DNA of 64,000 nucleotides, from IMG/VR virus record IMGVR_UViG_3300021426_000064, positions 120,342-184,341 of that record, one strand, 5' to 3'. This DNA is from a virus (lineage: Duplodnaviria > Caudoviricetes). The notes beneath the pieces were generated by a model. The model had not been told where the DNA came from, made no database searches, and saw only the letters and a program-made list of their open reading frames with translations. The position numbers and the translations under genes were made by a program. Positions 1 through 64,000 of the stretch are shown in pieces; positions within the stretch are counted from its first letter, which is position 1; every line of letters starts with the position of its first letter.

Positions 1-16
1 CATTGAATCGATCAAA

Positions 17-511
17 GTGTTCTCCAGGGATAATCTGGAAGTCGAAACGCAGGCTCTGAATAACGGTATTATCCGGGTTGGTGCACAGCGGATTGTCTTC
101 TCCGGAAAAACAGAGCTGGGTAAGATAGAGATTAAAATTCGTCTGCTGTATAAAAATTCATCCGGCAAGTATCCGTTTGGCTTAAAGCACTTGTATGTGC
201 AAGAGGCCGAATTTGAAGACGATTGCTACGTCATTGTCCGCGCCGACAAAACCAAAGCGATTTCCTATATATATGATAGCATTGTGGTTAAAAATCAGTA
301 TGGCGTAGACACTTCGGCATCAAGCAAGGAATATGATATCCATTACTACGCTTTTTTTGACGGGGAAAATCCTGACCGCGAACTTGAGGTGTCAAAACCT
401 GCTGCACTGAATTACATTGCCACGAACACAAAAACAGTGTTTATCAAAATTCCTGTAGAAACAGCTATTATAGCTATTACGCCAAACATTTCAACGGAAA
501 CGATTAGTTGA
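17..511 (+). CDS. hypothetical protein, 5'-truncated (possibly virion structural)
   Basis: Frame is open back to the window start; beta-rich sequence; followed by a terminator. Confidence 0.55.
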   Translation: MFSRDNLEVETQALNNGIIRVGAQRIVFSGKTELGKIEIKIRLLYKNSSGKYPFGLKHLYVQEAEFEDDCYVIVRADKTKAISYIYDSIVVKNQYGVDTSASSKEYDIHYYAFFDGENPDRELEVSKPAALNYIATNTKTVFIKIPVETAIIAITPNISTETIS

Positions 512-516
512 CCCCG

Positions 517-549
517 ATACCGCCCGCGATAAGCAGGCGGTATTTTTAT
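517..549 (+). terminator. intrinsic terminator
   Basis: ATACCGCC...GGCGGTAT stem followed by a T-tract. Confidence 0.7.
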
Positions 550-593
550 CTTGTATATAGTCAGAAAAATTTTAACATTTTGAAAAAATAGTA

Positions 594-653
594 TTGCCAA
601 AATGAGACCGTTGTGATAATATGTAAGTAGAGCGTAAGAAGTATGTAAGAAGT
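594..653 (+). promoter_or_regulatory. sigma70-like promoter with tandem GTAAG(A/T)AG operator-like repeats
   Basis: TTGCCA 594-599, TAATAT 617-622; GTAAGTAG 623-630, GTAAGAAGT 634-642 and 645-653. Confidence 0.55.
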
Positions 654-670
654 GAAAGGGGATAAAGAAG

Positions 671-1336
671 ATGCAGGTCACGGATGCGAATTTTTTCTAC
701 AAGAACTACGTCGGGTATTATCCTAATGAAGATTGGATGTTTGAATCTACACAAGGCATGATTGAACATTACGTTGAGTCTGGCCTGAAAGAAAAGCTAT
801 TGGATATATACGAAGCATGTGCCGGGGATGGTGTCCTTGCTGCAGATAATATCCCGTATGAATTGTGGCAGGATGGGAATATCCTTATTCCCGGCAGGTT
901 CTATTTACACCCCGAGCTGACATTAATGCAGCGAGCACCGGAAATAAATATTTTTACCGGCGAAGCGGTAGTAAGGCCTCATTATCGGGAAATAAGGGAA
1001 CTGTACACGCTAAACGACGTCTTACTGTATGCAGGGAAGATGCTGCGCAGAGATACATTGCTTAAAGATGAAAAACAAGATATCGGCGCCATAAAACATT
1101 TACTTAAGCGATATGCAAGACAACAGGAAGAACTTGGCATTATGGCGCTGGATATGATTCTTTACCTCATACGCCATCATAAAGGCGAAAGGATAGAGCT
1201 TCTTAACATATCTCAGGACGAAGATATTGTAGCACAGCAGGTAAGAGCGTACGCAGAAAAGCTAAAGACAATGGGCAGACACAAAATAATTTGGAGGGAA
1301 AATATAAGATGCTGTCGGAAGGATTCATTGAAGTAG
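671..1336 (+). CDS. hypothetical protein, first gene of the replication operon
   Basis: 221-aa ORF, RBS AAGGGG, overlaps the primase start. Confidence 0.75.
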   Translation: MQVTDANFFYKNYVGYYPNEDWMFESTQGMIEHYVESGLKEKLLDIYEACAGDGVLAADNIPYELWQDGNILIPGRFYLHPELTLMQRAPEINIFTGEAVVRPHYREIRELYTLNDVLLYAGKMLRRDTLLKDEKQDIGAIKHLLKRYARQQEELGIMALDMILYLIRHHKGERIELLNISQDEDIVAQQVRAYAEKLKTMGRHKIIWRENIRCCRKDSLK

Positions 1337-2370
1337 GTGGAAAGTGTGGCAACTACTTCACAAGAAATATGGTTTACCCGCTGAATAATCGGCAAAAAGC
1401 TTTTGCCGACCTTAAAAAGAAAACAGGCGGCAGGGATATGTATTACTGTACGTATGTATTCGACAATAAGACCCGTGAAAAAGGGACAAGGTTCTTTTCG
1501 CCGCTCTATTTCGACATTGATGGGGATATTCAGACTGACGAGGGCTTTGAACGGGTAAGGCTGGCAGCACTATCCCTTGCGACAATTCTTAATATAGAAC
1601 TGAGGCTGAACGTAAATGAAATGAAGTTCTATTTTTCTGGCGGAAAAGGCTTTCATGTTTTTATTGACCCTCGTATTCTGGGGGTAAAACCAAGCACAAA
1701 ACTTCCGGCATTATACAAGCTGTATGTATCTTACTTAAGCCGTAAGATAGAAAACGGCGCGCTACTGGACACAAGAATATATGACAGTCGCCGCCTGATT
1801 CGTTTCCCGAATACGATAAATGACAAAACCGGCTTATATAAAATTCCGATAACATACAACCAACTTCGGACGCTTACAAGGGAGCAACTTTTCAGCTTAG
1901 CGAAAAACCCTCAGCAGGAATATGTTACTTCGGTAAAATTCAATCAGGAGGCGGCAAGCCGCTTTGTAGATAAGCTCCGCGAAATGGCGCAGGAACAGGC
2001 ACAGCCAACAAGTAGTAATATACATATACCAAGCAGCGCTCAAAAATTGCCGTTATGTGTAAAGCATCTGCTCTCGACGACAGTAGACAAAGGCGGCAGG
2101 AACAATACACTCGCATTGATAGCGTCCCTTCTTGTTCAGAATGGTTATGTAGGGGATGTCGCAATCAGTATACTGCAGGATTGGAATATGGGCAACGCTG
2201 AGCCGCTTACTGACCATGAACTTATCACGACATATAACAGCGCTGAACGAATGGCAAGAGCGGGCAGGGGATATGGATGTTCTTCTATAAGACAACAAGG
2301 GGCTTTTGCTCCAAGGGAAGTTTGTCCAAAATGTAAGATTTTTAAATGTAAACACGGGGCGGGGAGATAA
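1309..2370 (+). CDS. AEP-type primase-polymerase with PriCT-like and C-terminal Cys domains
   Basis: YFDID and FSGGKGFH AEP motifs, R-x-P-N-T-x-N, GGRNN PriCT motif, C-terminal Cys cluster; start moved to ATG 1309 after GGAGGG. Confidence 0.85.
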   Translation: MLSEGFIEVGGKCGNYFTRNMVYPLNNRQKAFADLKKKTGGRDMYYCTYVFDNKTREKGTRFFSPLYFDIDGDIQTDEGFERVRLAALSLATILNIELRLNVNEMKFYFSGGKGFHVFIDPRILGVKPSTKLPALYKLYVSYLSRKIENGALLDTRIYDSRRLIRFPNTINDKTGLYKIPITYNQLRTLTREQLFSLAKNPQQEYVTSVKFNQEAASRFVDKLREMAQEQAQPTSSNIHIPSSAQKLPLCVKHLLSTTVDKGGRNNTLALIASLLVQNGYVGDVAISILQDWNMGNAEPLTDHELITTYNSAERMARAGRGYGCSSIRQQGAFAPREVCPKCKIFKCKHGAGR

Positions 2371-3534
2371 ATGGACGAGAAAGAGATTTTAGAGGAAAAC
2401 ATGCCGGAAGAAAATAGCAATAAAAATACAGAGAAACGGCCTGTGGCAGACCTTAGTTTCCTTGACGATGCGTTTGACGAAGAGCTGAATGTACATGAAG
2501 CACAGGAGGTCGGTGTATCGGATAAATATGCCGTAGCGCCGATAGATGTATTCGAAGCATCCAGACAGTATATTGATGACTTTGAAAATGCCTGCCAGAA
2601 CGAAGGCACCGGATATGAAGCGCCGAATTTTCCTATCTGGTCAGAAAAGATGGAGGGGCTTATGAATGGCTTCTATATCTTTGCCGGATATTCGAACTCA
2701 GGGAAAAGCGCTACGTGCATGAACTTAGCTATGGATTATGCGCTCAATGAAGATAACCACCTGTATCTTATCTATTATTCGTTGGACGATACCAAGGAGG
2801 ATATCTATTCCCGCATTATCGCTATGAAGTATCGTTTACCGATTTCTGTAATCCGTAAACCGAAACGTTACGAGAAGATGATCGAAGAAGGCAAGGAAAA
2901 TACGGCACTTTATCAGAAGCAGCTTGACTTGCGCAAAAAGGCCGTTGAGGACATTAAGAGGTTCTCTCATAAGTTCATGGTTAAAGATGGCGAAGAGATT
3001 GATTGTATCGAAAAGATGCTCAACCATGCCAAGATGGTAAAGAGCTACTTACAGACCCGCGACCCGCAGGCAAATATTCTGGTTGTGATAGACTCTTTGA
3101 TGGATATCAATATTGACTCGCAGAACTATCGAGAAGAAAAAGACCGCAATACGGCAATATCTAAGCTGGTTAAGAAGTATGCCACGACAGAGCTTAAATG
3201 CCCTATATTTGGTACAGCCCATGTACGTAAAAACTCTGGCCGTCGTATTACGATCAGTGACCTTAAAGAATCTGGGCGCTACGAATATGATGCTCGCGCG
3301 GTCTTCCTGATTACGAATGATGTTTCCCGTAACGGGCAAAATGCAGAGATTTACTTTACGCAAGGCAATGATGATATTACAAAGCATCCGGTGCTTGAAA
3401 TCTATTGGTCCAAAAATAAAACATCTTCATTCAAGGAAAGAACGTATTGTTATTTCAGCCCTGAAACTTCTCTGGCTATTGAGGTAAAAAAAGAACAGGC
3501 AGAAGAATACGACTCTATTATTTATGCCGAGTAA
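2371..3534 (+). CDS. DnaB-like replicative helicase
   Basis: Walker A GYSNSGKS, Walker B VVIDSL, LKESGRYEYDA (DnaB H4-like), KNK; adjacent to the primase. Confidence 0.85.
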   Translation: MDEKEILEENMPEENSNKNTEKRPVADLSFLDDAFDEELNVHEAQEVGVSDKYAVAPIDVFEASRQYIDDFENACQNEGTGYEAPNFPIWSEKMEGLMNGFYIFAGYSNSGKSATCMNLAMDYALNEDNHLYLIYYSLDDTKEDIYSRIIAMKYRLPISVIRKPKRYEKMIEEGKENTALYQKQLDLRKKAVEDIKRFSHKFMVKDGEEIDCIEKMLNHAKMVKSYLQTRDPQANILVVIDSLMDINIDSQNYREEKDRNTAISKLVKKYATTELKCPIFGTAHVRKNSGRRITISDLKESGRYEYDARAVFLITNDVSRNGQNAEIYFTQGNDDITKHPVLEIYWSKNKTSSFKERTYCYFSPETSLAIEVKKEQAEEYDSIIYAE

Positions 3535-3538
3535 CGAC

Positions 3539-3572
3539 AATCCGCCGAACACATTCGTGCCGGCGGATTTTT
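3539..3572 (+). terminator. intrinsic terminator
   Basis: AATCCGCCG...CGGCGGATT stem followed by TTT. Confidence 0.7.
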
Positions 3573-3586
3573 GCGTGTTTTACTTT

Positions 3587-3656
3587 GCTTCTTACCTACT
3601 TCTTAAATACTTCTTACATATTTTATATTGACAAATGTGTAAGAAGTGGATATAAT
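3587..3656 (+). promoter_or_regulatory. consensus sigma70 promoter with four operator-like repeats
   Basis: TTGACA 3628-3633, 17 bp, TATAAT 3651-3656; GTAAGAAGT in the spacer (3639-3647); three reverse copies (GCTTCTTAC, ACTTCTTAA, ACTTCTTAC) at 3587-3617. Confidence 0.85.
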
Positions 3657-3711
3657 AAGAACATAGAAAAGAAACTAAATACAGAGAAAAAACGTAGAAA
3701 GGAAGACGTTT

Positions 3712-4458
3712 TTGGCTATGAATACGCTCGTAGTTAAAGAGATCCCAATGATAGTCATGGGAGAAACACCGCTGATTAACAGCAGTGAGCTGGCCAGAAT
3801 CTTCGGTAAAAAACACGGCAACTTTGTTAACGCCACTAAGATTTACCTCGACTCTCTTCCGATTGCCAGGAAACATATTAAGCCTTCTGAAGACAACGAT
3901 AGCTATATGTTCGACTTGCAGGGGTTCACATCAATTACCCCATATATCGTAGGCAGTGAAAAGAGCAAAGCGATGAAGGTTGCAGAGGCTTTCGAAGAAG
4001 CATACCGACAGATTTCCCGTAACCGCGAAAACGAAGCAACGGATCGGCTAAGAAAAGCCGCAATGCAGTTTAAGGAAGAGCGCGATGATGCCGCAGAAAA
4101 GGTAAAAACGCTGGATGCGCTCTGCAACACCAGAGATTATTATTCGTTTTCCGATGCAGCTAAGTTAATCGGTATCCCACGCAAACGACTTATCCGCGCT
4201 TTGGAAGAACATGAATACATCATTCGCAAAGCAAGAGCCGGCCGCTACAAACAGACGACACTGATGCCAAAAGCCAAATACATGGCAGACGGACAGGGCG
4301 AAGGGCTGTTTGTGCTGAAGCAACTGAAGTTTGGTCCGGCATGGAAAAATGAAAAAGGCGAAACCTGCCAAAGCATGGTGCTTCACCCATATCTTACTGA
4401 AAAAGGTGTGGCAAGAATGCATGTGCTTCTAAAGAAGTGGGGTGAGCTCGCTGCGTGA
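3712..4458 (+). CDS. phage antirepressor (Rha-like N-terminus, KilAC/ANT C-terminus)
   Basis: SSELARIFGKKHGN Rha-like start; YSFSDAAKLIGI...YLTEKG ANT-type end. Confidence 0.8.
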   Translation: MAMNTLVVKEIPMIVMGETPLINSSELARIFGKKHGNFVNATKIYLDSLPIARKHIKPSEDNDSYMFDLQGFTSITPYIVGSEKSKAMKVAEAFEEAYRQISRNRENEATDRLRKAAMQFKEERDDAAEKVKTLDALCNTRDYYSFSDAAKLIGIPRKRLIRALEEHEYIIRKARAGRYKQTTLMPKAKYMADGQGEGLFVLKQLKFGPAWKNEKGETCQSMVLHPYLTEKGVARMHVLLKKWGELAA

Positions 4459-4681
4459 GATAAAAACGTGGAATTCTCCACTGGGGGCTAGAATACATTG
4501 CCCGAACTTTGATCCGTGTCCACTTTGTTATGGCTGCCGCAATTATACAGAGAAAGCTGTCCGCTGTGACCGCTGTGCTGAAGATGATAAAAAGCGCAAT
4601 GTATGTAATACAATAAGCCATACTGAAAAAGCGCTGGGTATGATGATTAGGCAAACCACTGTAAAAATATACGAGGAATAA
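4442..4681 (+). CDS. small Cys-rich (Zn-binding?) protein
   Basis: CPNFDPCPLCYGC and CDRC motifs; overlaps the previous gene. Confidence 0.6.
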   Translation: MSSLREIKTWNSPLGARIHCPNFDPCPLCYGCRNYTEKAVRCDRCAEDDKKRNVCNTISHTEKALGMMIRQTTVKIYEE

Positions 4682-4685
4682 TAAA

Positions 4686-5348
4686 TTGGAAGATTATAGA
4701 ATTAATAAAATATATACGAATCCAGAGGATATGTATGCGTGGCAGGGAAAAATCAAAGACCACGTAAATACAGACGAAAGTGACGGAGTTACTATTCTGG
4801 CTCCGGAAGGATACGGCAAGACCTATTTCTGCCGTGATATGATTAATGAATGGCTGGAAATGCTTGCTCCGGGTGCAAATATCCTGTACTATTCGCCCAA
4901 ACATGATGCCTGTGATAGGATGGCCGTAACATGTGCTTTTATTCAACAAGGGCATATGACCAGAGATTACACGATAACCAATGATGCTCAGCAGACGATT
5001 GTTATCCCTGTAACTGCACAGCAGCTAAAAGATGTGCTTTCGTCGGCAATGAGGTTCGACCTTATCATTATCGATGATGCAGATATAATGGGGAATGCCG
5101 CTCTCCACTCTATTATCCTGAAGGGTATGCTTGACGACGCAAAACTGGTCATCGTCGGCACATCCCATGAGAATGAAGAAATTCAGCTCAGTAAGAGTAT
5201 CTGGAAATGGCTTCTCAATCATCCGTGCTATACAGCATTTGAGGTTGTTAAACCGAGTTTACTACCGCAGGAAGAAGAAGCAGGAAAAACCATGATTGAC
5301 CACCTGATAAGTATTCTTCATCCTATGAAGTATCATTATGTAGCGTAA
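4686..5348 (+). CDS. P-loop NTPase (helicase/terminase-ATPase-like)
   Basis: APEGYGKT Walker A, IIIDDAD Walker B. Confidence 0.6.
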   Translation: MEDYRINKIYTNPEDMYAWQGKIKDHVNTDESDGVTILAPEGYGKTYFCRDMINEWLEMLAPGANILYYSPKHDACDRMAVTCAFIQQGHMTRDYTITNDAQQTIVIPVTAQQLKDVLSSAMRFDLIIIDDADIMGNAALHSIILKGMLDDAKLVIVGTSHENEEIQLSKSIWKWLLNHPCYTAFEVVKPSLLPQEEEAGKTMIDHLISILHPMKYHYVA

Positions 5349-5370
5349 AGGAAAGCAGGTAAACCAAAGT

Positions 5371-5673
5371 ATGACAAAAATCATTCCTATCGGAGAAAAG
5401 CTTCTGATTAAACCGGAAGTAAAAAACGATAAGCAGACAGCTTCCGGTATTGTAATTCCCGAAACATCTGTGGATAAGCCGCAGATTGGCGAAGTAGTGG
5501 CTGCTGGCGAAGGCCGCATCCTGGAAAATGGTACAATGATGCCGCTTACGGTTAAAGTCGGCGACCGAGTTCTTTTCCGCAAATTCGCAGGAACAGAAAT
5601 TAAAATCGACAAGGAAGACGATGTTCTTCTGCTGGTAACAGAACGCGATATTCTGGGTATCATCCAGAAATAA
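5371..5673 (+). CDS. groES: co-chaperonin GroES
   Basis: PIGEKLLI, TASGIVIP, GEVVAAGEG, VKVGDRVLF, ERDILGII. Confidence 0.95.
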   Translation: MTKIIPIGEKLLIKPEVKNDKQTASGIVIPETSVDKPQIGEVVAAGEGRILENGTMMPLTVKVGDRVLFRKFAGTEIKIDKEDDVLLLVTERDILGIIQK

Positions 5674-5730
5674 TGCAGATTTAGGCCGCCCATAGCGGGC
5701 GGCTGACAATCTAACCGGAGGAAAATAATT

Positions 5731-6306
5731 TTGCAATCTAATAATCAAAACATCAATCATCTCGAATTTTGGGCCAACCAGAAAGATATTTTGACGGGCA
5801 CCTTGAACGCGATGCAGGCTGAAAGACTGGAGAACGCTGTAAAGAAGCTCTATTATCCTGAATTGCAGCAGTTTGTTGTTCTGGTTCTGACCCGTAAGGT
5901 TGAAGAAGATGGCGAAATCGAAGATGCCTTGGGCGCATTTGAGTTAGGCGTAAGATACTTTACCGAGCGCGGGTATTACTACGAAATGGCCCCCAATAAG
6001 CAGACGTGCACATTCTTAGCGTCGCTCCTTCTGCATAACGTATACTTCAATCACCATATCCATAACGCTTTTGATTGGCTCAGAGTTTTCAAACTCCGTG
6101 ACGAAACCGAAGGCCTGGCTTATGCGCTTTATGAAATAATGGAATATAATGACCGCGGCATGTTTGAATTTGTATATCAGAATGTTGAAGCTCAGCTGGG
6201 CGAAGCAATGCCAACACCGGGCAATCGTCCGGTTCGTGGTCAGAATACGGAGCATTTCTGGAACGTGCTCTGGTTCTATTATCATGGCACACATTCGAAA
6301 TGGTAA
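5731..6306 (+). CDS. hypothetical protein (degenerate HD-like fold?)
   Basis: 191-aa ORF with RBS GGAGG; ASLLLHNV resembles the HD-domain AALLHD motif. Confidence 0.6.
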   Translation: MQSNNQNINHLEFWANQKDILTGTLNAMQAERLENAVKKLYYPELQQFVVLVLTRKVEEDGEIEDALGAFELGVRYFTERGYYYEMAPNKQTCTFLASLLLHNVYFNHHIHNAFDWLRVFKLRDETEGLAYALYEIMEYNDRGMFEFVYQNVEAQLGEAMPTPGNRPVRGQNTEHFWNVLWFYYHGTHSKW

Positions 6307-7028
6307 TTGAAATAACAGAAGAACAGCTTTTTGATTACATGAACTGTCCGGTGCGGTATGCCATAAAATATGGCAAGAATCATATCAAAGTACCGCCGCA
6401 GATAACTTTTCCAAAGCTGTTAAATCAGGTTGTGTATGGATTTTGTCAGTCGCTAAAGGACGGCATTGTGCTGCCGCCCGATAAAATAAAGCGAAAATGG
6501 GACACGGTTTGTAAAAATCATCCCGACAAAATCACCCAGGATAAAATCCGTGAAGGATTCGGGGCTCTGTATAGGTTTTATGAGTATGCAGAGGAAAACC
6601 AAATACTGGTTGCGGATATTGGTTCTCCCTATATCCTTCGCGTTAAAGATGGAGACGACACATACATTTATAACGGAACATTGGGGATAATCCTGTCTAA
6701 CAAAGATGGTGAGCCGGAAAATTTCAAAACAGATTTTTCCAGCAGGTTTCCAGAGCAAAGCAAACTGGATATGAATCTCAAGACCACGCTTGATCATGTA
6801 GGTTTTTATGAACTCTACAATTTGCCACTGAGTGGAACACGGGTTCACCATGTAAAAAAGAGCCGGGATTTTTATACCACCCGCGATATCCCAAGCTCAA
6901 CAAAAAGAGTAAGGACAATAATCGCTAATGTCTGTAAGTCAATAAGGCATAATATCTGGTATCCTCACGAGACTCCGTTGTGTTCTTCCTGTGAAGTAAG
7001 AGATTTTTGTATGATGTATGGCTCCTGA
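6300..7028 (+). CDS. PD-(D/E)XK/Cas4-like nuclease-fold protein
   Basis: N-terminal YMNCPVRY and C-terminal CSSC..C Fe-S-type pattern; ENFKT in place of DYKT. Confidence 0.7.
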   Translation: MVIEITEEQLFDYMNCPVRYAIKYGKNHIKVPPQITFPKLLNQVVYGFCQSLKDGIVLPPDKIKRKWDTVCKNHPDKITQDKIREGFGALYRFYEYAEENQILVADIGSPYILRVKDGDDTYIYNGTLGIILSNKDGEPENFKTDFSSRFPEQSKLDMNLKTTLDHVGFYELYNLPLSGTRVHHVKKSRDFYTTRDIPSSTKRVRTIIANVCKSIRHNIWYPHETPLCSSCEVRDFCMMYGS

Positions 7029-7231
7029 TATAGAGCTAAGTAGTTTTTTGTTAACGAGGTATAAGATGCTTAATTTAACCGAAAGAGTCGGCGCGGAGCC
7101 GAAAGTCACAAAAGGTGGTCTTCCCGGTGTATCGGTAAGCATCGGAGGGGCAATCCCCTTTGATGATGATGTACCGCCCACGCAGCCGAAAAAGAAAACC
7201 GCCAAAAGCGAAGATAAGAAGGCGTGACAAA

Positions 7232-7828
7232 ATGCCAATAATTCGCAGGCGAAAAACAGCGGTAAAACCTAAAACCGCAAGTAAGAGGACTTACGAGATT
7301 GATGGAAAGGTATATACAAGCAAATCCCTGAGAGACTATCATGTAGAGCTAAATGAATATGTAAAGTCAGGACTGATAAAATCCTTTGAATTGCCCGAAG
7401 GAAAACTCACAAAGTCTAAATTCCATTCCATCAAAGCGGTTATCAATGGTATCGAGTTTGATTCACTTAATGAATCTCGGTACTATATCCATGTTCTGGA
7501 GGAAGTAAAGGCCGGCAATATTAAGTCTTACGAACTTCAGAAAGCGTACGAAATTGTACCCGCCCATATCCGGCGCGGCAAAAAAGTACGCAAAATGGAA
7601 TACCTGGCAGACTTTGTTTGTCAGATGGCAGACGGCACAGAAAAGGTAATCGACGTGAAAGGGCTAGAAACGGATGTATTCAAGATGAAGAAAAAACTTG
7701 TTGAATATCTTTATCCGAATGTCGAAGTCGAATGTGTCCGTTATGTCGCAAAAGAAAAAGCGTGGCTTACAACAAAGGAATGTAAAGCACGCAAGAAGCT
7801 GGCATCCAAGGAGAGGAAGTCAGCCTAA
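7232..7828 (+). CDS. DUF1064-like PD-(D/E)XK endonuclease
   Basis: GIEFDSLNESRYY, YLADF, VIDVKG, FKMKKKL; start moved to ATG 7232. Confidence 0.8.
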   Translation: MPIIRRRKTAVKPKTASKRTYEIDGKVYTSKSLRDYHVELNEYVKSGLIKSFELPEGKLTKSKFHSIKAVINGIEFDSLNESRYYIHVLEEVKAGNIKSYELQKAYEIVPAHIRRGKKVRKMEYLADFVCQMADGTEKVIDVKGLETDVFKMKKKLVEYLYPNVEVECVRYVAKEKAWLTTKECKARKKLASKERKSA

Positions 7829-8882
7829 AACTAAAGAAACTGTGTGGATAATCTTCTGTGATTGGAAAATAACCAATAGAAAGAAGACTACCACCATAAA
7901 AAAGAGAAAGAAACTTTCTGAAGACGTCATTGTGCGAGACGCCGATAAGACCCAGATTTTTGAAAATGGTTTTGTAACCATAAGAACTGTTTTTAAGGAA
8001 GAAGCAGATTATCTCTGGGATTTGTATCAGCACGAAGATGAATGGCGCGAGATTGACGAACTTGTGCACCAGTATCAAGGACAGTTTGAGGAGGGTGCTA
8101 CGGAAGAAGCTCGCCGCATCGCAAATGAAGCGGGTACGGAACTCTTAAACAGATTCCAGCCGCTGTTTAAAAAATACGTGATACTTCTTAAAAATGGCCA
8201 GATCAATTTCCACAACAGCGAGCAGCGTCAGTTTGTTCGTCTGTTTATCCAGGAACTGCATTTGCAAAAGGCTCTAAGCCGAAAAAATCCTGGCCGGGAT
8301 TATCAGGAACAGATTACAGCCCGGTTTAATTTCTTAATCGAGGGCTATGGACACCAAGATGAAGACGAAATCTACGATGATATGCGGGTTATCTTCTTCA
8401 TGCTTGTTAAACGATACAAAGATGTTGGCCGCAGTTTTTGCTGCTACGTCTACAACGTGTTTAAGTACGAAGTTTGCCGTCATATTCAAAAGTATCAGCG
8501 CAACCCGGCAAACTTTCACTATAAAGTTGCAGAACTCGAGGATAACTGCAAAACAGTCATGGATGACTATTCTTCTATCGAAGATGTTATGTATGAAGAT
8601 GATCAGGGGCTTCCGGATATGACCTGGATTCGCGGAGATACATGCTCGGAAATCTTCCAGCAGTTTACGGACGAAGAACGCCTGATATTCTCGAAGTATT
8701 ATCTGCAGGATTGGAACGATAGTCAGATTGCTCAGCTTCTCGGCATGCACATTAACACGGCAAACCAGAGAAGGAAGAGTATCACCAGACGTTTGTGTAA
8801 AACACTTGGCCTGGATCCAAAGGACATTGTTCGGCATCGCAAATCCGGTAAAAGAGCTATCCTTAATACCGAGGTAGCATAA
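7698..8882 (+). CDS. phage RNA polymerase sigma-70-like factor
   Basis: Region 2-like segment (LLNRFQPL...RSFCCYVY) and region 4 HTH (FTDEERLIF...DSQIAQLLGMHINTANQRRK); true start probably downstream (e.g. GTG 7842). Confidence 0.7.
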   Translation: MLNIFIRMSKSNVSVMSQKKKRGLQQRNVKHARSWHPRRGSQPKTKETVWIIFCDWKITNRKKTTTIKKRKKLSEDVIVRDADKTQIFENGFVTIRTVFKEEADYLWDLYQHEDEWREIDELVHQYQGQFEEGATEEARRIANEAGTELLNRFQPLFKKYVILLKNGQINFHNSEQRQFVRLFIQELHLQKALSRKNPGRDYQEQITARFNFLIEGYGHQDEDEIYDDMRVIFFMLVKRYKDVGRSFCCYVYNVFKYEVCRHIQKYQRNPANFHYKVAELEDNCKTVMDDYSSIEDVMYEDDQGLPDMTWIRGDTCSEIFQQFTDEERLIFSKYYLQDWNDSQIAQLLGMHINTANQRRKSITRRLCKTLGLDPKDIVRHRKSGKRAILNTEVA

Positions 8883-8922
8883 AGCGGGGGCGTCACAGCC
8901 CCTAATTTTTTGGAGGAAAAAC

Positions 8923-9480
8923 ATGAATAAAACAAAAATCGGTGCAATTGTAATAACTGTATTGCTGGCATTATTTCTTGTGGGGAATTTTAACTCCCTC
9001 ACCAATAAGGATGTAGAGGTTCAGACGGCGGCAGCGCAGATTGATGTGCAGCTGCAGCGCCGTGCAGAACTTATCCCAAATCTCGTAAACACGGTTAAGG
9101 GATATGCTTCTCACGAAAAAGAAACGCTGACGGCTATTACAGAAGCTCGTGCAAAGTTGCAAGACCCGAATGCTACGCTTAAAGATAAAGCACATGCAGA
9201 TGGTGAACTCACCAGTGCTCTTAATCGGCTGATGATGGTACAGGAAAATTATCCGAACCTTAAAGCAGATGCACACTTCACCGAACTTATGCGTGAGCTT
9301 GCCGGTACGGAAAACCGCGTAACAGTAGCCCGCACCCGTTATAATAAAGCGGTGGCAGAATACAACACTTCTGTTCGCACTTTCCCCGGTAATATTTGCG
9401 CCGGCGTTTTTGGATTCTATCAGGCCGAGCCGATTGAAGCAACGGAAGCTGAAAAGAAGAATCCCGAAGTTAAATTCTAA
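8923..9480 (+). CDS. lemA: LemA family protein
   Basis: QLQRRAELIPNLVNTVKGYASHE, ENYPNLKA, TENRV..AR.RYN, FP.N. Confidence 0.95.
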   Translation: MNKTKIGAIVITVLLALFLVGNFNSLTNKDVEVQTAAAQIDVQLQRRAELIPNLVNTVKGYASHEKETLTAITEARAKLQDPNATLKDKAHADGELTSALNRLMMVQENYPNLKADAHFTELMRELAGTENRVTVARTRYNKAVAEYNTSVRTFPGNICAGVFGFYQAEPIEATEAEKKNPEVKF

Positions 9481-9504
9481 ACCCATTGAAGGTGGCGAGA
9501 TAAT

Positions 9505-10362
9505 ATGCGAAAAGAGATTATAAGCGCCATTCTTGTGGCTATCGCGTTAATTGTGATGGCTACAGGTGGCTCTTTTTGTCAGGCGGGCTCTATCCATGAT
9601 GAAGCACCCGCCCGCCTTGTCGATACGACAAAGACGCTGACGGTAGAAGAAAAAGCCAAGATTAACGACCAGCTCGAAGCACTCCATAATGCAGGGAAGG
9701 CCGAAATGGTTGTTGTCATGGTTCCCGACCTTGAAGGAAAAACCGTGGAGGAATTCTCCATGGATATTGCAGAACGCTGGAAGGTCGGGAAAAAGGGAGA
9801 AGATAACGGCCTCCTTCTTGTGATTGCAAAAGATGAACACAAAATGCGTCTTGAGGTTGGCCGTGGTCTGGAAGGAAGTATTACAGATGGTATGGCCGGC
9901 GAAATAATCGACCGGATGAAACCACAGCTCCGAAACAACGATTTCGCAGGGGCAATCCTTAGTGCAACAGCAGATGTGGAATTAAAGATTGACGGCAAGG
10001 AAATCGAGCATAAAGATGTAGATGGCTTTATCGATACGATATGCGATATTATCATTGTGCTCGCTTGCATTTATGCAATGCTGATTTTCTTCGTATGGTT
10101 GTACGAGGCACATAGAGCGAAATATCGGTACGGATTTATTAACAAAAGCTACGCTTATCGCTTCTTCTCGATTACCGTGTTCCTGTGGGCGGTTGAAAGC
10201 GTTTTTGAAGCAACGTTCGATATGCTTATCACCATACCGCTCGATTGTTTAGGCGGTGAAAGTAGTGGCGGATATTCCGGCGGCTCAAGCTCATTTGATT
10301 CAGACAGCTCATTTGATTCGGGCGGCTCGTTTGATGGCGGCGGCTCTTCCGGTGATTGGTAA
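9505..10362 (+). CDS. TPM-domain (YgcG-like) membrane protein
   Basis: WKVGKKGEDNGLLLVIA, RLEVGRGLEG.ITD, C-terminal GGSFDGGGSSGDW; usual LemA partner. Confidence 0.9.
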   Translation: MRKEIISAILVAIALIVMATGGSFCQAGSIHDEAPARLVDTTKTLTVEEKAKINDQLEALHNAGKAEMVVVMVPDLEGKTVEEFSMDIAERWKVGKKGEDNGLLLVIAKDEHKMRLEVGRGLEGSITDGMAGEIIDRMKPQLRNNDFAGAILSATADVELKIDGKEIEHKDVDGFIDTICDIIIVLACIYAMLIFFVWLYEAHRAKYRYGFINKSYAYRFFSITVFLWAVESVFEATFDMLITIPLDCLGGESSGGYSGGSSSFDSDSSFDSGGSFDGGGSSGDW

Positions 10363-10373
10363 AACGTATTTTG

Positions 10374-10400
10374 TAGAGGGCGAAAAGCCCTCTATTTTTT
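10374..10400 (+). terminator. intrinsic terminator
   Basis: TAGAGGGC-GAAAA-GCCCTCTA followed by TTTTTT. Confidence 0.85.
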
Positions 10401-10412
10401 CCCTCTAAACTC

Positions 10413-10450
10413 TTGACTTTTTATCTTGATAGGTGTATACTTTAATCAAG
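10413..10450 (+). promoter_or_regulatory. sigma70 promoter with CTTGAT/ATCAAG inverted operator
   Basis: TTGACT-17-TATACT; CTTGAT 10425-10430 and ATCAAG 10445-10450 flank the -10. Confidence 0.7.
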
Positions 10451-10467
10451 AAAGGAGATGAAGAGCA

Positions 10468-10866
10468 TTGAGAGATGGGCATTACACCAAGGCCGACATA
10501 ACCGAATTGAATGTATATAAAGAACCCGGTCGGGTGCAAGTCGCGATTGCAACATTAAAAAACGGCGCAAAAATATTGAGTAATGGTTTTGACATCGAAA
10601 TAACCGAAAATCCAAAAGCCTTTAGCGAAAAACAGGTCTATACGAACTATAAAAAATGCAAAGTTCCAGACCTGTACGCTACGGTAGCAGAAATTGTCTA
10701 TAAAAAGGCGTATGGGCACGGTGGTTATCGACCTGGCGCCGGCAGGAAAAAAGACGAGAGTAAAGCGGAACGATCTCCACGCACGTTTAGACTGACAGGT
10801 ATAGAATACCAGAGAGTAAAAACGTTCATTGAAGAGATGCGCAAGGAAGGCGAGGGAGAGTCATGA
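10468..10866 (+). CDS. putative DNA-binding protein
   Basis: HGGYRPGAGRK motif followed by an RHH-like tail. Confidence 0.6.
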   Translation: MRDGHYTKADITELNVYKEPGRVQVAIATLKNGAKILSNGFDIEITENPKAFSEKQVYTNYKKCKVPDLYATVAEIVYKKAYGHGGYRPGAGRKKDESKAERSPRTFRLTGIEYQRVKTFIEEMRKEGEGES

Positions 10867-11462
10867 GGATTTTAGCGAAGATATTGTTTTCTATAACAAT
10901 TGGTCTGGCTGTTATCTTATCATCTGTATCGGTAAGCGAAGCTAAGTATATGGGGATAGTATTCAAGCAGGATGCAAAAGGCTTCACATTTAATACCGCT
11001 AGTAATAGAGAGTGGCTAAAGAATCATATCCAAAGCAAACTTAAAGAGCACGGCGAGTATTGGACAATTGAATGGAAAGACGCAAATAGTTTGACCGGAT
11101 GGCAGTATACTGACGAACTGGCCAGAGCTGCAGCGAATTGGGATCCAAACGCTTACGGACTTGTTGTTATTATAGATGAATGCTTCATTAACCATACGGA
11201 CTTTAGTCATTGGCGCACGGGCCATGTTGACCTAAAGGACCCGTTCGTGGGTGTAAATCTTTGGCTTTATCGTGGTGACGGCGAGCCGGTGCATCTTGCA
11301 GGATGCAGCAAACACCTGACAAACAGGCAGGAGAGCGACGAAAAGCTATTCAATTATCTTTTCCGCAAATGCTCTGTACAGAACTGGGATGATTTCATTA
11401 TGAAAACACTTTTCCCTGTTCAGGAAAAACCAAAAGGGAATTACTTTGAAGACTATATGTAA
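10863..11462 (+). CDS. exported hypothetical protein
   Basis: Signal peptide ending VSEA. Confidence 0.65.
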   Translation: MRILAKILFSITIGLAVILSSVSVSEAKYMGIVFKQDAKGFTFNTASNREWLKNHIQSKLKEHGEYWTIEWKDANSLTGWQYTDELARAAANWDPNAYGLVVIIDECFINHTDFSHWRTGHVDLKDPFVGVNLWLYRGDGEPVHLAGCSKHLTNRQESDEKLFNYLFRKCSVQNWDDFIMKTLFPVQEKPKGNYFEDYM

Positions 11463-11476
11463 GGAAGTGGATAGAT

Positions 11477-13207
11477 TTGGTTAACAAATACATAAAGAGA
11501 ACCCCACCGGAAAGTGCAGGCTTTACATTGCAGGATGTGCAGGAAATTTCTGGAGAGAGCAATATCCCGCAGGTATTAGTGGCTGCTCTGGCCAACAGAG
11601 GGTTTTCTCCAAAGGAGGCTAGAGATATTCTTCTGCAGGATATTCCTGCGGAAGAACTAATCTCAAAGCCGTTAAATGGGGCTGAAAAAGCCGCAGATGA
11701 AATTCTTGCCCATATAAACAGAGGCGATGCTATAGGAATTTTTGCTGACTATGATTGCGACGGCGTAACTTCCGGCTTCGTAATGTATGAGGGTCTTAAT
11801 GAAATAATAAAACACCTTGACTCGGCAAGTAAGGTTGGCGTATACTATCCTCAAAGAAGTGAAGGGTATGGTCTTAATATTGAATATTGTAAGAAGGCTG
11901 TAGCTAATAAGGTAGGGCTTGTAGTAACTGTAGACAATGGCATTACAGTAAAAGAGCAATGTGCCTTCTTACAAGAAAATGGCGTCGATATTGTTGTAAC
12001 TGACCATCATGAGCCAATTAAAACAAAGCTTCCTGATTGCACAATCGTAGATCCGTGTTATTCTGATACTGACCGCAGCTATATGGCGGGTGTCGCAGTC
12101 GCCTTTAACGTAATCCAGACTATGGCAAACAAAGTAAATTGCAAGTTGGATACGGGCAGACTCTATCCGGCAGTAGCTATCGGAACTATCTCAGACTGCA
12201 TGCCGATGTGCTATGAAAATTCAGCTTATGTAAAAATCGGCCTCGGATTAATCAATAAGGGCGAAGCGGGAAAATTCCTCGCAATGATTAAGGGGGATAA
12301 TCCATTAACCTATACACCTACTGACATATCTTTTACAATTGCACCCATGATAAATGCCGCTTCCCGCATGGGGGATACAAGAATCGGCGCGGTTGGTTTT
12401 ATTTCCGATGATGACAAAGTAATTTCGTCAGCAATAAGCAGTTTGCAGGAACTTAACAAAAATCGTAAAGACGTAACCGATATGGCAAGAAAAGCGGTGT
12501 CACATCTGGATCCGGGAGAAAACAAAATCGTTTGCTTCGATGGCAAAGATTTTGGTAAGGGGGTTCACGGCATCATCGCTGGCGAAATCTCTAAACGTTT
12601 TGTCGACTACCCTGCATTTGTTTATATAGTAAAGGAAGCCAACGGGAAAAAGGTCATGGCCGGGTCTATCCGTTGTGGTAATCCCGGAGTCAATTGCATA
12701 GAGATATTTAATAAGCTTAAGAAGCAGGGCGTCGTTAAGATGGTGGCAGGACATTCCTCCGCATGTGTTCTGGAAGTCTATTCAGACCGAAAAGAGGAGT
12801 TCCTTGCAGGATTCAACTCTCTGTACAGTTCAATGGAAATTCCGCCCACAATAATGGGATTGGACGCATCCTTAACCATAAAACAGGCAACGGACAACGC
12901 GACGCTTATTGCGCTCAATAAAATTCCATTCACTGTACAAGAAGAACCACTCTTCGGCATCTCCAATGTAATGATTAATGAGGTGTACAGATCCAGAAAC
13001 AATCCGGACAATATCCGCTTCACGTTGGCAGATAATACCGGCTATAAACAGGCTTGGGCCTGGAAGTTCGCTTCCCGCTACAAAGAACTCGGCGAACCCA
13101 ACGAAGTACACCTTGTATGTACGATAACTCAGGACTTTATGAACAAACGCTCGCCTAAGGCTGCGATTAAGATAGTGGATATGATTCCGGTCAAAAGAAC
13201 GGCTTAA
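11477..13207 (+). CDS. recJ: RecJ-like ssDNA exonuclease (DHH family)
   Basis: DYDCDG, EGYGLN, TVDNG, TDHH, APMINAASR, GSIR, AGH. Confidence 0.92.
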   Translation: MVNKYIKRTPPESAGFTLQDVQEISGESNIPQVLVAALANRGFSPKEARDILLQDIPAEELISKPLNGAEKAADEILAHINRGDAIGIFADYDCDGVTSGFVMYEGLNEIIKHLDSASKVGVYYPQRSEGYGLNIEYCKKAVANKVGLVVTVDNGITVKEQCAFLQENGVDIVVTDHHEPIKTKLPDCTIVDPCYSDTDRSYMAGVAVAFNVIQTMANKVNCKLDTGRLYPAVAIGTISDCMPMCYENSAYVKIGLGLINKGEAGKFLAMIKGDNPLTYTPTDISFTIAPMINAASRMGDTRIGAVGFISDDDKVISSAISSLQELNKNRKDVTDMARKAVSHLDPGENKIVCFDGKDFGKGVHGIIAGEISKRFVDYPAFVYIVKEANGKKVMAGSIRCGNPGVNCIEIFNKLKKQGVVKMVAGHSSACVLEVYSDRKEEFLAGFNSLYSSMEIPPTIMGLDASLTIKQATDNATLIALNKIPFTVQEEPLFGISNVMINEVYRSRNNPDNIRFTLADNTGYKQAWAWKFASRYKELGEPNEVHLVCTITQDFMNKRSPKAAIKIVDMIPVKRTA

Positions 13208-13236
13208 TATCCGGAAAAACTAAGGGGGATATTATT

Positions 13237-16200
13237 TTGGCACTAAATGAATTAATTTGCGAAATAGCAGGAGAAGATCCGCGTAAGGAGATTGCCGCTC
13301 AGTTTGCGGGCGGCAATGCGGATTTTGTTCACTGCCACCTGCATACAATTTATTCAACACTCGATGGTTTGTGTAAGCCGGATATACTTGCAAAACGAGC
13401 AAAAGAACTGGGATTCAAAGCTGTTGCTGTGACAGACCACGGTCATAGTGGTGGGGCGCTGGCCTTCCAGCAGGCGATGAAAAAGCAGGGAATTAAATCT
13501 CTGCTTGGGGCAGAGCTATACTACACGCCGGATATGAAAATTGCGGCCATGGAAAAAGAAGACCGTGATGCCTGGGCTTTGCGTGAACTTCTTAAAGATA
13601 AAGAAGCAAGATGTATTTGCAACTGGGACATCACCAAGAAAAAAAGTGATAGAAAATCCAGGGACGAATATATGGCAATGCTTCTTGAAACTATCGAAGA
13701 CCAGACACAGCGCGACATCAAAAACGTTACGATTGAAAATATACGCAAGGTGTTTGGTAAAGATGAGATGTCCGCATTCAAGCGTCTTAACAAAGACATC
13801 TTTGATGAGTTTGCCTATGATATGCGCCAGTATCATTTAATCGTGATTGCCATGAACCAGACAGGCTGGAAAAATCTGGTAGCTATCCAGTCGATTGCTT
13901 CCAGAGAGTGCCAGTATAATAACCGCGCGCTGACTGACCTCAATCTCCTGAAGAAATATAACGAAGGTCTTATCATCTGCACAGCATGTGTCGGATCGAT
14001 CTTCAGTCGTTATGTGCAAAAGCGCAGACCTGACCTTGCAGAAGAGGCGCTGCTCGAATTTAAGGAAGTATTCGGCGACAGATTTTATCTCGAAATCCAG
14101 CCCATCACCATTCCGCAGCAGATGATGACAAATCCCTTCTATATGGAAATGGCCAAGAAGCACGGCATTAAGACCATCGCCACAACCGATACGCATTACG
14201 TTTTTAAGGAAGATCACGAAGTCCATGACGCTTATATGTGTATCAGCACAGGCCGTTATCTGGACGATACAATCGATAGAGAGCGCTGGGAAGCCGCGCA
14301 TAAAAGCGGAAAATCAGAATACAAGGAACGTATGAAGTATACCAACGACTATTGGTTCCGTGATGTAAACGAAATGATAGATGCCTTCTTAACTCAAGAA
14401 GACTATGGTAAGAACTTCTTCTCTGAAGAAAATAAGCTGTCTATCGAAGAATATCGCAGATACTGGATTGCCGCCATGAAAGAAACGGTAAGCTTAGCAA
14501 ATCGCGTTGAAGATAACATTCTTATCGGTTCGGCGACAACACTTTATCCAAAAGTTAAAAACATCCCCCAAGGTTTTACCTCTGATAGCTGGCTCACCGC
14601 ACAGGCTGTAAATGGTTTGGTAAAATATGCCGACAAGATGAAGAAGGCCGGTACGCCAATCGACTTCAAGGCTTATTCTGACCGTCTTTTTGATGAATTG
14701 GCCGTTATTAAGACAAAGCATTACGCAGACTACTTCCTTGGTGTTCAGGAATACACCAACTGGGCTAACTCTATTAATCCAGAGACGGGTTTGCCGTTCT
14801 GCTGTTCGGGGCCGGGAAGAGGATCGGCCGGGGCAAGCCTGGTACTGTTCTGTATCGGTATCACCCACAATATAGACCCTGTAAAATACGACTTAATGTT
14901 TTCTCGTTTTCTAACCATGGATAGAAACGAGCCGCCAGATATCGATTTGGATTTTAGCTGGAAACACAGGCCACTTGTTATCCACCATCTTGAAGAAGTA
15001 TACGGTGAAGATCATGTGTGTCATATCGGTGCATGGACAACAGAATCTATCTATACAGGCATTAAAGACTTTGCGCGCGTACTTGCAAAACCGGTAAGCG
15101 TCGCAGATAAAATCAATAAAGAGCTGCAGGCGATTTGCAACAAAGATCCTAAAGCATGTTTTAAGATGTTCGATGACATGAAGGAGTCCAATCCTGATGG
15201 GTATAAACGTTTTAAGGCTCTTGAGGAAAGCGAACCGCAAGTGTTTAAATATGCAAGACAATGTGAAGGTGTTATCCGCCAATGGACAACTCACGCATCT
15301 GGCGTTATTGCATGTCCGGAGACCCTTATCGGCTTAATTCCTACTAGATATGATAAGAGCGAAAACACCACAGTTGCTTTGTTTAGTGGAGTGGAATGCG
15401 AAAAAGCTGGGCTTATCAAATTTGATGTCCTTGGTCTAAAAACGCTTGATATTGTGGAAGGGACATTATTATCCATCGACAAGGATTTCGAATGGCTTTA
15501 TGATACTGTTACAATGGACGATAAAAAAGCTTTTAAGATGATTTGTGAAGGCAAGACGGAAGCCATGTTCCAAATTGAGTCCGATATGATGAAAGGGCTG
15601 GTAAAAAACATTCAGCCAACAAGCATAGAAGACCTTTCCGCTCTTGTGGCGATCGGTCGACCAGGGCCACTATCAGTAGGTGTAGATAAAGACTATGCCG
15701 ATTGGAAAAAGCACCCTGAAAATATAAAAGAATATTTGCCAAATATTCAAGATTTTCTTGTCCGTTCTCATGGAACAATTGTCTACCAGGAACAATTAAT
15801 GCAGATATCTATGCGCTGTTTTGGTTTTAATCAGGCCCAGTCTGATAGCATAATGAGGAAAATTTTGGGCAAAAAAAAGGTAGAACAGCTTCCTATGCTA
15901 CGTCGCATTATGATATACGGAATGAAATCCGGCAAGGGGCCGGACGGATGGAGAGAAAATGATGATTCTGTATGGTATGACGAAGATGGCCATTATGGTG
16001 ATCCGATTTGTGGCGGCATTGCATTGGGGTATAATAAAGAACAAATCGAAAAGTTCTTTAATGATATCCAAGGGTTTGCCTCATATTGTTTTAACCTTGG
16101 GCACTCGTTGGCGTATGGGTATATCGCACTACTTTCTGCATACCTTAAAGCACACTATCCGTCCCAGTTTATGGCCTCTGTAATCTCTATGGCCAACGAC

Positions 16201-16998
16201 GACGACAAGAAAGAGAAGTACATGAAGGCTTGTGAAGACCTCGGTATTAAAATCACGCCGCCGGATGTCAATCTCTCCAAAGAAGGATTCACCGCAACAA
16301 GCGACAAAACTATCTCCTATGGTCTTTCCTCTATAAAAGGAATTAAGCAGACAGCGGATATTATTGCCAATGCGCCTTATAAAGACCTCAAAGATGCGTA
16401 CGAGCGTATTCCAAAGAAGTCCTTTAATAAGAAAGTGGCGGAAGGGTTAATCAAGGCCGGCGCCTTTGATTTTGCGAATAAAAACCGAAAAGAGCTTCTG
16501 AACGAATATATCACGCTTTCCAATCAGGGAAAGACGAAGAGCCAGCAGCGCGAGCTTTTGGAAAACACTACGTACGACAAAATGGATTGTATGCAGATGG
16601 AAGTAGAAACGCTTGGCCGTTCTATCACATACGAACCTGCATGGAAAGGCGCTCTTGCAGGGGAACGTCTCTCTGGTAATTGCACACTCAAGAGCATTAA
16701 GCACCATATTACAAAATCTACCAAGAAACGTATGGCCATGCTCACTGTAATCAATGAGACTTATGCGATTGAAGCGTTGCTTTTCCCGAAAGAATATCCT
16801 AAATACGTTAATCTCTTGAATAACTACGAGGATGGACAACTGGTATATATTGAAGGTGCGATGGATAAGGAAGGCAAGAAGCTCATTATCAATAGCATCA
16901 GCGCACCACAGATTGAGAATCAGGAGCCGGAAAAAGCTGTTAACAATACCGGCATGCCAGTATTCAACTTTGACCCATTCGACTTCAATGCTGCGTAA
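13237..16998 (+). CDS. dnaE: DNA polymerase III alpha subunit
   Basis: PHP HCHLHT.YS.LDG and TDHG, GPGRGSAGASL, PDIDLDF, HASGV, KFDVLGLKTL, YQEQLM, FASYCFNLGH; no intein seen. Confidence 0.95.
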   Translation: MALNELICEIAGEDPRKEIAAQFAGGNADFVHCHLHTIYSTLDGLCKPDILAKRAKELGFKAVAVTDHGHSGGALAFQQAMKKQGIKSLLGAELYYTPDMKIAAMEKEDRDAWALRELLKDKEARCICNWDITKKKSDRKSRDEYMAMLLETIEDQTQRDIKNVTIENIRKVFGKDEMSAFKRLNKDIFDEFAYDMRQYHLIVIAMNQTGWKNLVAIQSIASRECQYNNRALTDLNLLKKYNEGLIICTACVGSIFSRYVQKRRPDLAEEALLEFKEVFGDRFYLEIQPITIPQQMMTNPFYMEMAKKHGIKTIATTDTHYVFKEDHEVHDAYMCISTGRYLDDTIDRERWEAAHKSGKSEYKERMKYTNDYWFRDVNEMIDAFLTQEDYGKNFFSEENKLSIEEYRRYWIAAMKETVSLANRVEDNILIGSATTLYPKVKNIPQGFTSDSWLTAQAVNGLVKYADKMKKAGTPIDFKAYSDRLFDELAVIKTKHYADYFLGVQEYTNWANSINPETGLPFCCSGPGRGSAGASLVLFCIGITHNIDPVKYDLMFSRFLTMDRNEPPDIDLDFSWKHRPLVIHHLEEVYGEDHVCHIGAWTTESIYTGIKDFARVLAKPVSVADKINKELQAICNKDPKACFKMFDDMKESNPDGYKRFKALEESEPQVFKYARQCEGVIRQWTTHASGVIACPETLIGLIPTRYDKSENTTVALFSGVECEKAGLIKFDVLGLKTLDIVEGTLLSIDKDFEWLYDTVTMDDKKAFKMICEGKTEAMFQIESDMMKGLVKNIQPTSIEDLSALVAIGRPGPLSVGVDKDYADWKKHPENIKEYLPNIQDFLVRSHGTIVYQEQLMQISMRCFGFNQAQSDSIMRKILGKKKVEQLPMLRRIMIYGMKSGKGPDGWRENDDSVWYDEDGHYGDPICGGIALGYNKEQIEKFFNDIQGFASYCFNLGHSLAYGYIALLSAYLKAHYPSQFMASVISMANDDDKKEKYMKACEDLGIKITPPDVNLSKEGFTATSDKTISYGLSSIKGIKQTADIIANAPYKDLKDAYERIPKKSFNKKVAEGLIKAGAFDFANKNRKELLNEYITLSNQGKTKSQQRELLENTTYDKMDCMQMEVETLGRSITYEPAWKGALAGERLSGNCTLKSIKHHITKSTKKRMAMLTVINETYAIEALLFPKEYPKYVNLLNNYEDGQLVYIEGAMDKEGKKLIINSISAPQIENQEPEKAVNNTGMPVFNFDPFDFNAA

Positions 16999-17067
16999 TC
17001 GCCTCAAAAACAGGTAATATAGGAATCGTACCCGTCAAGTTAACCTGTCTAGCAGAAAGGAAAATGC

Positions 17068-17349
17068 ATGATGGAAAAAACGAATCAGGTAACGATTCAG
17101 AAATCTATCGAAGCTTCTCTCAAGGTTCTTGAGACTGTAGGTGACCCCACGGTTGTGAGTGAAGCCAAGAAGATTGAGGCGAATGTCAACAAGATGGTTG
17201 ATATTAACCGCCCGATGGTAGAAGCTTACGCTGAAGAGCTGAAAGCTTTTGACCAGAGCCTTGTTGCTAAGTATGGCATGAAGGCGGCCCGTGTTATTGA
17301 AGCTGTAATTCTTGTAGCACTGGCAGTAAAAAATTTCTATCTGGGCTGA
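17068..17349 (+). CDS. hypothetical protein with C-terminal hydrophobic anchor
   Basis: 93-aa ORF, RBS GAAAGGA. Confidence 0.65.
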   Translation: MMEKTNQVTIQKSIEASLKVLETVGDPTVVSEAKKIEANVNKMVDINRPMVEAYAEELKAFDQSLVAKYGMKAARVIEAVILVALAVKNFYLG

Positions 17350-17365
17350 TCTGCCCAAAGAAACC

Positions 17366-17390
17366 AGACCGGAGCAATCCGGTCTTTTTT
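17366..17390 (+). terminator. intrinsic terminator
   Basis: AGACCGGA-GCAA-TCCGGTCT followed by TTTTT. Confidence 0.85.
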
Positions 17391-17438
17391 CTATGCTGCA
17401 AAACGGGCGGTAATATCTGATAGAAAGGCGGTGGGAAA

Positions 17439-17660
17439 ATGAGGCCAACAATTCTTAGTGATAACCCATATATCCGTGAGAACCGAGAACTGATTAACAA
17501 AATTCGTGAGATTTGCCATGCGGGCGGCGATACGGGGCGCGCTCTTTATGAGCAGATTCCGGAATTTGAACACAGTGAGGGACCGAACGGCGAATGGATA
17601 TACTTAAAACCCGTCAAGGACGGTTTTTATGGGTGGGCTATTCCGGACTGGGGAGAATAA
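17439..17660 (+). CDS. hypothetical protein
   Basis: 73-aa ORF with RBS. Confidence 0.55.
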   Translation: MRPTILSDNPYIRENRELINKIREICHAGGDTGRALYEQIPEFEHSEGPNGEWIYLKPVKDGFYGWAIPDWGE

Positions 17661-17790
17661 TTTGTAGCAATTTTCCAGAAAAACTTTTATCAGTCATGTT
17701 TATATGGAAAAGACCTTCCGTAATGTCGGTGTGAGATTGAGCAAAACAGTATACTTCTCTTTCTAACGCATCTTCACTTACAGGAAAGAG

Positions 17791-18066
17791 GTGGCAAAAG
17801 TTTTGTTTAAGCAACTTCTTAAAATGCTTTTTTGTGAAAACGAAGAAGCTAGTTTGTCCAAGGTGCTTACGGCCTTATATTTTTTGCTGTTTGCGGGCGT
17901 AAGCATCTATCTCGTAGTCTTCAATATTCATTGGCAGAGCTATGAGATTTTCGCAGCCTTTGCCGGCGGTGGTGGCGCTGTTGCACAGGTTTCGCACAAA
18001 TTCATAAACAGCAAGTACAATTCGGTTCCGGGCGGTTTTGAGTCGAATCAGGTCGACCGGAAGTAA
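17791..18066 (+). CDS. holin-like two-TM membrane protein
   Basis: Two hydrophobic segments, charged C-terminus (KFINSKYNS). Confidence 0.55.
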   Translation: MAKVLFKQLLKMLFCENEEASLSKVLTALYFLLFAGVSIYLVVFNIHWQSYEIFAAFAGGGGAVAQVSHKFINSKYNSVPGGFESNQVDRK

Positions 18067-18085
18067 ACCGAGAAGGATTTTTAAC

Positions 18086-18484
18086 ATGAGAACTGAATTT
18101 TGGAATGAGCTCGAAGAAATCGCGCTCGAAGCCAAGGAAGCTCTCTGGTGTCAGGCTGAGACGGAAGATGTGGATATTACAATCAGCGTCTTCCGTCAAA
18201 GTACTATTTTTGAAGACTATCATATTGTAATCGATGAAGAAGCGAAGCTTATCGTCGTGGACGAGAACTTTAAAAACAGTGGCGCCGATATTCGAGTGGC
18301 AGTCATATCTGACCATGGCGATATTAACGAAGACCAGATGCAGACATTGGCTGGGGCACTCGCCGTACTGGTAGATGTGCTCGATATTGAATTTGACGAT
18401 GAGCATATTTTCCTGCCGGACTGTCTATCTACGGAAGAAATTCTGGAGATAACAGAATGGTATTTGGAAAATGGTTTTGGATAA
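18086..18484 (+). CDS. acidic, apparently inactive paralog of the amidase at 40102
   Basis: Aligns by eye: EL..A...E..W.QA, DYH..ID, Q...A.A...L.D.L; lacks the LHW and THGE histidines. Confidence 0.55.
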   Translation: MRTEFWNELEEIALEAKEALWCQAETEDVDITISVFRQSTIFEDYHIVIDEEAKLIVVDENFKNSGADIRVAVISDHGDINEDQMQTLAGALAVLVDVLDIEFDDEHIFLPDCLSTEEILEITEWYLENGFG

Positions 18485-18507
18485 GCCGCTTTTTGGAGGG
18501 GCATATA

Positions 18508-18705
18508 ATGGCAGTAAAAACGATTGAAGTTGTAAGCGACCGCCCGCTTAGCTCCGTAGAAATGGCAAAGATCCAGGGTATCCTGGTAGAATCAAAATGC
18601 GAATACGAATCTCTCAGAAACTCTATTGATGGAGTAACCGGTTTTGATGGCGGAGTAATTACAATCGGCTCCGGCATTGGCTATAGATCATATATTGAAG
18701 TTTGA
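18508..18705 (+). CDS. hypothetical protein
   Basis: ATG after GGAGGGG. Confidence 0.55.
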   Translation: MAVKTIEVVSDRPLSSVEMAKIQGILVESKCEYESLRNSIDGVTGFDGGVITIGSGIGYRSYIEV

Positions 18706-18712
18706 GAGCATA

Positions 18713-18758
18713 CAAAAAGAGCGGCGGCCCATTAAGTAAATAGGCGCCACTCTTTTTG
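18713..18758. terminator. long bidirectional terminator-like hairpin
   Basis: CAAAAAGAG.GGCG...CGCC.CTCTTTTTG. Confidence 0.6.
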
Positions 18759-18901
18759 CGTAGTAGAGCTAAAGTAGTTTTCAAGGAGGAAATAAACGCT
18801 TGTCTTAAAGACACTCGCACCTCCAATATTACCGGGATTTTCTCTTTTGATACCGGATAGCAACAAAGCATGTAAGGAAATATTTTTTAGAGGTAACACG
18901 A

Positions 18902-19402
18902 ATGGCTGTAAAAAGCATATACAAAGAGCTTTTAGATATGGCTCAGGATTCTCAAGTTAATGACGATATGGATATTGATATGATGGAGCCTTTTTTGGGC
19001 GACATGGCAGATATTATGTCCAACTACGATGAAAGCGAAAGTAAAATTGCCTACTTGCCAATAAAAAGGCATTACATTGAACAAAATGGCTTAAGATATG
19101 ATATTAGCGGCATTCTCTCTTATGCAGTTAGAGATGGAATACCGAAAAACATTCTTGATGAATATATAGATGGGGAGTTCTTTAATGATTATCCCGTAGC
19201 GGTTTCTTTTCTTATGCGGCGGGATGACTATATAAAAATGCAGCGGGAAACATTCACCAATGGCCTTTACAATATTCTGCGATTCAGCCGGGGAATGCAT
19301 AATGTATTTTCAGCCGGCCATATCGTAACGGTATATGGTGACTCGGAAAATGTAACAGTTATTGCCGGCTTTAGTAAAGAAGGGGACGAGTTAGATGATT
19401 GA
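18902..19402 (+). CDS. hypothetical protein
   Basis: 166-aa ORF, RBS GAGGT. Confidence 0.65.
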   Translation: MAVKSIYKELLDMAQDSQVNDDMDIDMMEPFLGDMADIMSNYDESESKIAYLPIKRHYIEQNGLRYDISGILSYAVRDGIPKNILDEYIDGEFFNDYPVAVSFLMRRDDYIKMQRETFTNGLYNILRFSRGMHNVFSAGHIVTVYGDSENVTVIAGFSKEGDELDD

Positions 19403-19697
19403 TTATATTAAGAGCGCAAAAAGACTGGCCGCCGAAAACGACGATGTGTTGCATATGCATATTGAATGTGTAGACAACGGATATATACTGCATTCTCGGA
19501 ATAAGTTTTTTGACTCGGATGAACTGCGAAAAATCACCGACGGTAATATACAGGTAAAAATGTTAAACCCTTTTCATCCGTATGAATCAGACTGGTTTAT
19601 TCCTGCGCCTGGTAGTGAAGCGAGGAAACTAATTCTGGAGTCAAATTTATACCTCTTGTTTCTGAAAATCTTAGGGAAAACGGAAAACAGGGCGTAA
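19395..19697 (+). CDS. hypothetical protein
   Basis: 100-aa ORF coupled to the previous gene. Confidence 0.6.
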   Translation: MIDYIKSAKRLAAENDDVLHMHIECVDNGYILHSRNKFFDSDELRKITDGNIQVKMLNPFHPYESDWFIPAPGSEARKLILESNLYLLFLKILGKTENRA

Positions 19698-19753
19698 TAA
19701 CCCGAACAGTAGAGTAGTAGTAATAGGCCGGAGGGCCTTGGAGGAAAAGACTT

Positions 19754-20947
19754 TTGGAAATTAAAAAGGAATATAACCAGTCTCTTGAAGAGACGTACGA
19801 TGATTGGAAGTATCGCATTATCCTTGGAAAAAGAGACGGTAAAGTAGATATGAGCTGGGATGAAATCATCTCTATGCTTGGCCTCACCTGTTCCAATGAT
19901 TATTTACGCAAAATAGCCGCGGGTATTGAGGGGTATCGCAATTATTTGCGAAATAGAAATGAAGAGACCTTAGAGAATGCACCGCAGTCCGCCATTGATG
20001 CTATTGACGATAAAGAGTTCCAGCTCCGCCGCCAAAAGATGCGTATGCAGGATCAGAAGCGTGAGCTTAATAAGAAACTTCGTGAATGGGCGCGGGCGGA
20101 ACATATTCAGGAAGAGTTTATTAAGGCTGTTAAAGACCTGCCAAAACTTCCCGAAGTCAATCCCATTAATAAGATTAATGGCGATAAAGAAGGCATACTG
20201 ATGCTTTCTGACTGGCATGCCGGTATGGTGTCGGACAATGCGTGCAATATATTTAATACCCGCGTTCTGCAGGAGAGAGTACAGACGCTGGTGGATAAAA
20301 CCATAGAGGCATGTGTCTGTCATAATATCAGTAAGGTACACATTTTCTGTCTCGGCGATATGGTCAATGGACTTATCCATGTGACCACCCGCATTAACAA
20401 CGAGGAAGATGTTGTTAAACAGAGCATGTTGGTGGCCGAACTTATCTGTAAGGTAATCAATGAGCTGTTGGAAGTGGCAGATGTTGAATTATACTGGAGC
20501 CGTGGCAACCATGATCGCGTAGTAGCTAACAAAAAAGAGTCAATCTGTACCGAGAGCTTTGCGGATATGATTCTCTGGTATATCAAGGCAAGGCTTGAAA
20601 ATACAGACGGGCTTTCCTTCCATGAAAATGAGGTGGACGATGAGATTGTCGTGGCAGACGTACTGGGTAACACTATATTCGCTGCCCATGGCCATAAAGA
20701 TAAACCGACAAAAGCCGTGGAAAATCTTTCTCTTCTCTTAAAGAAGTTCCCAGACATGGTTTTATTGGGGCATTTTCATAGCGCAGCAGAACGAGAAGTG
20801 CAGGGCGCGGAAGTCATTGTAAATGGTTCGCTCTGCGGAACGGATGGGTACGCATTTAGTTTGCGGTGTACAAGCCACCCGGTTCAGAAGTTCTTAGTAA
20901 TGAGCAAGCAAGGGCGAGAATGTACATATAATATTCGCCTCGACTAA
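19754..20947 (+). CDS. calcineurin-like metallophosphoesterase
   Basis: SDWH, LGD, GNHD, HGH, GHFH motifs. Confidence 0.88.
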   Translation: MEIKKEYNQSLEETYDDWKYRIILGKRDGKVDMSWDEIISMLGLTCSNDYLRKIAAGIEGYRNYLRNRNEETLENAPQSAIDAIDDKEFQLRRQKMRMQDQKRELNKKLREWARAEHIQEEFIKAVKDLPKLPEVNPINKINGDKEGILMLSDWHAGMVSDNACNIFNTRVLQERVQTLVDKTIEACVCHNISKVHIFCLGDMVNGLIHVTTRINNEEDVVKQSMLVAELICKVINELLEVADVELYWSRGNHDRVVANKKESICTESFADMILWYIKARLENTDGLSFHENEVDDEIVVADVLGNTIFAAHGHKDKPTKAVENLSLLLKKFPDMVLLGHFHSAAEREVQGAEVIVNGSLCGTDGYAFSLRCTSHPVQKFLVMSKQGRECTYNIRLD

Positions 20948-21103
20948 ATACATAACACATCATAGCTCGTCGGCAGCGGTAATATTGCTCATGAAATAAC
21001 ATACTTCAAAATATGTTAGGGGCTAAGGCTAGAGCGAGGGGCATAAGCCTTGTGCAAGAAAACACTCCAGAGAATAACACGATATGTAAGGGTGTGTGAT
21101 TTT

Positions 21104-21508
21104 ATGGAGCTTGAAGCGGTTGGGCAGATAGTTGGCGTACTTGGATTTTTAGGAACCGTATTTGGCTTTCTGTTTAAGACATACGGGAAAATCCGGGACT
21201 ATCTGAACACACAGAACAATTTTCAGGAGCGACTGGAAAACAAGACTGTTGAAATGAAAGATACTATGGCTGGCCTAAAAGAGGACGTTGCCAAAATTCG
21301 AGAGTCGGATATGGTCCAGTCGGAAGGATTGCAGTGTGTGCTCAGAGAACAGTTGCTTAAAAACATGGAGCCGTGCATAATTAACGGTAAGGCGGACGAC
21401 CATACACGAGAGAATGTTGAGCATATGTATGTTGCTTATCGGGCTCTTGGCGGCAACGGTATGATCGAAGCAATGTATAAGCAGTTTGGCAAGCTTCCGC
21501 CCGCTTAA
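21104..21508 (+). CDS. holin-like membrane protein
   Basis: N-terminal TM, coiled coil, Y..Y..LGGNG motif seen in Firmicute phage lysis-module proteins. Confidence 0.55.
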   Translation: MELEAVGQIVGVLGFLGTVFGFLFKTYGKIRDYLNTQNNFQERLENKTVEMKDTMAGLKEDVAKIRESDMVQSEGLQCVLREQLLKNMEPCIINGKADDHTRENVEHMYVAYRALGGNGMIEAMYKQFGKLPPA

Positions 21509-21554
21509 AAATGGCGTTCGTAATTCGAGCGTCGCAAAATATTATACCAGATAA

Positions 21555-21586
21555 AAATAAGGCATATATCTTGCCTTATTTTTTTA
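21555..21586 (+). terminator. intrinsic terminator
   Basis: AAATAAGGCA...TGCCTTATTT followed by a T-tract. Confidence 0.75.
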
Positions 21587-21708
21587 TGCTATAGGCGCCA
21601 TAAAACAGCATAAGTAGGCTGTAATAAGCGGACTGTAAGACTATTAATAAGCATAACCATAATAATAATGCTATAAAACGTAGGAGCTGTAGGAGGAATC
21701 CGTAAACA

Positions 21709-22641
21709 ATGTCAATGACAAGTATTAAGCAAATAAATGGCGGCAAAGAACTTCAAGGCGATGTTCACGCCCTGTTAAATATAGTTGGAAAAGATAAGGA
21801 AGCGTTCTTTAACGAAATACTTAACTGGCTTTTGTCGGAAGCGCCGCAGGATTTTAATCCAGAAATTCTTAGAAGTAGTAAGTTAGTTAAGTTAGTAAGC
21901 TCGGCAGTAACAGTAAATAATGAATCTGACGTGCCGACAAAAACTCCTTACCTTAGCTTTATAGAGGAAAATGGTGAGCCATTCACTCTTAAGACTAATA
22001 ATCTAGCCAAAAACTGGGATGGCACTCTTGAGTATTCAACTGATACTCAGAATTGGTCTGAGTGGGATGGCGCCGAAATTAGTTCTTCTAGTGATGGTAA
22101 GTTATATCTAAGGGGTATAGGAAATTCCAAAATTACTGGTAGTATTAACATACAATTTGTGCTAACCGACAACAAACGTATTCAATGTTTGGGCAACATA
22201 GAAAACTTATTAGACTACGCAACAGTATCTGCAGGTAATCATCCTGTAATGGCTGATTTTTGCTATAGCTCCATATTCTGTGACTGCACTTCCTTAACTG
22301 CAGCACCAGCGCTTCCCGCCACTACTTTAACTAAAATTTGTTATTCTAAGATGTTCAGTGGCTGTACTTCTCTTACTCAAGCACCTGAACTTCCTGCAAC
22401 TATTTTAATTAAAAATTGCTATACTCAGATGTTCAAAGGATGTACTTCCCTTACTAAAGCCCCAGAAGAACTTCCAGCTACTACATTGGCAGGAAATTGC
22501 TATAGCAGCATGTTCGCTGACTGTACTTCCCTCACTGGTACTATTCATTGCCCTGCATCTACGGCAAATGATGAATATAGACTTGATGCCAATTCTAATA
22601 ATATTCCAGCTAATACTGCTACCGTAGTTTATGACCTATAA
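21709..22641 (+). CDS. virion fibre/adhesin with BspA-like LRR repeats (family A N-terminus)
   Basis: Repeats AP.LPATTL...CY..MF..CTSLT; N-terminus MSMTSIKQINGGKELQGDV is shared with 33013 and 35886. Confidence 0.7.
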   Translation: MSMTSIKQINGGKELQGDVHALLNIVGKDKEAFFNEILNWLLSEAPQDFNPEILRSSKLVKLVSSAVTVNNESDVPTKTPYLSFIEENGEPFTLKTNNLAKNWDGTLEYSTDTQNWSEWDGAEISSSSDGKLYLRGIGNSKITGSINIQFVLTDNKRIQCLGNIENLLDYATVSAGNHPVMADFCYSSIFCDCTSLTAAPALPATTLTKICYSKMFSGCTSLTQAPELPATILIKNCYTQMFKGCTSLTKAPEELPATTLAGNCYSSMFADCTSLTGTIHCPASTANDEYRLDANSNNIPANTATVVYDL

Positions 22642-22658
22642 ATAAAGGAGTATCTTAT

Positions 22659-23681
22659 ATGCTTTCATTAGCTCAGACGATAAAAGACTTAAAAAATAAT
22701 ATAGTAAATATCTTAAACACCATGGCGCCCAAAACATACGTTGACAAAAAGGTGGCTGATTTAGTTAATGGAGCGCCGGCGCAATTGGATACGCTTCAAG
22801 AATTATCCAAGGCGTTGAATAATGATAAGGACTTCGCTACAACAGTCAATAACTCCATCGCTAAGAAATTGAATATAGCCGGTGGTACGATTACTGGGGA
22901 CCTTACAGTAAATGGTGCGCTAACAGGCAAGGCAAGTACGGCGGGAGTAGCCGATCGTGCTTTAAAAGCCGATGCATGCACTGGCAATGCCGCGTCAGCT
23001 TCCAGTGTTGCTTGGTCTGGAATAACCGGTAAGCCATCCAGCTATACACCTTCTGCGCATAATCACGATAGTGCGTATCCTTCTACAACCGGAGTAAGGG
23101 CATCAGGGACTTGGGGTATCAATATTACCGGTTCTGCGGGTGGAGTAGCTTGGGCAAATGTATCAGGCAAACCCACTTCTTTTACTCCGGCAAGCCATGG
23201 TCATGGTTGGGGAGAAATTAGTGATAAACCGGCACAAGCAACGAGATGGCCAACTTGGGGTGAGGTATCAGGAAAGCCTACCTCCTTTACACCTGCTACA
23301 CACAATCATGCTTGGAATGACATTACGGGTAAACCATCAACATTTACGCCATCTGGCCATAGCCATGGATGGGGCGATATCACTGGCGCACCGGCCACGG
23401 CTACGCGTTGGCCGACCTGGGATGAAATAACAGGCAAACCCGCTACCTTCCCGTCTAGTGGTGGCGGTACAGCGTCCAGTGTGGCATGGAATAATATTAC
23501 AGGTAAACCATCGACTTTTGCACCGTCCAGCCATGGTCATGCATGGGGAGAGATTAGTGGAGCTCCGGCACAGGCGACCAGATGGCCGGCATGGAGCGAA
23601 GTTTCCAGTAAACCCGGAAGGATCGTTACCGTTGCATCTTGGGATGCTAGTACGGGTGTTCTGAAATTAAAAACGGTGTAA
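22659..23681 (+). CDS. tail fibre protein with W..I.GKP..F.P..HxH repeats (family B N-terminus)
   Basis: GAPAQLDTLQELSKALNND.DFATT tail-fibre motif; repeated HxH motifs. Confidence 0.85.
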   Translation: MLSLAQTIKDLKNNIVNILNTMAPKTYVDKKVADLVNGAPAQLDTLQELSKALNNDKDFATTVNNSIAKKLNIAGGTITGDLTVNGALTGKASTAGVADRALKADACTGNAASASSVAWSGITGKPSSYTPSAHNHDSAYPSTTGVRASGTWGINITGSAGGVAWANVSGKPTSFTPASHGHGWGEISDKPAQATRWPTWGEVSGKPTSFTPATHNHAWNDITGKPSTFTPSGHSHGWGDITGAPATATRWPTWDEITGKPATFPSSGGGTASSVAWNNITGKPSTFAPSSHGHAWGEISGAPAQATRWPAWSEVSSKPGRIVTVASWDASTGVLKLKTV

Positions 23682-23693
23682 AGGATGTAGTCT

Positions 23694-24290
23694 ATGTCTC
23701 TTATTATTTCTGACGGCGAGCCAAAAGATATACAACTAAATGGAGCCGCCGTAAAAGAAGTTTGGTTTGACGGCAAAAAAGTTTGGCCTATTTTTGCCGT
23801 TATTATTGATGAATATACGATAACGGGTACGCTTACAACAGGTCTGTACTGGGAAAAAGAAAACGCAGATGGCGACTGCGAAGCGGTTGACCAGTGCTAC
23901 GGCAATTGTCAGAACTCTGGTGTGCTTATTGACTGCGCAGGCGAAGGATATGAAAACTTCGTTGGCTATAAGTTGGAGTTAATTTTCAGTGCGCCCATTA
24001 AACATTTTCCGATAAAATACATTTCAAAATCTGGCGCCACAGTAATTATTGAAATTAACAAATTTAAGTACGACAAAGAAAAAGGTACGTACACCCATGA
24101 CTTTGGCGTATTAAAAGAGCTTGAACAAGTTCAATCCATATACCCTGCCGAAGGAGTAAAAGACTATAGCGTTTTCACATCTTGCAACATCACCGATGTA
24201 AACGAAGTGCCAGAGGATTGCTCCGAACCAGATTGTCAGTGCTCAGAGGAAATAAATTGTCCCGATGACGGCGCTGATGGCGGATTGTAA
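23694..24290 (+). CDS. Cys/acid-rich tail-associated protein, candidate radical SAM substrate
   Basis: N-terminal IQLNG..VKEVWFDGKKVWP fibre-associated motif; CEAVD, CNITD, CSEPD motifs. Confidence 0.65.
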   Translation: MSLIISDGEPKDIQLNGAAVKEVWFDGKKVWPIFAVIIDEYTITGTLTTGLYWEKENADGDCEAVDQCYGNCQNSGVLIDCAGEGYENFVGYKLELIFSAPIKHFPIKYISKSGATVIIEINKFKYDKEKGTYTHDFGVLKELEQVQSIYPAEGVKDYSVFTSCNITDVNEVPEDCSEPDCQCSEEINCPDDGADGGL

Positions 24291-24307
24291 TAATAAAAGG
24301 TAAAAAA

Positions 24308-25342
24308 ATGAAGAAAAAAGTAAAAAAGATATTTTTCATGCTTGGCCCCAAATGCAACCTTCAATGTAAATACTGCTTGCAGCATGATATGGTTGAGTAC
24401 GACACAGTAACCGTAAAGCCGGAAGTTAAGGAATGGCTGCGAGAACAAGTGCCGACAGATTCAGAACCCCCATTTTGGGTTATCTTTTATGGCGGAGAAC
24501 CGCTAGTTTATTGGGACACCATAAAAGACATCGTAAAAAGTGTAAGAGGAAATGTCCAATATTCTATGATATCAAACGGAAAATTAATGACGGCCGATAA
24601 AGTCGATTTCATTAATGACTACGGTATGTGTACCATGATTTCATGGGACGGGGCCAATGTAGAAAAGACCCGTGGATATGATGTTGTAAAAAGCAATCCA
24701 TGTATTTTAGACATAAAAAAGCTTGGCTTCTCGGCCGTACTAAGCTCTTATACATATCCTCTGGATTTTCTGAACGAAGCAGAGCCCATCCTTGCGGAGT
24801 ATAAAAAAATCCATGGTTATGCTCCGATGATTAATATAGACACAATTATGGATTTTGGAAATTGCGGAGAACTACGTAAAATGGATTGCCGCAAGATTTC
24901 TGAACAGATGAATTTTATAATCAAACACAAGAAGGATAAGGGCTCGTATTACGGCATAGTTAGTAGGCTACAGAAGAAATATGTATTCTATAAGGAATAT
25001 GTAGACAAGCGCGCCGTTTGCGGAAACGGCTACACTATCTGGAATGTGGATATTAATGGAGATCTTTACCGCTGTCATAACTGCGGCGAAAAAGTAGGAA
25101 CTATCCATGACGACCCCGAAGATATTCTGGCTAGAGTAAAAGCCATTGACCCCACTTATGAATATTACAAGAGCAAATGTAAGGATTGCCCGGCACAGCC
25201 GTTATGCCGCAGCGGATGTCCGATGATAGACGCTCAAGGGCGCGAAGATTATTTTTGCGGCATCCGAAAAGCATATTTGGGGCCAATCATTGAAGACTTT
25301 AATACTCCTAAGGAAACAGGAAGGATAATACACATTGGGTAA
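24308..25342 (+). CDS. radical SAM/SPASM-domain protein
   Basis: CNLQCKYC, FYGGEPL, ISWDG, SPASM C..G...GDLYRC...CKDC..QPLCRSGC...C. Confidence 0.92.
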   Translation: MKKKVKKIFFMLGPKCNLQCKYCLQHDMVEYDTVTVKPEVKEWLREQVPTDSEPPFWVIFYGGEPLVYWDTIKDIVKSVRGNVQYSMISNGKLMTADKVDFINDYGMCTMISWDGANVEKTRGYDVVKSNPCILDIKKLGFSAVLSSYTYPLDFLNEAEPILAEYKKIHGYAPMINIDTIMDFGNCGELRKMDCRKISEQMNFIIKHKKDKGSYYGIVSRLQKKYVFYKEYVDKRAVCGNGYTIWNVDINGDLYRCHNCGEKVGTIHDDPEDILARVKAIDPTYEYYKSKCKDCPAQPLCRSGCPMIDAQGREDYFCGIRKAYLGPIIEDFNTPKETGRIIHIG

Positions 25343-26090
25343 CGATATAGTAAAAGAACAATCCGTTTATGTGCCGCAAGAACAACTTATCTTGGGGAAT
25401 GTACTTGGAAGCACTCACTATGGGCTTGCGGATGAATGGTCTGATCGAGACGTATGCTATCTGTTAATGCCGTCTAAGCGGGATTTGATCCGCGGGCGAA
25501 AACCTCAGCGCCTACTATTTAAAGAGCAGTGTGATATCAGTATGTTTGATATTCGCAGCCTGATGTTCTTTATTGCTGAAGGCGACATTAATAAACTCGG
25601 ACTATTCTTTAACGATGACTATATGTATGTAGCTCCCCAGTTTAAGGATTTCGTCGACCAGCTTATCGCGCGGCGAGAAGATTTAATCAATACTATTTCG
25701 CCATCTATACATGCTTGGGCTTTGAATATGTTTGAGTATAAACTGGGGCAAATCCATTACTACAAGGATGCTGAAGAAAAATACAAGCAGTTCGGTTACA
25801 ACACGAAGAATGTGGCACAGGCTATTTATTATATCCGCATAGCCATGCAGTATTTTATCAACCGTAACTACAGCGTAGAAAATCCTATGCTAAAAGCCTA
25901 TGATTGCTCCGGTTTTCGTGATGAAATCCTAGATATCAAACACGGCAAGTACTCGGAAGAGGAAGCTGTAGCTATAGCTGAAGCAGAATACGCGAAATTA
26001 ATCGGTATTACCAACTTAGGAAGAAACCATAACGTAGGTTGGGTTAATCAACTGGTTTACGGCGAAATAGAAAAAATGTTAGGAACGTGA
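25335..26090 (+). CDS. Pol-beta superfamily nucleotidyltransferase (RlaP/YcgL-like)
   Basis: GSTHYGLADEWSDRD (GS...D.D), GYNTK, ILDIKHGKY. Confidence 0.8.
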   Translation: MGNDIVKEQSVYVPQEQLILGNVLGSTHYGLADEWSDRDVCYLLMPSKRDLIRGRKPQRLLFKEQCDISMFDIRSLMFFIAEGDINKLGLFFNDDYMYVAPQFKDFVDQLIARREDLINTISPSIHAWALNMFEYKLGQIHYYKDAEEKYKQFGYNTKNVAQAIYYIRIAMQYFINRNYSVENPMLKAYDCSGFRDEILDIKHGKYSEEEAVAIAEAEYAKLIGITNLGRNHNVGWVNQLVYGEIEKMLGT

Positions 26091-26096
26091 CGAATC

Positions 26097-26615
26097 ATGT
26101 TAACCCTACCTCAAATAATAAAAGACTTATTGTCTAAAGCTAAAACCATTAGTAATAATATCACAGAAACTTATGTTAAGAATTTAATCACTACGGAAAT
26201 AGAGCGCTCTATCTCTTCTTCTACTGATGGGCCATTATATTTAGCTATTAAAAACGCGGCTTTTACCAACCTTCCTCCCAAGATTGGTTATGGCAAAGAA
26301 AAGACGCTTACAATCACCCCCATCGGGGGACAATTAAAAGTAAATATCCCCTCGCAGGCAATATACTTAGGTGGATTCGGCAGCATTATCCCCGCACAAA
26401 CGATAAGCCTGCCAGCTAATCAGGATAATTACATTTATGTGGTCCGCGACGCCGCCGACTATACAAAAGTAAACTTTGAGATTTACGACCACTTACTTGG
26501 CGGAAAAGATAAAGATATCCACTTTACCCGTATTCTTTGCGCCCGTTTTAAGACGAATGGTTCTAAGGTTATTGAACAGGAGGCGTTCGAGACAGCGAAC
26601 TATTCCTGTTTTTAA
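26097..26615 (+). CDS. tail-associated protein, minimal family B member
   Basis: Shares MLTLP..IKDL, NLPPKIGY and IYLGG...NYIY blocks with the next two genes. Confidence 0.7.
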   Translation: MLTLPQIIKDLLSKAKTISNNITETYVKNLITTEIERSISSSTDGPLYLAIKNAAFTNLPPKIGYGKEKTLTITPIGGQLKVNIPSQAIYLGGFGSIIPAQTISLPANQDNYIYVVRDAADYTKVNFEIYDHLLGGKDKDIHFTRILCARFKTNGSKVIEQEAFETANYSCF

Positions 26616-26636
26616 CAATATGCATGGAGAGATTTT

Positions 26637-29189
26637 ATGTTAACGCTACCATTAATCTTAAAAGATTTAAAGAATTCTATAGGAATAGCGTACACTACGG
26701 TTACAAACGCCACCTTCCTAAATCGCATTAAAAATCGCATTAAGGAATCCGTCAACACGAATTCCTCATCTGGTGAAATATACAACGCTGTTAAGGATGC
26801 AGCGTTTACCAATTTGCCGCCCAAAATCGGCTATCTCGACGAAAAGACTGTCCCGATGTACGCTGCTTACAATATGAGCAACATGGCCGTGACCGACTTA
26901 CCTTGCTGGATTACTTCGGACTTGGAAGGGCGAGAGATTACCTATTTTAGAGCGTCTCAGGACGGAGCGCATGGCCTTCAGATATATCGCGCCTTTAGAA
27001 GTAACTTATCTGACACGAACGGCTATACTGTAGAAAATCAGCCACTAGCAATAACGATTGATGGCGTAGATACAAAGTTTAATCGTGTATATGGTATCTC
27101 TAACGATTATATTGTCTTACAGGCAGAAAATGGAAAACGTTACCACTTTGCTACCTACTATTCTTCCAATACGGACAACTGGAAGTTAATGCGAGAAGTT
27201 ACTCGTTTTAATAGCTACGGCGATGTAATGGATATCCTTTGGTTCGATTCAGTAAAAAGATACCTTGTTGTATGCCAAACCGGACAGGGAATGGTATATC
27301 TCGTTGCAGATGAAAATCTGAACGAAATGTATCGCGATATGGTTTTTGACTTTACGCAGTTTCACCATAGTGGCAAACCAACCTGGACGTATCATTATAG
27401 CACGTATGGCAATACAGCTTCCGCAGCATACATACCAGACCAGAACCGGCTGGCAACCGTATTCCGAATGGATGCGAATGTCAGAGAAAACGGCTTTGTC
27501 ATTTACAACTCGGATATGGCGCATCATCCATTGTATTGTAATACCATCAGTAATTTTACCCCAGACAAACTACTGACAAATCATTACTTCGCTACGGCGC
27601 AATGGGATACCCCATTAGCCACTTATTACGATGCGGCAAAGTGGGATTGGTGGGGCGATAATACGGTTAAGATGGCTACGGGATTAACCAGCCGTGGCAC
27701 AGAATACTGCCAATATGACTCGCTGAATAAAATGTTTTATTACACGCATGGTGTTCGCGACTGGGCCGGCGTATATATCAAGCGTATCGCCGTTGAAAAC
27801 CTAAGTTCAAGGGCTGGCACTCGTTTTTTGGATGACAACGCCGGACAAGGATGGAACTGGCAAACACCAGACACTTCTCCGTGGGCCAAGCAAACATATG
27901 CCCCTTCCGTGATGTATGACTCTATCGTTTTACGCGCGCAGTCTAACAAGTACGGCGGTGCGTGGAATAATATTATTATTGCGCCGGAGACGACATCCAA
28001 TGCAAATATACTGGCTGTTACGGCAGGCTCGTGGGCTGTAGGCGGTGGCGATATAACAAATATTGACTGGGCTGCAGGGTATGGGCGTTATTCCTGCACG
28101 AAGGAAAACTTCAATGCTAAAGATGGCGTGTCATGGTATCAAATTCTGGAAGAGAATGGGTACTACAATGTTTACCGTCTAGATTATAAAGCTCGTAAGG
28201 ATCAGGTTGGCAATACTTACAACGACAATGTGTATCGCCCCGCAAACCCTATAGCTAAATTTAAAAAGACTCTTAACTTTGTTGGAGGCATAACGTCATT
28301 TGGCTCTTGGGCTTTTAGAAGCGCATCTTTTGGCGGCGGTAATAAGCTCATCATCTTCGGGCGCATTTCAAGCAATTATAAATGTGTGAAGAATAGTGAA
28401 GGCAAGTACGTTCCGCAAGACGAGAACGCTATGCCGGCCTATTATTTTATCTCGGAAGATGGAAGCTATTACAAGGTAGATTTACCGCAAAACATGCGCG
28501 ACTGGTATTTATCTGAAGCAAGTGACCGATGGCCATATATCCGAAATCCAGATTGGGTTAACCGTACGCCCTTCCTGGATAGTGACGGTCTGACGCTCTA
28601 TTATAATAGTCATGAATTCTATCATGGCAATGGCGATTACTGCTTCGCTGGTTGGAGAGTAATTTTTTCTTCCGACCTTAAGACTGCTACAAAAGTTGAT
28701 TCTGTAGCTGCAGGTGATGGCACATGGTGTGGCATCGAAGTTCTTGGTTGGAATAAGCGCTTCGGTTATTATCGTACTCGCACCAGAAACCGTACAGGCT
28801 CTTTAATCGATACCAGCGCTACAAGCCCGATTAATGTCATTAACCTTGGCGGTGACGTAAAAACATATACCATCAATAATAGTGGCTCGGTAGGTCTAAT
28901 CGCTTATATTCAGGCAACGCCTATTTATCTCGGCGGTTATTACAGCGTACTGCCTGCTACGGAAGTATATCTAAAAGCCAATAGTGACAATTACATTTAC
29001 CTATCCAGAGATAAATTGGACTACCAGAAAATAAACGTAGAGAATTACGACCATTTGCTGGGGGCACAGAATAACGATATGGGCATTAACTTCTCCCGTA
29101 TCCTTATCTCGAAAATAACTACGGATAATAAAGGCGCTACGAGCCAGGAGTATTTTAATATCGATTATTACGGAGCAAGCAAGTCATGA
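26637..29189 (+). CDS. large beta-rich receptor-binding/tail protein (family B)
   Basis: 850 aa; family B termini around an aromatic, beta-rich insert. Confidence 0.7.
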   Translation: MLTLPLILKDLKNSIGIAYTTVTNATFLNRIKNRIKESVNTNSSSGEIYNAVKDAAFTNLPPKIGYLDEKTVPMYAAYNMSNMAVTDLPCWITSDLEGREITYFRASQDGAHGLQIYRAFRSNLSDTNGYTVENQPLAITIDGVDTKFNRVYGISNDYIVLQAENGKRYHFATYYSSNTDNWKLMREVTRFNSYGDVMDILWFDSVKRYLVVCQTGQGMVYLVADENLNEMYRDMVFDFTQFHHSGKPTWTYHYSTYGNTASAAYIPDQNRLATVFRMDANVRENGFVIYNSDMAHHPLYCNTISNFTPDKLLTNHYFATAQWDTPLATYYDAAKWDWWGDNTVKMATGLTSRGTEYCQYDSLNKMFYYTHGVRDWAGVYIKRIAVENLSSRAGTRFLDDNAGQGWNWQTPDTSPWAKQTYAPSVMYDSIVLRAQSNKYGGAWNNIIIAPETTSNANILAVTAGSWAVGGGDITNIDWAAGYGRYSCTKENFNAKDGVSWYQILEENGYYNVYRLDYKARKDQVGNTYNDNVYRPANPIAKFKKTLNFVGGITSFGSWAFRSASFGGGNKLIIFGRISSNYKCVKNSEGKYVPQDENAMPAYYFISEDGSYYKVDLPQNMRDWYLSEASDRWPYIRNPDWVNRTPFLDSDGLTLYYNSHEFYHGNGDYCFAGWRVIFSSDLKTATKVDSVAAGDGTWCGIEVLGWNKRFGYYRTRTRNRTGSLIDTSATSPINVINLGGDVKTYTINNSGSVGLIAYIQATPIYLGGYYSVLPATEVYLKANSDNYIYLSRDKLDYQKINVENYDHLLGAQNNDMGINFSRILISKITTDNKGATSQEYFNIDYYGASKS

Positions 29190-31585
29190 TGTCATTAGCG
29201 CAAACAATAAAGCATTTAAAAAATACGATAACGAATTACACTAACTTTATCAATAGCAAGTCTATCGAGAACTTCGCTACCACTAAGATAGTCAATTATA
29301 TTAACGGAACTGAAGGCGGCGCAAAATCTATCCGCAATATGATTAAAAATAGAACGTTTAAAAATTTGCCGCCTAAAATTGGTTACTTCAATGAAACCAC
29401 TGTACCGTTAATTGCTAACTTCAATATGTCGATTAATGCGGATGCTCCGTGGGTAATTTCGGACGACCAGGGACGAGAGCTAATGTATTTCCCTGCGAAG
29501 GGGAGTCCTACGGACTCGGTTAAGGTATTCAGAGCATATCGTATGAGCACAGGTTCAGGCTTCATCTATGAAAACGAACCGATAATTCCAGGATATCTTG
29601 AGAACGACGGCAAATATCTAACCAACATACGTGGACTAGGCAATCAATACATGGTTGCTATCACAACGGGCGGAAGGGTTCATATTATTAATACTTTTGG
29701 TGAACCGGATACATGGACGTTAGAAGCAGATATTACCGATTTATACAACTCTGTTCCAGATATTCGCCTGAGTGTTATCTACTTTAAGGAATATGGTACG
29801 ATTTACATTCCCGGCACCGTAGGAGACGGCCATAACATTGGAGGCCGATTATACAGAGTGTCTACTGGCGAGCTAATAAAGACAGATAAAATCTTTGATT
29901 TTGTACAAGTAATTGAAGAGCAAAACTCAAACATAAAAACGATGTATGCTGAAATAGGAGACGCTGCCGCGGTTTATAACGAAGCAACGAGCGAAATAGC
30001 TTGGCTTGGACGTAGCTATATTCAATGGTACAACTCGGATAACTCGGTAAGTGCAAATTATCATTCCATGTTAGTGCTGTGCGACTGCCCCAAAGAGCAT
30101 TTTATGGATGGACGTGGAACGTTAGTCAACAAGATACCAAACAGCGAATATAAAATACAAGCGCACAAAAGAGGGTTATGCCCGCGAGGAGATAGCGGAA
30201 TGAGGCACGCTACATACGACTCAATGGAAAAGGTAATTCGAACCGTTTATCGATATCAGAGTTCAGATTCAATTGATTTGTTTACCAGAAGCGCTACATC
30301 TTCAGTAAGTCATGCCTGTGATTACTTCTTAGGTGGACTTGTCACATCTGGTATTCAAAGCTCTGATGCTGCGCCATGGGCTAAACGAATGATGCAGCCA
30401 GTGGTCTATAATGATGACACATATTTGTATGGCATAAGTAAGAAATATGGCGGACAGCGTATCCATGTGGATTTTGTGACAGACGGCAACGGATTGTGCA
30501 ATATAACAGCGGGAACGTGGTGGCTGTCCGGGTCGTACGGGGATTGCGGAGATTTGTCCCTACCTCTGATCTCCTGTATTAAGACAGGAAACTCGTCTAA
30601 GTTTTATTACACCGACGGCAGTAATATTGCGAGAGAGATTCGCACAGAAAGCTTTACATCGGATGATTATGCGCGAAATGGTAGAAGATACTTGGTTGAC
30701 ACAGATATTAAAGCGCCGGGGATACCGTCTGGTTATTTCATTAAATCGAGGATGTATAATCCTAAGTGGAATAAATGGTTCTTTATATCCGAAAAGAGCG
30801 GGACGGCTTTGGCTGGTGATACTTTTCTATTAGAATATGATATCACAACTGGAGCATGGACGGAGCATTGGGATGAACGACCACAGTCGTGGCTGGATGC
30901 TGCACAAGCCTCTTTGAGTAGTCTGGGAAATTATTCGGGATGTGGCGTATCATCAAACGCGTTTATCGATGACGACGGTACTATGTATTTTAGGGTATGC
31001 TTCAATTTTATCGGCGGCTCTGGCAATGAGCATCTGATTAAGTTAACTCGCAACGGGAATAACTATACGATGACTCCCGTGGGTGGCGCGGTAATGTCCG
31101 GCACTTACGCTTCCAACCATCATATGTTTGGCTGGAATAACAAGTATCATTACTTCTTTGCGTGGGGGTCAGTAGTAGGAACTACGGAATCTCGAATTTA
31201 TTCTACTAGGCATTGGGGAGATTCGCCAGACAAGCCTAACGGCGCAAAGTCATTATTTGAAGACGGTGATTACTATACTTGGCGTTTTGTATGTGCCAGC
31301 GCTACTGGTATGGTTTGTTACCTACAGGATACACCGGTATTTTTAGGCGGTTACTTCTCAACGGTTCCCGCTAAGGAAATCCCCCTTAAACCGAATTCTG
31401 CTAACTATATTTATTTCCATAGAAATAGTGATGATTACAAGGTAGTAGACGTAGAGGTAACACAGTCGCCGCGAAATGATGTGGACGGTTTTAACCGTAT
31501 CTACCTTACCAAGGTGGTAACAAACGCCGATGGTCCTGTATCGCAGGAATATAATCAGATAGATAATTATCATAAGAAAAGATAA
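29186..31585 (+). CDS. large beta-rich receptor-binding/tail protein (family B)
   Basis: 799 aa; paralog of 26637 (PW...D..GRE..YF.A, PWAK, KYGG, GWN.K). Confidence 0.7.
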   Translation: MMSLAQTIKHLKNTITNYTNFINSKSIENFATTKIVNYINGTEGGAKSIRNMIKNRTFKNLPPKIGYFNETTVPLIANFNMSINADAPWVISDDQGRELMYFPAKGSPTDSVKVFRAYRMSTGSGFIYENEPIIPGYLENDGKYLTNIRGLGNQYMVAITTGGRVHIINTFGEPDTWTLEADITDLYNSVPDIRLSVIYFKEYGTIYIPGTVGDGHNIGGRLYRVSTGELIKTDKIFDFVQVIEEQNSNIKTMYAEIGDAAAVYNEATSEIAWLGRSYIQWYNSDNSVSANYHSMLVLCDCPKEHFMDGRGTLVNKIPNSEYKIQAHKRGLCPRGDSGMRHATYDSMEKVIRTVYRYQSSDSIDLFTRSATSSVSHACDYFLGGLVTSGIQSSDAAPWAKRMMQPVVYNDDTYLYGISKKYGGQRIHVDFVTDGNGLCNITAGTWWLSGSYGDCGDLSLPLISCIKTGNSSKFYYTDGSNIAREIRTESFTSDDYARNGRRYLVDTDIKAPGIPSGYFIKSRMYNPKWNKWFFISEKSGTALAGDTFLLEYDITTGAWTEHWDERPQSWLDAAQASLSSLGNYSGCGVSSNAFIDDDGTMYFRVCFNFIGGSGNEHLIKLTRNGNNYTMTPVGGAVMSGTYASNHHMFGWNNKYHYFFAWGSVVGTTESRIYSTRHWGDSPDKPNGAKSLFEDGDYYTWRFVCASATGMVCYLQDTPVFLGGYFSTVPAKEIPLKPNSANYIYFHRNSDDYKVVDVEVTQSPRNDVDGFNRIYLTKVVTNADGPVSQEYNQIDNYHKKR

Positions 31586-31603
31586 AGGATAAAGTGAGTA
31601 TGT

Positions 31604-32197
31604 ATGGATACCAAAAACTATAAGATTGATGTCAAAACATCGAGAACTGTAGAAGCTTTGTTTTTGGAATTAAATGTCTACAAAGAAAGACGAAAATTGA
31701 CTTCTATCACTAAGAAAATAGAGTCTGACTTTGAGGCTGTCTTATTAACGAATGAAAAACATCAGTTAAATCGTGGAGTATTATGGGCTACGCCGAAAGA
31801 AGCAATGCAGGTGGCCCCGAAAATAATTGAACAGCGGTTGGTTCTTGCGGAGGATTTAACAGACCTTTCCATGACATTTTCAAACCTTAGCTCTTTAGAA
31901 TATGTAGATCTATCAGACTGGGATACTTCAAGAGTTACAAATTTTGATTCGATGTTTAACCACTGTGATAACCTGAAGAGAATTGACGGTGTAATTGATT
32001 TATCTAGTATTGACAAAGTGTTTATTCCATACAAAAGCAACCCTTTAGGCAATATGTTTTATAGTTGTAAGGCATTAGAGAGCAAGGTTGTTATAAAAAA
32101 TCCGCCATCAGATTACCTTGATATAGAAGACGGAAGAATCAAATGGGAAAAATATACCCAATTATCGTTAGACAAATTTGAATTCATTTTTGAATAA
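31604..32197 (+). CDS. DUF285/BspA-like LRR protein (family C N-terminus)
   Basis: LDLSDWDTSRVTNFDSMF..C-type repeats. Confidence 0.75.
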   Translation: MDTKNYKIDVKTSRTVEALFLELNVYKERRKLTSITKKIESDFEAVLLTNEKHQLNRGVLWATPKEAMQVAPKIIEQRLVLAEDLTDLSMTFSNLSSLEYVDLSDWDTSRVTNFDSMFNHCDNLKRIDGVIDLSSIDKVFIPYKSNPLGNMFYSCKALESKVVIKNPPSDYLDIEDGRIKWEKYTQLSLDKFEFIFE

Positions 32198-32206
32198 GGA
32201 GAAAGT

Positions 32207-32875
32207 ATGAATACTAAAACTTATAACGTCAATTTAAAAGCTAAGAAAACTGAACTCGGTGGAGAACTATCCATTAACGTCGTAAAGTCAAGCGACGTTA
32301 TCAGCAGGCGCAAGTCGTATGATGCCAATATGGCATTAATCATACTTCAGCAACATCACTGGATGGACATGATTTACCCCGATGATTACGACACTATGAC
32401 TAAATTGCGCGACGAATTTATGCTTGATCCATCCATGGATGATCTAGGCACCATGTTCAGTGGCTGTGTCAGCCTAGAAGAAATTGACACCCATTTGTTT
32501 AACACTTCCAATATTAAACGCATGGATGGCATGTTTCAAAACTGCGCCTCTGTAAAAAGATTAGATCTGCGTCATTTTGACGTAAGCAAGGTAGAAGATA
32601 TGACCAGTATGTTTGAAGGATGTTCTGAATTAGAGAGTCTAGATTTTTCAGGCTGGGACACTTCCAAAGTTCAAAACTTTAACCGGCTATTTTTTGATTG
32701 CCCCAATCTAAAGGAAATAAAGGGGGTGTTGGATTTATCATCTGCCATATCCAACGCTTATTGCTTTGCCGACAATAAGAATAACGTCTTGAAGTTAAAG
32801 ATAAAGAATGTGCCCAGTGGTTTTAATATCAAAAGGACTGGGCTTAATGAGAACCAACTGGAAATAGTTTCCTGA
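32207..32875 (+). CDS. DUF285/BspA-like LRR protein (family C N-terminus)
   Basis: FNTSNIKRM..MF, FDVSKVEDM..MF, WDTSKVQNF repeats. Confidence 0.8.
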   Translation: MNTKTYNVNLKAKKTELGGELSINVVKSSDVISRRKSYDANMALIILQQHHWMDMIYPDDYDTMTKLRDEFMLDPSMDDLGTMFSGCVSLEEIDTHLFNTSNIKRMDGMFQNCASVKRLDLRHFDVSKVEDMTSMFEGCSELESLDFSGWDTSKVQNFNRLFFDCPNLKEIKGVLDLSSAISNAYCFADNKNNVLKLKIKNVPSGFNIKRTGLNENQLEIVS

Positions 32876-32912
32876 GTTCTACATTCCGATGTAGCTGAAC
32901 TTTGTATCCACA

Positions 32913-32932
32913 GGTAATATGTCCCATGTAAG
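32913..32932 (+). promoter_or_regulatory. candidate phage late promoter GGTAAT-N9-GTAAG
   Basis: Same spacing at 21621-21639 and 35782-35800; variants at 17014, 20979 and 40043. Confidence 0.55.
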
Positions 32933-33012
32933 GTGGTGCGAGGCGGCAATGTTCTTGCCGCCAGCGTTAATCCTTACGCGTAAACATCTATACTATATAA
33001 GGAGAAATGTAC

Positions 33013-33996
33013 ATGTCTCTTACAAACCTCTCTCAGATTAAAGGTCTGAAAAATCTTCGCAGCGATGTAGACTTGCTCTTAAAGTCCTATGATGCTGCAA
33101 AAGTAGTTACCCAAATCGCTAAAGCTGAAGGCGAAGGCAACTACAATGTCGAGGAACTGCTCGAAGCATTGAAGTCCAAACTGGATGCCATCGCTGGCAC
33201 CGAAGGCGAAGGCCAGTCTCTCGACGCCTTAAAAAAGGCCATTGATGGCCTGAAGAATAAGGCTATTAAGGCTTACACGGGCAATGCTGAAGAACCCGTA
33301 AAAGAATACAAGCTGGCTGAACTGCCTGAAGACGCACTCTTAAAAGGTGAAGAGCTGGATATTACGGCTTACCAGAATGCCTTGGACGCGCTGGTAGCTA
33401 AACTGGCCGCCAATAAGGAACTTATTAACGCTGTTAAAGAGCTTATCGGCGATAAGAGCGTACAGACAAGCATCGAAGAAGCAGTAGCTGAAGTTAATGC
33501 AGCGCTGGCTCTTAAAGGTGACAAGGCCGTAGTTGAAAAGGCCGATGCTGACCTGAAGATTCTGGATACCAAGATTGAAGAGCTGGAAAACAGCACAGTA
33601 GTTGAAGTACAGGACGTTATCGAGCTGGGCGAAGTTCAGGTTGATCTGCCACTTTCCGATTCTCCCAAAGCTCAGGAAGTGCGCCTCTACGTTAATGGTG
33701 CCGTTTATTACGAGAACGATGACTTCACCGTTGACCGCAAGGCTAAGAAGTTGACCTGGACCTCCGCTGATTTTGCTTTGACGAGTGCTATCGCCGCCAA
33801 AGTTACGGCTAAGTATTACGTCGATGCGGGCCTGGGCTTTGATCCGTCCCTCATCCAGATTGACGATTCAAAGATTACTCTAACTCGTGAAGAGCCTGAG
33901 AAGTCCTTTAACGTAACCATCCCGGCTGACTGTACGCTGGAAGTAGTTCCGAGCGATCCTGAAGCTGTTGAAGTAACGGTAACGGAAGTTCAGTAA
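33013..33996 (+). CDS. virion coiled-coil fibre/stalk protein (family A)
   Basis: Paralog of 35886 (MSLTNL.QIKG...KSYDAAKV; DDFTVDR.A.K.TWT). Confidence 0.7.
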   Translation: MSLTNLSQIKGLKNLRSDVDLLLKSYDAAKVVTQIAKAEGEGNYNVEELLEALKSKLDAIAGTEGEGQSLDALKKAIDGLKNKAIKAYTGNAEEPVKEYKLAELPEDALLKGEELDITAYQNALDALVAKLAANKELINAVKELIGDKSVQTSIEEAVAEVNAALALKGDKAVVEKADADLKILDTKIEELENSTVVEVQDVIELGEVQVDLPLSDSPKAQEVRLYVNGAVYYENDDFTVDRKAKKLTWTSADFALTSAIAAKVTAKYYVDAGLGFDPSLIQIDDSKITLTREEPEKSFNVTIPADCTLEVVPSDPEAVEVTVTEVQ

Positions 33997-34085
33997 TTTC
34001 ACCTCAAATGAATTAAATAATAATATCATATAGCGGAGTTAAAATAATAATCGCTTATGACTTATAAATAAAAGGATGATTTTAA

Positions 34086-35129
34086 ATGAGTAGAAAACTT
34101 AAGGATTATAATGTGTTAGTAAAAGCGCTGGGCAATTTCCCATTGGTTAGCTTAGATGTTAATGTTCTTAGAAAAGGTGAGAACGTCTTTAAGTTAACTA
34201 AATGGATTGAGAGTAAAGGTTTTTTTCCGAAAAAAGGAAAAGCTCTTAACGATTACACCTGGGACGAAATATCTCAGATTGCTCAGGCTGGCGTAGGGGA
34301 AGATTATTTTGATGTCGGAGACTGCAAGGAAATCACTCTCAATGGCAAAATCGGCGATTACCTGACACTTTCCAATCAGAAGCTTTGTGTGTTTATCTTG
34401 GATTTCAACCATCCTGAAAATGGGGTGGCGGAGAATAATATTATCTTTGGCGGATTTAAGACGGCGTTATCTGGCGGTAAAGATGTTGCGCTATGTGACT
34501 CTAAATATAATACTGCATCCATGGACGGCAGTATATGTTTCAATATGAGCCACAAGACAACTGCCACATCAGGCAACGATCAGTATGGATATAATCATGG
34601 CGGCTGGAAAGGCTCTGACCTTCGTTATGATATCCTCGGCGCCACCAGCACGGCTCCAAGCCAGTACAACAAAGACAAAACCACTTCCAATGTTGGCTAC
34701 GATGCTACGGCTGCTACGTTGACTTCTCCAAAGGCGAATACTTTCTTGGCAGCCCTGCCCTCAGACCTGAGAAGTGTTTTACGCCTTCGTACACATTATG
34801 TAGATAACAAAGGTAATGAATCTAATGTGGATGCTAACGTAACTGCCGTGACAGACGCTGTATCGCTCTTAGCTGAGCCCGAGATTTTCAGTTCGAGTTC
34901 CTATGCAAATCAGTACGAGAAAAATCACCAAACGCGGATGAAGTATTATGCCAACGGCAATTCAACAGTGAAATACAATCACAGTAACACTGGCTCCGCT
35001 GTCCGTTGGTGGGAGTGTTCTCCTTACTACAACTACTCGACCTGCTTCTGTTTTGTGGACTCCAGCGGCTACGCCGACTACAGCTACGCTCGTCGCTCTT
35101 GTGCGTTGGCCCCCGCTCTCAAAGTTTAG
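34086..35129 (+). CDS. DUF6273-like/CLec-fold receptor-binding protein, DGR target (family C N-terminus)
   Basis: LNDYTWDEIS.I...G.GEDYFDVGD, GGWKGS.LR, LLAEPEIF, WWECSPY...FCFV...G.A....A..S.ALAP C-terminus. Confidence 0.8.
   Translation: MSRKLKDYNVLVKALGNFPLVSLDVNVLRKGENVFKLTKWIESKGFFPKKGKALNDYTWDEISQIAQAGVGEDYFDVGDCKEITLNGKIGDYLTLSNQKLCVFILDFNHPENGVAENNIIFGGFKTALSGGKDVALCDSKYNTASMDGSICFNMSHKTTATSGNDQYGYNHGGWKGSDLRYDILGATSTAPSQYNKDKTTSNVGYDATAATLTSPKANTFLAALPSDLRSVLRLRTHYVDNKGNESNVDANVTAVTDAVSLLAEPEIFSSSSYANQYEKNHQTRMKYYANGNSTVKYNHSNTGSAVRWWECSPYYNYSTCFCFVDSSGYADYSYARRSCALAPALKV
34995..35129 (+). repeat. DGR variable region (VR) candidate
   Basis: Codons at variable positions end in C/T (TAC TAC AAC TAC; GAC TCC AGC; GAC TAC AGC TAC), as expected for AAY-derived codons. 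Confidence 0.7.
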
Positions 35130-35144
35130 TCTTTAGTCCATAAA

Positions 35145-35174
35145 AGTCCCGCGCCCCGGCAGGGCGCGAGGACT
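35145..35174 (+). other. GC-rich hairpin downstream of the VR (DGR target-recognition hairpin candidate)
   Basis: AGTCC-CGCGCCC-CGGCA-GGGCGCG-A-GGACT, no U-tract, ~15 nt after the stop. Confidence 0.6.
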
Positions 35175-35203
35175 GCTCATAATCTACAAGGAGGAAGTTA
35201 TTA

Positions 35204-35629
35204 ATGCGGTACATCACCATAAAACGCTACAGACGTGACGGTGTAGGCGGGCACTTCAACCTTCCATACGGCACACCCGTAGCAGAACGTGAAGGCGTCC
35301 TTTACCACGACAATCGTCCTATATGTGCGGCATGTTCATACTCGTCCCACAAGCACTTTGCCCACGACGATGATGGACATGGACAAGAACGTGGCAAGTT
35401 ATCCCACGGCATAATCAAAAAGCTAGGCGGTACTCATTGCCCCGGGGAACCTACTCCAGAATGGGATGCTATCGAAAATGACGAAATCGCCAATAGCTAC
35501 CGCAGAAAAGACCATGTAACATCATGGCTGTGGGACGATTCATTTTTCAAAGCACCGATAAAAGATCTGCAACATATCGCGGTCAAAATAGGACTTATAA
35601 AAGAGGGAGAAAAGGTACAAAATAATTGA
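35204..35629 (+). CDS. hypothetical protein
   Basis: 141 aa, RBS GGAGG; NLPYGT, HFAHDDDG.G.ERG.L and WLW..SFF.A.I.DL resemble proteins I recall near Firmicute phage DGRs (unverified). Confidence 0.65.
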   Translation: MRYITIKRYRRDGVGGHFNLPYGTPVAEREGVLYHDNRPICAACSYSSHKHFAHDDDGHGQERGKLSHGIIKKLGGTHCPGEPTPEWDAIENDEIANSYRRKDHVTSWLWDDSFFKAPIKDLQHIAVKIGLIKEGEKVQNN

Positions 35630-35885
35630 TACCGAAACTAACAGTATTCAAGAAGAAACGCAAAAATAAAGCGATTATTCTTTTGGGTTTGCCCTGGCTT
35701 CTGCGTCGGCTAATAACCCAGCTCATACAAAATACTTTCCTGTGTTCTGCGGTTAGATATAGCTAATCTCATTATCCACAGGTAATGTATACGATGTAAG
35801 AGAAAAGCTCGGGCGGTCTATTTTAAGAGGCCGCCGACGCTATCTCTTAATAAAAATTCTATATTATATAAAGGAGAAATGTGAC

Positions 35886-37370
35886 ATGTCACTCACAAAT
35901 CTTGCTCAAATTAAAGGTGGTCTTCAGCTTCAGGCTGACGTGCAGGCACTTCTGAAGTCCTACGATGCTGCCAAGGTTCTGACTAAGGTTGCCAAGGCTG
36001 TAGGCGAAGGTGAAGAAGCCGCCAACTATAACGTCGAAGAGCTCCTGACAGAACTCAAAGCTAAGATTGATGCTATCGCTGGCAACGGCGAGGAAGGCGA
36101 CGCGGCCTCCCTGACATCTCTAGCAGCTGCTATCGATGCTCTTAAGGACAAGAAACTCAAGGATATGGTTCGCGTTGAGTTCAGCATCGCTTCTGGCGTA
36201 GCTACTCTGCCCGAAAACTTTGATACTCTTGTACCGGCCTGCGACAAAACGAAGGCTCTGCCGGTTTACACAGCTGACAACGAAGTCGTATTCAACGAGA
36301 ACGGTGAACAGCTGACCATCGTTCCGGAAACTGGCGTACTGAACGGCGTACCTTCCGAAATCGACGCTGAAGCATCCGCTGCCGCTGAAGATGGCAAAGC
36401 TGTTTACAAGGCTAAAGCTGATTTCCAGGCCAAGATTTTCCCTGTTGGTGAATGGAAGCTGGCTGACCTGCCGACCGAAGCTCTGCTCGACAACAACGAA
36501 ATGCAGCTGGTTGCCTACAAGACGGCTCTTGACAAGCTCGTTATCGACCTGACAAAGGACGAAAACCTGATTGCTCAGGTTAAGGAACTGGTAGGCGAGC
36601 AGGCTGTACAGACTCAGCTCGAAGAGGCCCTGAAGGCTGTTAACGAAGCAGTAGCTGCTAAAGCTGAAAAGACGGCAGTAGATGAACTGGCCGGCACGGT
36701 AAGCGACATCGATGAGCGCGTAAAGGCCATCGAGGGAACACAGGATGAGGCGGTTTCCGATAAGGTTGCCGTTACCGCTCCTGTTACTGAGTTTACTCTG
36801 TCCAAAAAGCCTAACGCTAAGCTGGTTGAGGCCGTTATCAACCACCTCGTATACCGCGAAGGTGATGACTTTACGGTTGACCGCGACGCTCAGAAAGTAA
36901 CTTGGACGCTGACGGCCGCTAATGATGGCTTCGATATCGATGCTGATCTGACGGACGCTGTACGGTTCAACTATTTTTTTAAGGTCGCCGGTGGGGTAAA
37001 TCCTGCACCGGCTCCTGCGAATAAAGGCTGGGAAGTAACCGTAAACGTTCCCAAGAGTGCAACAACGCTCGACCTTCAGAAGGTTTTGACGGCTGAACAG
37101 CTCGCGGATATCACTGACGAAAACGCTGCCGGCCCGGAATCTGATGGCGTAGGCCGTAAGATTCGTTGCTATGTGAACGGCGTAGAACTCAAATGGGACT
37201 ACGAAAACACTGGCGATGAAGAAGTAGAGGCTGCTCTCGTAGCTTCCGGCCTAACCAAGGGTAAGGAATTCGTATTCGGTACTTACGAACTGGATAGCTC
37301 GAAGATCCTGAACTTCAGCTGCGGCTGGAGCGAAACCGGCTGCGACGTAAAAATCGTTTACCAGCCGTAA
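35886..37370 (+). CDS. virion fibre/stalk protein (family A)
   Basis: 494 aa, strongly biased codon usage, paralog of 33013. Confidence 0.75.
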   Translation: MSLTNLAQIKGGLQLQADVQALLKSYDAAKVLTKVAKAVGEGEEAANYNVEELLTELKAKIDAIAGNGEEGDAASLTSLAAAIDALKDKKLKDMVRVEFSIASGVATLPENFDTLVPACDKTKALPVYTADNEVVFNENGEQLTIVPETGVLNGVPSEIDAEASAAAEDGKAVYKAKADFQAKIFPVGEWKLADLPTEALLDNNEMQLVAYKTALDKLVIDLTKDENLIAQVKELVGEQAVQTQLEEALKAVNEAVAAKAEKTAVDELAGTVSDIDERVKAIEGTQDEAVSDKVAVTAPVTEFTLSKKPNAKLVEAVINHLVYREGDDFTVDRDAQKVTWTLTAANDGFDIDADLTDAVRFNYFFKVAGGVNPAPAPANKGWEVTVNVPKSATTLDLQKVLTAEQLADITDENAAGPESDGVGRKIRCYVNGVELKWDYENTGDEEVEAALVASGLTKGKEFVFGTYELDSSKILNFSCGWSETGCDVKIVYQP

Positions 37371-37386
37371 AACTAAATGCAGGTTA

Positions 37387-37418
37387 ATAGAGTGCCCTGC
37401 CATGGGGCGCTCTATTTT
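37387..37418 (+). terminator. intrinsic terminator
   Basis: ATAGAGTGCCC...GGGCGCTCTAT followed by TTT. Confidence 0.75.
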
Positions 37419-37444
37419 ATCTTCTTTTTAGTAAAGGAGTAAAA

Positions 37445-37981
37445 ATGGCATACGATAAAACAAATGATTTGTTTCCGATTCAGAATGATGTTTTAACGAC
37501 ACTTCTGACAAATAATACGAAAATATCCAAGTTAAATGGCCTAAAAACTGATGGTAAGTCGGTAGTGAAGGCGATCAACGAATTGTTGGGTAAGTTAAAT
37601 ACCGCCCTCAGCCAGGTAACTACGGCCAGTCAGGAAGCTAATGCGGCAAAAGACGGCGTGGCTGGAGTTAAAACGGAAGTTCAGACAATGGTTACTGAGA
37701 TTGTAACCCAGAAGATGACGGAGATTGTATCCGGTGGCATCCAGAACGACGAATTTACTTGCGAGGACAATCAGACGGTATTCACGTTATCCAAGACACC
37801 TATCGATAAAGATAATATCTTGTTCTATATTAATGGGGTAAAGTACAGGAAAGTTGATTGCCGTTATGACGAATCGACAAATACTGTTGAATGGGTTAAT
37901 ACGGACATTGATGAAAATCATCCGCATCCGTTCTGCTTAAAAAGCACAGATGCCGTGTCAGCCGTATATATGAGTAAGTAA
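37445..37981 (+). CDS. tail fibre-associated protein
   Basis: LKTDGKSVVKAINEL fibre repeat; QTVFTLSKTP...FYINGV. Confidence 0.7.
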   Translation: MAYDKTNDLFPIQNDVLTTLLTNNTKISKLNGLKTDGKSVVKAINELLGKLNTALSQVTTASQEANAAKDGVAGVKTEVQTMVTEIVTQKMTEIVSGGIQNDEFTCEDNQTVFTLSKTPIDKDNILFYINGVKYRKVDCRYDESTNTVEWVNTDIDENHPHPFCLKSTDAVSAVYMSK

Positions 37982-37998
37982 TTGGAGGTTTTTACAAT

Positions 37999-39573
37999 AT
38001 GCTTTTAGATGCTAAGCAAATGGATCCTAAATTTGAGCTTTGGTATAAGGAGTTCATGGGAACTCGTTTTCCTGAAATCGTTGATTATGAATTGGTCTTT
38101 AACGATAATGGATATGTGGCGGAACAGGACGAAAAGGGCCGCTACATTGTAAATATGGATAAGGGCGTTAATCTATTGATGAGTAAACTCCCGCAAAAAG
38201 TTAACGCATTCTATAAGAACAAGGCTGCTGGAGAACTGAATATCCATTGGGATGCAGCTGTTCGCAATTATAACCCAAACAAGAGTGGCGAGCAGATTTT
38301 GCGCGCAGGCCTTGAAGTTGGGGTATATAATCCCAAGAACTTGACGCCGGAACTGGTTATGCTTATTGCTCGCAGCGAAAAGCTCTCCCTGCAGAACTGG
38401 TGGGAAAATGGCGCCAAAGTTAAGGAAGTAAGCTATCTTAATGGCACGAAGGCAGAAGACTTCGCTGATTTGGAAGATTACTATATCACCAATATGAACT
38501 ATGCTTTTGCTGGCGCAAGTGAAGTAGAAAGCCTTCCTGAACTGGCTACCGAGAAAGACAATTCTCTTACCAGCTTGGCTTACGCCTTCGATGGCTGCGC
38601 AAAGCTGAAGGCTGTTCCGTCTATCGCAACCGTTGGTGTAACCGATATTGAAGGCGCATTTCGTGGATGCGAATCCCTGACAGATCTGAGCGGTATGGAT
38701 TTGAGCAATAGTTATATGATTGCTTACGCATTCAGTGGCTGTAAAAATCTGAAGAAGCTCCCGAATCTGTCTCGTTTAGCTACGGCAACTCCGAGCAGCT
38801 TTGTCGACGCTTTCCGTGGTTGCTCCAGCCTTCCGGCAGTGTTCCCTTATACGATTAACGTATCCAGCGTAACAAACCGCAACAACTTTGGCGGCATGTT
38901 CGAGGGCAGTTCCGTCAAGGAAATCACTGTTCGTTACGACGGTGAAGCTATCCCTGAATACATTTGCCCGCTCTTTATGGGTAGTGCATTGGAAAAAATC
39001 ACCATCGTGAATGCTCAGGGTGAGGTTCGTGAAGTTCGTACCCAGGCAAATAATCCGTCTATGATTTCTTACTTAGCTGCAGGAGATAGCAAACTGATTG
39101 TTCCGGCAGGTGTTTCTTCCATGAAGGTTGCTCTGGTATCTGGCGTAAGCTATAGCTATAGCACGGTAGATATCAAACACATCGCTGTTAAAAATAATCC
39201 GTCCTCGATTAAGCGCGGCGAAGAAGAAGTAATCACTTCTAACAAGGCAGCTGGAGAACGCGGTCATTACTTTGACTACATGGGCAGCCAGGAACAGCAT
39301 GGTGGTTTCCCGGCCATGTTTGATGCTCAATACGAAGACTATAGCAACGGTCAGGTTTATTGCTGCGGCGTAGGCGGCGGAAAGCAGCTCACAAAGTATT
39401 GCCATGCTTGGGGCGCATTGGAAAACAGCTTCGTACAGGATACGGTAGCAGTTACTCCGGGTGAAGAACTGACGATTAGCGTCGGCAATGGTAGCGCTTC
39501 TGGCGACTGCACGTTCAATAAGAAACCGGGCAATGGCTTGTATAATGGCTACGTTTTAGTAGAGTTCCAGTAA
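37999..39573 (+). CDS. LRR (BspA-like) virion adhesin with Gly-rich C-terminal domain
   Basis: YAF.GC..L..LP repeats; VPAGVSSMKV...VTPGE.LTISVG. Confidence 0.7.
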   Translation: MLLDAKQMDPKFELWYKEFMGTRFPEIVDYELVFNDNGYVAEQDEKGRYIVNMDKGVNLLMSKLPQKVNAFYKNKAAGELNIHWDAAVRNYNPNKSGEQILRAGLEVGVYNPKNLTPELVMLIARSEKLSLQNWWENGAKVKEVSYLNGTKAEDFADLEDYYITNMNYAFAGASEVESLPELATEKDNSLTSLAYAFDGCAKLKAVPSIATVGVTDIEGAFRGCESLTDLSGMDLSNSYMIAYAFSGCKNLKKLPNLSRLATATPSSFVDAFRGCSSLPAVFPYTINVSSVTNRNNFGGMFEGSSVKEITVRYDGEAIPEYICPLFMGSALEKITIVNAQGEVREVRTQANNPSMISYLAAGDSKLIVPAGVSSMKVALVSGVSYSYSTVDIKHIAVKNNPSSIKRGEEEVITSNKAAGERGHYFDYMGSQEQHGGFPAMFDAQYEDYSNGQVYCCGVGGGKQLTKYCHAWGALENSFVQDTVAVTPGEELTISVGNGSASGDCTFNKKPGNGLYNGYVLVEFQ

Positions 39574-39658
39574 GCACTCGCAAAAATAGCACATTTTGCA
39601 TAAACATCCTCTTTATGGTATACTATTTCGGTATATTTACAGAGAGGATGTTTTTGTT

Positions 39659-39880
39659 TTGGCAAAGAAGATCAACTATGACGAAAAAATTGCGGTATTG
39701 GAGCAGAAAATCGAAAAGAAGGCTGCTCAAATTTCTGCCCTAAAAAACGAGCTCAAAAAGTTGGAAGCAGAAAGCCGCAAGGAAAAATATGAAAGCATTA
39801 TCGAATTTATCGATAACAAGAGGTTGCCGCTGGATCAAGTCATGACAGCTCTTGAAATGGTAGCAGAAGATAATAAATAA
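39659..39880 (+). CDS. small coiled-coil protein
   Basis: TTG start after GAGGA; own promoter TTGCAT-17-TATACT at 39596-39624. Confidence 0.65.
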   Translation: MAKKINYDEKIAVLEQKIEKKAAQISALKNELKKLEAESRKEKYESIIEFIDNKRLPLDQVMTALEMVAEDNK

Positions 39881-39951
39881 CTATATAGAAGAAGTCTGTG
39901 ATTGGTTTTATCCTTTCGCGGGCTTCTTTTTTATTCATATTGCCGCTTTTC

Positions 39952-39987
39952 TAACTGTGGGTAAACAGTAAGACAATAGCACAGTTA
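39952..39987 (+). repeat. 36-bp site, copy 1 (TAACTGTG-N20-CACAGTTA)
   Basis: 32/36 identical to the reverse complement of 50329-50364. Confidence 0.85.
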
Positions 39988-40101
39988 CGATTCGAAACCG
40001 TAAAGTCAAATGCTCAACACAAAATAGCGTATCCACTTCAAGGTAATGTAACCAACGAAGAGCGGAATAGGCCGCTCTGGTATTAAGAAAGGCGGTTTTT
40101 A

Positions 40102-40716
40102 ATGTCTCACGTAGTAAGTAAATATGAACTGCAGCATGTAACCGTGGATGAGCTCCGTCAGATGGCATCTGACTGTAGAGAAAGCATCTGGGCTCAAGCG
40201 CAGTCTGTGGGTAGAGAACCTAAGCTCTATCTCCACTGGACGGCGGGCAGGTTTGGTCAGTTTTGGGACGATTATCATGTGCAGATAGATGGAGATGGAG
40301 AAATCTATGTCTATGGCTCATTGGATGATGTTCTTAGCCATACCTGGCGTCGCAATACCGGCAGTATCGGCATCACTCTTCTGGGTGCTTATGGTGCTAA
40401 CACAGAAGATTTGGGCGATTATGCTCCGACTGAAGCACAGATTGAATCTATGGCTCGTGCCGTAGAAGCTTTAGCCGATGGCCTGTGGCTTACCATCTCG
40501 AAAGAGTATGTCGCTACTCATGGCGAGGCAGCAGACAATGAATGCAACGACTGGTGCCATGAAAAGTATGGTCCTAAATCTACTTGTGAACGTTGGGATT
40601 TGGAATACCTGCAGACAGATGAAAGCCCGGAATTTAATCCCTGGGCAGAAGATGGCAGCCGTGGTGGCGATGTAATCCGTGGTAAGGCTAACTGGTATCG
40701 CAATCAGCGTGGTTAA
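40102..40716 (+). CDS. N-acetylmuramoyl-L-alanine amidase (Amidase_2)
   Basis: LYLHWTAG, YH..IDGDG.I, SHTWRRNTGSIGI, PTEAQIES, THGE. Confidence 0.88.
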   Translation: MSHVVSKYELQHVTVDELRQMASDCRESIWAQAQSVGREPKLYLHWTAGRFGQFWDDYHVQIDGDGEIYVYGSLDDVLSHTWRRNTGSIGITLLGAYGANTEDLGDYAPTEAQIESMARAVEALADGLWLTISKEYVATHGEAADNECNDWCHEKYGPKSTCERWDLEYLQTDESPEFNPWAEDGSRGGDVIRGKANWYRNQRG

Positions 40717-40730
40717 GAGGGGTAAACAAT

Positions 40731-41333
40731 ATGTCAGTATTTGACCTTTCCCATTGGCAACCGGCAGACCGCATTGCGGAGCTGGTCGAAGGCGGAAATT
40801 GCGACGGCGTTATCCTGAAGCTTGGGGAACGCAATGTAAAAACCGGTGAAATTGAACTTGATCCGATGTTTATCACTCATGTAAACGAGGCTGTTCGATT
40901 CGGTTTGCCGTACGGTATTTATATCATGGGACGCGCCAATAATGAAAATGAAGCTTTGGAAGAAGCTCAATGGGTAAACGATCGTGTTGCGGAGCTGTTA
41001 AACGGACAAGAACCGTCGCTGGGCACATGGTTTGACCTGGAACGGCCAGAAGTAAAACGGGATGGCGTTTATGAAGATTATCGTTTTGCAATTCTCCACT
41101 TAAGTGATTGGTGGGGTGGCAGCCATAAAATCGGTATCTACGCATCCTACTTATACTTTGAGGGCTATCTGGATATCGGTAATATGGCGGCAAACAGCAT
41201 CCCCGTCTGGAATGCCCAGTATGGTTTTGTAGATTCCATGCGCCAAAACTATCCATATATCAAAACAGTCTTGTGGCAGTTTACGAAAAACGACGATTAT
41301 CAGGATGAGAATGTGTGGTACGGCTGGTATTAA
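40731..41333 (+). CDS. GH25 lysozyme
   Basis: DLSHWQ, VILKLGE, WFDLE, W.AQY, WQFT, D.N. Confidence 0.88.
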   Translation: MSVFDLSHWQPADRIAELVEGGNCDGVILKLGERNVKTGEIELDPMFITHVNEAVRFGLPYGIYIMGRANNENEALEEAQWVNDRVAELLNGQEPSLGTWFDLERPEVKRDGVYEDYRFAILHLSDWWGGSHKIGIYASYLYFEGYLDIGNMAANSIPVWNAQYGFVDSMRQNYPYIKTVLWQFTKNDDYQDENVWYGWY

Positions 41334-41403
41334 GCCGCCCGCAAAATAATAAAAGCGCCCCGAATATGTGGGCGCCTATTTTGTAAAGAAGGGAAAAACA
41401 AGT

Positions 41404-41961
41404 ATGGATTTTCTAAAGAAACACAGTAAGACCATTATGGCCATAATCATTGTAGTATTAATAGCTGCGCTCATAAGGTTAACTTTTTTTAAAAAAATAC
41501 CCGAGCCGGAAATAGTAACCGTACCCGAGGTATCCCAAAAAAATCTCCAACAGTATTTCCCTATGGAGACAAAAGCTACTGTGAAAGATATGACGCACCA
41601 AATCCAGCGTGCAAAAGAAACTCAGACTCCGCAATACCACTATTATACCGCGACACAGCAAGAGGCGGATAATAAGGCCAAAGAGTATGGTAATGTGCAG
41701 AAGGCAGACAAAATCGTAAAAGAGACACATAAAGTTGAAGTCAAGGATGATAACGGCAATAAGACCCATGTTATCGAAAATGACTACTATGCGATTAATC
41801 TCGAACGAAAACACCGCATTAAAACCGGCGCGGCAATGATTGACCATGACGCTTATGTTACGGTCGGATATCAAAACCGGGATGTGGAATACAAGGCCTA
41901 CTACGCACCTACAGCCAATAAGGCGGGAGTTGGTGTAGAGGTTACAATTGCAAAATGGTGA
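41404..41961 (+). CDS. membrane-anchored lysis-cassette protein (spanin-like?)
   Basis: N-terminal TM; C-terminal beta strands ending VGVEVTIAKW. Confidence 0.6.
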   Translation: MDFLKKHSKTIMAIIIVVLIAALIRLTFFKKIPEPEIVTVPEVSQKNLQQYFPMETKATVKDMTHQIQRAKETQTPQYHYYTATQQEADNKAKEYGNVQKADKIVKETHKVEVKDDNGNKTHVIENDYYAINLERKHRIKTGAAMIDHDAYVTVGYQNRDVEYKAYYAPTANKAGVGVEVTIAKW

Positions 41962-41973
41962 GGAAAGAATACT

Positions 41974-42537
41974 ATGCTTAGAAGAATACCAGGATTAAGT
42001 AAAATGTTTAACGGCGGGACGCGTACAGTGGGTGATATGCCAAACCTTTTCCAGTTCCCGGAGTATGCGCCAGGAGACGCATTAAAACAGTATAAAGGTG
42101 GCGGCTCGTATCTGTTTAACGCTAAACTGCGGGAAGGGATTCCTCTCGACGCACAGGACAAGGCACTACAAAGAGGCTTAGATCGTGACCTGAACGCTCT
42201 ACCAGACTATCAGGAGCCGACATTCAGGTCGTATGATTTCCTTGACCAGGAAAGTTTAAGCGAATTTTTAGAGCAGCATAAACCCGGCCATATGGTGCAG
42301 TATCCTGCTTACACATCATCCGCCAAAAGTCCTAATGCATACTACGCTCCGAACGGAACGGGCATGCAGGCACTGATGAAAATTAATGGCAAACATGGAA
42401 AAGACTTAGCACACGTAGAATCCGCCTCAAACAATGAGCAGGAAGTGCTGTTTGGACGAAAATCTATGTTCAGGGTTAATAATATTGGGTATTCCCCTGA
42501 GATGAAGACTTATTTTGGCGAAATGGACGAAATATAA
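41974..42537 (+). CDS. R-S-E clade ADP-ribosyltransferase (VIP2/C3-like)
   Basis: N..LR, TFRS (R), YTSSAK (STS-like), NEQEVLF (ExE). Confidence 0.85.
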   Translation: MLRRIPGLSKMFNGGTRTVGDMPNLFQFPEYAPGDALKQYKGGGSYLFNAKLREGIPLDAQDKALQRGLDRDLNALPDYQEPTFRSYDFLDQESLSEFLEQHKPGHMVQYPAYTSSAKSPNAYYAPNGTGMQALMKINGKHGKDLAHVESASNNEQEVLFGRKSMFRVNNIGYSPEMKTYFGEMDEI

Positions 42538-43523
42538 TCCGCCACCAAACTTTTATACTTGTCAAGAACAGAGCATGATATATGGCTAGGTATCTCGTAT
42601 TGTGCTCCAAATATATTACCCGCAATGGAGGCAACGGTATCGCTGTCTCCATTTATATTTGCGGCGCGATTTATACAAGTATATATCCTATCGCCTGAGA
42701 GTATATGATAGAGAGCGAGGCCCAAAGCATTTGGTCCAATCCAGGCATCTCCAAAAGCGCCATAAAAAGTACGAAACGCAGATGTGCTTTTAGTATCGGC
42801 ACACGTTATGGCGTTGTATACGTAGTTATACGTTTCATTGAGGGGAAGCGTCATAAGTTCTCCAATACGTTCAAGATAGGACTTGTAAAATTCCAGGGCT
42901 GATAACAGAGCCGTTTTTACATCCATGTTATCACGAAGCAAGAAAAAGATAATTAGCGAAAATACGCCCGCGCTGCGCCATGCTTCTTTATGACCATGCG
43001 TAATTGCCGCGCACCGCATGGATAACTCAAAAACATATTCCGGCGGCTCGTTAATCAGAAAGCCGAACGGGGCAGAACGCATAACAGTGCCGTTACCCAG
43101 GCTATCGTTGTATTGTTTATCCAGTGTTCCCATGCAACCGGAGCGCAGGGAGTCAATACAGGCATGGCCGGGAGCCCGCATAGTATATAAATCATCTATC
43201 ATCCATAGCTCACCTACGTGGGCTATTTTTTCGTCTATGGCTCCGGGGCCATACTGCGTATTAAACCAACGGAGATATGATTCGTACATAATTTGCACAC
43301 GCTCATCCATCGATTTACCCTGACTGAGTGCTAACCCCTCAAGCGTAAACAATGTCATCTGGGTATCATCTGTGATGGCATCTCCTGGATTTAGCTCCTG
43401 CTTACCCTGCTCGCCATATTGCGATCTGATTTCATCCATAGTCATCATTTCTAGGTCAGAACCAAAAGCATCTCCATAGGCCCCGTATAAAATACATCGA
43501 TACATTCTATCCTGTTTAGTCAT
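42510..43523 (-). CDS. ADP-ribosylglycohydrolase (DraG/ARH family)
   Basis: GAYGDAFG, TDDTQM, GNGTVMR, ITHGH, GDSDT..SIAG. Confidence 0.92.
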   Translation of the reverse strand: MTKQDRMYRCILYGAYGDAFGSDLEMMTMDEIRSQYGEQGKQELNPGDAITDDTQMTLFTLEGLALSQGKSMDERVQIMYESYLRWFNTQYGPGAIDEKIAHVGELWMIDDLYTMRAPGHACIDSLRSGCMGTLDKQYNDSLGNGTVMRSAPFGFLINEPPEYVFELSMRCAAITHGHKEAWRSAGVFSLIIFFLLRDNMDVKTALLSALEFYKSYLERIGELMTLPLNETYNYVYNAITCADTKSTSAFRTFYGAFGDAWIGPNALGLALYHILSGDRIYTCINRAANINGDSDTVASIAGNIFGAQYEIPSHISCSVLDKYKSLVADYISSISPK

Positions 43524-43618
43524 AGCGACACCTCTTAAAAAATGATAAATTATGATATAATATTATGGCTACCGAACGGTGGCGGTTAATCAATGGCCCT
43601 GAGAAGGGGCGCCGGACG

Positions 43619-43687
43619 ATGAGTAAATATGTTTTTCATCTGATACTGATTTTAGTTCTCGCGCTTGTAAGCACCATAAAGGCATAA
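43619..43687 (+). CDS. type I toxin-like 22-aa hydrophobic peptide MSKYVFHLILILVLALVSTIKA
   Basis: RBS GAGAAGGGG; extended -10 TG.TATAAT at 43553-43561; predicted mRNA 5' end (GGCTACC..GGTGGCGGTTAATC) pairs with its 3' end (GACTGACCGTCACCGGTAGCC). Confidence 0.7.
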   Translation: MSKYVFHLILILVLALVSTIKA

Positions 43688-43780
43688 GAAAAGCCGCCTC
43701 TGGACTCGCAATCTTGTAGGCGGCGATTCTAATCGTTGTTCACATCTGTGGGACTGACCGTCACCGGTAGCCTTTTGGTA
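43686..43780 (-). ncRNA. antisense antitoxin RNA candidate
   Basis: Minus-strand promoter TTGATT-17-TATAAT (43814-43786); terminator GCCGCCT...AGGCGGC followed by TTTTCTT. Confidence 0.65.
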
Positions 43781-43885
43781 TGCATATTATACAACTTCAA
43801 GCTGATAAAATCAATACTACCGGTTGTCTCATCTGCTGGCTTTTGCAAGTCGCTCTTTCTTGGTGCCGGGATATATAAGCTACCC

Positions 43886-44128
43886 CTAAAAAAGTACTTC
43901 GTGTCTGTCGCACTGGCGGGCGAATGGATCTTCTATGTCGTATTGCTGCAACACCTCCAGTCGACACTCGCTCTTGTACCGCAAATCCTGATTTTCTAGC
44001 GACAAACGCTCTTTGTCTTGCCGTTCCCTGATAGTCAGGTAATAAACAGTGTTGACGGCAAGCGTACGAATGTCCTCCGTTGGTAGTTGTGTAATTTTCT
44101 CCATAATTCTTTCCTTAGAATCTTGCAC
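43886..44128 (-). CDS. hypothetical protein
   Basis: GTG start after AGGAGGT. Confidence 0.65.
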   Translation of the reverse strand: MQDSKERIMEKITQLPTEDIRTLAVNTVYYLTIRERQDKERLSLENQDLRYKSECRLEVLQQYDIEDPFARQCDRHEVLF

Positions 44129-44401
44129 AAAAATACCTCCTTTTTGTGCGCATAGCGTGGGTTTTCGCTATCGCGTAATCGAATTTAGCAACTTTGGCGA
44201 AGGCTAAATTTTCACATTGGTGTGAAATGAGATTACACATATATAGTAGCACAATGGCGTCAGAAAAACAATGTGTAATTTGAACCTTGCGATTAAGAAG
44301 CTAATGTGATAAAATGAAAGCAGATGCAAACAATGATGTGATATGCAACAACTTACATAAGACATTGTAATGTCTTTCATAGGAGGTGTCAAGAGAAAAT
44401 T

Positions 44402-44815
44402 ATGGATTTCGGAGAAAAGTTGAAAAAGCTGCGAAAAAAGAAGGGGTGGACACAGAGAGAAGTCGCAGATATGCTAAGTGTTTCCCCCAGGACTTATGCT
44501 TCGTACGAATTGGAAGGGCGCGAGCCGAAAGATATAGATAAATACTATGTCTTGGCAGAAATATTTGGAGTTTCAAAGGACTACTTTATAGAATCATCAA
44601 AAGGGATGGCAAAAATAAATTTAGGTGACTTATTTCCGGGGGTCGGCGCAACTGAAGTAACGGACGAGGTTAGGGCGAAAATGCTTACCGATGAACTTGT
44701 AACGCTGTTTATGAAGGGTGAGATGTCATCAAGGTTCAGAGATGACATCGCTGAACGGATCATGACTGCATATTGGGACGCAAAGAGAGGAGACGATATA
44801 CGTGTTAAAGGATGA
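44402..44815 (+). CDS. XRE-family HTH transcriptional regulator
   Basis: FGEKLKKLRKKKGWTQREVAD.L.VS..TY..YE..GREP. Confidence 0.9.
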   Translation: MDFGEKLKKLRKKKGWTQREVADMLSVSPRTYASYELEGREPKDIDKYYVLAEIFGVSKDYFIESSKGMAKINLGDLFPGVGATEVTDEVRAKMLTDELVTLFMKGEMSSRFRDDIAERIMTAYWDAKRGDDIRVKG

Positions 44816-45275
44816 CTTTGATAAACTCTTGCAAGATTTTTGTATTACATATTGGAAGAAACTATACGAATCCGTAAGAGAAAGTGCCAACGAACTAAAA
44901 ATAAATCGGGATATTACATTAGAAAAGCTTGATACGAACGGAATGGGATTGTTACGTAAGATGTCTGTCGGTCAACTTACTGAACATGAAAGGGTTATAT
45001 TAAAGGAGTTCCAAGAAGAAGCGTCAGAATATTTTGATGGAAAAAATACAGTAAATATATGGATTTTAATCAAAAGGACGAAAGGGAAGAATCGGTTGCA
45101 ATTCAAGACATTCGTTGGTATGGGGACGGAAGCAATTGAAAAGGCCCACGATTGGCTAGACGGAAAGACAGAAGAAAGGACAAGCGGTGACGGTGCCACC
45201 TATGTTAAGTCCTTAGATACAAAAGACGTTGTATATATAAAGCCGCTGCATGGGATTATTGCGCCATTTAAATAA
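44802..45275 (+). CDS. hypothetical protein
   Basis: 157 aa, overlaps the HTH gene end. Confidence 0.6.
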   Translation: MLKDDFDKLLQDFCITYWKKLYESVRESANELKINRDITLEKLDTNGMGLLRKMSVGQLTEHERVILKEFQEEASEYFDGKNTVNIWILIKRTKGKNRLQFKTFVGMGTEAIEKAHDWLDGKTEERTSGDGATYVKSLDTKDVVYIKPLHGIIAPFK

Positions 45276-45289
45276 AACAATAAGGAAAG

Positions 45290-46426
45290 ATGATGGAGAT
45301 GCTAAAACTAAAACAACAATGGCGTAGCTGCCTTGCGTCAGTGCTAATAGGAATATCGTGCATTATGCTTCCGGCGGTATCAGAAGCAGAAGTTGTTACC
45401 GTAGAAGCAGATGGCCAGTATATGCTTGGCGATGACGACAATATTTCTACCGCTAAAGAGCGTGCAAGGCAAGACGCGCTAAGAAGCGCCGCGGAAAAAG
45501 CCGGCGTTTTTGTCAAGTCGTATACAGAAACGCACAACATGGTTTTAACCAAAGACGATGTAATCGTTGTTTCCTCGAACTTGCTCAATGTGCAGCACGA
45601 ATCCATAACCAATGAAGTCGTCGGTGGTTTGGGATTCAAAGTCATTTGTCATGTGGTGGCAACTTTTGATACGAATAATATCGATATGACGCAAACGCTG
45701 AACACGCAGACAATGGCCATCAAGGAGAGGGATGACGCCATTGAGCGGCTAAACCGAGAAAACGCCCAACTGAAGGCGCAAATGTCTGCTCAGAACGCAG
45801 CCAAAATAAAAGAAAATGAAACTCTCTTCAAGATAAACCTGTATGAACGCGAGTTAATAAAAGAAGCGAATAAGAATAATATACACGAAGCCGGAAAATG
45901 GGCGGATAAACTCCGTGTTTTAGACCCGGACAATGATGTATATAGGTGTTTTACATACACTTTGATGGGCAAACAGGAGTGTGTAACAGAGTGTGACAAG
46001 TACCTGGCAACACACCCAGATGATTTCGTGGCAGAGATTTGTCGAATAAACGCGCTATGTAATATAAAAAATAACTTTCCAATGAACGATGCAGACAGAA
46101 AAGCCGTAAACCGTCTTGTTGAGCGAGCGAAGAAGATACTGCCGTTGGACGTTTACTACTCTTCGGTATCGCCAACTGTACTTAATAGAAGTAGTAGCGG
46201 CGAGCTGGGCCTCGTAGAAGGACCGAACGGCATTGTTATAAACGAACAGATATCTTTCCTGTTTGAAAACGTCTATGGCGTATACGTAAGAGACTTAACC
46301 GGTGTAGGAAGAAACAAAAAGAAGAGCGAAGTAATAATTACATACGCTAAGCATCCTGATGATGTTGACGGAAAAAAGTGTGACAAGGTGCTTGATAAAT
46401 ACGAGAAAATATATTCTTATCATTAA
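45290..46426 (+). CDS. exported protein with coiled-coil/TPR-like region
   Basis: Signal peptide (VSEA), EADGQY..GD...AKERA..DA.R.A.EKAGV.V.S. Confidence 0.65.
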   Translation: MMEMLKLKQQWRSCLASVLIGISCIMLPAVSEAEVVTVEADGQYMLGDDDNISTAKERARQDALRSAAEKAGVFVKSYTETHNMVLTKDDVIVVSSNLLNVQHESITNEVVGGLGFKVICHVVATFDTNNIDMTQTLNTQTMAIKERDDAIERLNRENAQLKAQMSAQNAAKIKENETLFKINLYERELIKEANKNNIHEAGKWADKLRVLDPDNDVYRCFTYTLMGKQECVTECDKYLATHPDDFVAEICRINALCNIKNNFPMNDADRKAVNRLVERAKKILPLDVYYSSVSPTVLNRSSSGELGLVEGPNGIVINEQISFLFENVYGVYVRDLTGVGRNKKKSEVIITYAKHPDDVDGKKCDKVLDKYEKIYSYH

Positions 46427-46623
46427 CCTGGCATGTAGTTAAGAACAAAACCTTACGGCTAATATGCGGCAGTCATTAAAAGCGATTGACATTATCAACC
46501 ATAATTAATCATTTCTGTAAAGATGGGAAGAGAAAAATGCCGAAAGGAAGAGAGGCGGCATTTTTCTCTCTAATCTAAAGAGGCTGATAATTAAGAAAAA
46601 GGAGAATAGTATAAAAAGAGATA

Positions 46624-46687
46624 ATATTGTAAATATATCCAACTGTGGTTAACCACAATTACACACAGTTAGATATATTTACAATAT
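46624..46687. repeat. 24-bp inverted repeat upstream of the recombinase (candidate recombination/binding site)
   Basis: ATATTGTAAATATATCCAACTGTG-N16-CACAGTTAGATATATTTACAATAT (1 mismatch); nested palindrome TGTGGTTAACCACA. Confidence 0.85.
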
Positions 46688-46740
46688 GAAAACCATATAC
46701 GGTTTTCAAGATGCGTACACCCTTCAAAATACAGAATATT

Positions 46741-46769
46741 TTGCTATTGCCTACTACTTGTAGTATAAT
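46741..46769 (+). promoter_or_regulatory. sigma70 promoter of the recombinase
   Basis: TTGCTA-17-TATAAT. Confidence 0.65.
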
Positions 46770-46791
46770 ATTTTAAAGGTGGTGATTTTGT

Positions 46792-47778
46792 ATGGCCAGC
46801 ATAGCTCCAGTACAAACTGAATTGGGATTTAAAACTCCCATGGATGAGAACCTGGTAACTCCAGATTACTTTGTAGCTTATTACCTGCAGTTCTTGCCGC
46901 GTTATATTGCTAACGGGCGCCCTACTGATGATACGCTGCGGGATTACAAAATTCATATAGACAGCTTTTTAAGATGGTGCGATGAACATAACCGGCATCC
47001 GCTATCCATTCATGATTACCAAATGCGTATGTATATGGAATGGATGGTAAACCATGAATACACCGATAACACCATCGCTATTAAACTGTCGGCAATTCGA
47101 GGGTTTTATCAGGCGGCGCTAAAAATCGGCCTCATAGAATTAAACCCGTGCGAAGATTTAAAAGCTGATAGAAAACTTGTCTGGGATGAAAAATTCCGCT
47201 TTTATTCTACGGAGCAAATAGAGATAATGAATGACTATATCAAAAATACCGCAATAAATGATTTTATTCGCTATAGAGATATGGCCATATTGTATCTGAT
47301 GGGTGTTGAAGGTTTGCGCAACGTAGAAGTTCACCGCCTTTGCGATGAAGATATTAACTGGGAATACGGTTCTATACTTATCAGAGGTAAGGAGCATAGC
47401 GGAATTATTTACCCATCTGAAGAAACTCTGGAGGTTCTCAGACGCTATATAGAAGCGCGGCCAGAAAATAAAAAAGAGGGGGCTTTCACCCCCACTATCA
47501 CATCTGACCATCGTCATAAATACAGAAGAATCTCTAGAAATGGTATACGCAATATCATGAATCGGATACTCGAAGGCTGCCAATTAAAACACCCAGGATA
47601 CTCCTGTCATATTCTGCGACATAGCTGTGGTACAAACCTTTATAATGAGACGAAAGACTTGCGGCTTGTGCAAGAACAACTTCGTCATAATGATCCGCAG
47701 ATGACGGCCAGGTATAGCCACGTTCATGAGCGTATGACTAGAAGAGCGACTTCTCGGTTGGCGCCGAAAATTGACTAA
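46792..47778 (+). CDS. XerC/D-like tyrosine recombinase
   Basis: SAM-like N-terminus, GLRNVE (R), RGK (K), HILRHS, LRH...MTARY (H, Y). Confidence 0.92.
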   Translation: MASIAPVQTELGFKTPMDENLVTPDYFVAYYLQFLPRYIANGRPTDDTLRDYKIHIDSFLRWCDEHNRHPLSIHDYQMRMYMEWMVNHEYTDNTIAIKLSAIRGFYQAALKIGLIELNPCEDLKADRKLVWDEKFRFYSTEQIEIMNDYIKNTAINDFIRYRDMAILYLMGVEGLRNVEVHRLCDEDINWEYGSILIRGKEHSGIIYPSEETLEVLRRYIEARPENKKEGAFTPTITSDHRHKYRRISRNGIRNIMNRILEGCQLKHPGYSCHILRHSCGTNLYNETKDLRLVQEQLRHNDPQMTARYSHVHERMTRRATSRLAPKID

Positions 47779-47782
47779 ACGT

Positions 47783-49504
47783 TTATTCTATACGGCCCTT
47801 AATTTGTGCATCCAATAGGTCAAGATTATAATACGATGTATATAAAACCTTGCCGCTTTTCGGCGTATTCGCCGAAGCCTTCATCGTGCAGGCGTGAGAA
47901 ACGTTATTAGTGTTGATAACGAGAAGGTCAACATCGTTAAGCTTTTGTGTATCGAAGCTCTTACCGTTTCCTATGTCCTTAAACTTTGGATGACGGGCGA
48001 TTACTTTTGCACGCCAGCTATCTGTCCCGCCGGCCACAGCAATCTTGAGATTAATGCTGGCAAAAGTGTCTTCTTCTTCTGCTGCTACAGGCTTCTTCTC
48101 AGTAACAACAACAGACTCCTCTTCAATATCCTGCACAGACAGTGCCTCAAGCTCTTTTGTCTTTTTGCGCAGTTCCTCGCGGAGCTCGGAGATTTTATCC
48201 GACAGGGCAATCTTTTCACTGATCGCGTCCTGATATTTACGAACATAATCTTCTTTCTGCTTGGAAAGCTCGTCAAACTTACTCCTCAGATTACTGTAAT
48301 CTGTAGAGAGCTTAACCAGTTCTTTATTCTGTTTCCGGTTTGCACCGTTTACTGAGCGTTTCTGATTAGCTACGCTTTTAGATAAAACATCTTGTGACTT
48401 TAAAAGCTCTTCAATCTTATTAGAAAGAGTATTATTTTTACGAGCCAGGTCTGTTTTTTCCGCTTTTAATACGGAAAATTCATTATTTCGAATGGCAATC
48501 TCTCGTTCAAGATTTGTTACTTTGTCCGAGAGGCTCGTTATCTTACTATTGTTCTTTGTAATAACATCCTTAAGCTTCTGGATCTTGTTCAGATTCCGTT
48601 CAGCCTCGTACCGGTAATACCATATTGGCTTGAGCTGCGGATGAATATGCGCAGCAACGTATTCCGCGGCTATACTATATGTAAAATCATCTTTTTCCCA
48701 TTCGCTAACAAAAGGATCTGAAGGAACAGACATTACGAGCTCTTTTTTTATGAGCTCAAGGGTTTTGTTGATGTCATCAGTGTTGATAATACCATCCATA
48801 ATATCGGTGGCACATTTGCAGACTTCTTCGTAAAAATCATTTTCGTTTTCTAACGAATAAATACATTCCGTAGCGACTCTCATTTCAATTGCGCGAGTTA
48901 AAGAATCTATATGTACATGCCTTCGATTGTAAAAACCGATTATATCGTAAACCAAAGCAAGACAAAATAAATCCTTTTCTGCAGAAATGAAATACTGATC
49001 ATGATCTTGTAACAATGTGGAATATTTTTCCTCAATTTCTTCCAAGCCGTTATAAGGAGGAAGCTCGCTAATATGCTTATTAACGATGTGTTCAAATTGA
49101 CGCTCTTCTTTTGTCCCGTCAATATCAAACATTAATTGCCATATCTGATAAACAAATGCTAATCGTATACACTTTAAAACATCGGGAAGTTGACAACTGT
49201 CATTTTGATCGAGGAGCCCAATAGCAAGAAGTGTATAATATGCACCTTGAATGCGGCAATGTAAAAAGAAGTTTGGCGTACGCTCAAAATACTCTTTCTT
49301 AATGGTATCCTCGTTTGCGTTTAAAAGCTCGAGAAGTTCGTCTGTTTTTCCGCTTTTTTCTAGCTCTATGGCCTGTTGTAAAATTTTAAAAGAACGCCCC
49401 TTGCTAATGTCTGGTATGAGCTTATCTTTTAGTCTGTTTGAATTGTTCTGATAAATATCTGTTAATATTGGTGCAGATCTAATGCTATATTCCATGTTAA
49501 CCAC
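47783..49504 (-). CDS. coiled-coil protein with C-terminal DUF2325-like domain
   Basis: Long coiled coil; KIAVAGG...DLLVINTNNVSH. Confidence 0.7.
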   Translation of the reverse strand: MVNMEYSIRSAPILTDIYQNNSNRLKDKLIPDISKGRSFKILQQAIELEKSGKTDELLELLNANEDTIKKEYFERTPNFFLHCRIQGAYYTLLAIGLLDQNDSCQLPDVLKCIRLAFVYQIWQLMFDIDGTKEERQFEHIVNKHISELPPYNGLEEIEEKYSTLLQDHDQYFISAEKDLFCLALVYDIIGFYNRRHVHIDSLTRAIEMRVATECIYSLENENDFYEEVCKCATDIMDGIINTDDINKTLELIKKELVMSVPSDPFVSEWEKDDFTYSIAAEYVAAHIHPQLKPIWYYRYEAERNLNKIQKLKDVITKNNSKITSLSDKVTNLEREIAIRNNEFSVLKAEKTDLARKNNTLSNKIEELLKSQDVLSKSVANQKRSVNGANRKQNKELVKLSTDYSNLRSKFDELSKQKEDYVRKYQDAISEKIALSDKISELREELRKKTKELEALSVQDIEEESVVVTEKKPVAAEEEDTFASINLKIAVAGGTDSWRAKVIARHPKFKDIGNGKSFDTQKLNDVDLLVINTNNVSHACTMKASANTPKSGKVLYTSYYNLDLLDAQIKGRIE

Positions 49505-49727
49505 CTCTAACCTATACTCAACTTAAATTATACATAAAATAAGAATAAAAAATCAAGCAAAATATTCAAAATCAAAAATAACCGCTCTGGGAAACCCGTA
49601 GAGCGGTTATAGACATTTAGGCATATAATTATATACAAAAAGTTTTTCGTGGGTGTTGTGGGCGAATCTGAGGGGCAGATTTTTTCGCCCCTCATCCAAA
49701 ATATCGAAAAACGGAAAGTGACCGGGG

Positions 49728-50192
49728 TTATGCAGCACTCTTCCCTGTTTGCAATGACACTTTGTCCTGGCCATAATCAATATAGCCAATCTTTGGTCCA
49801 AGCTGATCCTGCCATGCCCTTATGAATGAACGTGTCGCAACGAAGCTGGAGCCGATTCTTGCCGATGCCTGTCCAACAGTCAGCTTCTCACCCATAATAA
49901 GATCGTAGAGAATTTTCCACTTCTGCTCGCGAGATTTCTGTTCTGCTGCCAGTTTAGATTCGTTGAAATCCGCTTTCGTGTCTACGAGACGATATACCTT
50001 CTTAACATTATCTACGACCCATCCTTTTGATTTGAATGTGCGCTGGATTTCTCCGCTTTTTAGCGGTTCGCCATCATACGTAGCAATTTCGCCGGCACGA
50101 CGTTTAAATTTCTTCGGGTTCTTTACTTCAGGATGGCGCTCACACCAGTCCATTTCAGCCTTCTTAGTCCAAAAGTATGTTGTTGCTGCCAA
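49728..50192 (-). CDS. hypothetical protein (possible C-terminal HTH)
   Basis: TTG start after GGAGG; promoter TTGATT-17-TAAAAT at 50308-50280. Confidence 0.65.
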   Translation of the reverse strand: MAATTYFWTKKAEMDWCERHPEVKNPKKFKRRAGEIATYDGEPLKSGEIQRTFKSKGWVVDNVKKVYRLVDTKADFNESKLAAEQKSREQKWKILYDLIMGEKLTVGQASARIGSSFVATRSFIRAWQDQLGPKIGYIDYGQDKVSLQTGKSAA

Positions 50193-50328
50193 TATTAAAT
50201 TCCTCCAATCATAAACAATTGTATGTGTATAATAAACTACTTACGAATAACAATGGGGTCTGCCCCACTTCTTAAATATATTTTACTACTTACTTATCTA
50301 AAAATCAAGTATGTAGCGGAGTTTTCTT

Positions 50329-50364
50329 TAACTGTGTCATTGTATCACTGTTTACCCACAGTTA
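50329..50364 (-). repeat. 36-bp site, copy 2 (inverted relative to copy 1)
   Basis: TAACTGTGGGTAAACAGTGATACAATGACACAGTTA on the - strand. Confidence 0.85.
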
Positions 50365-50414
50365 ACCTATGAAAAATAAAGCCGCCCACGAGGGGGCGAC
50401 CACTGAAGATATTT

Positions 50415-53400
50415 TTATTGCATGCAAAGCTGCATGACCTTATTGCTTGCTTCATTTGCCTTTTGCTGATATTCTTTGTACTGGGCATACTCTTGCGGCC
50501 TATTCTGCGCCGCCCACTGAATAACCCATGTTTTGCCAGATGCGTTAGGATCGTTCTGAATTGCAGACTCCCAACCGGCGAATAGCACATCTGCTTTTTT
50601 TGTGTAATCATCCATGATTTTTTCGTACTGTTTTATCTGAGCGCGCTTTTCTTTTTCAGCTGCTTCGTTGAAAACAGGTTCAGGGTTAACACCCTTATTG
50701 TTTGTCTTTTCTATCTGCTTACCTACAGATGTCTCTTTTGATACATTTATCGAGTTTAACAGCTTCCATACAGTCTTGGGGTCTACAAACGAGCCGTTTT
50801 TATCTTGTACGCGCAAAATAAAATTATCACTGCACGCCGCGCAGATTTCCCCCTTGCTTATGTTTTGCTTGTTAGCATCTTTGCTGAGTTTATCTTCACT
50901 AAGCCCTGCGAAGATGTATGTGTAGCCAGAATGTCTGCTTGTCATCTTAATGTACTTGCCAATAGCCTCATCAGATAATACTCCGGCTCCATCACAATCT
51001 TCTGGCGCATGAACACTAATTTCCGCACTACACTTGAATACCAACGCATTAGATACGACTCCTACGCCAGAACCCGCATTCGCAACGCCAAAATCTTGAA
51101 TCCAGTATACGTTATTCAAATCTTTTGTTGGTATTGGGAAATCCATACCTTCTTCTTGATTTGCAAGCTGCGACAATCCAGTATTTGCAGCATCGATAAT
51201 CTGGTAGGCCTGAACGACAGCTGGGAAAAATTCCGGATCGCTACTTGCCTCTTCGAGGGCTTTTCTCCATTCCCAGTTATACATGCGGGTACTGTTATTG
51301 TTATTGTTCCCATTGCTACTGTTACTACTGTCGTCATTGTTCATGGGTGCGCTCATAAGTTCAGCCAGCCCATCGCTCCATTTTTTATATGCCGTAACAG
51401 GCGCAATGGAATTCCCATTAAAGGTATATTGCTCTGAAAGCTTTTTTAGCTCTTTAACGCCGGCCTCTATCTGTCCTTCTATTGCGCCGCTATTCGTACC
51501 GAATAATCCTTGGGCAGGGTCACCATTACTGATAACCGCAATAACTGCCATCGCGAGAAGTGGGTCGATTTTATTTTCGCCAGCAATACGTTGAAGCGTT
51601 TGCTCATATCCATTGAGCTTCAGGTTTTTAACAGCTTCTTCCGCCCTTGCCTTACCATTGGATAAACCTGCAGATATGGATTCTTTTGCTTTTGGCCACC
51701 AAATCTTCATCTCTTGCTTCTTTTTATCACCAGTAGTATTTGAAGAACTGTTATCACCAGTTCCGCTATTGTCTTTTGGATCGTATTTCCCAGCAAGAAC
51801 ATCATCCATGAACTGCTTGTGCCCATCAATAGATGATTTGTAATCACCTGGATTAATAGAAACTGTAGGCGTAAGACCGGATGAACCTGGTCCATTTGCC
51901 AGCTGATAAGAAGCAAGTTTCTCTGGGGACTTATCGTCAGAATTAATATCCTGCCGCCAGTTAATCTGCGGCTTCTGTTGCTCTACCGGAGTGAGCTTCC
52001 AGCCCATCTTAACACCATCATCCCACTGATCTTTGAATGGGCGTTCGTTCTGGTCTCTCGTGCCGGTGGTCTTATAATTGAGCTGGTAGTCTATCTTCTT
52101 GTCGTGCATCTGCTCGATGCGCAGGAAGTTTATGTAGTCTTCCATGTTCATCATGCCAGCCTGAATATCGTCTTGGATATTTGCCAGGTTAGCACCAACT
52201 TCATTAAGAATATCGAAAGTTTGTCCTATGATAGGTTCGTAGCGCGAACAAGATAGGCACTGATCAATCTGCATGACCTGACCATCTTCCAAAAGATTAT
52301 CCTTCAGGCATCTAATCGCACAGTACTTTTGTCGATGGTCCTGTCCTCCGTAATACTGACAATTGATGTGCATTCGTTTACCCATGCCGAATACATATCT
52401 CATCATGGTAGCCAATACATTTTCCAATTTTACAATACGCTTTTCGGTAAAGTCAGAAAGTGTCAATATGGCTGAAGCAAGCTCCTTGGTTTCCATATGG
52501 TCTCTTGTATATGGCAGCCGATACTGTTTAACACGAGGAGCGTGGTTCTCCAGTTCCTCTATTTTAAGATCGACAGGGTACGGATCGTTATTGTTTAATG
52601 GCTTTCCAGCACTTGGTACTTTTACCTCGCTGATAGAATTTTGCGGATCAAATGGACGCTGCGCAAGTTTTTGAGCCTGATCGGTTGTGAAAGCATTGCC
52701 ATCTATTCCCATTAGATCTTGCATGGTTTTGCTCGTCATTATGCCGTAGTCGCCAACTTGGTCCATATTCTCCATACCGTTAACAGCTGTAGTTTCTACG
52801 GCCGTATTTGGGATATTCCCTTGAACATACACCAGGTCGGGATATACCGGTTCGCTGTATGTTTTTCCCTTGGGGTTAATTTCAACCCAGGTGTGATGGT
52901 CAGTTATGTTGTTATTCGCCGGCCCAAGTGCTTTGTTCATTGCTCCGCCCGCAGGATTTTTGCCGCCTTCAGCCTGAGACTGTGCATTGAAGTTTGGCTT
53001 GATGCCATCGTGGGAGGTTGTTGGTATCCACCAATCGCATACGCCGCCATCTGCAAGTACGGTTTCCAAATCCCAATGGTAATCATCACCATTTTTATTG
53101 CGTGAGCCCCCCTGATTTGGGTCATTAATTATAAGCCCCTGGTTATCCAGCTTTGCATAAACAATATAATGGCCGCCGCCAGTAAAGAGTCCATCACCAT
53201 GGGCTGCAATAACGGGAAATCCTGCTTTTAATGCTTCTCTTACCGGCCCAGGATCATTTACATATTTAAATTCTACGCCGTATGACGGGCCTCTGTCCTG
53301 AAATGCGGTATGGTCTGTGCCCTGTCCTAACACTCTATGGCCAGACTGAACAAAATCATCTGCAACCATGTCCGGCGTTACATTTTTCCCATACCATGCA

Positions 53401-53600
53401 CATACCATAGCAAAGGAGGTTGGGCCGCAGCCGGAAGTACAAACTGTAGACCCATCACTGCCATAAGGATGGTCCGCCCAGCGTTCATCCCACTGATGGT
53501 ACAGGGGAACTCCCGACGAATTTCCCTGTGAACTAGGGGCATTGGTGTTTTGCTTATTGTCTTCTGGCTTGGTAGATGTATTATTATTCGTATCCGGCAA
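50415..53600 (-). CDS. multidomain virion-associated hydrolase: C39-like peptidase with degenerate SLT-like and M23-like domains
   Basis: YHQWDERW, SGCGPTSFAMV, GHYIV, INDP; IDPLLAMAVIAVIS (SLT-like); M23-like fold ending VDP. Confidence 0.7.
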   Translation of the reverse strand: MPDTNNNTSTKPEDNKQNTNAPSSQGNSSGVPLYHQWDERWADHPYGSDGSTVCTSGCGPTSFAMVCAWYGKNVTPDMVADDFVQSGHRVLGQGTDHTAFQDRGPSYGVEFKYVNDPGPVREALKAGFPVIAAHGDGLFTGGGHYIVYAKLDNQGLIINDPNQGGSRNKNGDDYHWDLETVLADGGVCDWWIPTTSHDGIKPNFNAQSQAEGGKNPAGGAMNKALGPANNNITDHHTWVEINPKGKTYSEPVYPDLVYVQGNIPNTAVETTAVNGMENMDQVGDYGIMTSKTMQDLMGIDGNAFTTDQAQKLAQRPFDPQNSISEVKVPSAGKPLNNNDPYPVDLKIEELENHAPRVKQYRLPYTRDHMETKELASAILTLSDFTEKRIVKLENVLATMMRYVFGMGKRMHINCQYYGGQDHRQKYCAIRCLKDNLLEDGQVMQIDQCLSCSRYEPIIGQTFDILNEVGANLANIQDDIQAGMMNMEDYINFLRIEQMHDKKIDYQLNYKTTGTRDQNERPFKDQWDDGVKMGWKLTPVEQQKPQINWRQDINSDDKSPEKLASYQLANGPGSSGLTPTVSINPGDYKSSIDGHKQFMDDVLAGKYDPKDNSGTGDNSSSNTTGDKKKQEMKIWWPKAKESISAGLSNGKARAEEAVKNLKLNGYEQTLQRIAGENKIDPLLAMAVIAVISNGDPAQGLFGTNSGAIEGQIEAGVKELKKLSEQYTFNGNSIAPVTAYKKWSDGLAELMSAPMNNDDSSNSSNGNNNNNSTRMYNWEWRKALEEASSDPEFFPAVVQAYQIIDAANTGLSQLANQEEGMDFPIPTKDLNNVYWIQDFGVANAGSGVGVVSNALVFKCSAEISVHAPEDCDGAGVLSDEAIGKYIKMTSRHSGYTYIFAGLSEDKLSKDANKQNISKGEICAACSDNFILRVQDKNGSFVDPKTVWKLLNSINVSKETSVGKQIEKTNNKGVNPEPVFNEAAEKEKRAQIKQYEKIMDDYTKKADVLFAGWESAIQNDPNASGKTWVIQWAAQNRPQEYAQYKEYQQKANEASNKVMQLCMQ

Positions 53601-53888
53601 TTAAAACGCCTCCTCTATTTCCCGGTCAAGGAGTGTTTCTGCCTGATAAGAACGGGTTGCCTCTCTCATAGCTTCTTCATATTCGCGCTGGCTTTCCATT
53701 TTCTCCAAGTGGGAGTAATCCCATTCCGCCCGCCGCTTAGCTTCTTTCATTTCTTTATATGTCTTTCTTGATACAACCAGACCATCCGTATCATCACGAT
53801 AATAGAACTGGCCATACGTGATATACTCACCTGTGATATGGTCACGCTCCCAAGTAAATGGCTGATCAACTTGATAAAGTCTTAGCAT
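53601..53888 (-). CDS. hypothetical protein
   Basis: 95 aa, RBS GAAAGGA. Confidence 0.65.
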   Translation of the reverse strand: MLRLYQVDQPFTWERDHITGEYITYGQFYYRDDTDGLVVSRKTYKEMKEAKRRAEWDYSHLEKMESQREYEEAMREATRSYQAETLLDREIEEAF

Positions 53889-54021
53889 GCGTTATTTTCC
53901 TTTCTCTAGCTACGAATTCAGAGGCTGCTAAAAGTCTCCAGAATTTGCTTGTGTCTTACGTACGTTCCGGTATTACGCCGCCCGCACAAGTAGGACACAA
54001 GCAAACAAGCAGATTTTTAGG

Positions 54022-55227
54022 TTAGGATGCCTTAAAATTGTAGACGGGTTTAATAATCTCTAAAATATCCACGGTATCCCTTACATCTTCCAGGATGTTA
54101 TCGATACTTTTATAAGCCATAGGAGCTTCATCCAATGTGTCCTCATTTACAGATGTCGTATAGATGCCGTTATTCTCCATGGTCTTTTTATACTCGTCCA
54201 TACTGAGTTTTTCGCGGGCGGCCTTACGCGACATTATACGGCCAGCGCCATGCGGTGCAGAATAGTTCCACTCCTCAACACCTTTGCCTATGCCGATAAT
54301 GCAGCCATCCCGCATATTCATCGGGATAAGGATCTTTTCTCCCTTGCGGGCCGAAATTGCGCCTTTACGGAGTATCATCTCATCCACGTTGATATAGTTG
54401 TGGATTGTGGAGAACTGCTCCTCTACAGTATACCTGCAATGCTTCACAATGATTTCTGCCATCAGCTTGCGGCTCTCGTCAGCAAACTCCTGACAGATTA
54501 CAATATCGTGCAAATAGTCATTCATATACTCGCCGTAAAGATAGGCTAAGTCGTCAGGAATATCGGACTTATGTTTCTGCCAGGTGAGCTCCTTTAGTGC
54601 ACCCTGAATCTCCTGACGCCGCCCTTGCTCTTTATACGTGCGAATGAGTTCGTCGCGGGCCTTGATGTATTCTTCCTTCCCTTGATGCAGTTCAATGGCA
54701 AGATTCTGATAGTATTCTGCCACCTGTTTGCCTAAATTACGGCTGCCGGAATGGATAATAAGATAGTATTCCCCAGAGGAACTTTTGTCCAGCTCTACGA
54801 AATGATTGCCTCCTCCCAGTGTACCTAGACTTCTTTCCAGACGTTTAGTGTCCCGCAGATTACGGAAGCACTTGAGTCGGGTCAGGTCAAATCGCTTCTG
54901 CCTGCCGTCCCAGACATTAAATCCGGACGGAATGTAATGACAGGCTTCGTCCAGTGTTGGGAAGTCAATGATTTTATCCTTGAGCTTGCTGGTAAGCATT
55001 CCACAGCCGATGTCTACTCCAACTAAATTAGCACAAACCTTGTCCGTAATGGTCATGGTCGTTCCAATTGTGCAGCCAGCCCCGGCATGAACATCCGGCA
55101 TGATGCGTATTTTGCTGCCGCGAGTAAGCTCGTAATCACACATGCGTTTTATCTGTTCTCTTGCCTCATCCTCAATAATGGATGCGTAAGAGACAGCTTC
55201 GCCAATTTTACCCTTAATAAGTTCCAA
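54022..55227 (-). CDS. rtcB: RtcB family RNA ligase
   Basis: MPDVH.G, VGVDIGCG, GTLGGGNHF, HSGSR, HNY, HGAGR, DEAP.AYK. Confidence 0.95.
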   Translation of the reverse strand: MELIKGKIGEAVSYASIIEDEAREQIKRMCDYELTRGSKIRIMPDVHAGAGCTIGTTMTITDKVCANLVGVDIGCGMLTSKLKDKIIDFPTLDEACHYIPSGFNVWDGRQKRFDLTRLKCFRNLRDTKRLERSLGTLGGGNHFVELDKSSSGEYYLIIHSGSRNLGKQVAEYYQNLAIELHQGKEEYIKARDELIRTYKEQGRRQEIQGALKELTWQKHKSDIPDDLAYLYGEYMNDYLHDIVICQEFADESRKLMAEIIVKHCRYTVEEQFSTIHNYINVDEMILRKGAISARKGEKILIPMNMRDGCIIGIGKGVEEWNYSAPHGAGRIMSRKAAREKLSMDEYKKTMENNGIYTTSVNEDTLDEAPMAYKSIDNILEDVRDTVDILEIIKPVYNFKAS

Positions 55228-55320
55228 GATAAATCCCTCCTGCTGAAAATATGGTTAAAGCCCTCTAGCATCCGCCCGCATTGCTGCAGGCGGATATACA
55301 AAGCTTTAACAGCCTTATGG

Positions 55321-58300
55321 TCAAGCGATGAGAGATACGCAGTTGTCGACAGGAATCTGCACAAACTGGAGCTTGGGGCGTTCGCTAAACTGCAAACGCT
55401 TTTCTGCCAGCTTAAGAATCTTGTCCTTTGCTGCTTCCGTCCCATCTTTAGGAGAATTCCCTGCTTCAGAATCCTTGGTAAGGCTGAAGTTATTGGTATC
55501 TACCTTGATATGCTCGTTATTCACGATACTCTTGGCGATCTTCATTGTGATATCTGTATCCTCGGTCATGGACTGCAGTGCAGATTCGGAGAAGTCGCCT
55601 TCGATAGACTTGGATGCCGTAAGCTTCTGACTGATGGCGCCCAGGATGTCCTCCTGAACCGAATTCTCATAGTACATGAAGTATACGGATACGGGATGTT
55701 CCTGATTGATACGATTTGAACGCTGGGAAGCCTGACGGATTTTAGTGAGTTCCGTGCCGGTTTCATAGAAGATAATCGTCGTGTAATCCAAAAGATTTAC
55801 ACCGACATCCACTTCAGCCGGGTTCATAATAACCGCATCTACCTCACCTTCTTTGGCGAGATTGGTTAACCACTTCTGACGTTTTGCCGGAGCCATCTTC
55901 GGCATGACAATGGCGTTAACATCATTATCACGAAGAAGTTCGGATAAACGAGAGGCAATATTAAGCGACTGGGAGAACTCAACATAGATGAGCATCTTCT
56001 CGCCTTCATCCTTATGCTTCTTGGCAATGCGGATAAGTTCAGTCTCTTTATTGCGGATTGTCTTATCCGAGAGTTCTATGGACTCACCGTTATCAACACG
56101 GCGAGTATCAAGGCCGAACGGCTGATCAAGGAACATATTCGCGGTAAGAACAGCGTGTTTTACTGCCCGGCGCGTCTGATTGCGCACACCGCCGTTGGCG
56201 GTAGTCACCAATTCGCTTACTCTTTCCAGGATAGAATTATAAGCCGTGGCCAGCTCGTCATCCATCTTGACGCCAACCGGCGTTTCCGTATACTCGCAAA
56301 GGTCTTCGCGGATATCTTCCTTCTTAACAGCTACAAGATTATTGATGAGGAAGTCCGCAACAAGTACCTGGGAAATCCCCGGCAATTCTTTGCGCTCCTT
56401 TTTCTTTCTTATGCCGTTAAGAGACTGCCGCCCGCGACTATCCGTAAACAGTGTCCCTGTATGAATTTCCTTGCGTTCGACAACGCCATAATCGTTATTG
56501 AACTTCGTGATATCGTCATGAGTGTATCCACGTTCGAGCATCTTCTTTGTCTGAGTACGGAAAAGTAAGTGGAACAAACCTTTGGCATAACCATTGGAAA
56601 GTGTACCGGTCAGACAAATCGTCTTCCAGCAAGCGCCGATAACCGTACCAAATGCTTCGCCGCGCTTTGAGTCAGAAGCAAGCTGATGTACTTCATCGCA
56701 GATAAGATAGTCAAAGCAATGGTTCATGTGCTTGCGGATATAATGTGCAATAGAGTAGCGGCGCGGATAAATACTGGAGGAGCCGTGCGCTTCATAATCC
56801 AGAATAGCCTTAAGCTGCTTATTAAGTGTACTGCTCCAGGTGCGTGGCGCGTGTTCATCGATGTTTGCCTGTGCCATCTCGAGCTCCTCTTTGTAAGAAG
56901 CGATATTCTTACGCTGAATCCAGCCGAGCCCCTGAACATTCACCCAGTTCATTTCACTTACCCAGCCGTTTTTGGCAATAATGCTTTCCGGCTCTTCTTT
57001 AACGCGACGCGCCACAGTCCATAGGTGAGCTCCGCAGCCACTTGCCACCAATCCTCTTTCATTGATAACTCTGACGCATTTAGCGTTGTTATTGTTTTTG
57101 GAGAAGAAGTCGCGATGACTGGAAAGATCGCTTGCTTCGGCATTACCGCCATTAAGCGTACGCTTTTCGGTTGTTATGATTGGGCGACCACAATGTGGAC
57201 ATACATAACATTTACGATAGTTATCCCAAACAACACCGGGACGCTCTTCGTAGCTGCTTTTAATCGTGTTTTCCGACATCACAATCCAGAGCGGGCGGAG
57301 GCGCAACGGGCTCTTGATAAACTTTGTTGCCTCTAAAAATTCTTTGAGATCGGATACGACGCGGACGTCGGCCAGCGGGTTTAAGCCATGAATAGTTTCG
57401 ACCCATTCCGGAATAGTTTTTGACGGAACCATCACGAGAGCAGAATAATTAGCCTTACGTGCATGGGAAGATACTACGCCAATGGCCATAGTGGTTTTTC
57501 CCGATCCGGTCTGTCCGGAAATGATAACATTATCCTGAGTATCCAGACTGGTTACTGCAGACTGGATAACTTCCTTCTGCACGCGATACGGCACAAAGTC
57601 TTTGGAATAATACGTTGCTACTTCAAAGAAGTCATCGACCTTCTTGCTGAACTTCATTGTGTTGGGGTCAAACAACGGCTTAAATTCCTCCTGTGCACGG
57701 TTAGCCAGTGTCTGGCCAAAGGCTTCTTGATAAGAATCAATACCCGTTACCTTGAGAAGTTCCGGACTGGAAGAATTGCAGCCGTCTATGGAAATCAAAC
57801 CGCTCTTCAAACCATCCGTAATCCATGAGCGAATATCATGTTCGCGAATCTGATATGCAATGATGGTGCGGAAACCATAATGATTGAATACGTCTTCCTG
57901 CATATTAAAGCTGGAAGAATAAAACATGCTATGGTTGCGAAGGGATTCCCTTGCGATATACTCAGACCATTCCTTAAGTACGGGGATGGTTGTATTATCT
58001 ACGATAGCTTCATATATGGCATCAGATACGCTCTGGGGGATAATATCCGGCGTATAAACGCTTTCGATATTGAAATCGGATCTGGAGAATGTATTGTAGA
58101 TTGCTGCTACACCGCTCATGCCCTCCAGAGCTTTCTTACGGGAAAATACGAGATGAACGAAACCATCACGGCCCTTGTAGGATTGAACGTCCATAACGTG
58201 TTTATCAAAACCAATGCGGGGACCGTTACTTCTGATAACCAAATACCGGTAAGCATTAAAAGCATGAGATACGGTTTTCGCATCGGCACCTCGGAGCAAA

Positions 58301-58422
58301 ACCGAGAAAAACATCAGGCTTTCAAACTGACGGCAAACACTAATAGCGTCCGAATAGCCGTTAATGATAATAGGGTCTCCTCCTCTATCACTAGCTAAAG
58401 AAATACTGCAAGATGTTAACAT
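55321..58422 (-). CDS. SF2/SNF2-like helicase
   Basis: GQTGSGKT, ICDEVH, LTGT..NGY, VGVNL, RQAS.RS.RI.Q; start likely ATG 58422. Confidence 0.85.
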   Translation of the reverse strand: MLTSCSISLASDRGGDPIIINGYSDAISVCRQFESLMFFSVLLRGADAKTVSHAFNAYRYLVIRSNGPRIGFDKHVMDVQSYKGRDGFVHLVFSRKKALEGMSGVAAIYNTFSRSDFNIESVYTPDIIPQSVSDAIYEAIVDNTTIPVLKEWSEYIARESLRNHSMFYSSSFNMQEDVFNHYGFRTIIAYQIREHDIRSWITDGLKSGLISIDGCNSSSPELLKVTGIDSYQEAFGQTLANRAQEEFKPLFDPNTMKFSKKVDDFFEVATYYSKDFVPYRVQKEVIQSAVTSLDTQDNVIISGQTGSGKTTMAIGVVSSHARKANYSALVMVPSKTIPEWVETIHGLNPLADVRVVSDLKEFLEATKFIKSPLRLRPLWIVMSENTIKSSYEERPGVVWDNYRKCYVCPHCGRPIITTEKRTLNGGNAEASDLSSHRDFFSKNNNNAKCVRVINERGLVASGCGAHLWTVARRVKEEPESIIAKNGWVSEMNWVNVQGLGWIQRKNIASYKEELEMAQANIDEHAPRTWSSTLNKQLKAILDYEAHGSSSIYPRRYSIAHYIRKHMNHCFDYLICDEVHQLASDSKRGEAFGTVIGACWKTICLTGTLSNGYAKGLFHLLFRTQTKKMLERGYTHDDITKFNNDYGVVERKEIHTGTLFTDSRGRQSLNGIRKKKERKELPGISQVLVADFLINNLVAVKKEDIREDLCEYTETPVGVKMDDELATAYNSILERVSELVTTANGGVRNQTRRAVKHAVLTANMFLDQPFGLDTRRVDNGESIELSDKTIRNKETELIRIAKKHKDEGEKMLIYVEFSQSLNIASRLSELLRDNDVNAIVMPKMAPAKRQKWLTNLAKEGEVDAVIMNPAEVDVGVNLLDYTTIIFYETGTELTKIRQASQRSNRINQEHPVSVYFMYYENSVQEDILGAISQKLTASKSIEGDFSESALQSMTEDTDITMKIAKSIVNNEHIKVDTNNFSLTKDSEAGNSPKDGTEAAKDKILKLAEKRLQFSERPKLQFVQIPVDNCVSLIA

Positions 58423-58471
58423 ATTCGATATCCATCCTTTCTTTTTTGCCGCCAATTTGACTGAGCGGCTT

Positions 58472-59971
58472 TTAACTGGCAACGGCTATACTTTTATACA
58501 CGCCGTCTCCAGAGAAAACATTTATTTCGATAAGATTATTCTCAATAGTTGTGGTCGTTTCCGTAGCGTTATCCGGGTCGGAATAATCGTTCTGCACGGT
58601 GCTCACATGCCCCTTATACACCCGCCCGCGGATAACATGCTTATGACCATTTCCTTCGTCGATAATTCCGTCCAGTTTTCCGGAAGCAATCATCTGACCA
58701 ATCTGCCCCTTCTTCAATGGGAGCAATGGTTTAATCTTTGTCTTTGGCGGAGTTTTATAGACTCCGTGAATATTGGATTCACTGAGCACGATTTCCAAAA
58801 TGGCCTTATCCATCATACTGCCCGTAACGAGATGAAGATCCCCTTTGTCATTCGACGGGATGGTTTTTATCGCTTCGGCGATCATATCGTCCGTAATCTC
58901 TTCTACGGGTTTGATGTTCATAAGGGCTTTGAAGTTTTCTTCCCGCTCTTCCTCTGTCATGTTCTGCGTATATCGCAGGGCCACCAAGGTATACTGTGCT
59001 TTAAAAACAGGGTCGGGCAACTTCAGGCTCCATAAGAATTTGTGCGTAGAACGCAAGGCCAGAATCTCTTTGGACCGCCACATAAAATCAGGGACCAACG
59101 CGAGAATAAGCCCGCCTTCTCGCATATATTTGCCAATGCGGGACATATCCTTGTTAAAGTCACTAGGTTTTACTACTTCTGTCGTGCGGGATTCATCGTG
59201 ATAGCATAACTTCTCAGTAAAACGGTGCACAGCAATATCCAGAGAATGGTTGGAAAAACGGAATGATTCTGTCGGGCCAATAGCAACCTTAGTAAAGCAC
59301 TTGCGTACATCCAGGTCAATTCGGTCACCTTCATTGCTGTGATACGTAGCATACAGCCGCTGCGGCACTGCGCCTTCTTCTGAGGTTTCCATTCCCTTAA
59401 TCTCTTTGGATAAGCCGACCATATACTCAATGTTCGACAATAGAATGTTATGTGTGCGCTGGCCAATAACCTTCTTTATAACAGACTCGATAATATCCTT
59501 ACCGGCATCATGTCCAAAACGAGGCTCGTCTTCATGCTTGTAGTTCGGGCAGAGATAAACCCGGCACTGCATAAAATCACGAGATTCTTCTTTGTCATTG
59601 CGAGAATTGCGGCGTATCTGGTAGGTGATATCATCTTCTTTTTCCGCAACAGTATCCATGAACGATTTGAACATGTCCAGAACGAAATCGTCCATTTCCT
59701 TGAGTTTCTTTAAATCGCAAATACTCTTCGCGCCTTTAATTAGGCGATTCGCAAGTCCCTCAAGCGTTGTTACATCTTCGCTGACAGAATATAAACACTT
59801 GATTTCATCCATGGCTTTGGATATGTCGTGTTCCTGCAGCAATATGTCTTTATATTTGCGGGCGGCAAGTTCTTCATTGTTCGGTGCTTTAAGTACTGCT
59901 TTTACGTCACTGATAACAATCTGCATTTTATCTGCCAAAATATGCCCCGCCGTAGATTCATGGTAAGCCAA
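58472..59971 (-). CDS. degenerate DNA methyltransferase-like protein (DUF6094-like)
   Basis: EGGLILALVP; C-terminal PLLPLKKGQIGQMIASGKLDG...HVIRGRV.K; no NPPY motif. Confidence 0.5.
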   Translation of the reverse strand: MAYHESTAGHILADKMQIVISDVKAVLKAPNNEELAARKYKDILLQEHDISKAMDEIKCLYSVSEDVTTLEGLANRLIKGAKSICDLKKLKEMDDFVLDMFKSFMDTVAEKEDDITYQIRRNSRNDKEESRDFMQCRVYLCPNYKHEDEPRFGHDAGKDIIESVIKKVIGQRTHNILLSNIEYMVGLSKEIKGMETSEEGAVPQRLYATYHSNEGDRIDLDVRKCFTKVAIGPTESFRFSNHSLDIAVHRFTEKLCYHDESRTTEVVKPSDFNKDMSRIGKYMREGGLILALVPDFMWRSKEILALRSTHKFLWSLKLPDPVFKAQYTLVALRYTQNMTEEEREENFKALMNIKPVEEITDDMIAEAIKTIPSNDKGDLHLVTGSMMDKAILEIVLSESNIHGVYKTPPKTKIKPLLPLKKGQIGQMIASGKLDGIIDEGNGHKHVIRGRVYKGHVSTVQNDYSDPDNATETTTTIENNLIEINVFSGDGVYKSIAVAS

Positions 59972-60031
59972 CTATATCACTCCTTTTACTTTCGATAATA
60001 ATGGGCAGAAGACACCCTCTGCCCAGTTTTC

Positions 60032-60871
60032 TTAGCTCGCTTTCTTGCGACGCTGTTCGTAGTTCTGTTTTATTTCCTGCTGTTTCTCAGGGGACAATGC
60101 GCGGTATCTGTCTCCCACAGGAAGGTCTAGTTCGCTTCTGGGGATATACACTTTATTTTCACGAGACAAGCGGATAGTATCCAAATGCTTTGCTGTATGC
60201 GAGATACGTTCCATCTGCTCGCGAATAACCCCGGCCAATGTTGCCAACGGCTTTAAGTCTTCCTGTGCGTTCTTAAATGCCTGCCGTTTTACTTCTAAAT
60301 GATGGCCAAGTTGGTAAAGCTTAAAACCTTCATAAGCATTGCGCTTGGGCATCCGAAGTTCATGCAGGAAATCCTGCAACTCTCTGTCTGCTTCAGACAC
60401 CTTGGAAGAACAGTATGAATACTGCGCTTCTACATTTTCCATCATTTCAATGAAGTCTTTTAGAACTTTTCGATAGCCCAGTATAGGGGCCATTTTGGGG
60501 TTATTGACGATGTAATATTCCGGATTTTCCTGCTCAGCGGTAAAACGATACTGGGCAAGCCCGGATTTTTTAGCCTGAGCCTTTACCGAAAGCTTCGGCG
60601 TCGGATTTTCCTGCTGCGGCCCTGTTTTTTCTGCAGGCATCACAGTATTTGTCTGGATAACCTTAAATGTGGTTTCCGGTTTTGTTTCAGCCGCTTTCTG
60701 TATGCGTTCATCCAGAGATATGTTGCTGTCCGCTGCAACCTGCTCTCTATTTTTCGCTTCCATCTCTTTGATCTGGTCAAAGAGCTTGTCCGTGCTGGAA
60801 CGGCACGCTTTTGGTCCATTGTTTGCTAACAGCTTTTTTACATCTAACCTACGTTTCTTTCCGTATTTCAT
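60032..60871 (-). CDS. hypothetical coiled-coil protein
   Basis: 279 aa, RBS GGAGGG; D.ELQD.LHE and Y.PR motifs. Confidence 0.7.
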   Translation of the reverse strand: MKYGKKRRLDVKKLLANNGPKACRSSTDKLFDQIKEMEAKNREQVAADSNISLDERIQKAAETKPETTFKVIQTNTVMPAEKTGPQQENPTPKLSVKAQAKKSGLAQYRFTAEQENPEYYIVNNPKMAPILGYRKVLKDFIEMMENVEAQYSYCSSKVSEADRELQDFLHELRMPKRNAYEGFKLYQLGHHLEVKRQAFKNAQEDLKPLATLAGVIREQMERISHTAKHLDTIRLSRENKVYIPRSELDLPVGDRYRALSPEKQQEIKQNYEQRRKKAS

Positions 60872-60968
60872 GGGGGCATTTACCCCTCCCTTCTTTGGAT
60901 AGGTTGAATTTATTTGTGCTCTACCTGTCCTTTATTTTATCACAAAACATGTAAGAAGTAAACACTAC

Positions 60969-61166
60969 TTACATGATTTTAACTACGCCGGGAATATTAA
61001 GTAGTTCGGCGATGCGCTCTTTTTCATGCTCGTGGCGGCATTTTCCACATACATATCCATAGGTTACAAAATCTGTGCCCTGGATTTGGTTTTCTTCCGT
61101 TGCTTCAATTTCTTTCCCGCAGATCTTACATTTGCAAATCATAGCTTTGTCTGTCATAAAAATCAT
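60969..61166 (-). CDS. small Zn-ribbon protein
   Basis: CKIC...CGKC. Confidence 0.6.
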   Translation of the reverse strand: MIFMTDKAMICKCKICGKEIEATEENQIQGTDFVTYGYVCGKCRHEHEKERIAELLNIPGVVKIM

Positions 61167-61174
61167 CCCTTCTT

Positions 61175-61546
61175 TTATAAACTTTCTCTTTTTAAGGCCA
61201 CGCCGCGCCGGCCCAACTTGATACCGTATTGAATGCAGTCTTCCGCAAACAACTTGAATGCGTCCTCGAATGCATCTACAATTATGTCTTTCTCTTCTTC
61301 GCTAAAATCCGGAAGCATACGAATTATGTTGATGAGGCCGTCCTTGGACTGTACTGATAATGGCGACAACGCCTTATTGATATCAATATTTTCCACAGCT
61401 TCCTCCTGTGGCCGAAAGGCCACTATACGTTTTCTAAATTCCTCAATGGGTAAAAGTTCCACCAATCCTTCCACCTGCCCTAAATAAAAAATAAGCCGCC
61501 CAGAAACGGGCGGCCGGTTATTATGCTGCGGCAATCTCCGCGGCAT
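61175..61546 (-). CDS. hypothetical protein (start uncertain)
   Basis: ORF between the NUDIX and Zn-ribbon genes. Confidence 0.45.
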   Translation of the reverse strand: MPRRLPQHNNRPPVSGRLIFYLGQVEGLVELLPIEEFRKRIVAFRPQEEAVENIDINKALSPLSVQSKDGLINIIRMLPDFSEEEKDIIVDAFEDAFKLFAEDCIQYGIKLGRRGVALKRESL

Positions 61547-62210
61547 GGTCTTTCAGATCATGGGCCAGGATTAGCTGAGCCCAGGACTCAAACTTATTAA
61601 AATTGCGTAACAGATCTTTTGGGGTCATCCATATACCAGCAAGGGTATCTGTCTCCCGAATTGACACCTTACCGCACTCATCTGCATCGATAACCATGTT
61701 ATATACCAGACCGAAGTGATCCGGCGTGGTGCTCTTAAGATCGCGCACTGTGCCGTGCTCAATTATCTTAATTGCGGTCTTCGGAATATTGTCCAGAACG
61801 AGTTCTTCATTCAGCTCACGATTAAGACTGTTAAGCATCATGCTCTGAACACCGCTGCGGTTGTCATCGCAGGGATTGACATGACCGCCAAAGCCTAAAG
61901 ACATTTTGCCTTCCAGTCTTTTATCGCCCTTAAGACGCTGGGAGACAAAATACTCGCCCTTCGTGTTGGATACGAGAACATACGGGATGGCCTGCACAAC
62001 GCCAATGTTGCCTTCAGCATCAGCTCGCTCGATAAACTTACCGTAAGGCAAAACCGCGCAGAACACGGACTTGGGAGTCTGTTTTTTGTTCCACGCGGTG
62101 AAACCATCATCTATAATCCCCGTCTGGGGGAACGGCACGACGTATACACGCTCATTGCCGTATTTTTCCTTTAGCTCTTCGTACCTTTGCTGTGTAATGT
62201 CCTTACGCAT
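61521..62210 (-). CDS. NUDIX-family phosphoesterase (COG4112-like)
   Basis: QAIPYV, SLGFGGHVN, RELNEEL, HFGLVY, ESWAQ. Confidence 0.85.
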   Translation of the reverse strand: MRKDITQQRYEELKEKYGNERVYVVPFPQTGIIDDGFTAWNKKQTPKSVFCAVLPYGKFIERADAEGNIGVVQAIPYVLVSNTKGEYFVSQRLKGDKRLEGKMSLGFGGHVNPCDDNRSGVQSMMLNSLNRELNEELVLDNIPKTAIKIIEHGTVRDLKSTTPDHFGLVYNMVIDADECGKVSIRETDTLAGIWMTPKDLLRNFNKFESWAQLILAHDLKDHAAEIAAA

Positions 62211-62473
62211 CAGTCGAACTTCAGCTGAGACTTGAAACCGAGCTTGTTCGTCTCAGCAATTTCGATGGCTTCGCCGGTCTGCGGGTTGCGGCCGGTACGT
62301 GCATTGGTGTGCTTCTTGAAGAACTTACCATAGCCGATAAAACGCACTTCTTCGCCTGCTTCTACTTTTTCTGCAATAGTCTTCCAGAATGCATTCAGAA
62401 CGGCCTTGGTATCCTTCGTGCATACACCCGTGTTTTCAGCAATCTGGTTAGTGAGTTCATTAATTCCGATCAT
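62210..62473 (-). CDS. hup: HU-family DNA-binding protein
   Basis: GEEVRFIGYGKF, ARTGRNPQTGE.I.I; start ATG 62473. Confidence 0.9.
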   Translation of the reverse strand: MIGINELTNQIAENTGVCTKDTKAVLNAFWKTIAEKVEAGEEVRFIGYGKFFKKHTNARTGRNPQTGEAIEIAETNKLGFKSQLKFD

Positions 62474-62538
62474 AGTATTGCGGACAGGAAACCCCGACCT
62501 TTTAGGTTGGGGAGGAATGTCCGCATTCACCTCTTTTC

Positions 62539-63804
62539 TTAAATATACGAAACCAAAACCGCTTTGCGATGTTCGATTCGTTTGATTTTTTTGCAGGAAA
62601 TGCCTGCACTTATTTTTGTGCCATCCAGTTTACGGATATCCATATAACCACTGGAACGGCGACCAAAGATAAATCCTTCTTGTCCAAGACATTCCACCCG
62701 GTCAAAAAGTTGATAGCCAAATACATGTTTTGGTGTTTGGTTCAGCTTGCGAGTACCGCCTTTGTTGATTTTGCATTTGTAAATCTGGCGGTTATGTTGC
62801 CGTTTTGGAACTACCAACAACGATTTCTCTAACCGTTTAGCATCCAAATTCTTCGTCACTACAAAAGCATCGCTCGCGTGGGTTTTGGTAATGTTTTTCT
62901 TTTCTCGCCAGTACTTTGTGATGTAGCCATAGGTACTGCAGACCTCGATGTCCGGGAACATGGCCTTCAGCCGGTTCATCAGTGTTTTACGCATGATACC
63001 CATAAAGGCTGCATCTCGTGTGCTGTTGCGTCTGCGTCTGCTGGTTGGCAGTTTTACAGCCCCGGCATGGTAGCCCGTGTGACAATCTACACAAAGTGTT
63101 ATCAGGTTGTCAGGAGCATCACCGCCGGTTTTACGGCTTTCCAGATGATGTACATGGAGCTTCACTGATTTGGTTTTAGTGTCATGTGCTCCACAACACT
63201 GGCAGGTGTAGCCGTCCCGGTGCAAAACATACTGTCTAACATTGTACTGATTGTACTGCTCGCCGAGCTGGTAATCCGTCCCGACCGGCAGTGGCTCTCC
63301 AGCCATCATGGCCTTCAACCGTTGCATATCAAACTCTGCTGTTTCAACGCGGATTGTCGTGAGTGGCAGGAGTTTTGTAACCAGCCGGATTCCTTGGATG
63401 TGATTCCAGATTTTTACCTCCACGGAGGGAGCCAGCCAGCCTTTATGTTTGGCATGAACCCTATTGTCGAATCGTGGCTGGCGATATCTGGTAGTTCTAT
63501 TGCGGCGAGAACGACGCATTTCCAACCGTGATGACATAAGCTCAGTTACATCATTGCGTGGCTGAAGTTCAGCAGAAAACAGTTCTTTCTCTTTCGTCGT
63601 GGCCGATAGCCCGACGTGCTTACTCCCGGCATCAACACCGAGGGTAATATCTTGGACAAAAGTTTTGCTTGTTCCCGTCAATCTAATGGTAAACGGGCAT
63701 CTTTTGACAACCGTAGCCTTACCAAACTTAAGGAGCAGCCGCACCTTAGCGTGGCTTTCAGTAGGCATAATCGGTTGTCCAGACTTACTTAGTACGTAGA
63801 CCAC
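62539..63804 (-). CDS. iscB: IscB RNA-guided endonuclease
   Basis: PLMP-like QPIMPT, RuvC-I LGVDAG, bridge helix RRSRR.R..RYR, RuvC-II VE, HNH HVHH...NLITLC..CH, RuvC-III HASDA; GTG start after GGGAGG. Confidence 0.93.
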   Translation of the reverse strand: MVYVLSKSGQPIMPTESHAKVRLLLKFGKATVVKRCPFTIRLTGTSKTFVQDITLGVDAGSKHVGLSATTKEKELFSAELQPRNDVTELMSSRLEMRRSRRNRTTRYRQPRFDNRVHAKHKGWLAPSVEVKIWNHIQGIRLVTKLLPLTTIRVETAEFDMQRLKAMMAGEPLPVGTDYQLGEQYNQYNVRQYVLHRDGYTCQCCGAHDTKTKSVKLHVHHLESRKTGGDAPDNLITLCVDCHTGYHAGAVKLPTSRRRRNSTRDAAFMGIMRKTLMNRLKAMFPDIEVCSTYGYITKYWREKKNITKTHASDAFVVTKNLDAKRLEKSLLVVPKRQHNRQIYKCKINKGGTRKLNQTPKHVFGYQLFDRVECLGQEGFIFGRRSSGYMDIRKLDGTKISAGISCKKIKRIEHRKAVLVSYI

Positions 63805-63814
63805 AGCACGGCCT

Positions 63815-63981
63815 CCCTTCTCGAAAATTTTGTCCCCTATCGAAGCAGGGGGGTAACACCCACCAAAGTGGGGTAAGTTGTCCGTAGCCAATGTTATCCT
63901 GAGGCTTTGTATATTTGCAGCACTGTCCCTACCCATCAGGATTGTTTAACTACAAACCGCAGTGCGGCAGATTCGGACTCA
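63815..63981 (-). ncRNA. omega RNA (HEARO-like), partial
   Basis: CTGCGG...TTAAACA.TCCTGA.GGGTAGGGACAGTG.TGCA...CCTCAGGATAACATTGGC pattern typical of IscB leaders. Confidence 0.75.
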
Positions 63982-64000
63982 AGATCGGAAGAGCGTCGTG
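63982..64000 (+). other. Illumina TruSeq adapter contamination
   Basis: AGATCGGAAGAGCGTCGTG exact adapter prefix at the window end. Confidence 0.97.

Follow-up and report, generated by a model that had tools for sequence, protein, structure and literature searches.

The convergent ADP-ribosyltransferase (ART) and ADP-ribosylhydrolase (ARH) genes described here appear to form a coupled effector/antidote cassette that is like Tre1/Tri1 in logic but convergent, a reading to which we assign a probability of about 0.55. The pair was found in a window of 64,000 nucleotides, the whole stretch of DNA that was analysed, which is the terminal part of a 184-kb virus record (IMG/VR record IMGVR_UViG_3300021426_000064). 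The source, a phage from animal guts, is large and probably temperate. Gene anatomy, intact motifs, predicted folds and linkage in relatives were observed directly for the pair. The pairing recurs in related phages, and therefore the two genes most likely constitute a toxin-and-antidote unit.

The ART gene is preceded by genes for two lysis enzymes and a membrane protein. An N-acetylmuramoyl-L-alanine amidase of 204 amino acids (40102..40716, + strand; Pfam Amidase_2, E 3.3e-11; phrog_5867 endolysin, E 7.1e-31) and a GH25 muramidase of 200 amino acids (40731..41333, + strand; Pfam Glyco_hydro_25, E 5e-9; phrog_291 endolysin, E 3.7e-16) are putative endolysin parts. They are followed by a 197-aa protein whose translation has one N-terminal hydrophobic segment, a single TM (41368..41961, + strand; phrog_10797, unknown function, E 1.3e-11), and by the standalone R-S-ExE ART of 187 amino acids (41974..42537, + strand). 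According to the ORF list all four genes are on the + strand, separated by 14, 34 and 12 nt. An earlier note, made from the sequence, called the ART the last gene of the lysis run, and with a single strand and tight upstream spacing this holds as a description. The ARH, a 337-aa protein with the DraG/ARH fold, is encoded on the - strand (42510..43523), between the lysis genes and ART on one side and an HTH-integrase module on the other. Neither protein matched any defence-system family in PADLOC, and an Rfam scan of 41000-45000 returned nothing at E <= 1. A small accessory element (43565-43775) adjoins the pair. It had no match in the cultured phages searched, neither the record nor the loci examined contained another copy, and a 20-mer from it had no exact match in viral_contigs.

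The ART belongs to the R-S-ExE class and its catalytic motif is intact, as the earlier note had proposed and as Pfam, an alignment of 44 relatives and the predicted fold bear out. The match to Pfam PF03496 (ADPrib_exo_Tox) passes the cut-off by a narrow margin (E 6.2e-6; 26.1 bits, cut-off 23.4), and the family call is also backed by phrog_595 (E 2.1e-14) and by 686 representative matches at E <= 0.001. R85, S115 (of STS), E155 and E157 are invariant across the alignment, and ExoT has its TFRG, STS and EQE motifs at the aligned positions. The model has a pLDDT of 88.6, with low confidence for the N-terminal ~35 amino acids, and it matches 147 PDB chains at E <= 0.001. Tre1 is the top structural match (6drh_F; E 3.5e-11, rmsd 2.1 A, 153 columns), followed by ExoS/T, Vis, C3 and SpvB. 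The final beta-strand spans residues 179-186 and ends at the near-invariant E186. Of the 513 positions in the phrog_595 profile, the protein covers only 360-497; its 187 amino acids contain no MuF (head morphogenesis) domain, and a stop codon is found 12 nt upstream of its start. The N-terminal peptide is clade-specific. The same ART protein is found on several contigs (P0274 on 4, P0272 on 11). Invariant catalytic residues and a confident predicted fold suggest that the ART is active. The ExE motif goes with arginine modification, and this motif and the Tre1/ExoS-like fold are the two features that suggest arginine as the target residue.

The assignment of the convergent gene to the DraG/ARH family, with intact motifs, is likewise supported by Pfam PF03747 (ADP_ribosyl_GH; E 2.3e-49, 169 bits, cut-off 26.2), by an alignment of 60 sequences and by the fold. 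The metal-site motifs (E25, D52-D53-T54 and D293-S294-D295-T296) line up with DDT and GDxDT in DraG, and E25, D52, D53, T54, D293 and D295 are invariant across the 60 sequences. Acidic and threonine residues of this kind are known to form the binuclear metal site of the ARH fold (PMC8120803). The model is all-alpha (pLDDT 91.3, pTM 0.93) and its fold matches are MJ1187, DraG, Tri1 (6dre_A, in the top three), ARH3, ARH1 and Lmo0067 (8za7); the last of these PDB entries, from Listeria, is titled an ART-ARH effector-immunity pair. From the invariant metal-site residues and the confident model, the ARH looks active, and its gene has a strong RBS (AAGAGGTG). It is not an equivalog of either DraG or Tri1, scoring below the NCBIfam cut-offs for both (TIGR02662, 55.5 bits, cut-off 337.05; NF041672, 44.9 bits, cut-off 490). 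The match to Tri1 begins, with ARH residue 3, only at position 66 of the 361 in the profile, showing that the N-terminal occluding extension of Tri1 is absent. Because the ARH lacks this extension and is far below both equivalog cut-offs, arginine specificity of the pair is tentative. Among relatives the ARH is conserved over residues 1-196 and varies over residues 197-329.

The ORF list and the sequence confirm that the two genes overlap tail to tail by 28 nt (42510..42537, both strands). The + strand codes for YFGEMDEI-stop and the - strand for YISSISPK-stop, and the third codon positions of both frames coincide within the overlap. The ARH tail ISSISPK, antisense to the ART tail FGEMDEI, recurs in eight of the 12 nearest ARH relatives (P0003, P0004, P0006, P0007, P0008, P0009, P0010 and P0012), the 12 spanning 91-41% identity, and in 0 of 108 further relatives among the matches listed. 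P0005-type ARHs lack it. In P0006-P0010 the last eight residues match at 5-8 of 8 positions, compared to 2-6 of the 23 immediately before. On the other strand, YFGEMDEI ends the ART relatives P0002 (58% identity), P0123 (42%) and P0132 (79%, a 53-aa fragment). The persistence of the overlap in diverged relatives is read from protein tails rather than from their DNA. The last residues of the ARH may be a by-product of the last beta-strand of the ART, and the tail-to-tail overlap would weld both genes into a single unit of inheritance. Some candidates were rejected as overlap evidence. P0125-P0020, P0129-P0014 and P0127-P0019 share at most a contig, adjacency not being shown, and no mirror image of an ART tail is seen at the ends of P0014, P0019 and P0020. 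A junction-pattern search of viral_contigs gave seven matches that are attributed to chance, since tblastn detected no ART or ARH relative in any of them.

ART and ARH relatives are present on common contigs in two lineages, with the ART ~93% and 58% identical to the present one. Five of the seven members of the P0001 ART cluster equal a member of the P0003 ARH cluster in longest-contig size, and the P0002 ART cluster and the P0007 ARH cluster agree in two of three. Linkage from equal contig sizes is indirect, and short matches can be chance, since the size 3452 also fits the unrelated ARH P0055. Contigs from four of the 21 listed runs were compared. In run X5, which belongs to an independent study, the pair is present at ~97% identity on a contig of 38,216 nt that spans 41300-43522 with 61 differences and 3 gaps. 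The overlap is also bridged by contigs of runs X2 and X6. The earlier note had proposed conservation of linkage as a check and had held that unlinked genes in relatives would speak against its reading; protein tails, common contigs and three bridging runs show that the pair is linked in relatives. Single-protein scans of viral_contigs found no close relatives of the ART or ARH, and the ART alignment found no relative in genome_contigs. With the close-clade ARH alignment, one relative was found in genome_contigs (24% identical, in a Myxococcota MAG), and in metagenome_contigs the ARH alignment gave only 32-43% identity among the matches listed.

Some variants of the locus have lost the ART. In one record from an RNA library (X10, record 2), the ART region of 770 nt is replaced by 225 letters and the ARH is kept, and this ART-less variant has a different ARH C-terminal half too. 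In the P0008 lineage, the ART ORFs paired with the ARH are no longer than 53-82 aa. An ARH with no ART or with an ART remnant thus occurs, but the reverse, an ART lacking its ARH, was not seen in this thin sampling. The direction of loss fits an antidote role. Since an ARH is found without an ART, it may have a function of its own. The ART and the C-terminal half of the ARH appear to have been exchanged together.

The distribution of the two families suggests that they are paired mainly in this clade. An ART of the present family was absent from the flanks examined in 78 of 80 viral ARH loci and, among the matches listed, in 80 of 80 metagenome ARH loci; the ARHs surveyed were 22-43% identical to the present one. 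None of six viral ART loci (ART 30-33% identical) has an ARH. The surveyed loci are thus mostly unpaired, indicating that linkage is a feature of the present clade and not of both families. In the remaining two viral ARH loci (L053 and L079, IMG/VR), the ARH comes immediately after a MuF-ART head protein, which is a precedent for the pairing. Both are co-directional, which agrees with the earlier statement that such pairs usually are. In cultured phages, the ART matches five records (30-35% identity), as domains of head or unnamed proteins, and the ARH matches ten (20-32%), and no record is matched by both. Among the viral structural matches of the ART, fusions of an ART with a MuF, portal or polyvalent protein predominate.

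Signals for separate transcription of the two genes are tentative. The absence of a terminator between the ART and the ARH, pointed out earlier, is true but trivially so, because there is no intergenic DNA. A hairpin followed by UUUAUAUUU is found on the + strand at 42624..42653 (inverted repeat I6, supported by folding), 87 nt past the ART stop and antisense inside the ARH gene, and is a possible terminator of the late transcript. A terminator-like hairpin of 9 pairs followed by U6 is also antisense inside the ARH gene (43205..43226, + strand; -11.4 kcal/mol, z -2.99). Terminator-like sites in the region are not above chance, with 7 found and 6.3 expected from shuffles, and the - strand has no convincing terminator past the ARH stop (z -1.06). 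An AT-rich stretch upstream of the ARH (43524..43600, - strand) has two weak sigma-70-like matches of 9/12 each and is the putative ARH promoter region.

The mechanism that we infer for an effector/antidote cassette covers the ART target and its residue, reversal of the ART mark by the ARH, timing and transcriptional interference. The ART would be an NAD+-dependent mono-ADP-ribosyltransferase of the R-S-ExE class, its target most likely being an arginine of some bacterial protein, and it would be made together with the late/lysis genes. The ARH would be a metal-dependent hydrolase that takes off the mark set by the ART. It would be transcribed alone from the opposite strand, and therefore could be present without late-operon expression, as in a lysogen or in early infection. 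Its action would resemble that of a type-IV antitoxin or of the hydrolase half of Tri1, reversing damage, with no Tri1-type plug. The early/late temporal switch, the packaging like that of T4 Alt and the antisense cross-regulation put forward in the earlier note are conjectural. Prediction of an ARH + ART complex gave scores of 0.16, 0.66 and 0.01, which count neither way.

The pair could also consist of two independent accessory genes in a hot spot, the ARH being a counter-defence eraser and the ART a host take-over effector, with neither acting on the product of the other. The ARH would then remove ADP-ribose set by host defence ARTs, or set on host proteins by other phages. The partnerless phage eraser AdfN (NADAR) acts in this way against DarT1 as counter-defence (PMC11825919), and the ARH-only variants of the present locus are in line with independence. 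So are the many ARH loci, among the matches listed, that have no ART of the family, and the position of the pair between lysis genes and a lysogeny module, near another small accessory element. However, the overlap is retained down to ~41-47% identity in the ARH and 42-58% in the ART. Genes adjacent by chance should drift apart, and thus this persistence counts against independent genes, as does the apparent joint swapping of the ART and the ARH C-terminal half, which also differs in the ART-less variant. On balance independence is unlikely. We consider it quite unlikely that related gut phages compete with one another by means of the pair, as a polymorphic effector-immunity cassette. The ART would then be made late, leave with the virion or lysate and hit the next cell, while ARH transcribed from the prophage would make lysogens immune to the ART of kin. 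ART-less phages would retain an orphan ARH for the same immunity, and the ART and variable ARH C-terminal half would be swapped together as a specificity unit. The 3' overlap would lock the genes together, and collision of late and ARH transcription could produce a switch between protected and armed states.

A reversible switch like that of DraT/DraG, in which the ART would set the timing of lysis or help it along by modifying a single protein of host or phage, such as a division or cell-wall factor, and the ARH would reset that protein, would account for the position of the ART 12 nt behind the co-directional lysis-cassette genes. DraG is among the best ARH matches, and Tre1, the nearest solved structure to the ART, modifies FtsZ at Arg174 (PMC8120803, section 5.6). 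But the ART has been lost cleanly or has decayed while the lysis genes and ARH stay in place, showing that it is not essential for lysis, and nothing points to a target; such a switch is very unlikely. It is highly improbable that the ART derives from a MuF-type head-packaged ART and is now in decay, with selection acting on the ARH only. The family is mostly fused to MuF, portal or polyvalent proteins, and both the ART-less variant and the short ORFs of the P0008 lineage are in line with decay. The ART in the window, on the other hand, is full length with all catalytic residues and a confident fold, identical copies are found on several contigs, and the motifs are kept in relatives at 58% and 42% identity.

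The analogy to Tre1/Tri1 of the Serratia proteamaculans T6SS (PDB 6dre, 6drh), drawn in the earlier note, is supported by top or near-top structural matches of both models: Tre1 leads for the ART, and Tri1 is among the best three for the ARH. In both systems an R-S-E ART is beside a DraG-like hydrolase, and Tre1/Tri1 combines an effector with an enzyme that reverses its mark (PMC8120803). At the sequence level Tre1 matches the present ART only marginally (E 0.34). Tre1 and Tri1 are co-directional, while the present genes are phage-borne, convergent and overlapping, and have no PAAR or T6SS context. Also, Tri1 is a bifunctional ARH immunity protein with an N-terminal occluding extension, which the present ARH does not have. 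DraT and DraG of nitrogen-fixing bacteria are a writer/eraser pair for arginine ADP-ribosylation, and DraG ranks among the best matches of the ARH in both sequence and fold. The present ART belongs to PF03496, however, with no DraT family among its Pfam matches, and there is no nitrogenase context. DraT/DraG and Tre1/Tri1 are both operons, whereas the present genes are convergent on opposite strands and so do not form one.

The two phage loci in which an ART adjoins an ARH (L053 and L079) share with the present pair the broad ART family (tblastn E 1e-7 and 8e-6) and a place in the late region. In those loci a MuF protein of 578 or 492 aa has the ART as its C-terminal domain, with the ARH (309 or 258 aa, ~23-26% identical to the present one) next on the same strand, while the present ART stands alone and its ARH is convergent. 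PF03496 also includes T4 Alt and further packaged phage ARTs of the Alt/VIP2 family. Fused phage ARTs have 470-3,900 aa with head domains, in contrast to the 187 aa without MuF or head domain found here, and we know of no ARH partner in T4. For certain Aeromonas phages, ART-ARG (ARH) toxin-antitoxin pairs have been predicted (Iyer et al. 2022, PMC9503650, section 3.7.1). Like the present genes, these are a phage-borne ART and an ARH-fold hydrolase, which were read as a modifier of macromolecules and its eraser. Compared by description only, they come from Aeromonas phages and the present pair from a large phage of animal guts, and that section makes no mention of a convergent overlap or of dual-coded tails that are conserved.

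Reversible ADP-ribosylation is a recurring weapon in conflicts among bacteria and between bacteria and phages. To our knowledge, few pairs of a writer and an ARH-fold eraser have been studied experimentally (DraT/DraG and Tre1/Tri1). Phage ART-ARH pairs have already been predicted in print, and the phage examples are apparently predictions only (PMC9503650, in the section cited). The present pair is most likely of a toxin-antidote kind that is broadly known, in an unusual arrangement, convergent and overlapping. The locus is compact, with a 187-aa ART and a 337-aa ARH, and is open to direct testing; ART-less natural variants and a conserved N-terminal half of the ARH with a swapped C-terminal half are informative features. 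If the ARH is an antidote expressed in lysogens, the phage would carry an immunity function, and this could influence which phages live side by side in gut communities. The conserved dual-coded overlap shows how two convergent genes can stay together.

The ART (ADP-ribosyltransferase) and ARH (ADP-ribosylhydrolase) genes form a convergent, overlapping pair that we read as a coupled effector/antidote cassette, with a probability of roughly 0.55. The ART gene lies at 41974..42537 on the + strand (187 aa) and the ARH gene at 42510..43523 on the - strand (337 aa), and they share the 28 nt at 42510-42537. Upstream of ART, an Amidase_2 gene is followed by a 14-nt gap, a GH25 muramidase gene, a 34-nt gap, and the gene for a 197-aa single-TM protein, 12 nt after which ART starts. 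Each family has a single match across the whole record. The earlier note described the pair correctly, and its statement that no terminator separates the genes also holds, because no intergenic DNA exists to host one. Two + strand hairpins followed by U-runs lie inside the ARH gene (42624-42653 and 43205-43226) and could be the ends of the late transcript; terminator-like sites in the region are not above shuffles (7 vs 6.3 in shuffled sequence).

The record size and the genes downstream of the pair mark the phage as large and probably temperate. The window makes up the terminal 64 kb of a linear 184,341-nt virus record, whose completeness CheckV estimates at 78%. An HTH regulator (44402-44815) and a tyrosine integrase (46792-47778; Pfam Phage_integrase, E 6.8e-22) are found downstream alongside two proteins without assignment, and upstream are replication genes for a PolIII-alpha-like and a RecJ-like protein as well as long fibre-type proteins with DUF285/BspA-type repeats. 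Up to ~47.8 kb of the window the + strand carries nearly all genes, and a - strand block follows. At the window end this block includes a 1,061-aa protein with an N-terminal C39-like peptidase domain (50415-53600), an RtcB RNA ligase (54022-55227), and an RRXRR/HNH protein (62539-63936). Metagenome labels on the sequencing runs bearing the locus read gut, feces, and sheep (20 rows, 12 studies), and contigs were examined from four of the runs bearing the stretch.

The 28-nt overlap encodes the ends of both proteins. The + strand codes Y-F-G-E-M-D-E-I-stop and the - strand Y-I-S-S-I-S-P-K-stop; the two frames have their third codon positions in register, and therefore each residue of one tail largely fixes one in the other. 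The constrained partner appears to be the ART tail. It forms the last beta-strand of the fold (residues 179-186, with blocks at pLDDT 95-98), E186 is nearly invariant in a 44-sequence alignment, and a similar hydrophobic-x-hydrophobic-x-E-[IV] ending is present in most of 15 standalone ART relatives inspected. YFGEMDEI is identical at the ends of the ART relatives P0002 (58%), P0123 (42%), and the fragment P0132 (79%); the corresponding end of P0126 (37%) is FFGEIDEV. The ARH tail reaches past the end point of the tail-less relatives P0005, P0011, P0013, and P0014, so it is usable as a marker of an overlapping ART. It is found in eight of the twelve nearest ARH relatives, as ISSISPK (P0003, P0004, P0007, P0008, and P0010), ISFISPK (P0006), ISSNSPR (P0009), or SVISPK (P0012), at identities to the window's ARH from 91% down to 41-48%, and in none of the other 108 of the 120 listed relatives. 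In P0006-P0010 the final 8 residues match at 5-8 positions, and the preceding 23 at only 2-6.

Contigs and cluster tables, like the tails, give direct or indirect evidence that the two genes lie together within the window's clade, so the outcome that the earlier note named as refuting its reading, unlinked genes in relatives, was not seen for this clade. A 38,216-nt contig from X5, a sheep metagenome produced by another study, aligns across 41300-43522 at 61 differences and 3 gaps, and the overlap is bridged by contigs of 1,219 nt (run X2) and 486 nt (run X6). When contig sizes were matched by eye, five of the seven members of the P0001 ART cluster (~93% identical to the window's ART) had a longest contig exactly as long as that of a P0003 ARH cluster member (334,475, 6,258, 5,022, 3,874, and 3,452 nt). 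Two of the three P0002 cluster members share 11,077 and 8,837 nt with both members of the P0007 ARH cluster (63%), and P0132 shares 7,587 nt with P0008. As a control, 10 standalone ART clusters at greater distance were compared; their 33 members share no size with any of the 120 listed ARH rows. Chance agreement is possible for short sizes: 3,452 nt also occurs for ARH P0055, and one control contig has 4,619 nt vs 4,618 nt for P0019. The deeper co-occurrences P0125-P0020 (178,298), P0129-P0014 (85,169), and P0127-P0019 (4,618) are the same contig at most, and their ARHs have no tail.

The ART enzyme looks active, since its signature residues are invariant and its model has a confident ART fold. 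In an alignment of the window's ART and 43 relatives of <= 330 aa, just five columns are invariant, N49, R85, S115, E155, and E157, and these include the R, S-T-S, and E-x-E signature. The AlphaFold model has a mean pLDDT of 88.6 and is confident from residue 35 on. Its best solved match is Tre1, a T6SS toxin (6drh_F; E 3.5e-11, rmsd 2.1 A over 153 columns, 24% identity), followed by ExoS, ExoT, Vis, C3, and SpvB; in sequence comparison ExoT ranks first among solved structures (E 0.0022), with Tre1 a marginal match (E 0.34). In predicted class it most resembles a bacteria-targeting arginine ART. The match to Pfam ADPrib_exo_Tox is narrow (26.1 bits, cut-off 23.4), and the C-terminal part of phrog_595 is matched at E 2.1e-14 (profile positions 360-497 of 513). 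Among 1.84 billion representative proteins, 686 relatives were found at E <= 0.001 and only one at E <= 1e-30. In most of them the domain is at the C-terminus of 470-560 aa proteins or within proteins of 1,000-3,900 aa, and PHROGs and a viral fold library name the proteins of both size groups head morphogenesis (MuF), portal, or polyvalent.

An N-terminal peptide of the form L-x-K-S-N ... (D/N)-L-(F/Y) is common to the window's ART and its nearest standalone relatives. Within residues 1-35 (41974-42078), modelled at pLDDT 53-71, and in P0123-P0134 it reads approximately L-x-K-S-N, 5-12 residues, (D/N)-L-(F/Y)-x-(F/V). This motif is missing from the linkers of MuF-ART fusions, and one may speculate that it serves in docking or in binding a partner. 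One lineage (P0001, P0273, and P0277) has an ART ORF annotated with 27 additional residues. These are similar to a central part of the 197-aa membrane protein encoded upstream (60% identity across 25 residues), suggesting a deletion that fused part of that gene to ART.

ARH is, by its motifs and model, an intact superfamily member. It matches ADP_ribosyl_GH at E 2.3e-49 and has 1,668 relatives at E <= 0.001 in a word-indexed collection. E25, D52, D53, T54, D293, and D295 are invariant in 60 sequences and align with the DDT and GDxDT motifs of DraG, and the model (pLDDT 91.3, pTM 0.93) matches MJ1187, DraG, Tri1, Lmo0067, ARH3, and ARH1 about equally. It is neither a DraG equivalog (55.5 bits vs 337) nor a Tri1 equivalog (44.9 bits vs 490), and its substrate preference is not readable from sequence. 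According to a review (PMC8120803), the N-terminal extension of Tri1 occludes Tre1. ARH differs in lacking this extension, because the Tri1 profile is matched from position 66 only. The gene has its own ribosome-binding site (AAGAGGTG), and an AT-rich stretch upstream holds two weak promoter-like matches. A GC-rich hairpin at 43684-43733 (GCCGCCT...AGGCGGC), followed by UUUUCUU on the - strand, is likely the terminator of a leftward transcript from a 72-80-aa ORF (43886-44128), in which case ARH would need its own promoter.

Identity along ARH indicates a mosaic protein: among P0003-P0008 it is 83-95% over residues 1-196, and in P0005-P0008 it drops to 21-29% over residues 197-290. P0005 has a 95% identical N-terminal half, a different C-terminal half, and no tail. 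A 1,529-nt contig from the RNA library X10 fits the P0005 type. It carries, in this order, the upstream membrane-protein gene (41668-41832, 82% identical), 225 other letters, ARH sequence at 42603-42648, and the stretch 42982-43591 (98% identical), showing that the ART-bearing 770 nt were replaced by DNA too short for an ART. In the P0008 lineage the ART cluster has only ORFs of 53 and 82 aa. Thus ART can be lost or decay while ARH remains, and ART without the ARH signature was not seen in the small sampling of the close clade. Contigs from X2 and X5 join 43522 to 44143; related phages therefore lack or replace 620 nt (43523-44142), from the ARH start to upstream of the HTH gene.

In a coupled cassette, ART would be produced with the late genes and would modify a bacterial protein. 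ARH would be produced independently, from its own ribosome-binding site and the upstream promoter-like matches, and would remove the ART's mark, and the overlap would hold the two genes together. For target, modified residue, timing, packaging, and transcriptional interference, these steps are what we infer. Loss of ART with ARH kept is expected of a toxin and antidote, and equally of an ARH with its own use. The latter fits two independent accessory genes, a less probable explanation for which there is precedent in orphan phage erasers such as AdfN (PMC11825919); the conserved linkage and tails of the clade count against it. A DraT/DraG-like switch tied to lysis would suit the position of ART behind the lysis genes and the DraG matches of ARH; it is improbable. 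That the ART is itself decaying is the least probable explanation: the short ORFs of the P0008 lineage speak for it, and the signature residues, all kept in the window's ART, speak against it.

Beyond the window's clade, members of the two families mostly lie apart. A tblastn search with 15 ART queries detected no ART in 80 listed metagenome ARH loci (ARH 32-43% identical, many loci short) and ART in two of 80 listed viral ARH loci, and none of six viral ART loci (ART 30-33% identical) has an ARH within 6 kb. The two positive IMG/VR phage loci encode a MuF-ART head protein and, directly behind it on the same strand, a DraG-like ARH: 578 and 309 aa in L053 (1068-3922), 492 and 258 aa in L079 (4120-6804). 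A head-type ART with an adjoining ARH is thus seen repeatedly in phages, co-directional as the earlier note had said is usual. In both loci a conserved 125-137-aa protein with CxxC motifs follows ARH.

The survey of viral NAD+/ADP-ribose systems by Iyer et al. 2022 (PMC9503650) predicts ART-ARG (ARH) toxin-antitoxin pairs in certain Aeromonas phages, so this kind of system has already been predicted in print. It also reports ARG domains in only ~5% of jumbo phages and many phage ARTs fused to MuF. Literature searches brought up neither a convergent overlapping ART-ARH pair nor this clade, which does not prove absence, and the figures and supplements of PMC9503650 may bear on gene order. New here are a conserved tail-to-tail layout whose ends are dual-coded, a location in a large gut phage between its lysis genes and its lysogeny module, an ART that descends from the head-type family but stands alone, and the apparent exchange of ART along with the C-terminal half of ARH.

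A small element of ~205 nt (43565-43775, + strand) lies beside the ARH promoter region and begins just after an extended -10 box (TGATATAAT, 43551-43559). It had no match in Rfam, ARAGORN, or cultured phages, no second copy in the record, and no exact IMG/VR match for a 20-mer taken from it. Its 5' end pairs with its 3' end, followed by a U-run (MFE -74.4 kcal/mol, z -2.46), and it contains an internal GC-rich hairpin. It encodes a 22-codon ORF for a hydrophobic peptide (MSKYVFHLILILVLALVSTIKA, 43620-43688) with a AGAAGGGG ribosome-binding site. Its depth is ~2-9 times that of the flanks in all four runs examined, and loose contig ends at 43565 and 43775 indicate that it also occurs in other contexts. 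The element, which stands back to back with the ARH promoter region, looks like a type I toxin mRNA or else a small mobile RNA.
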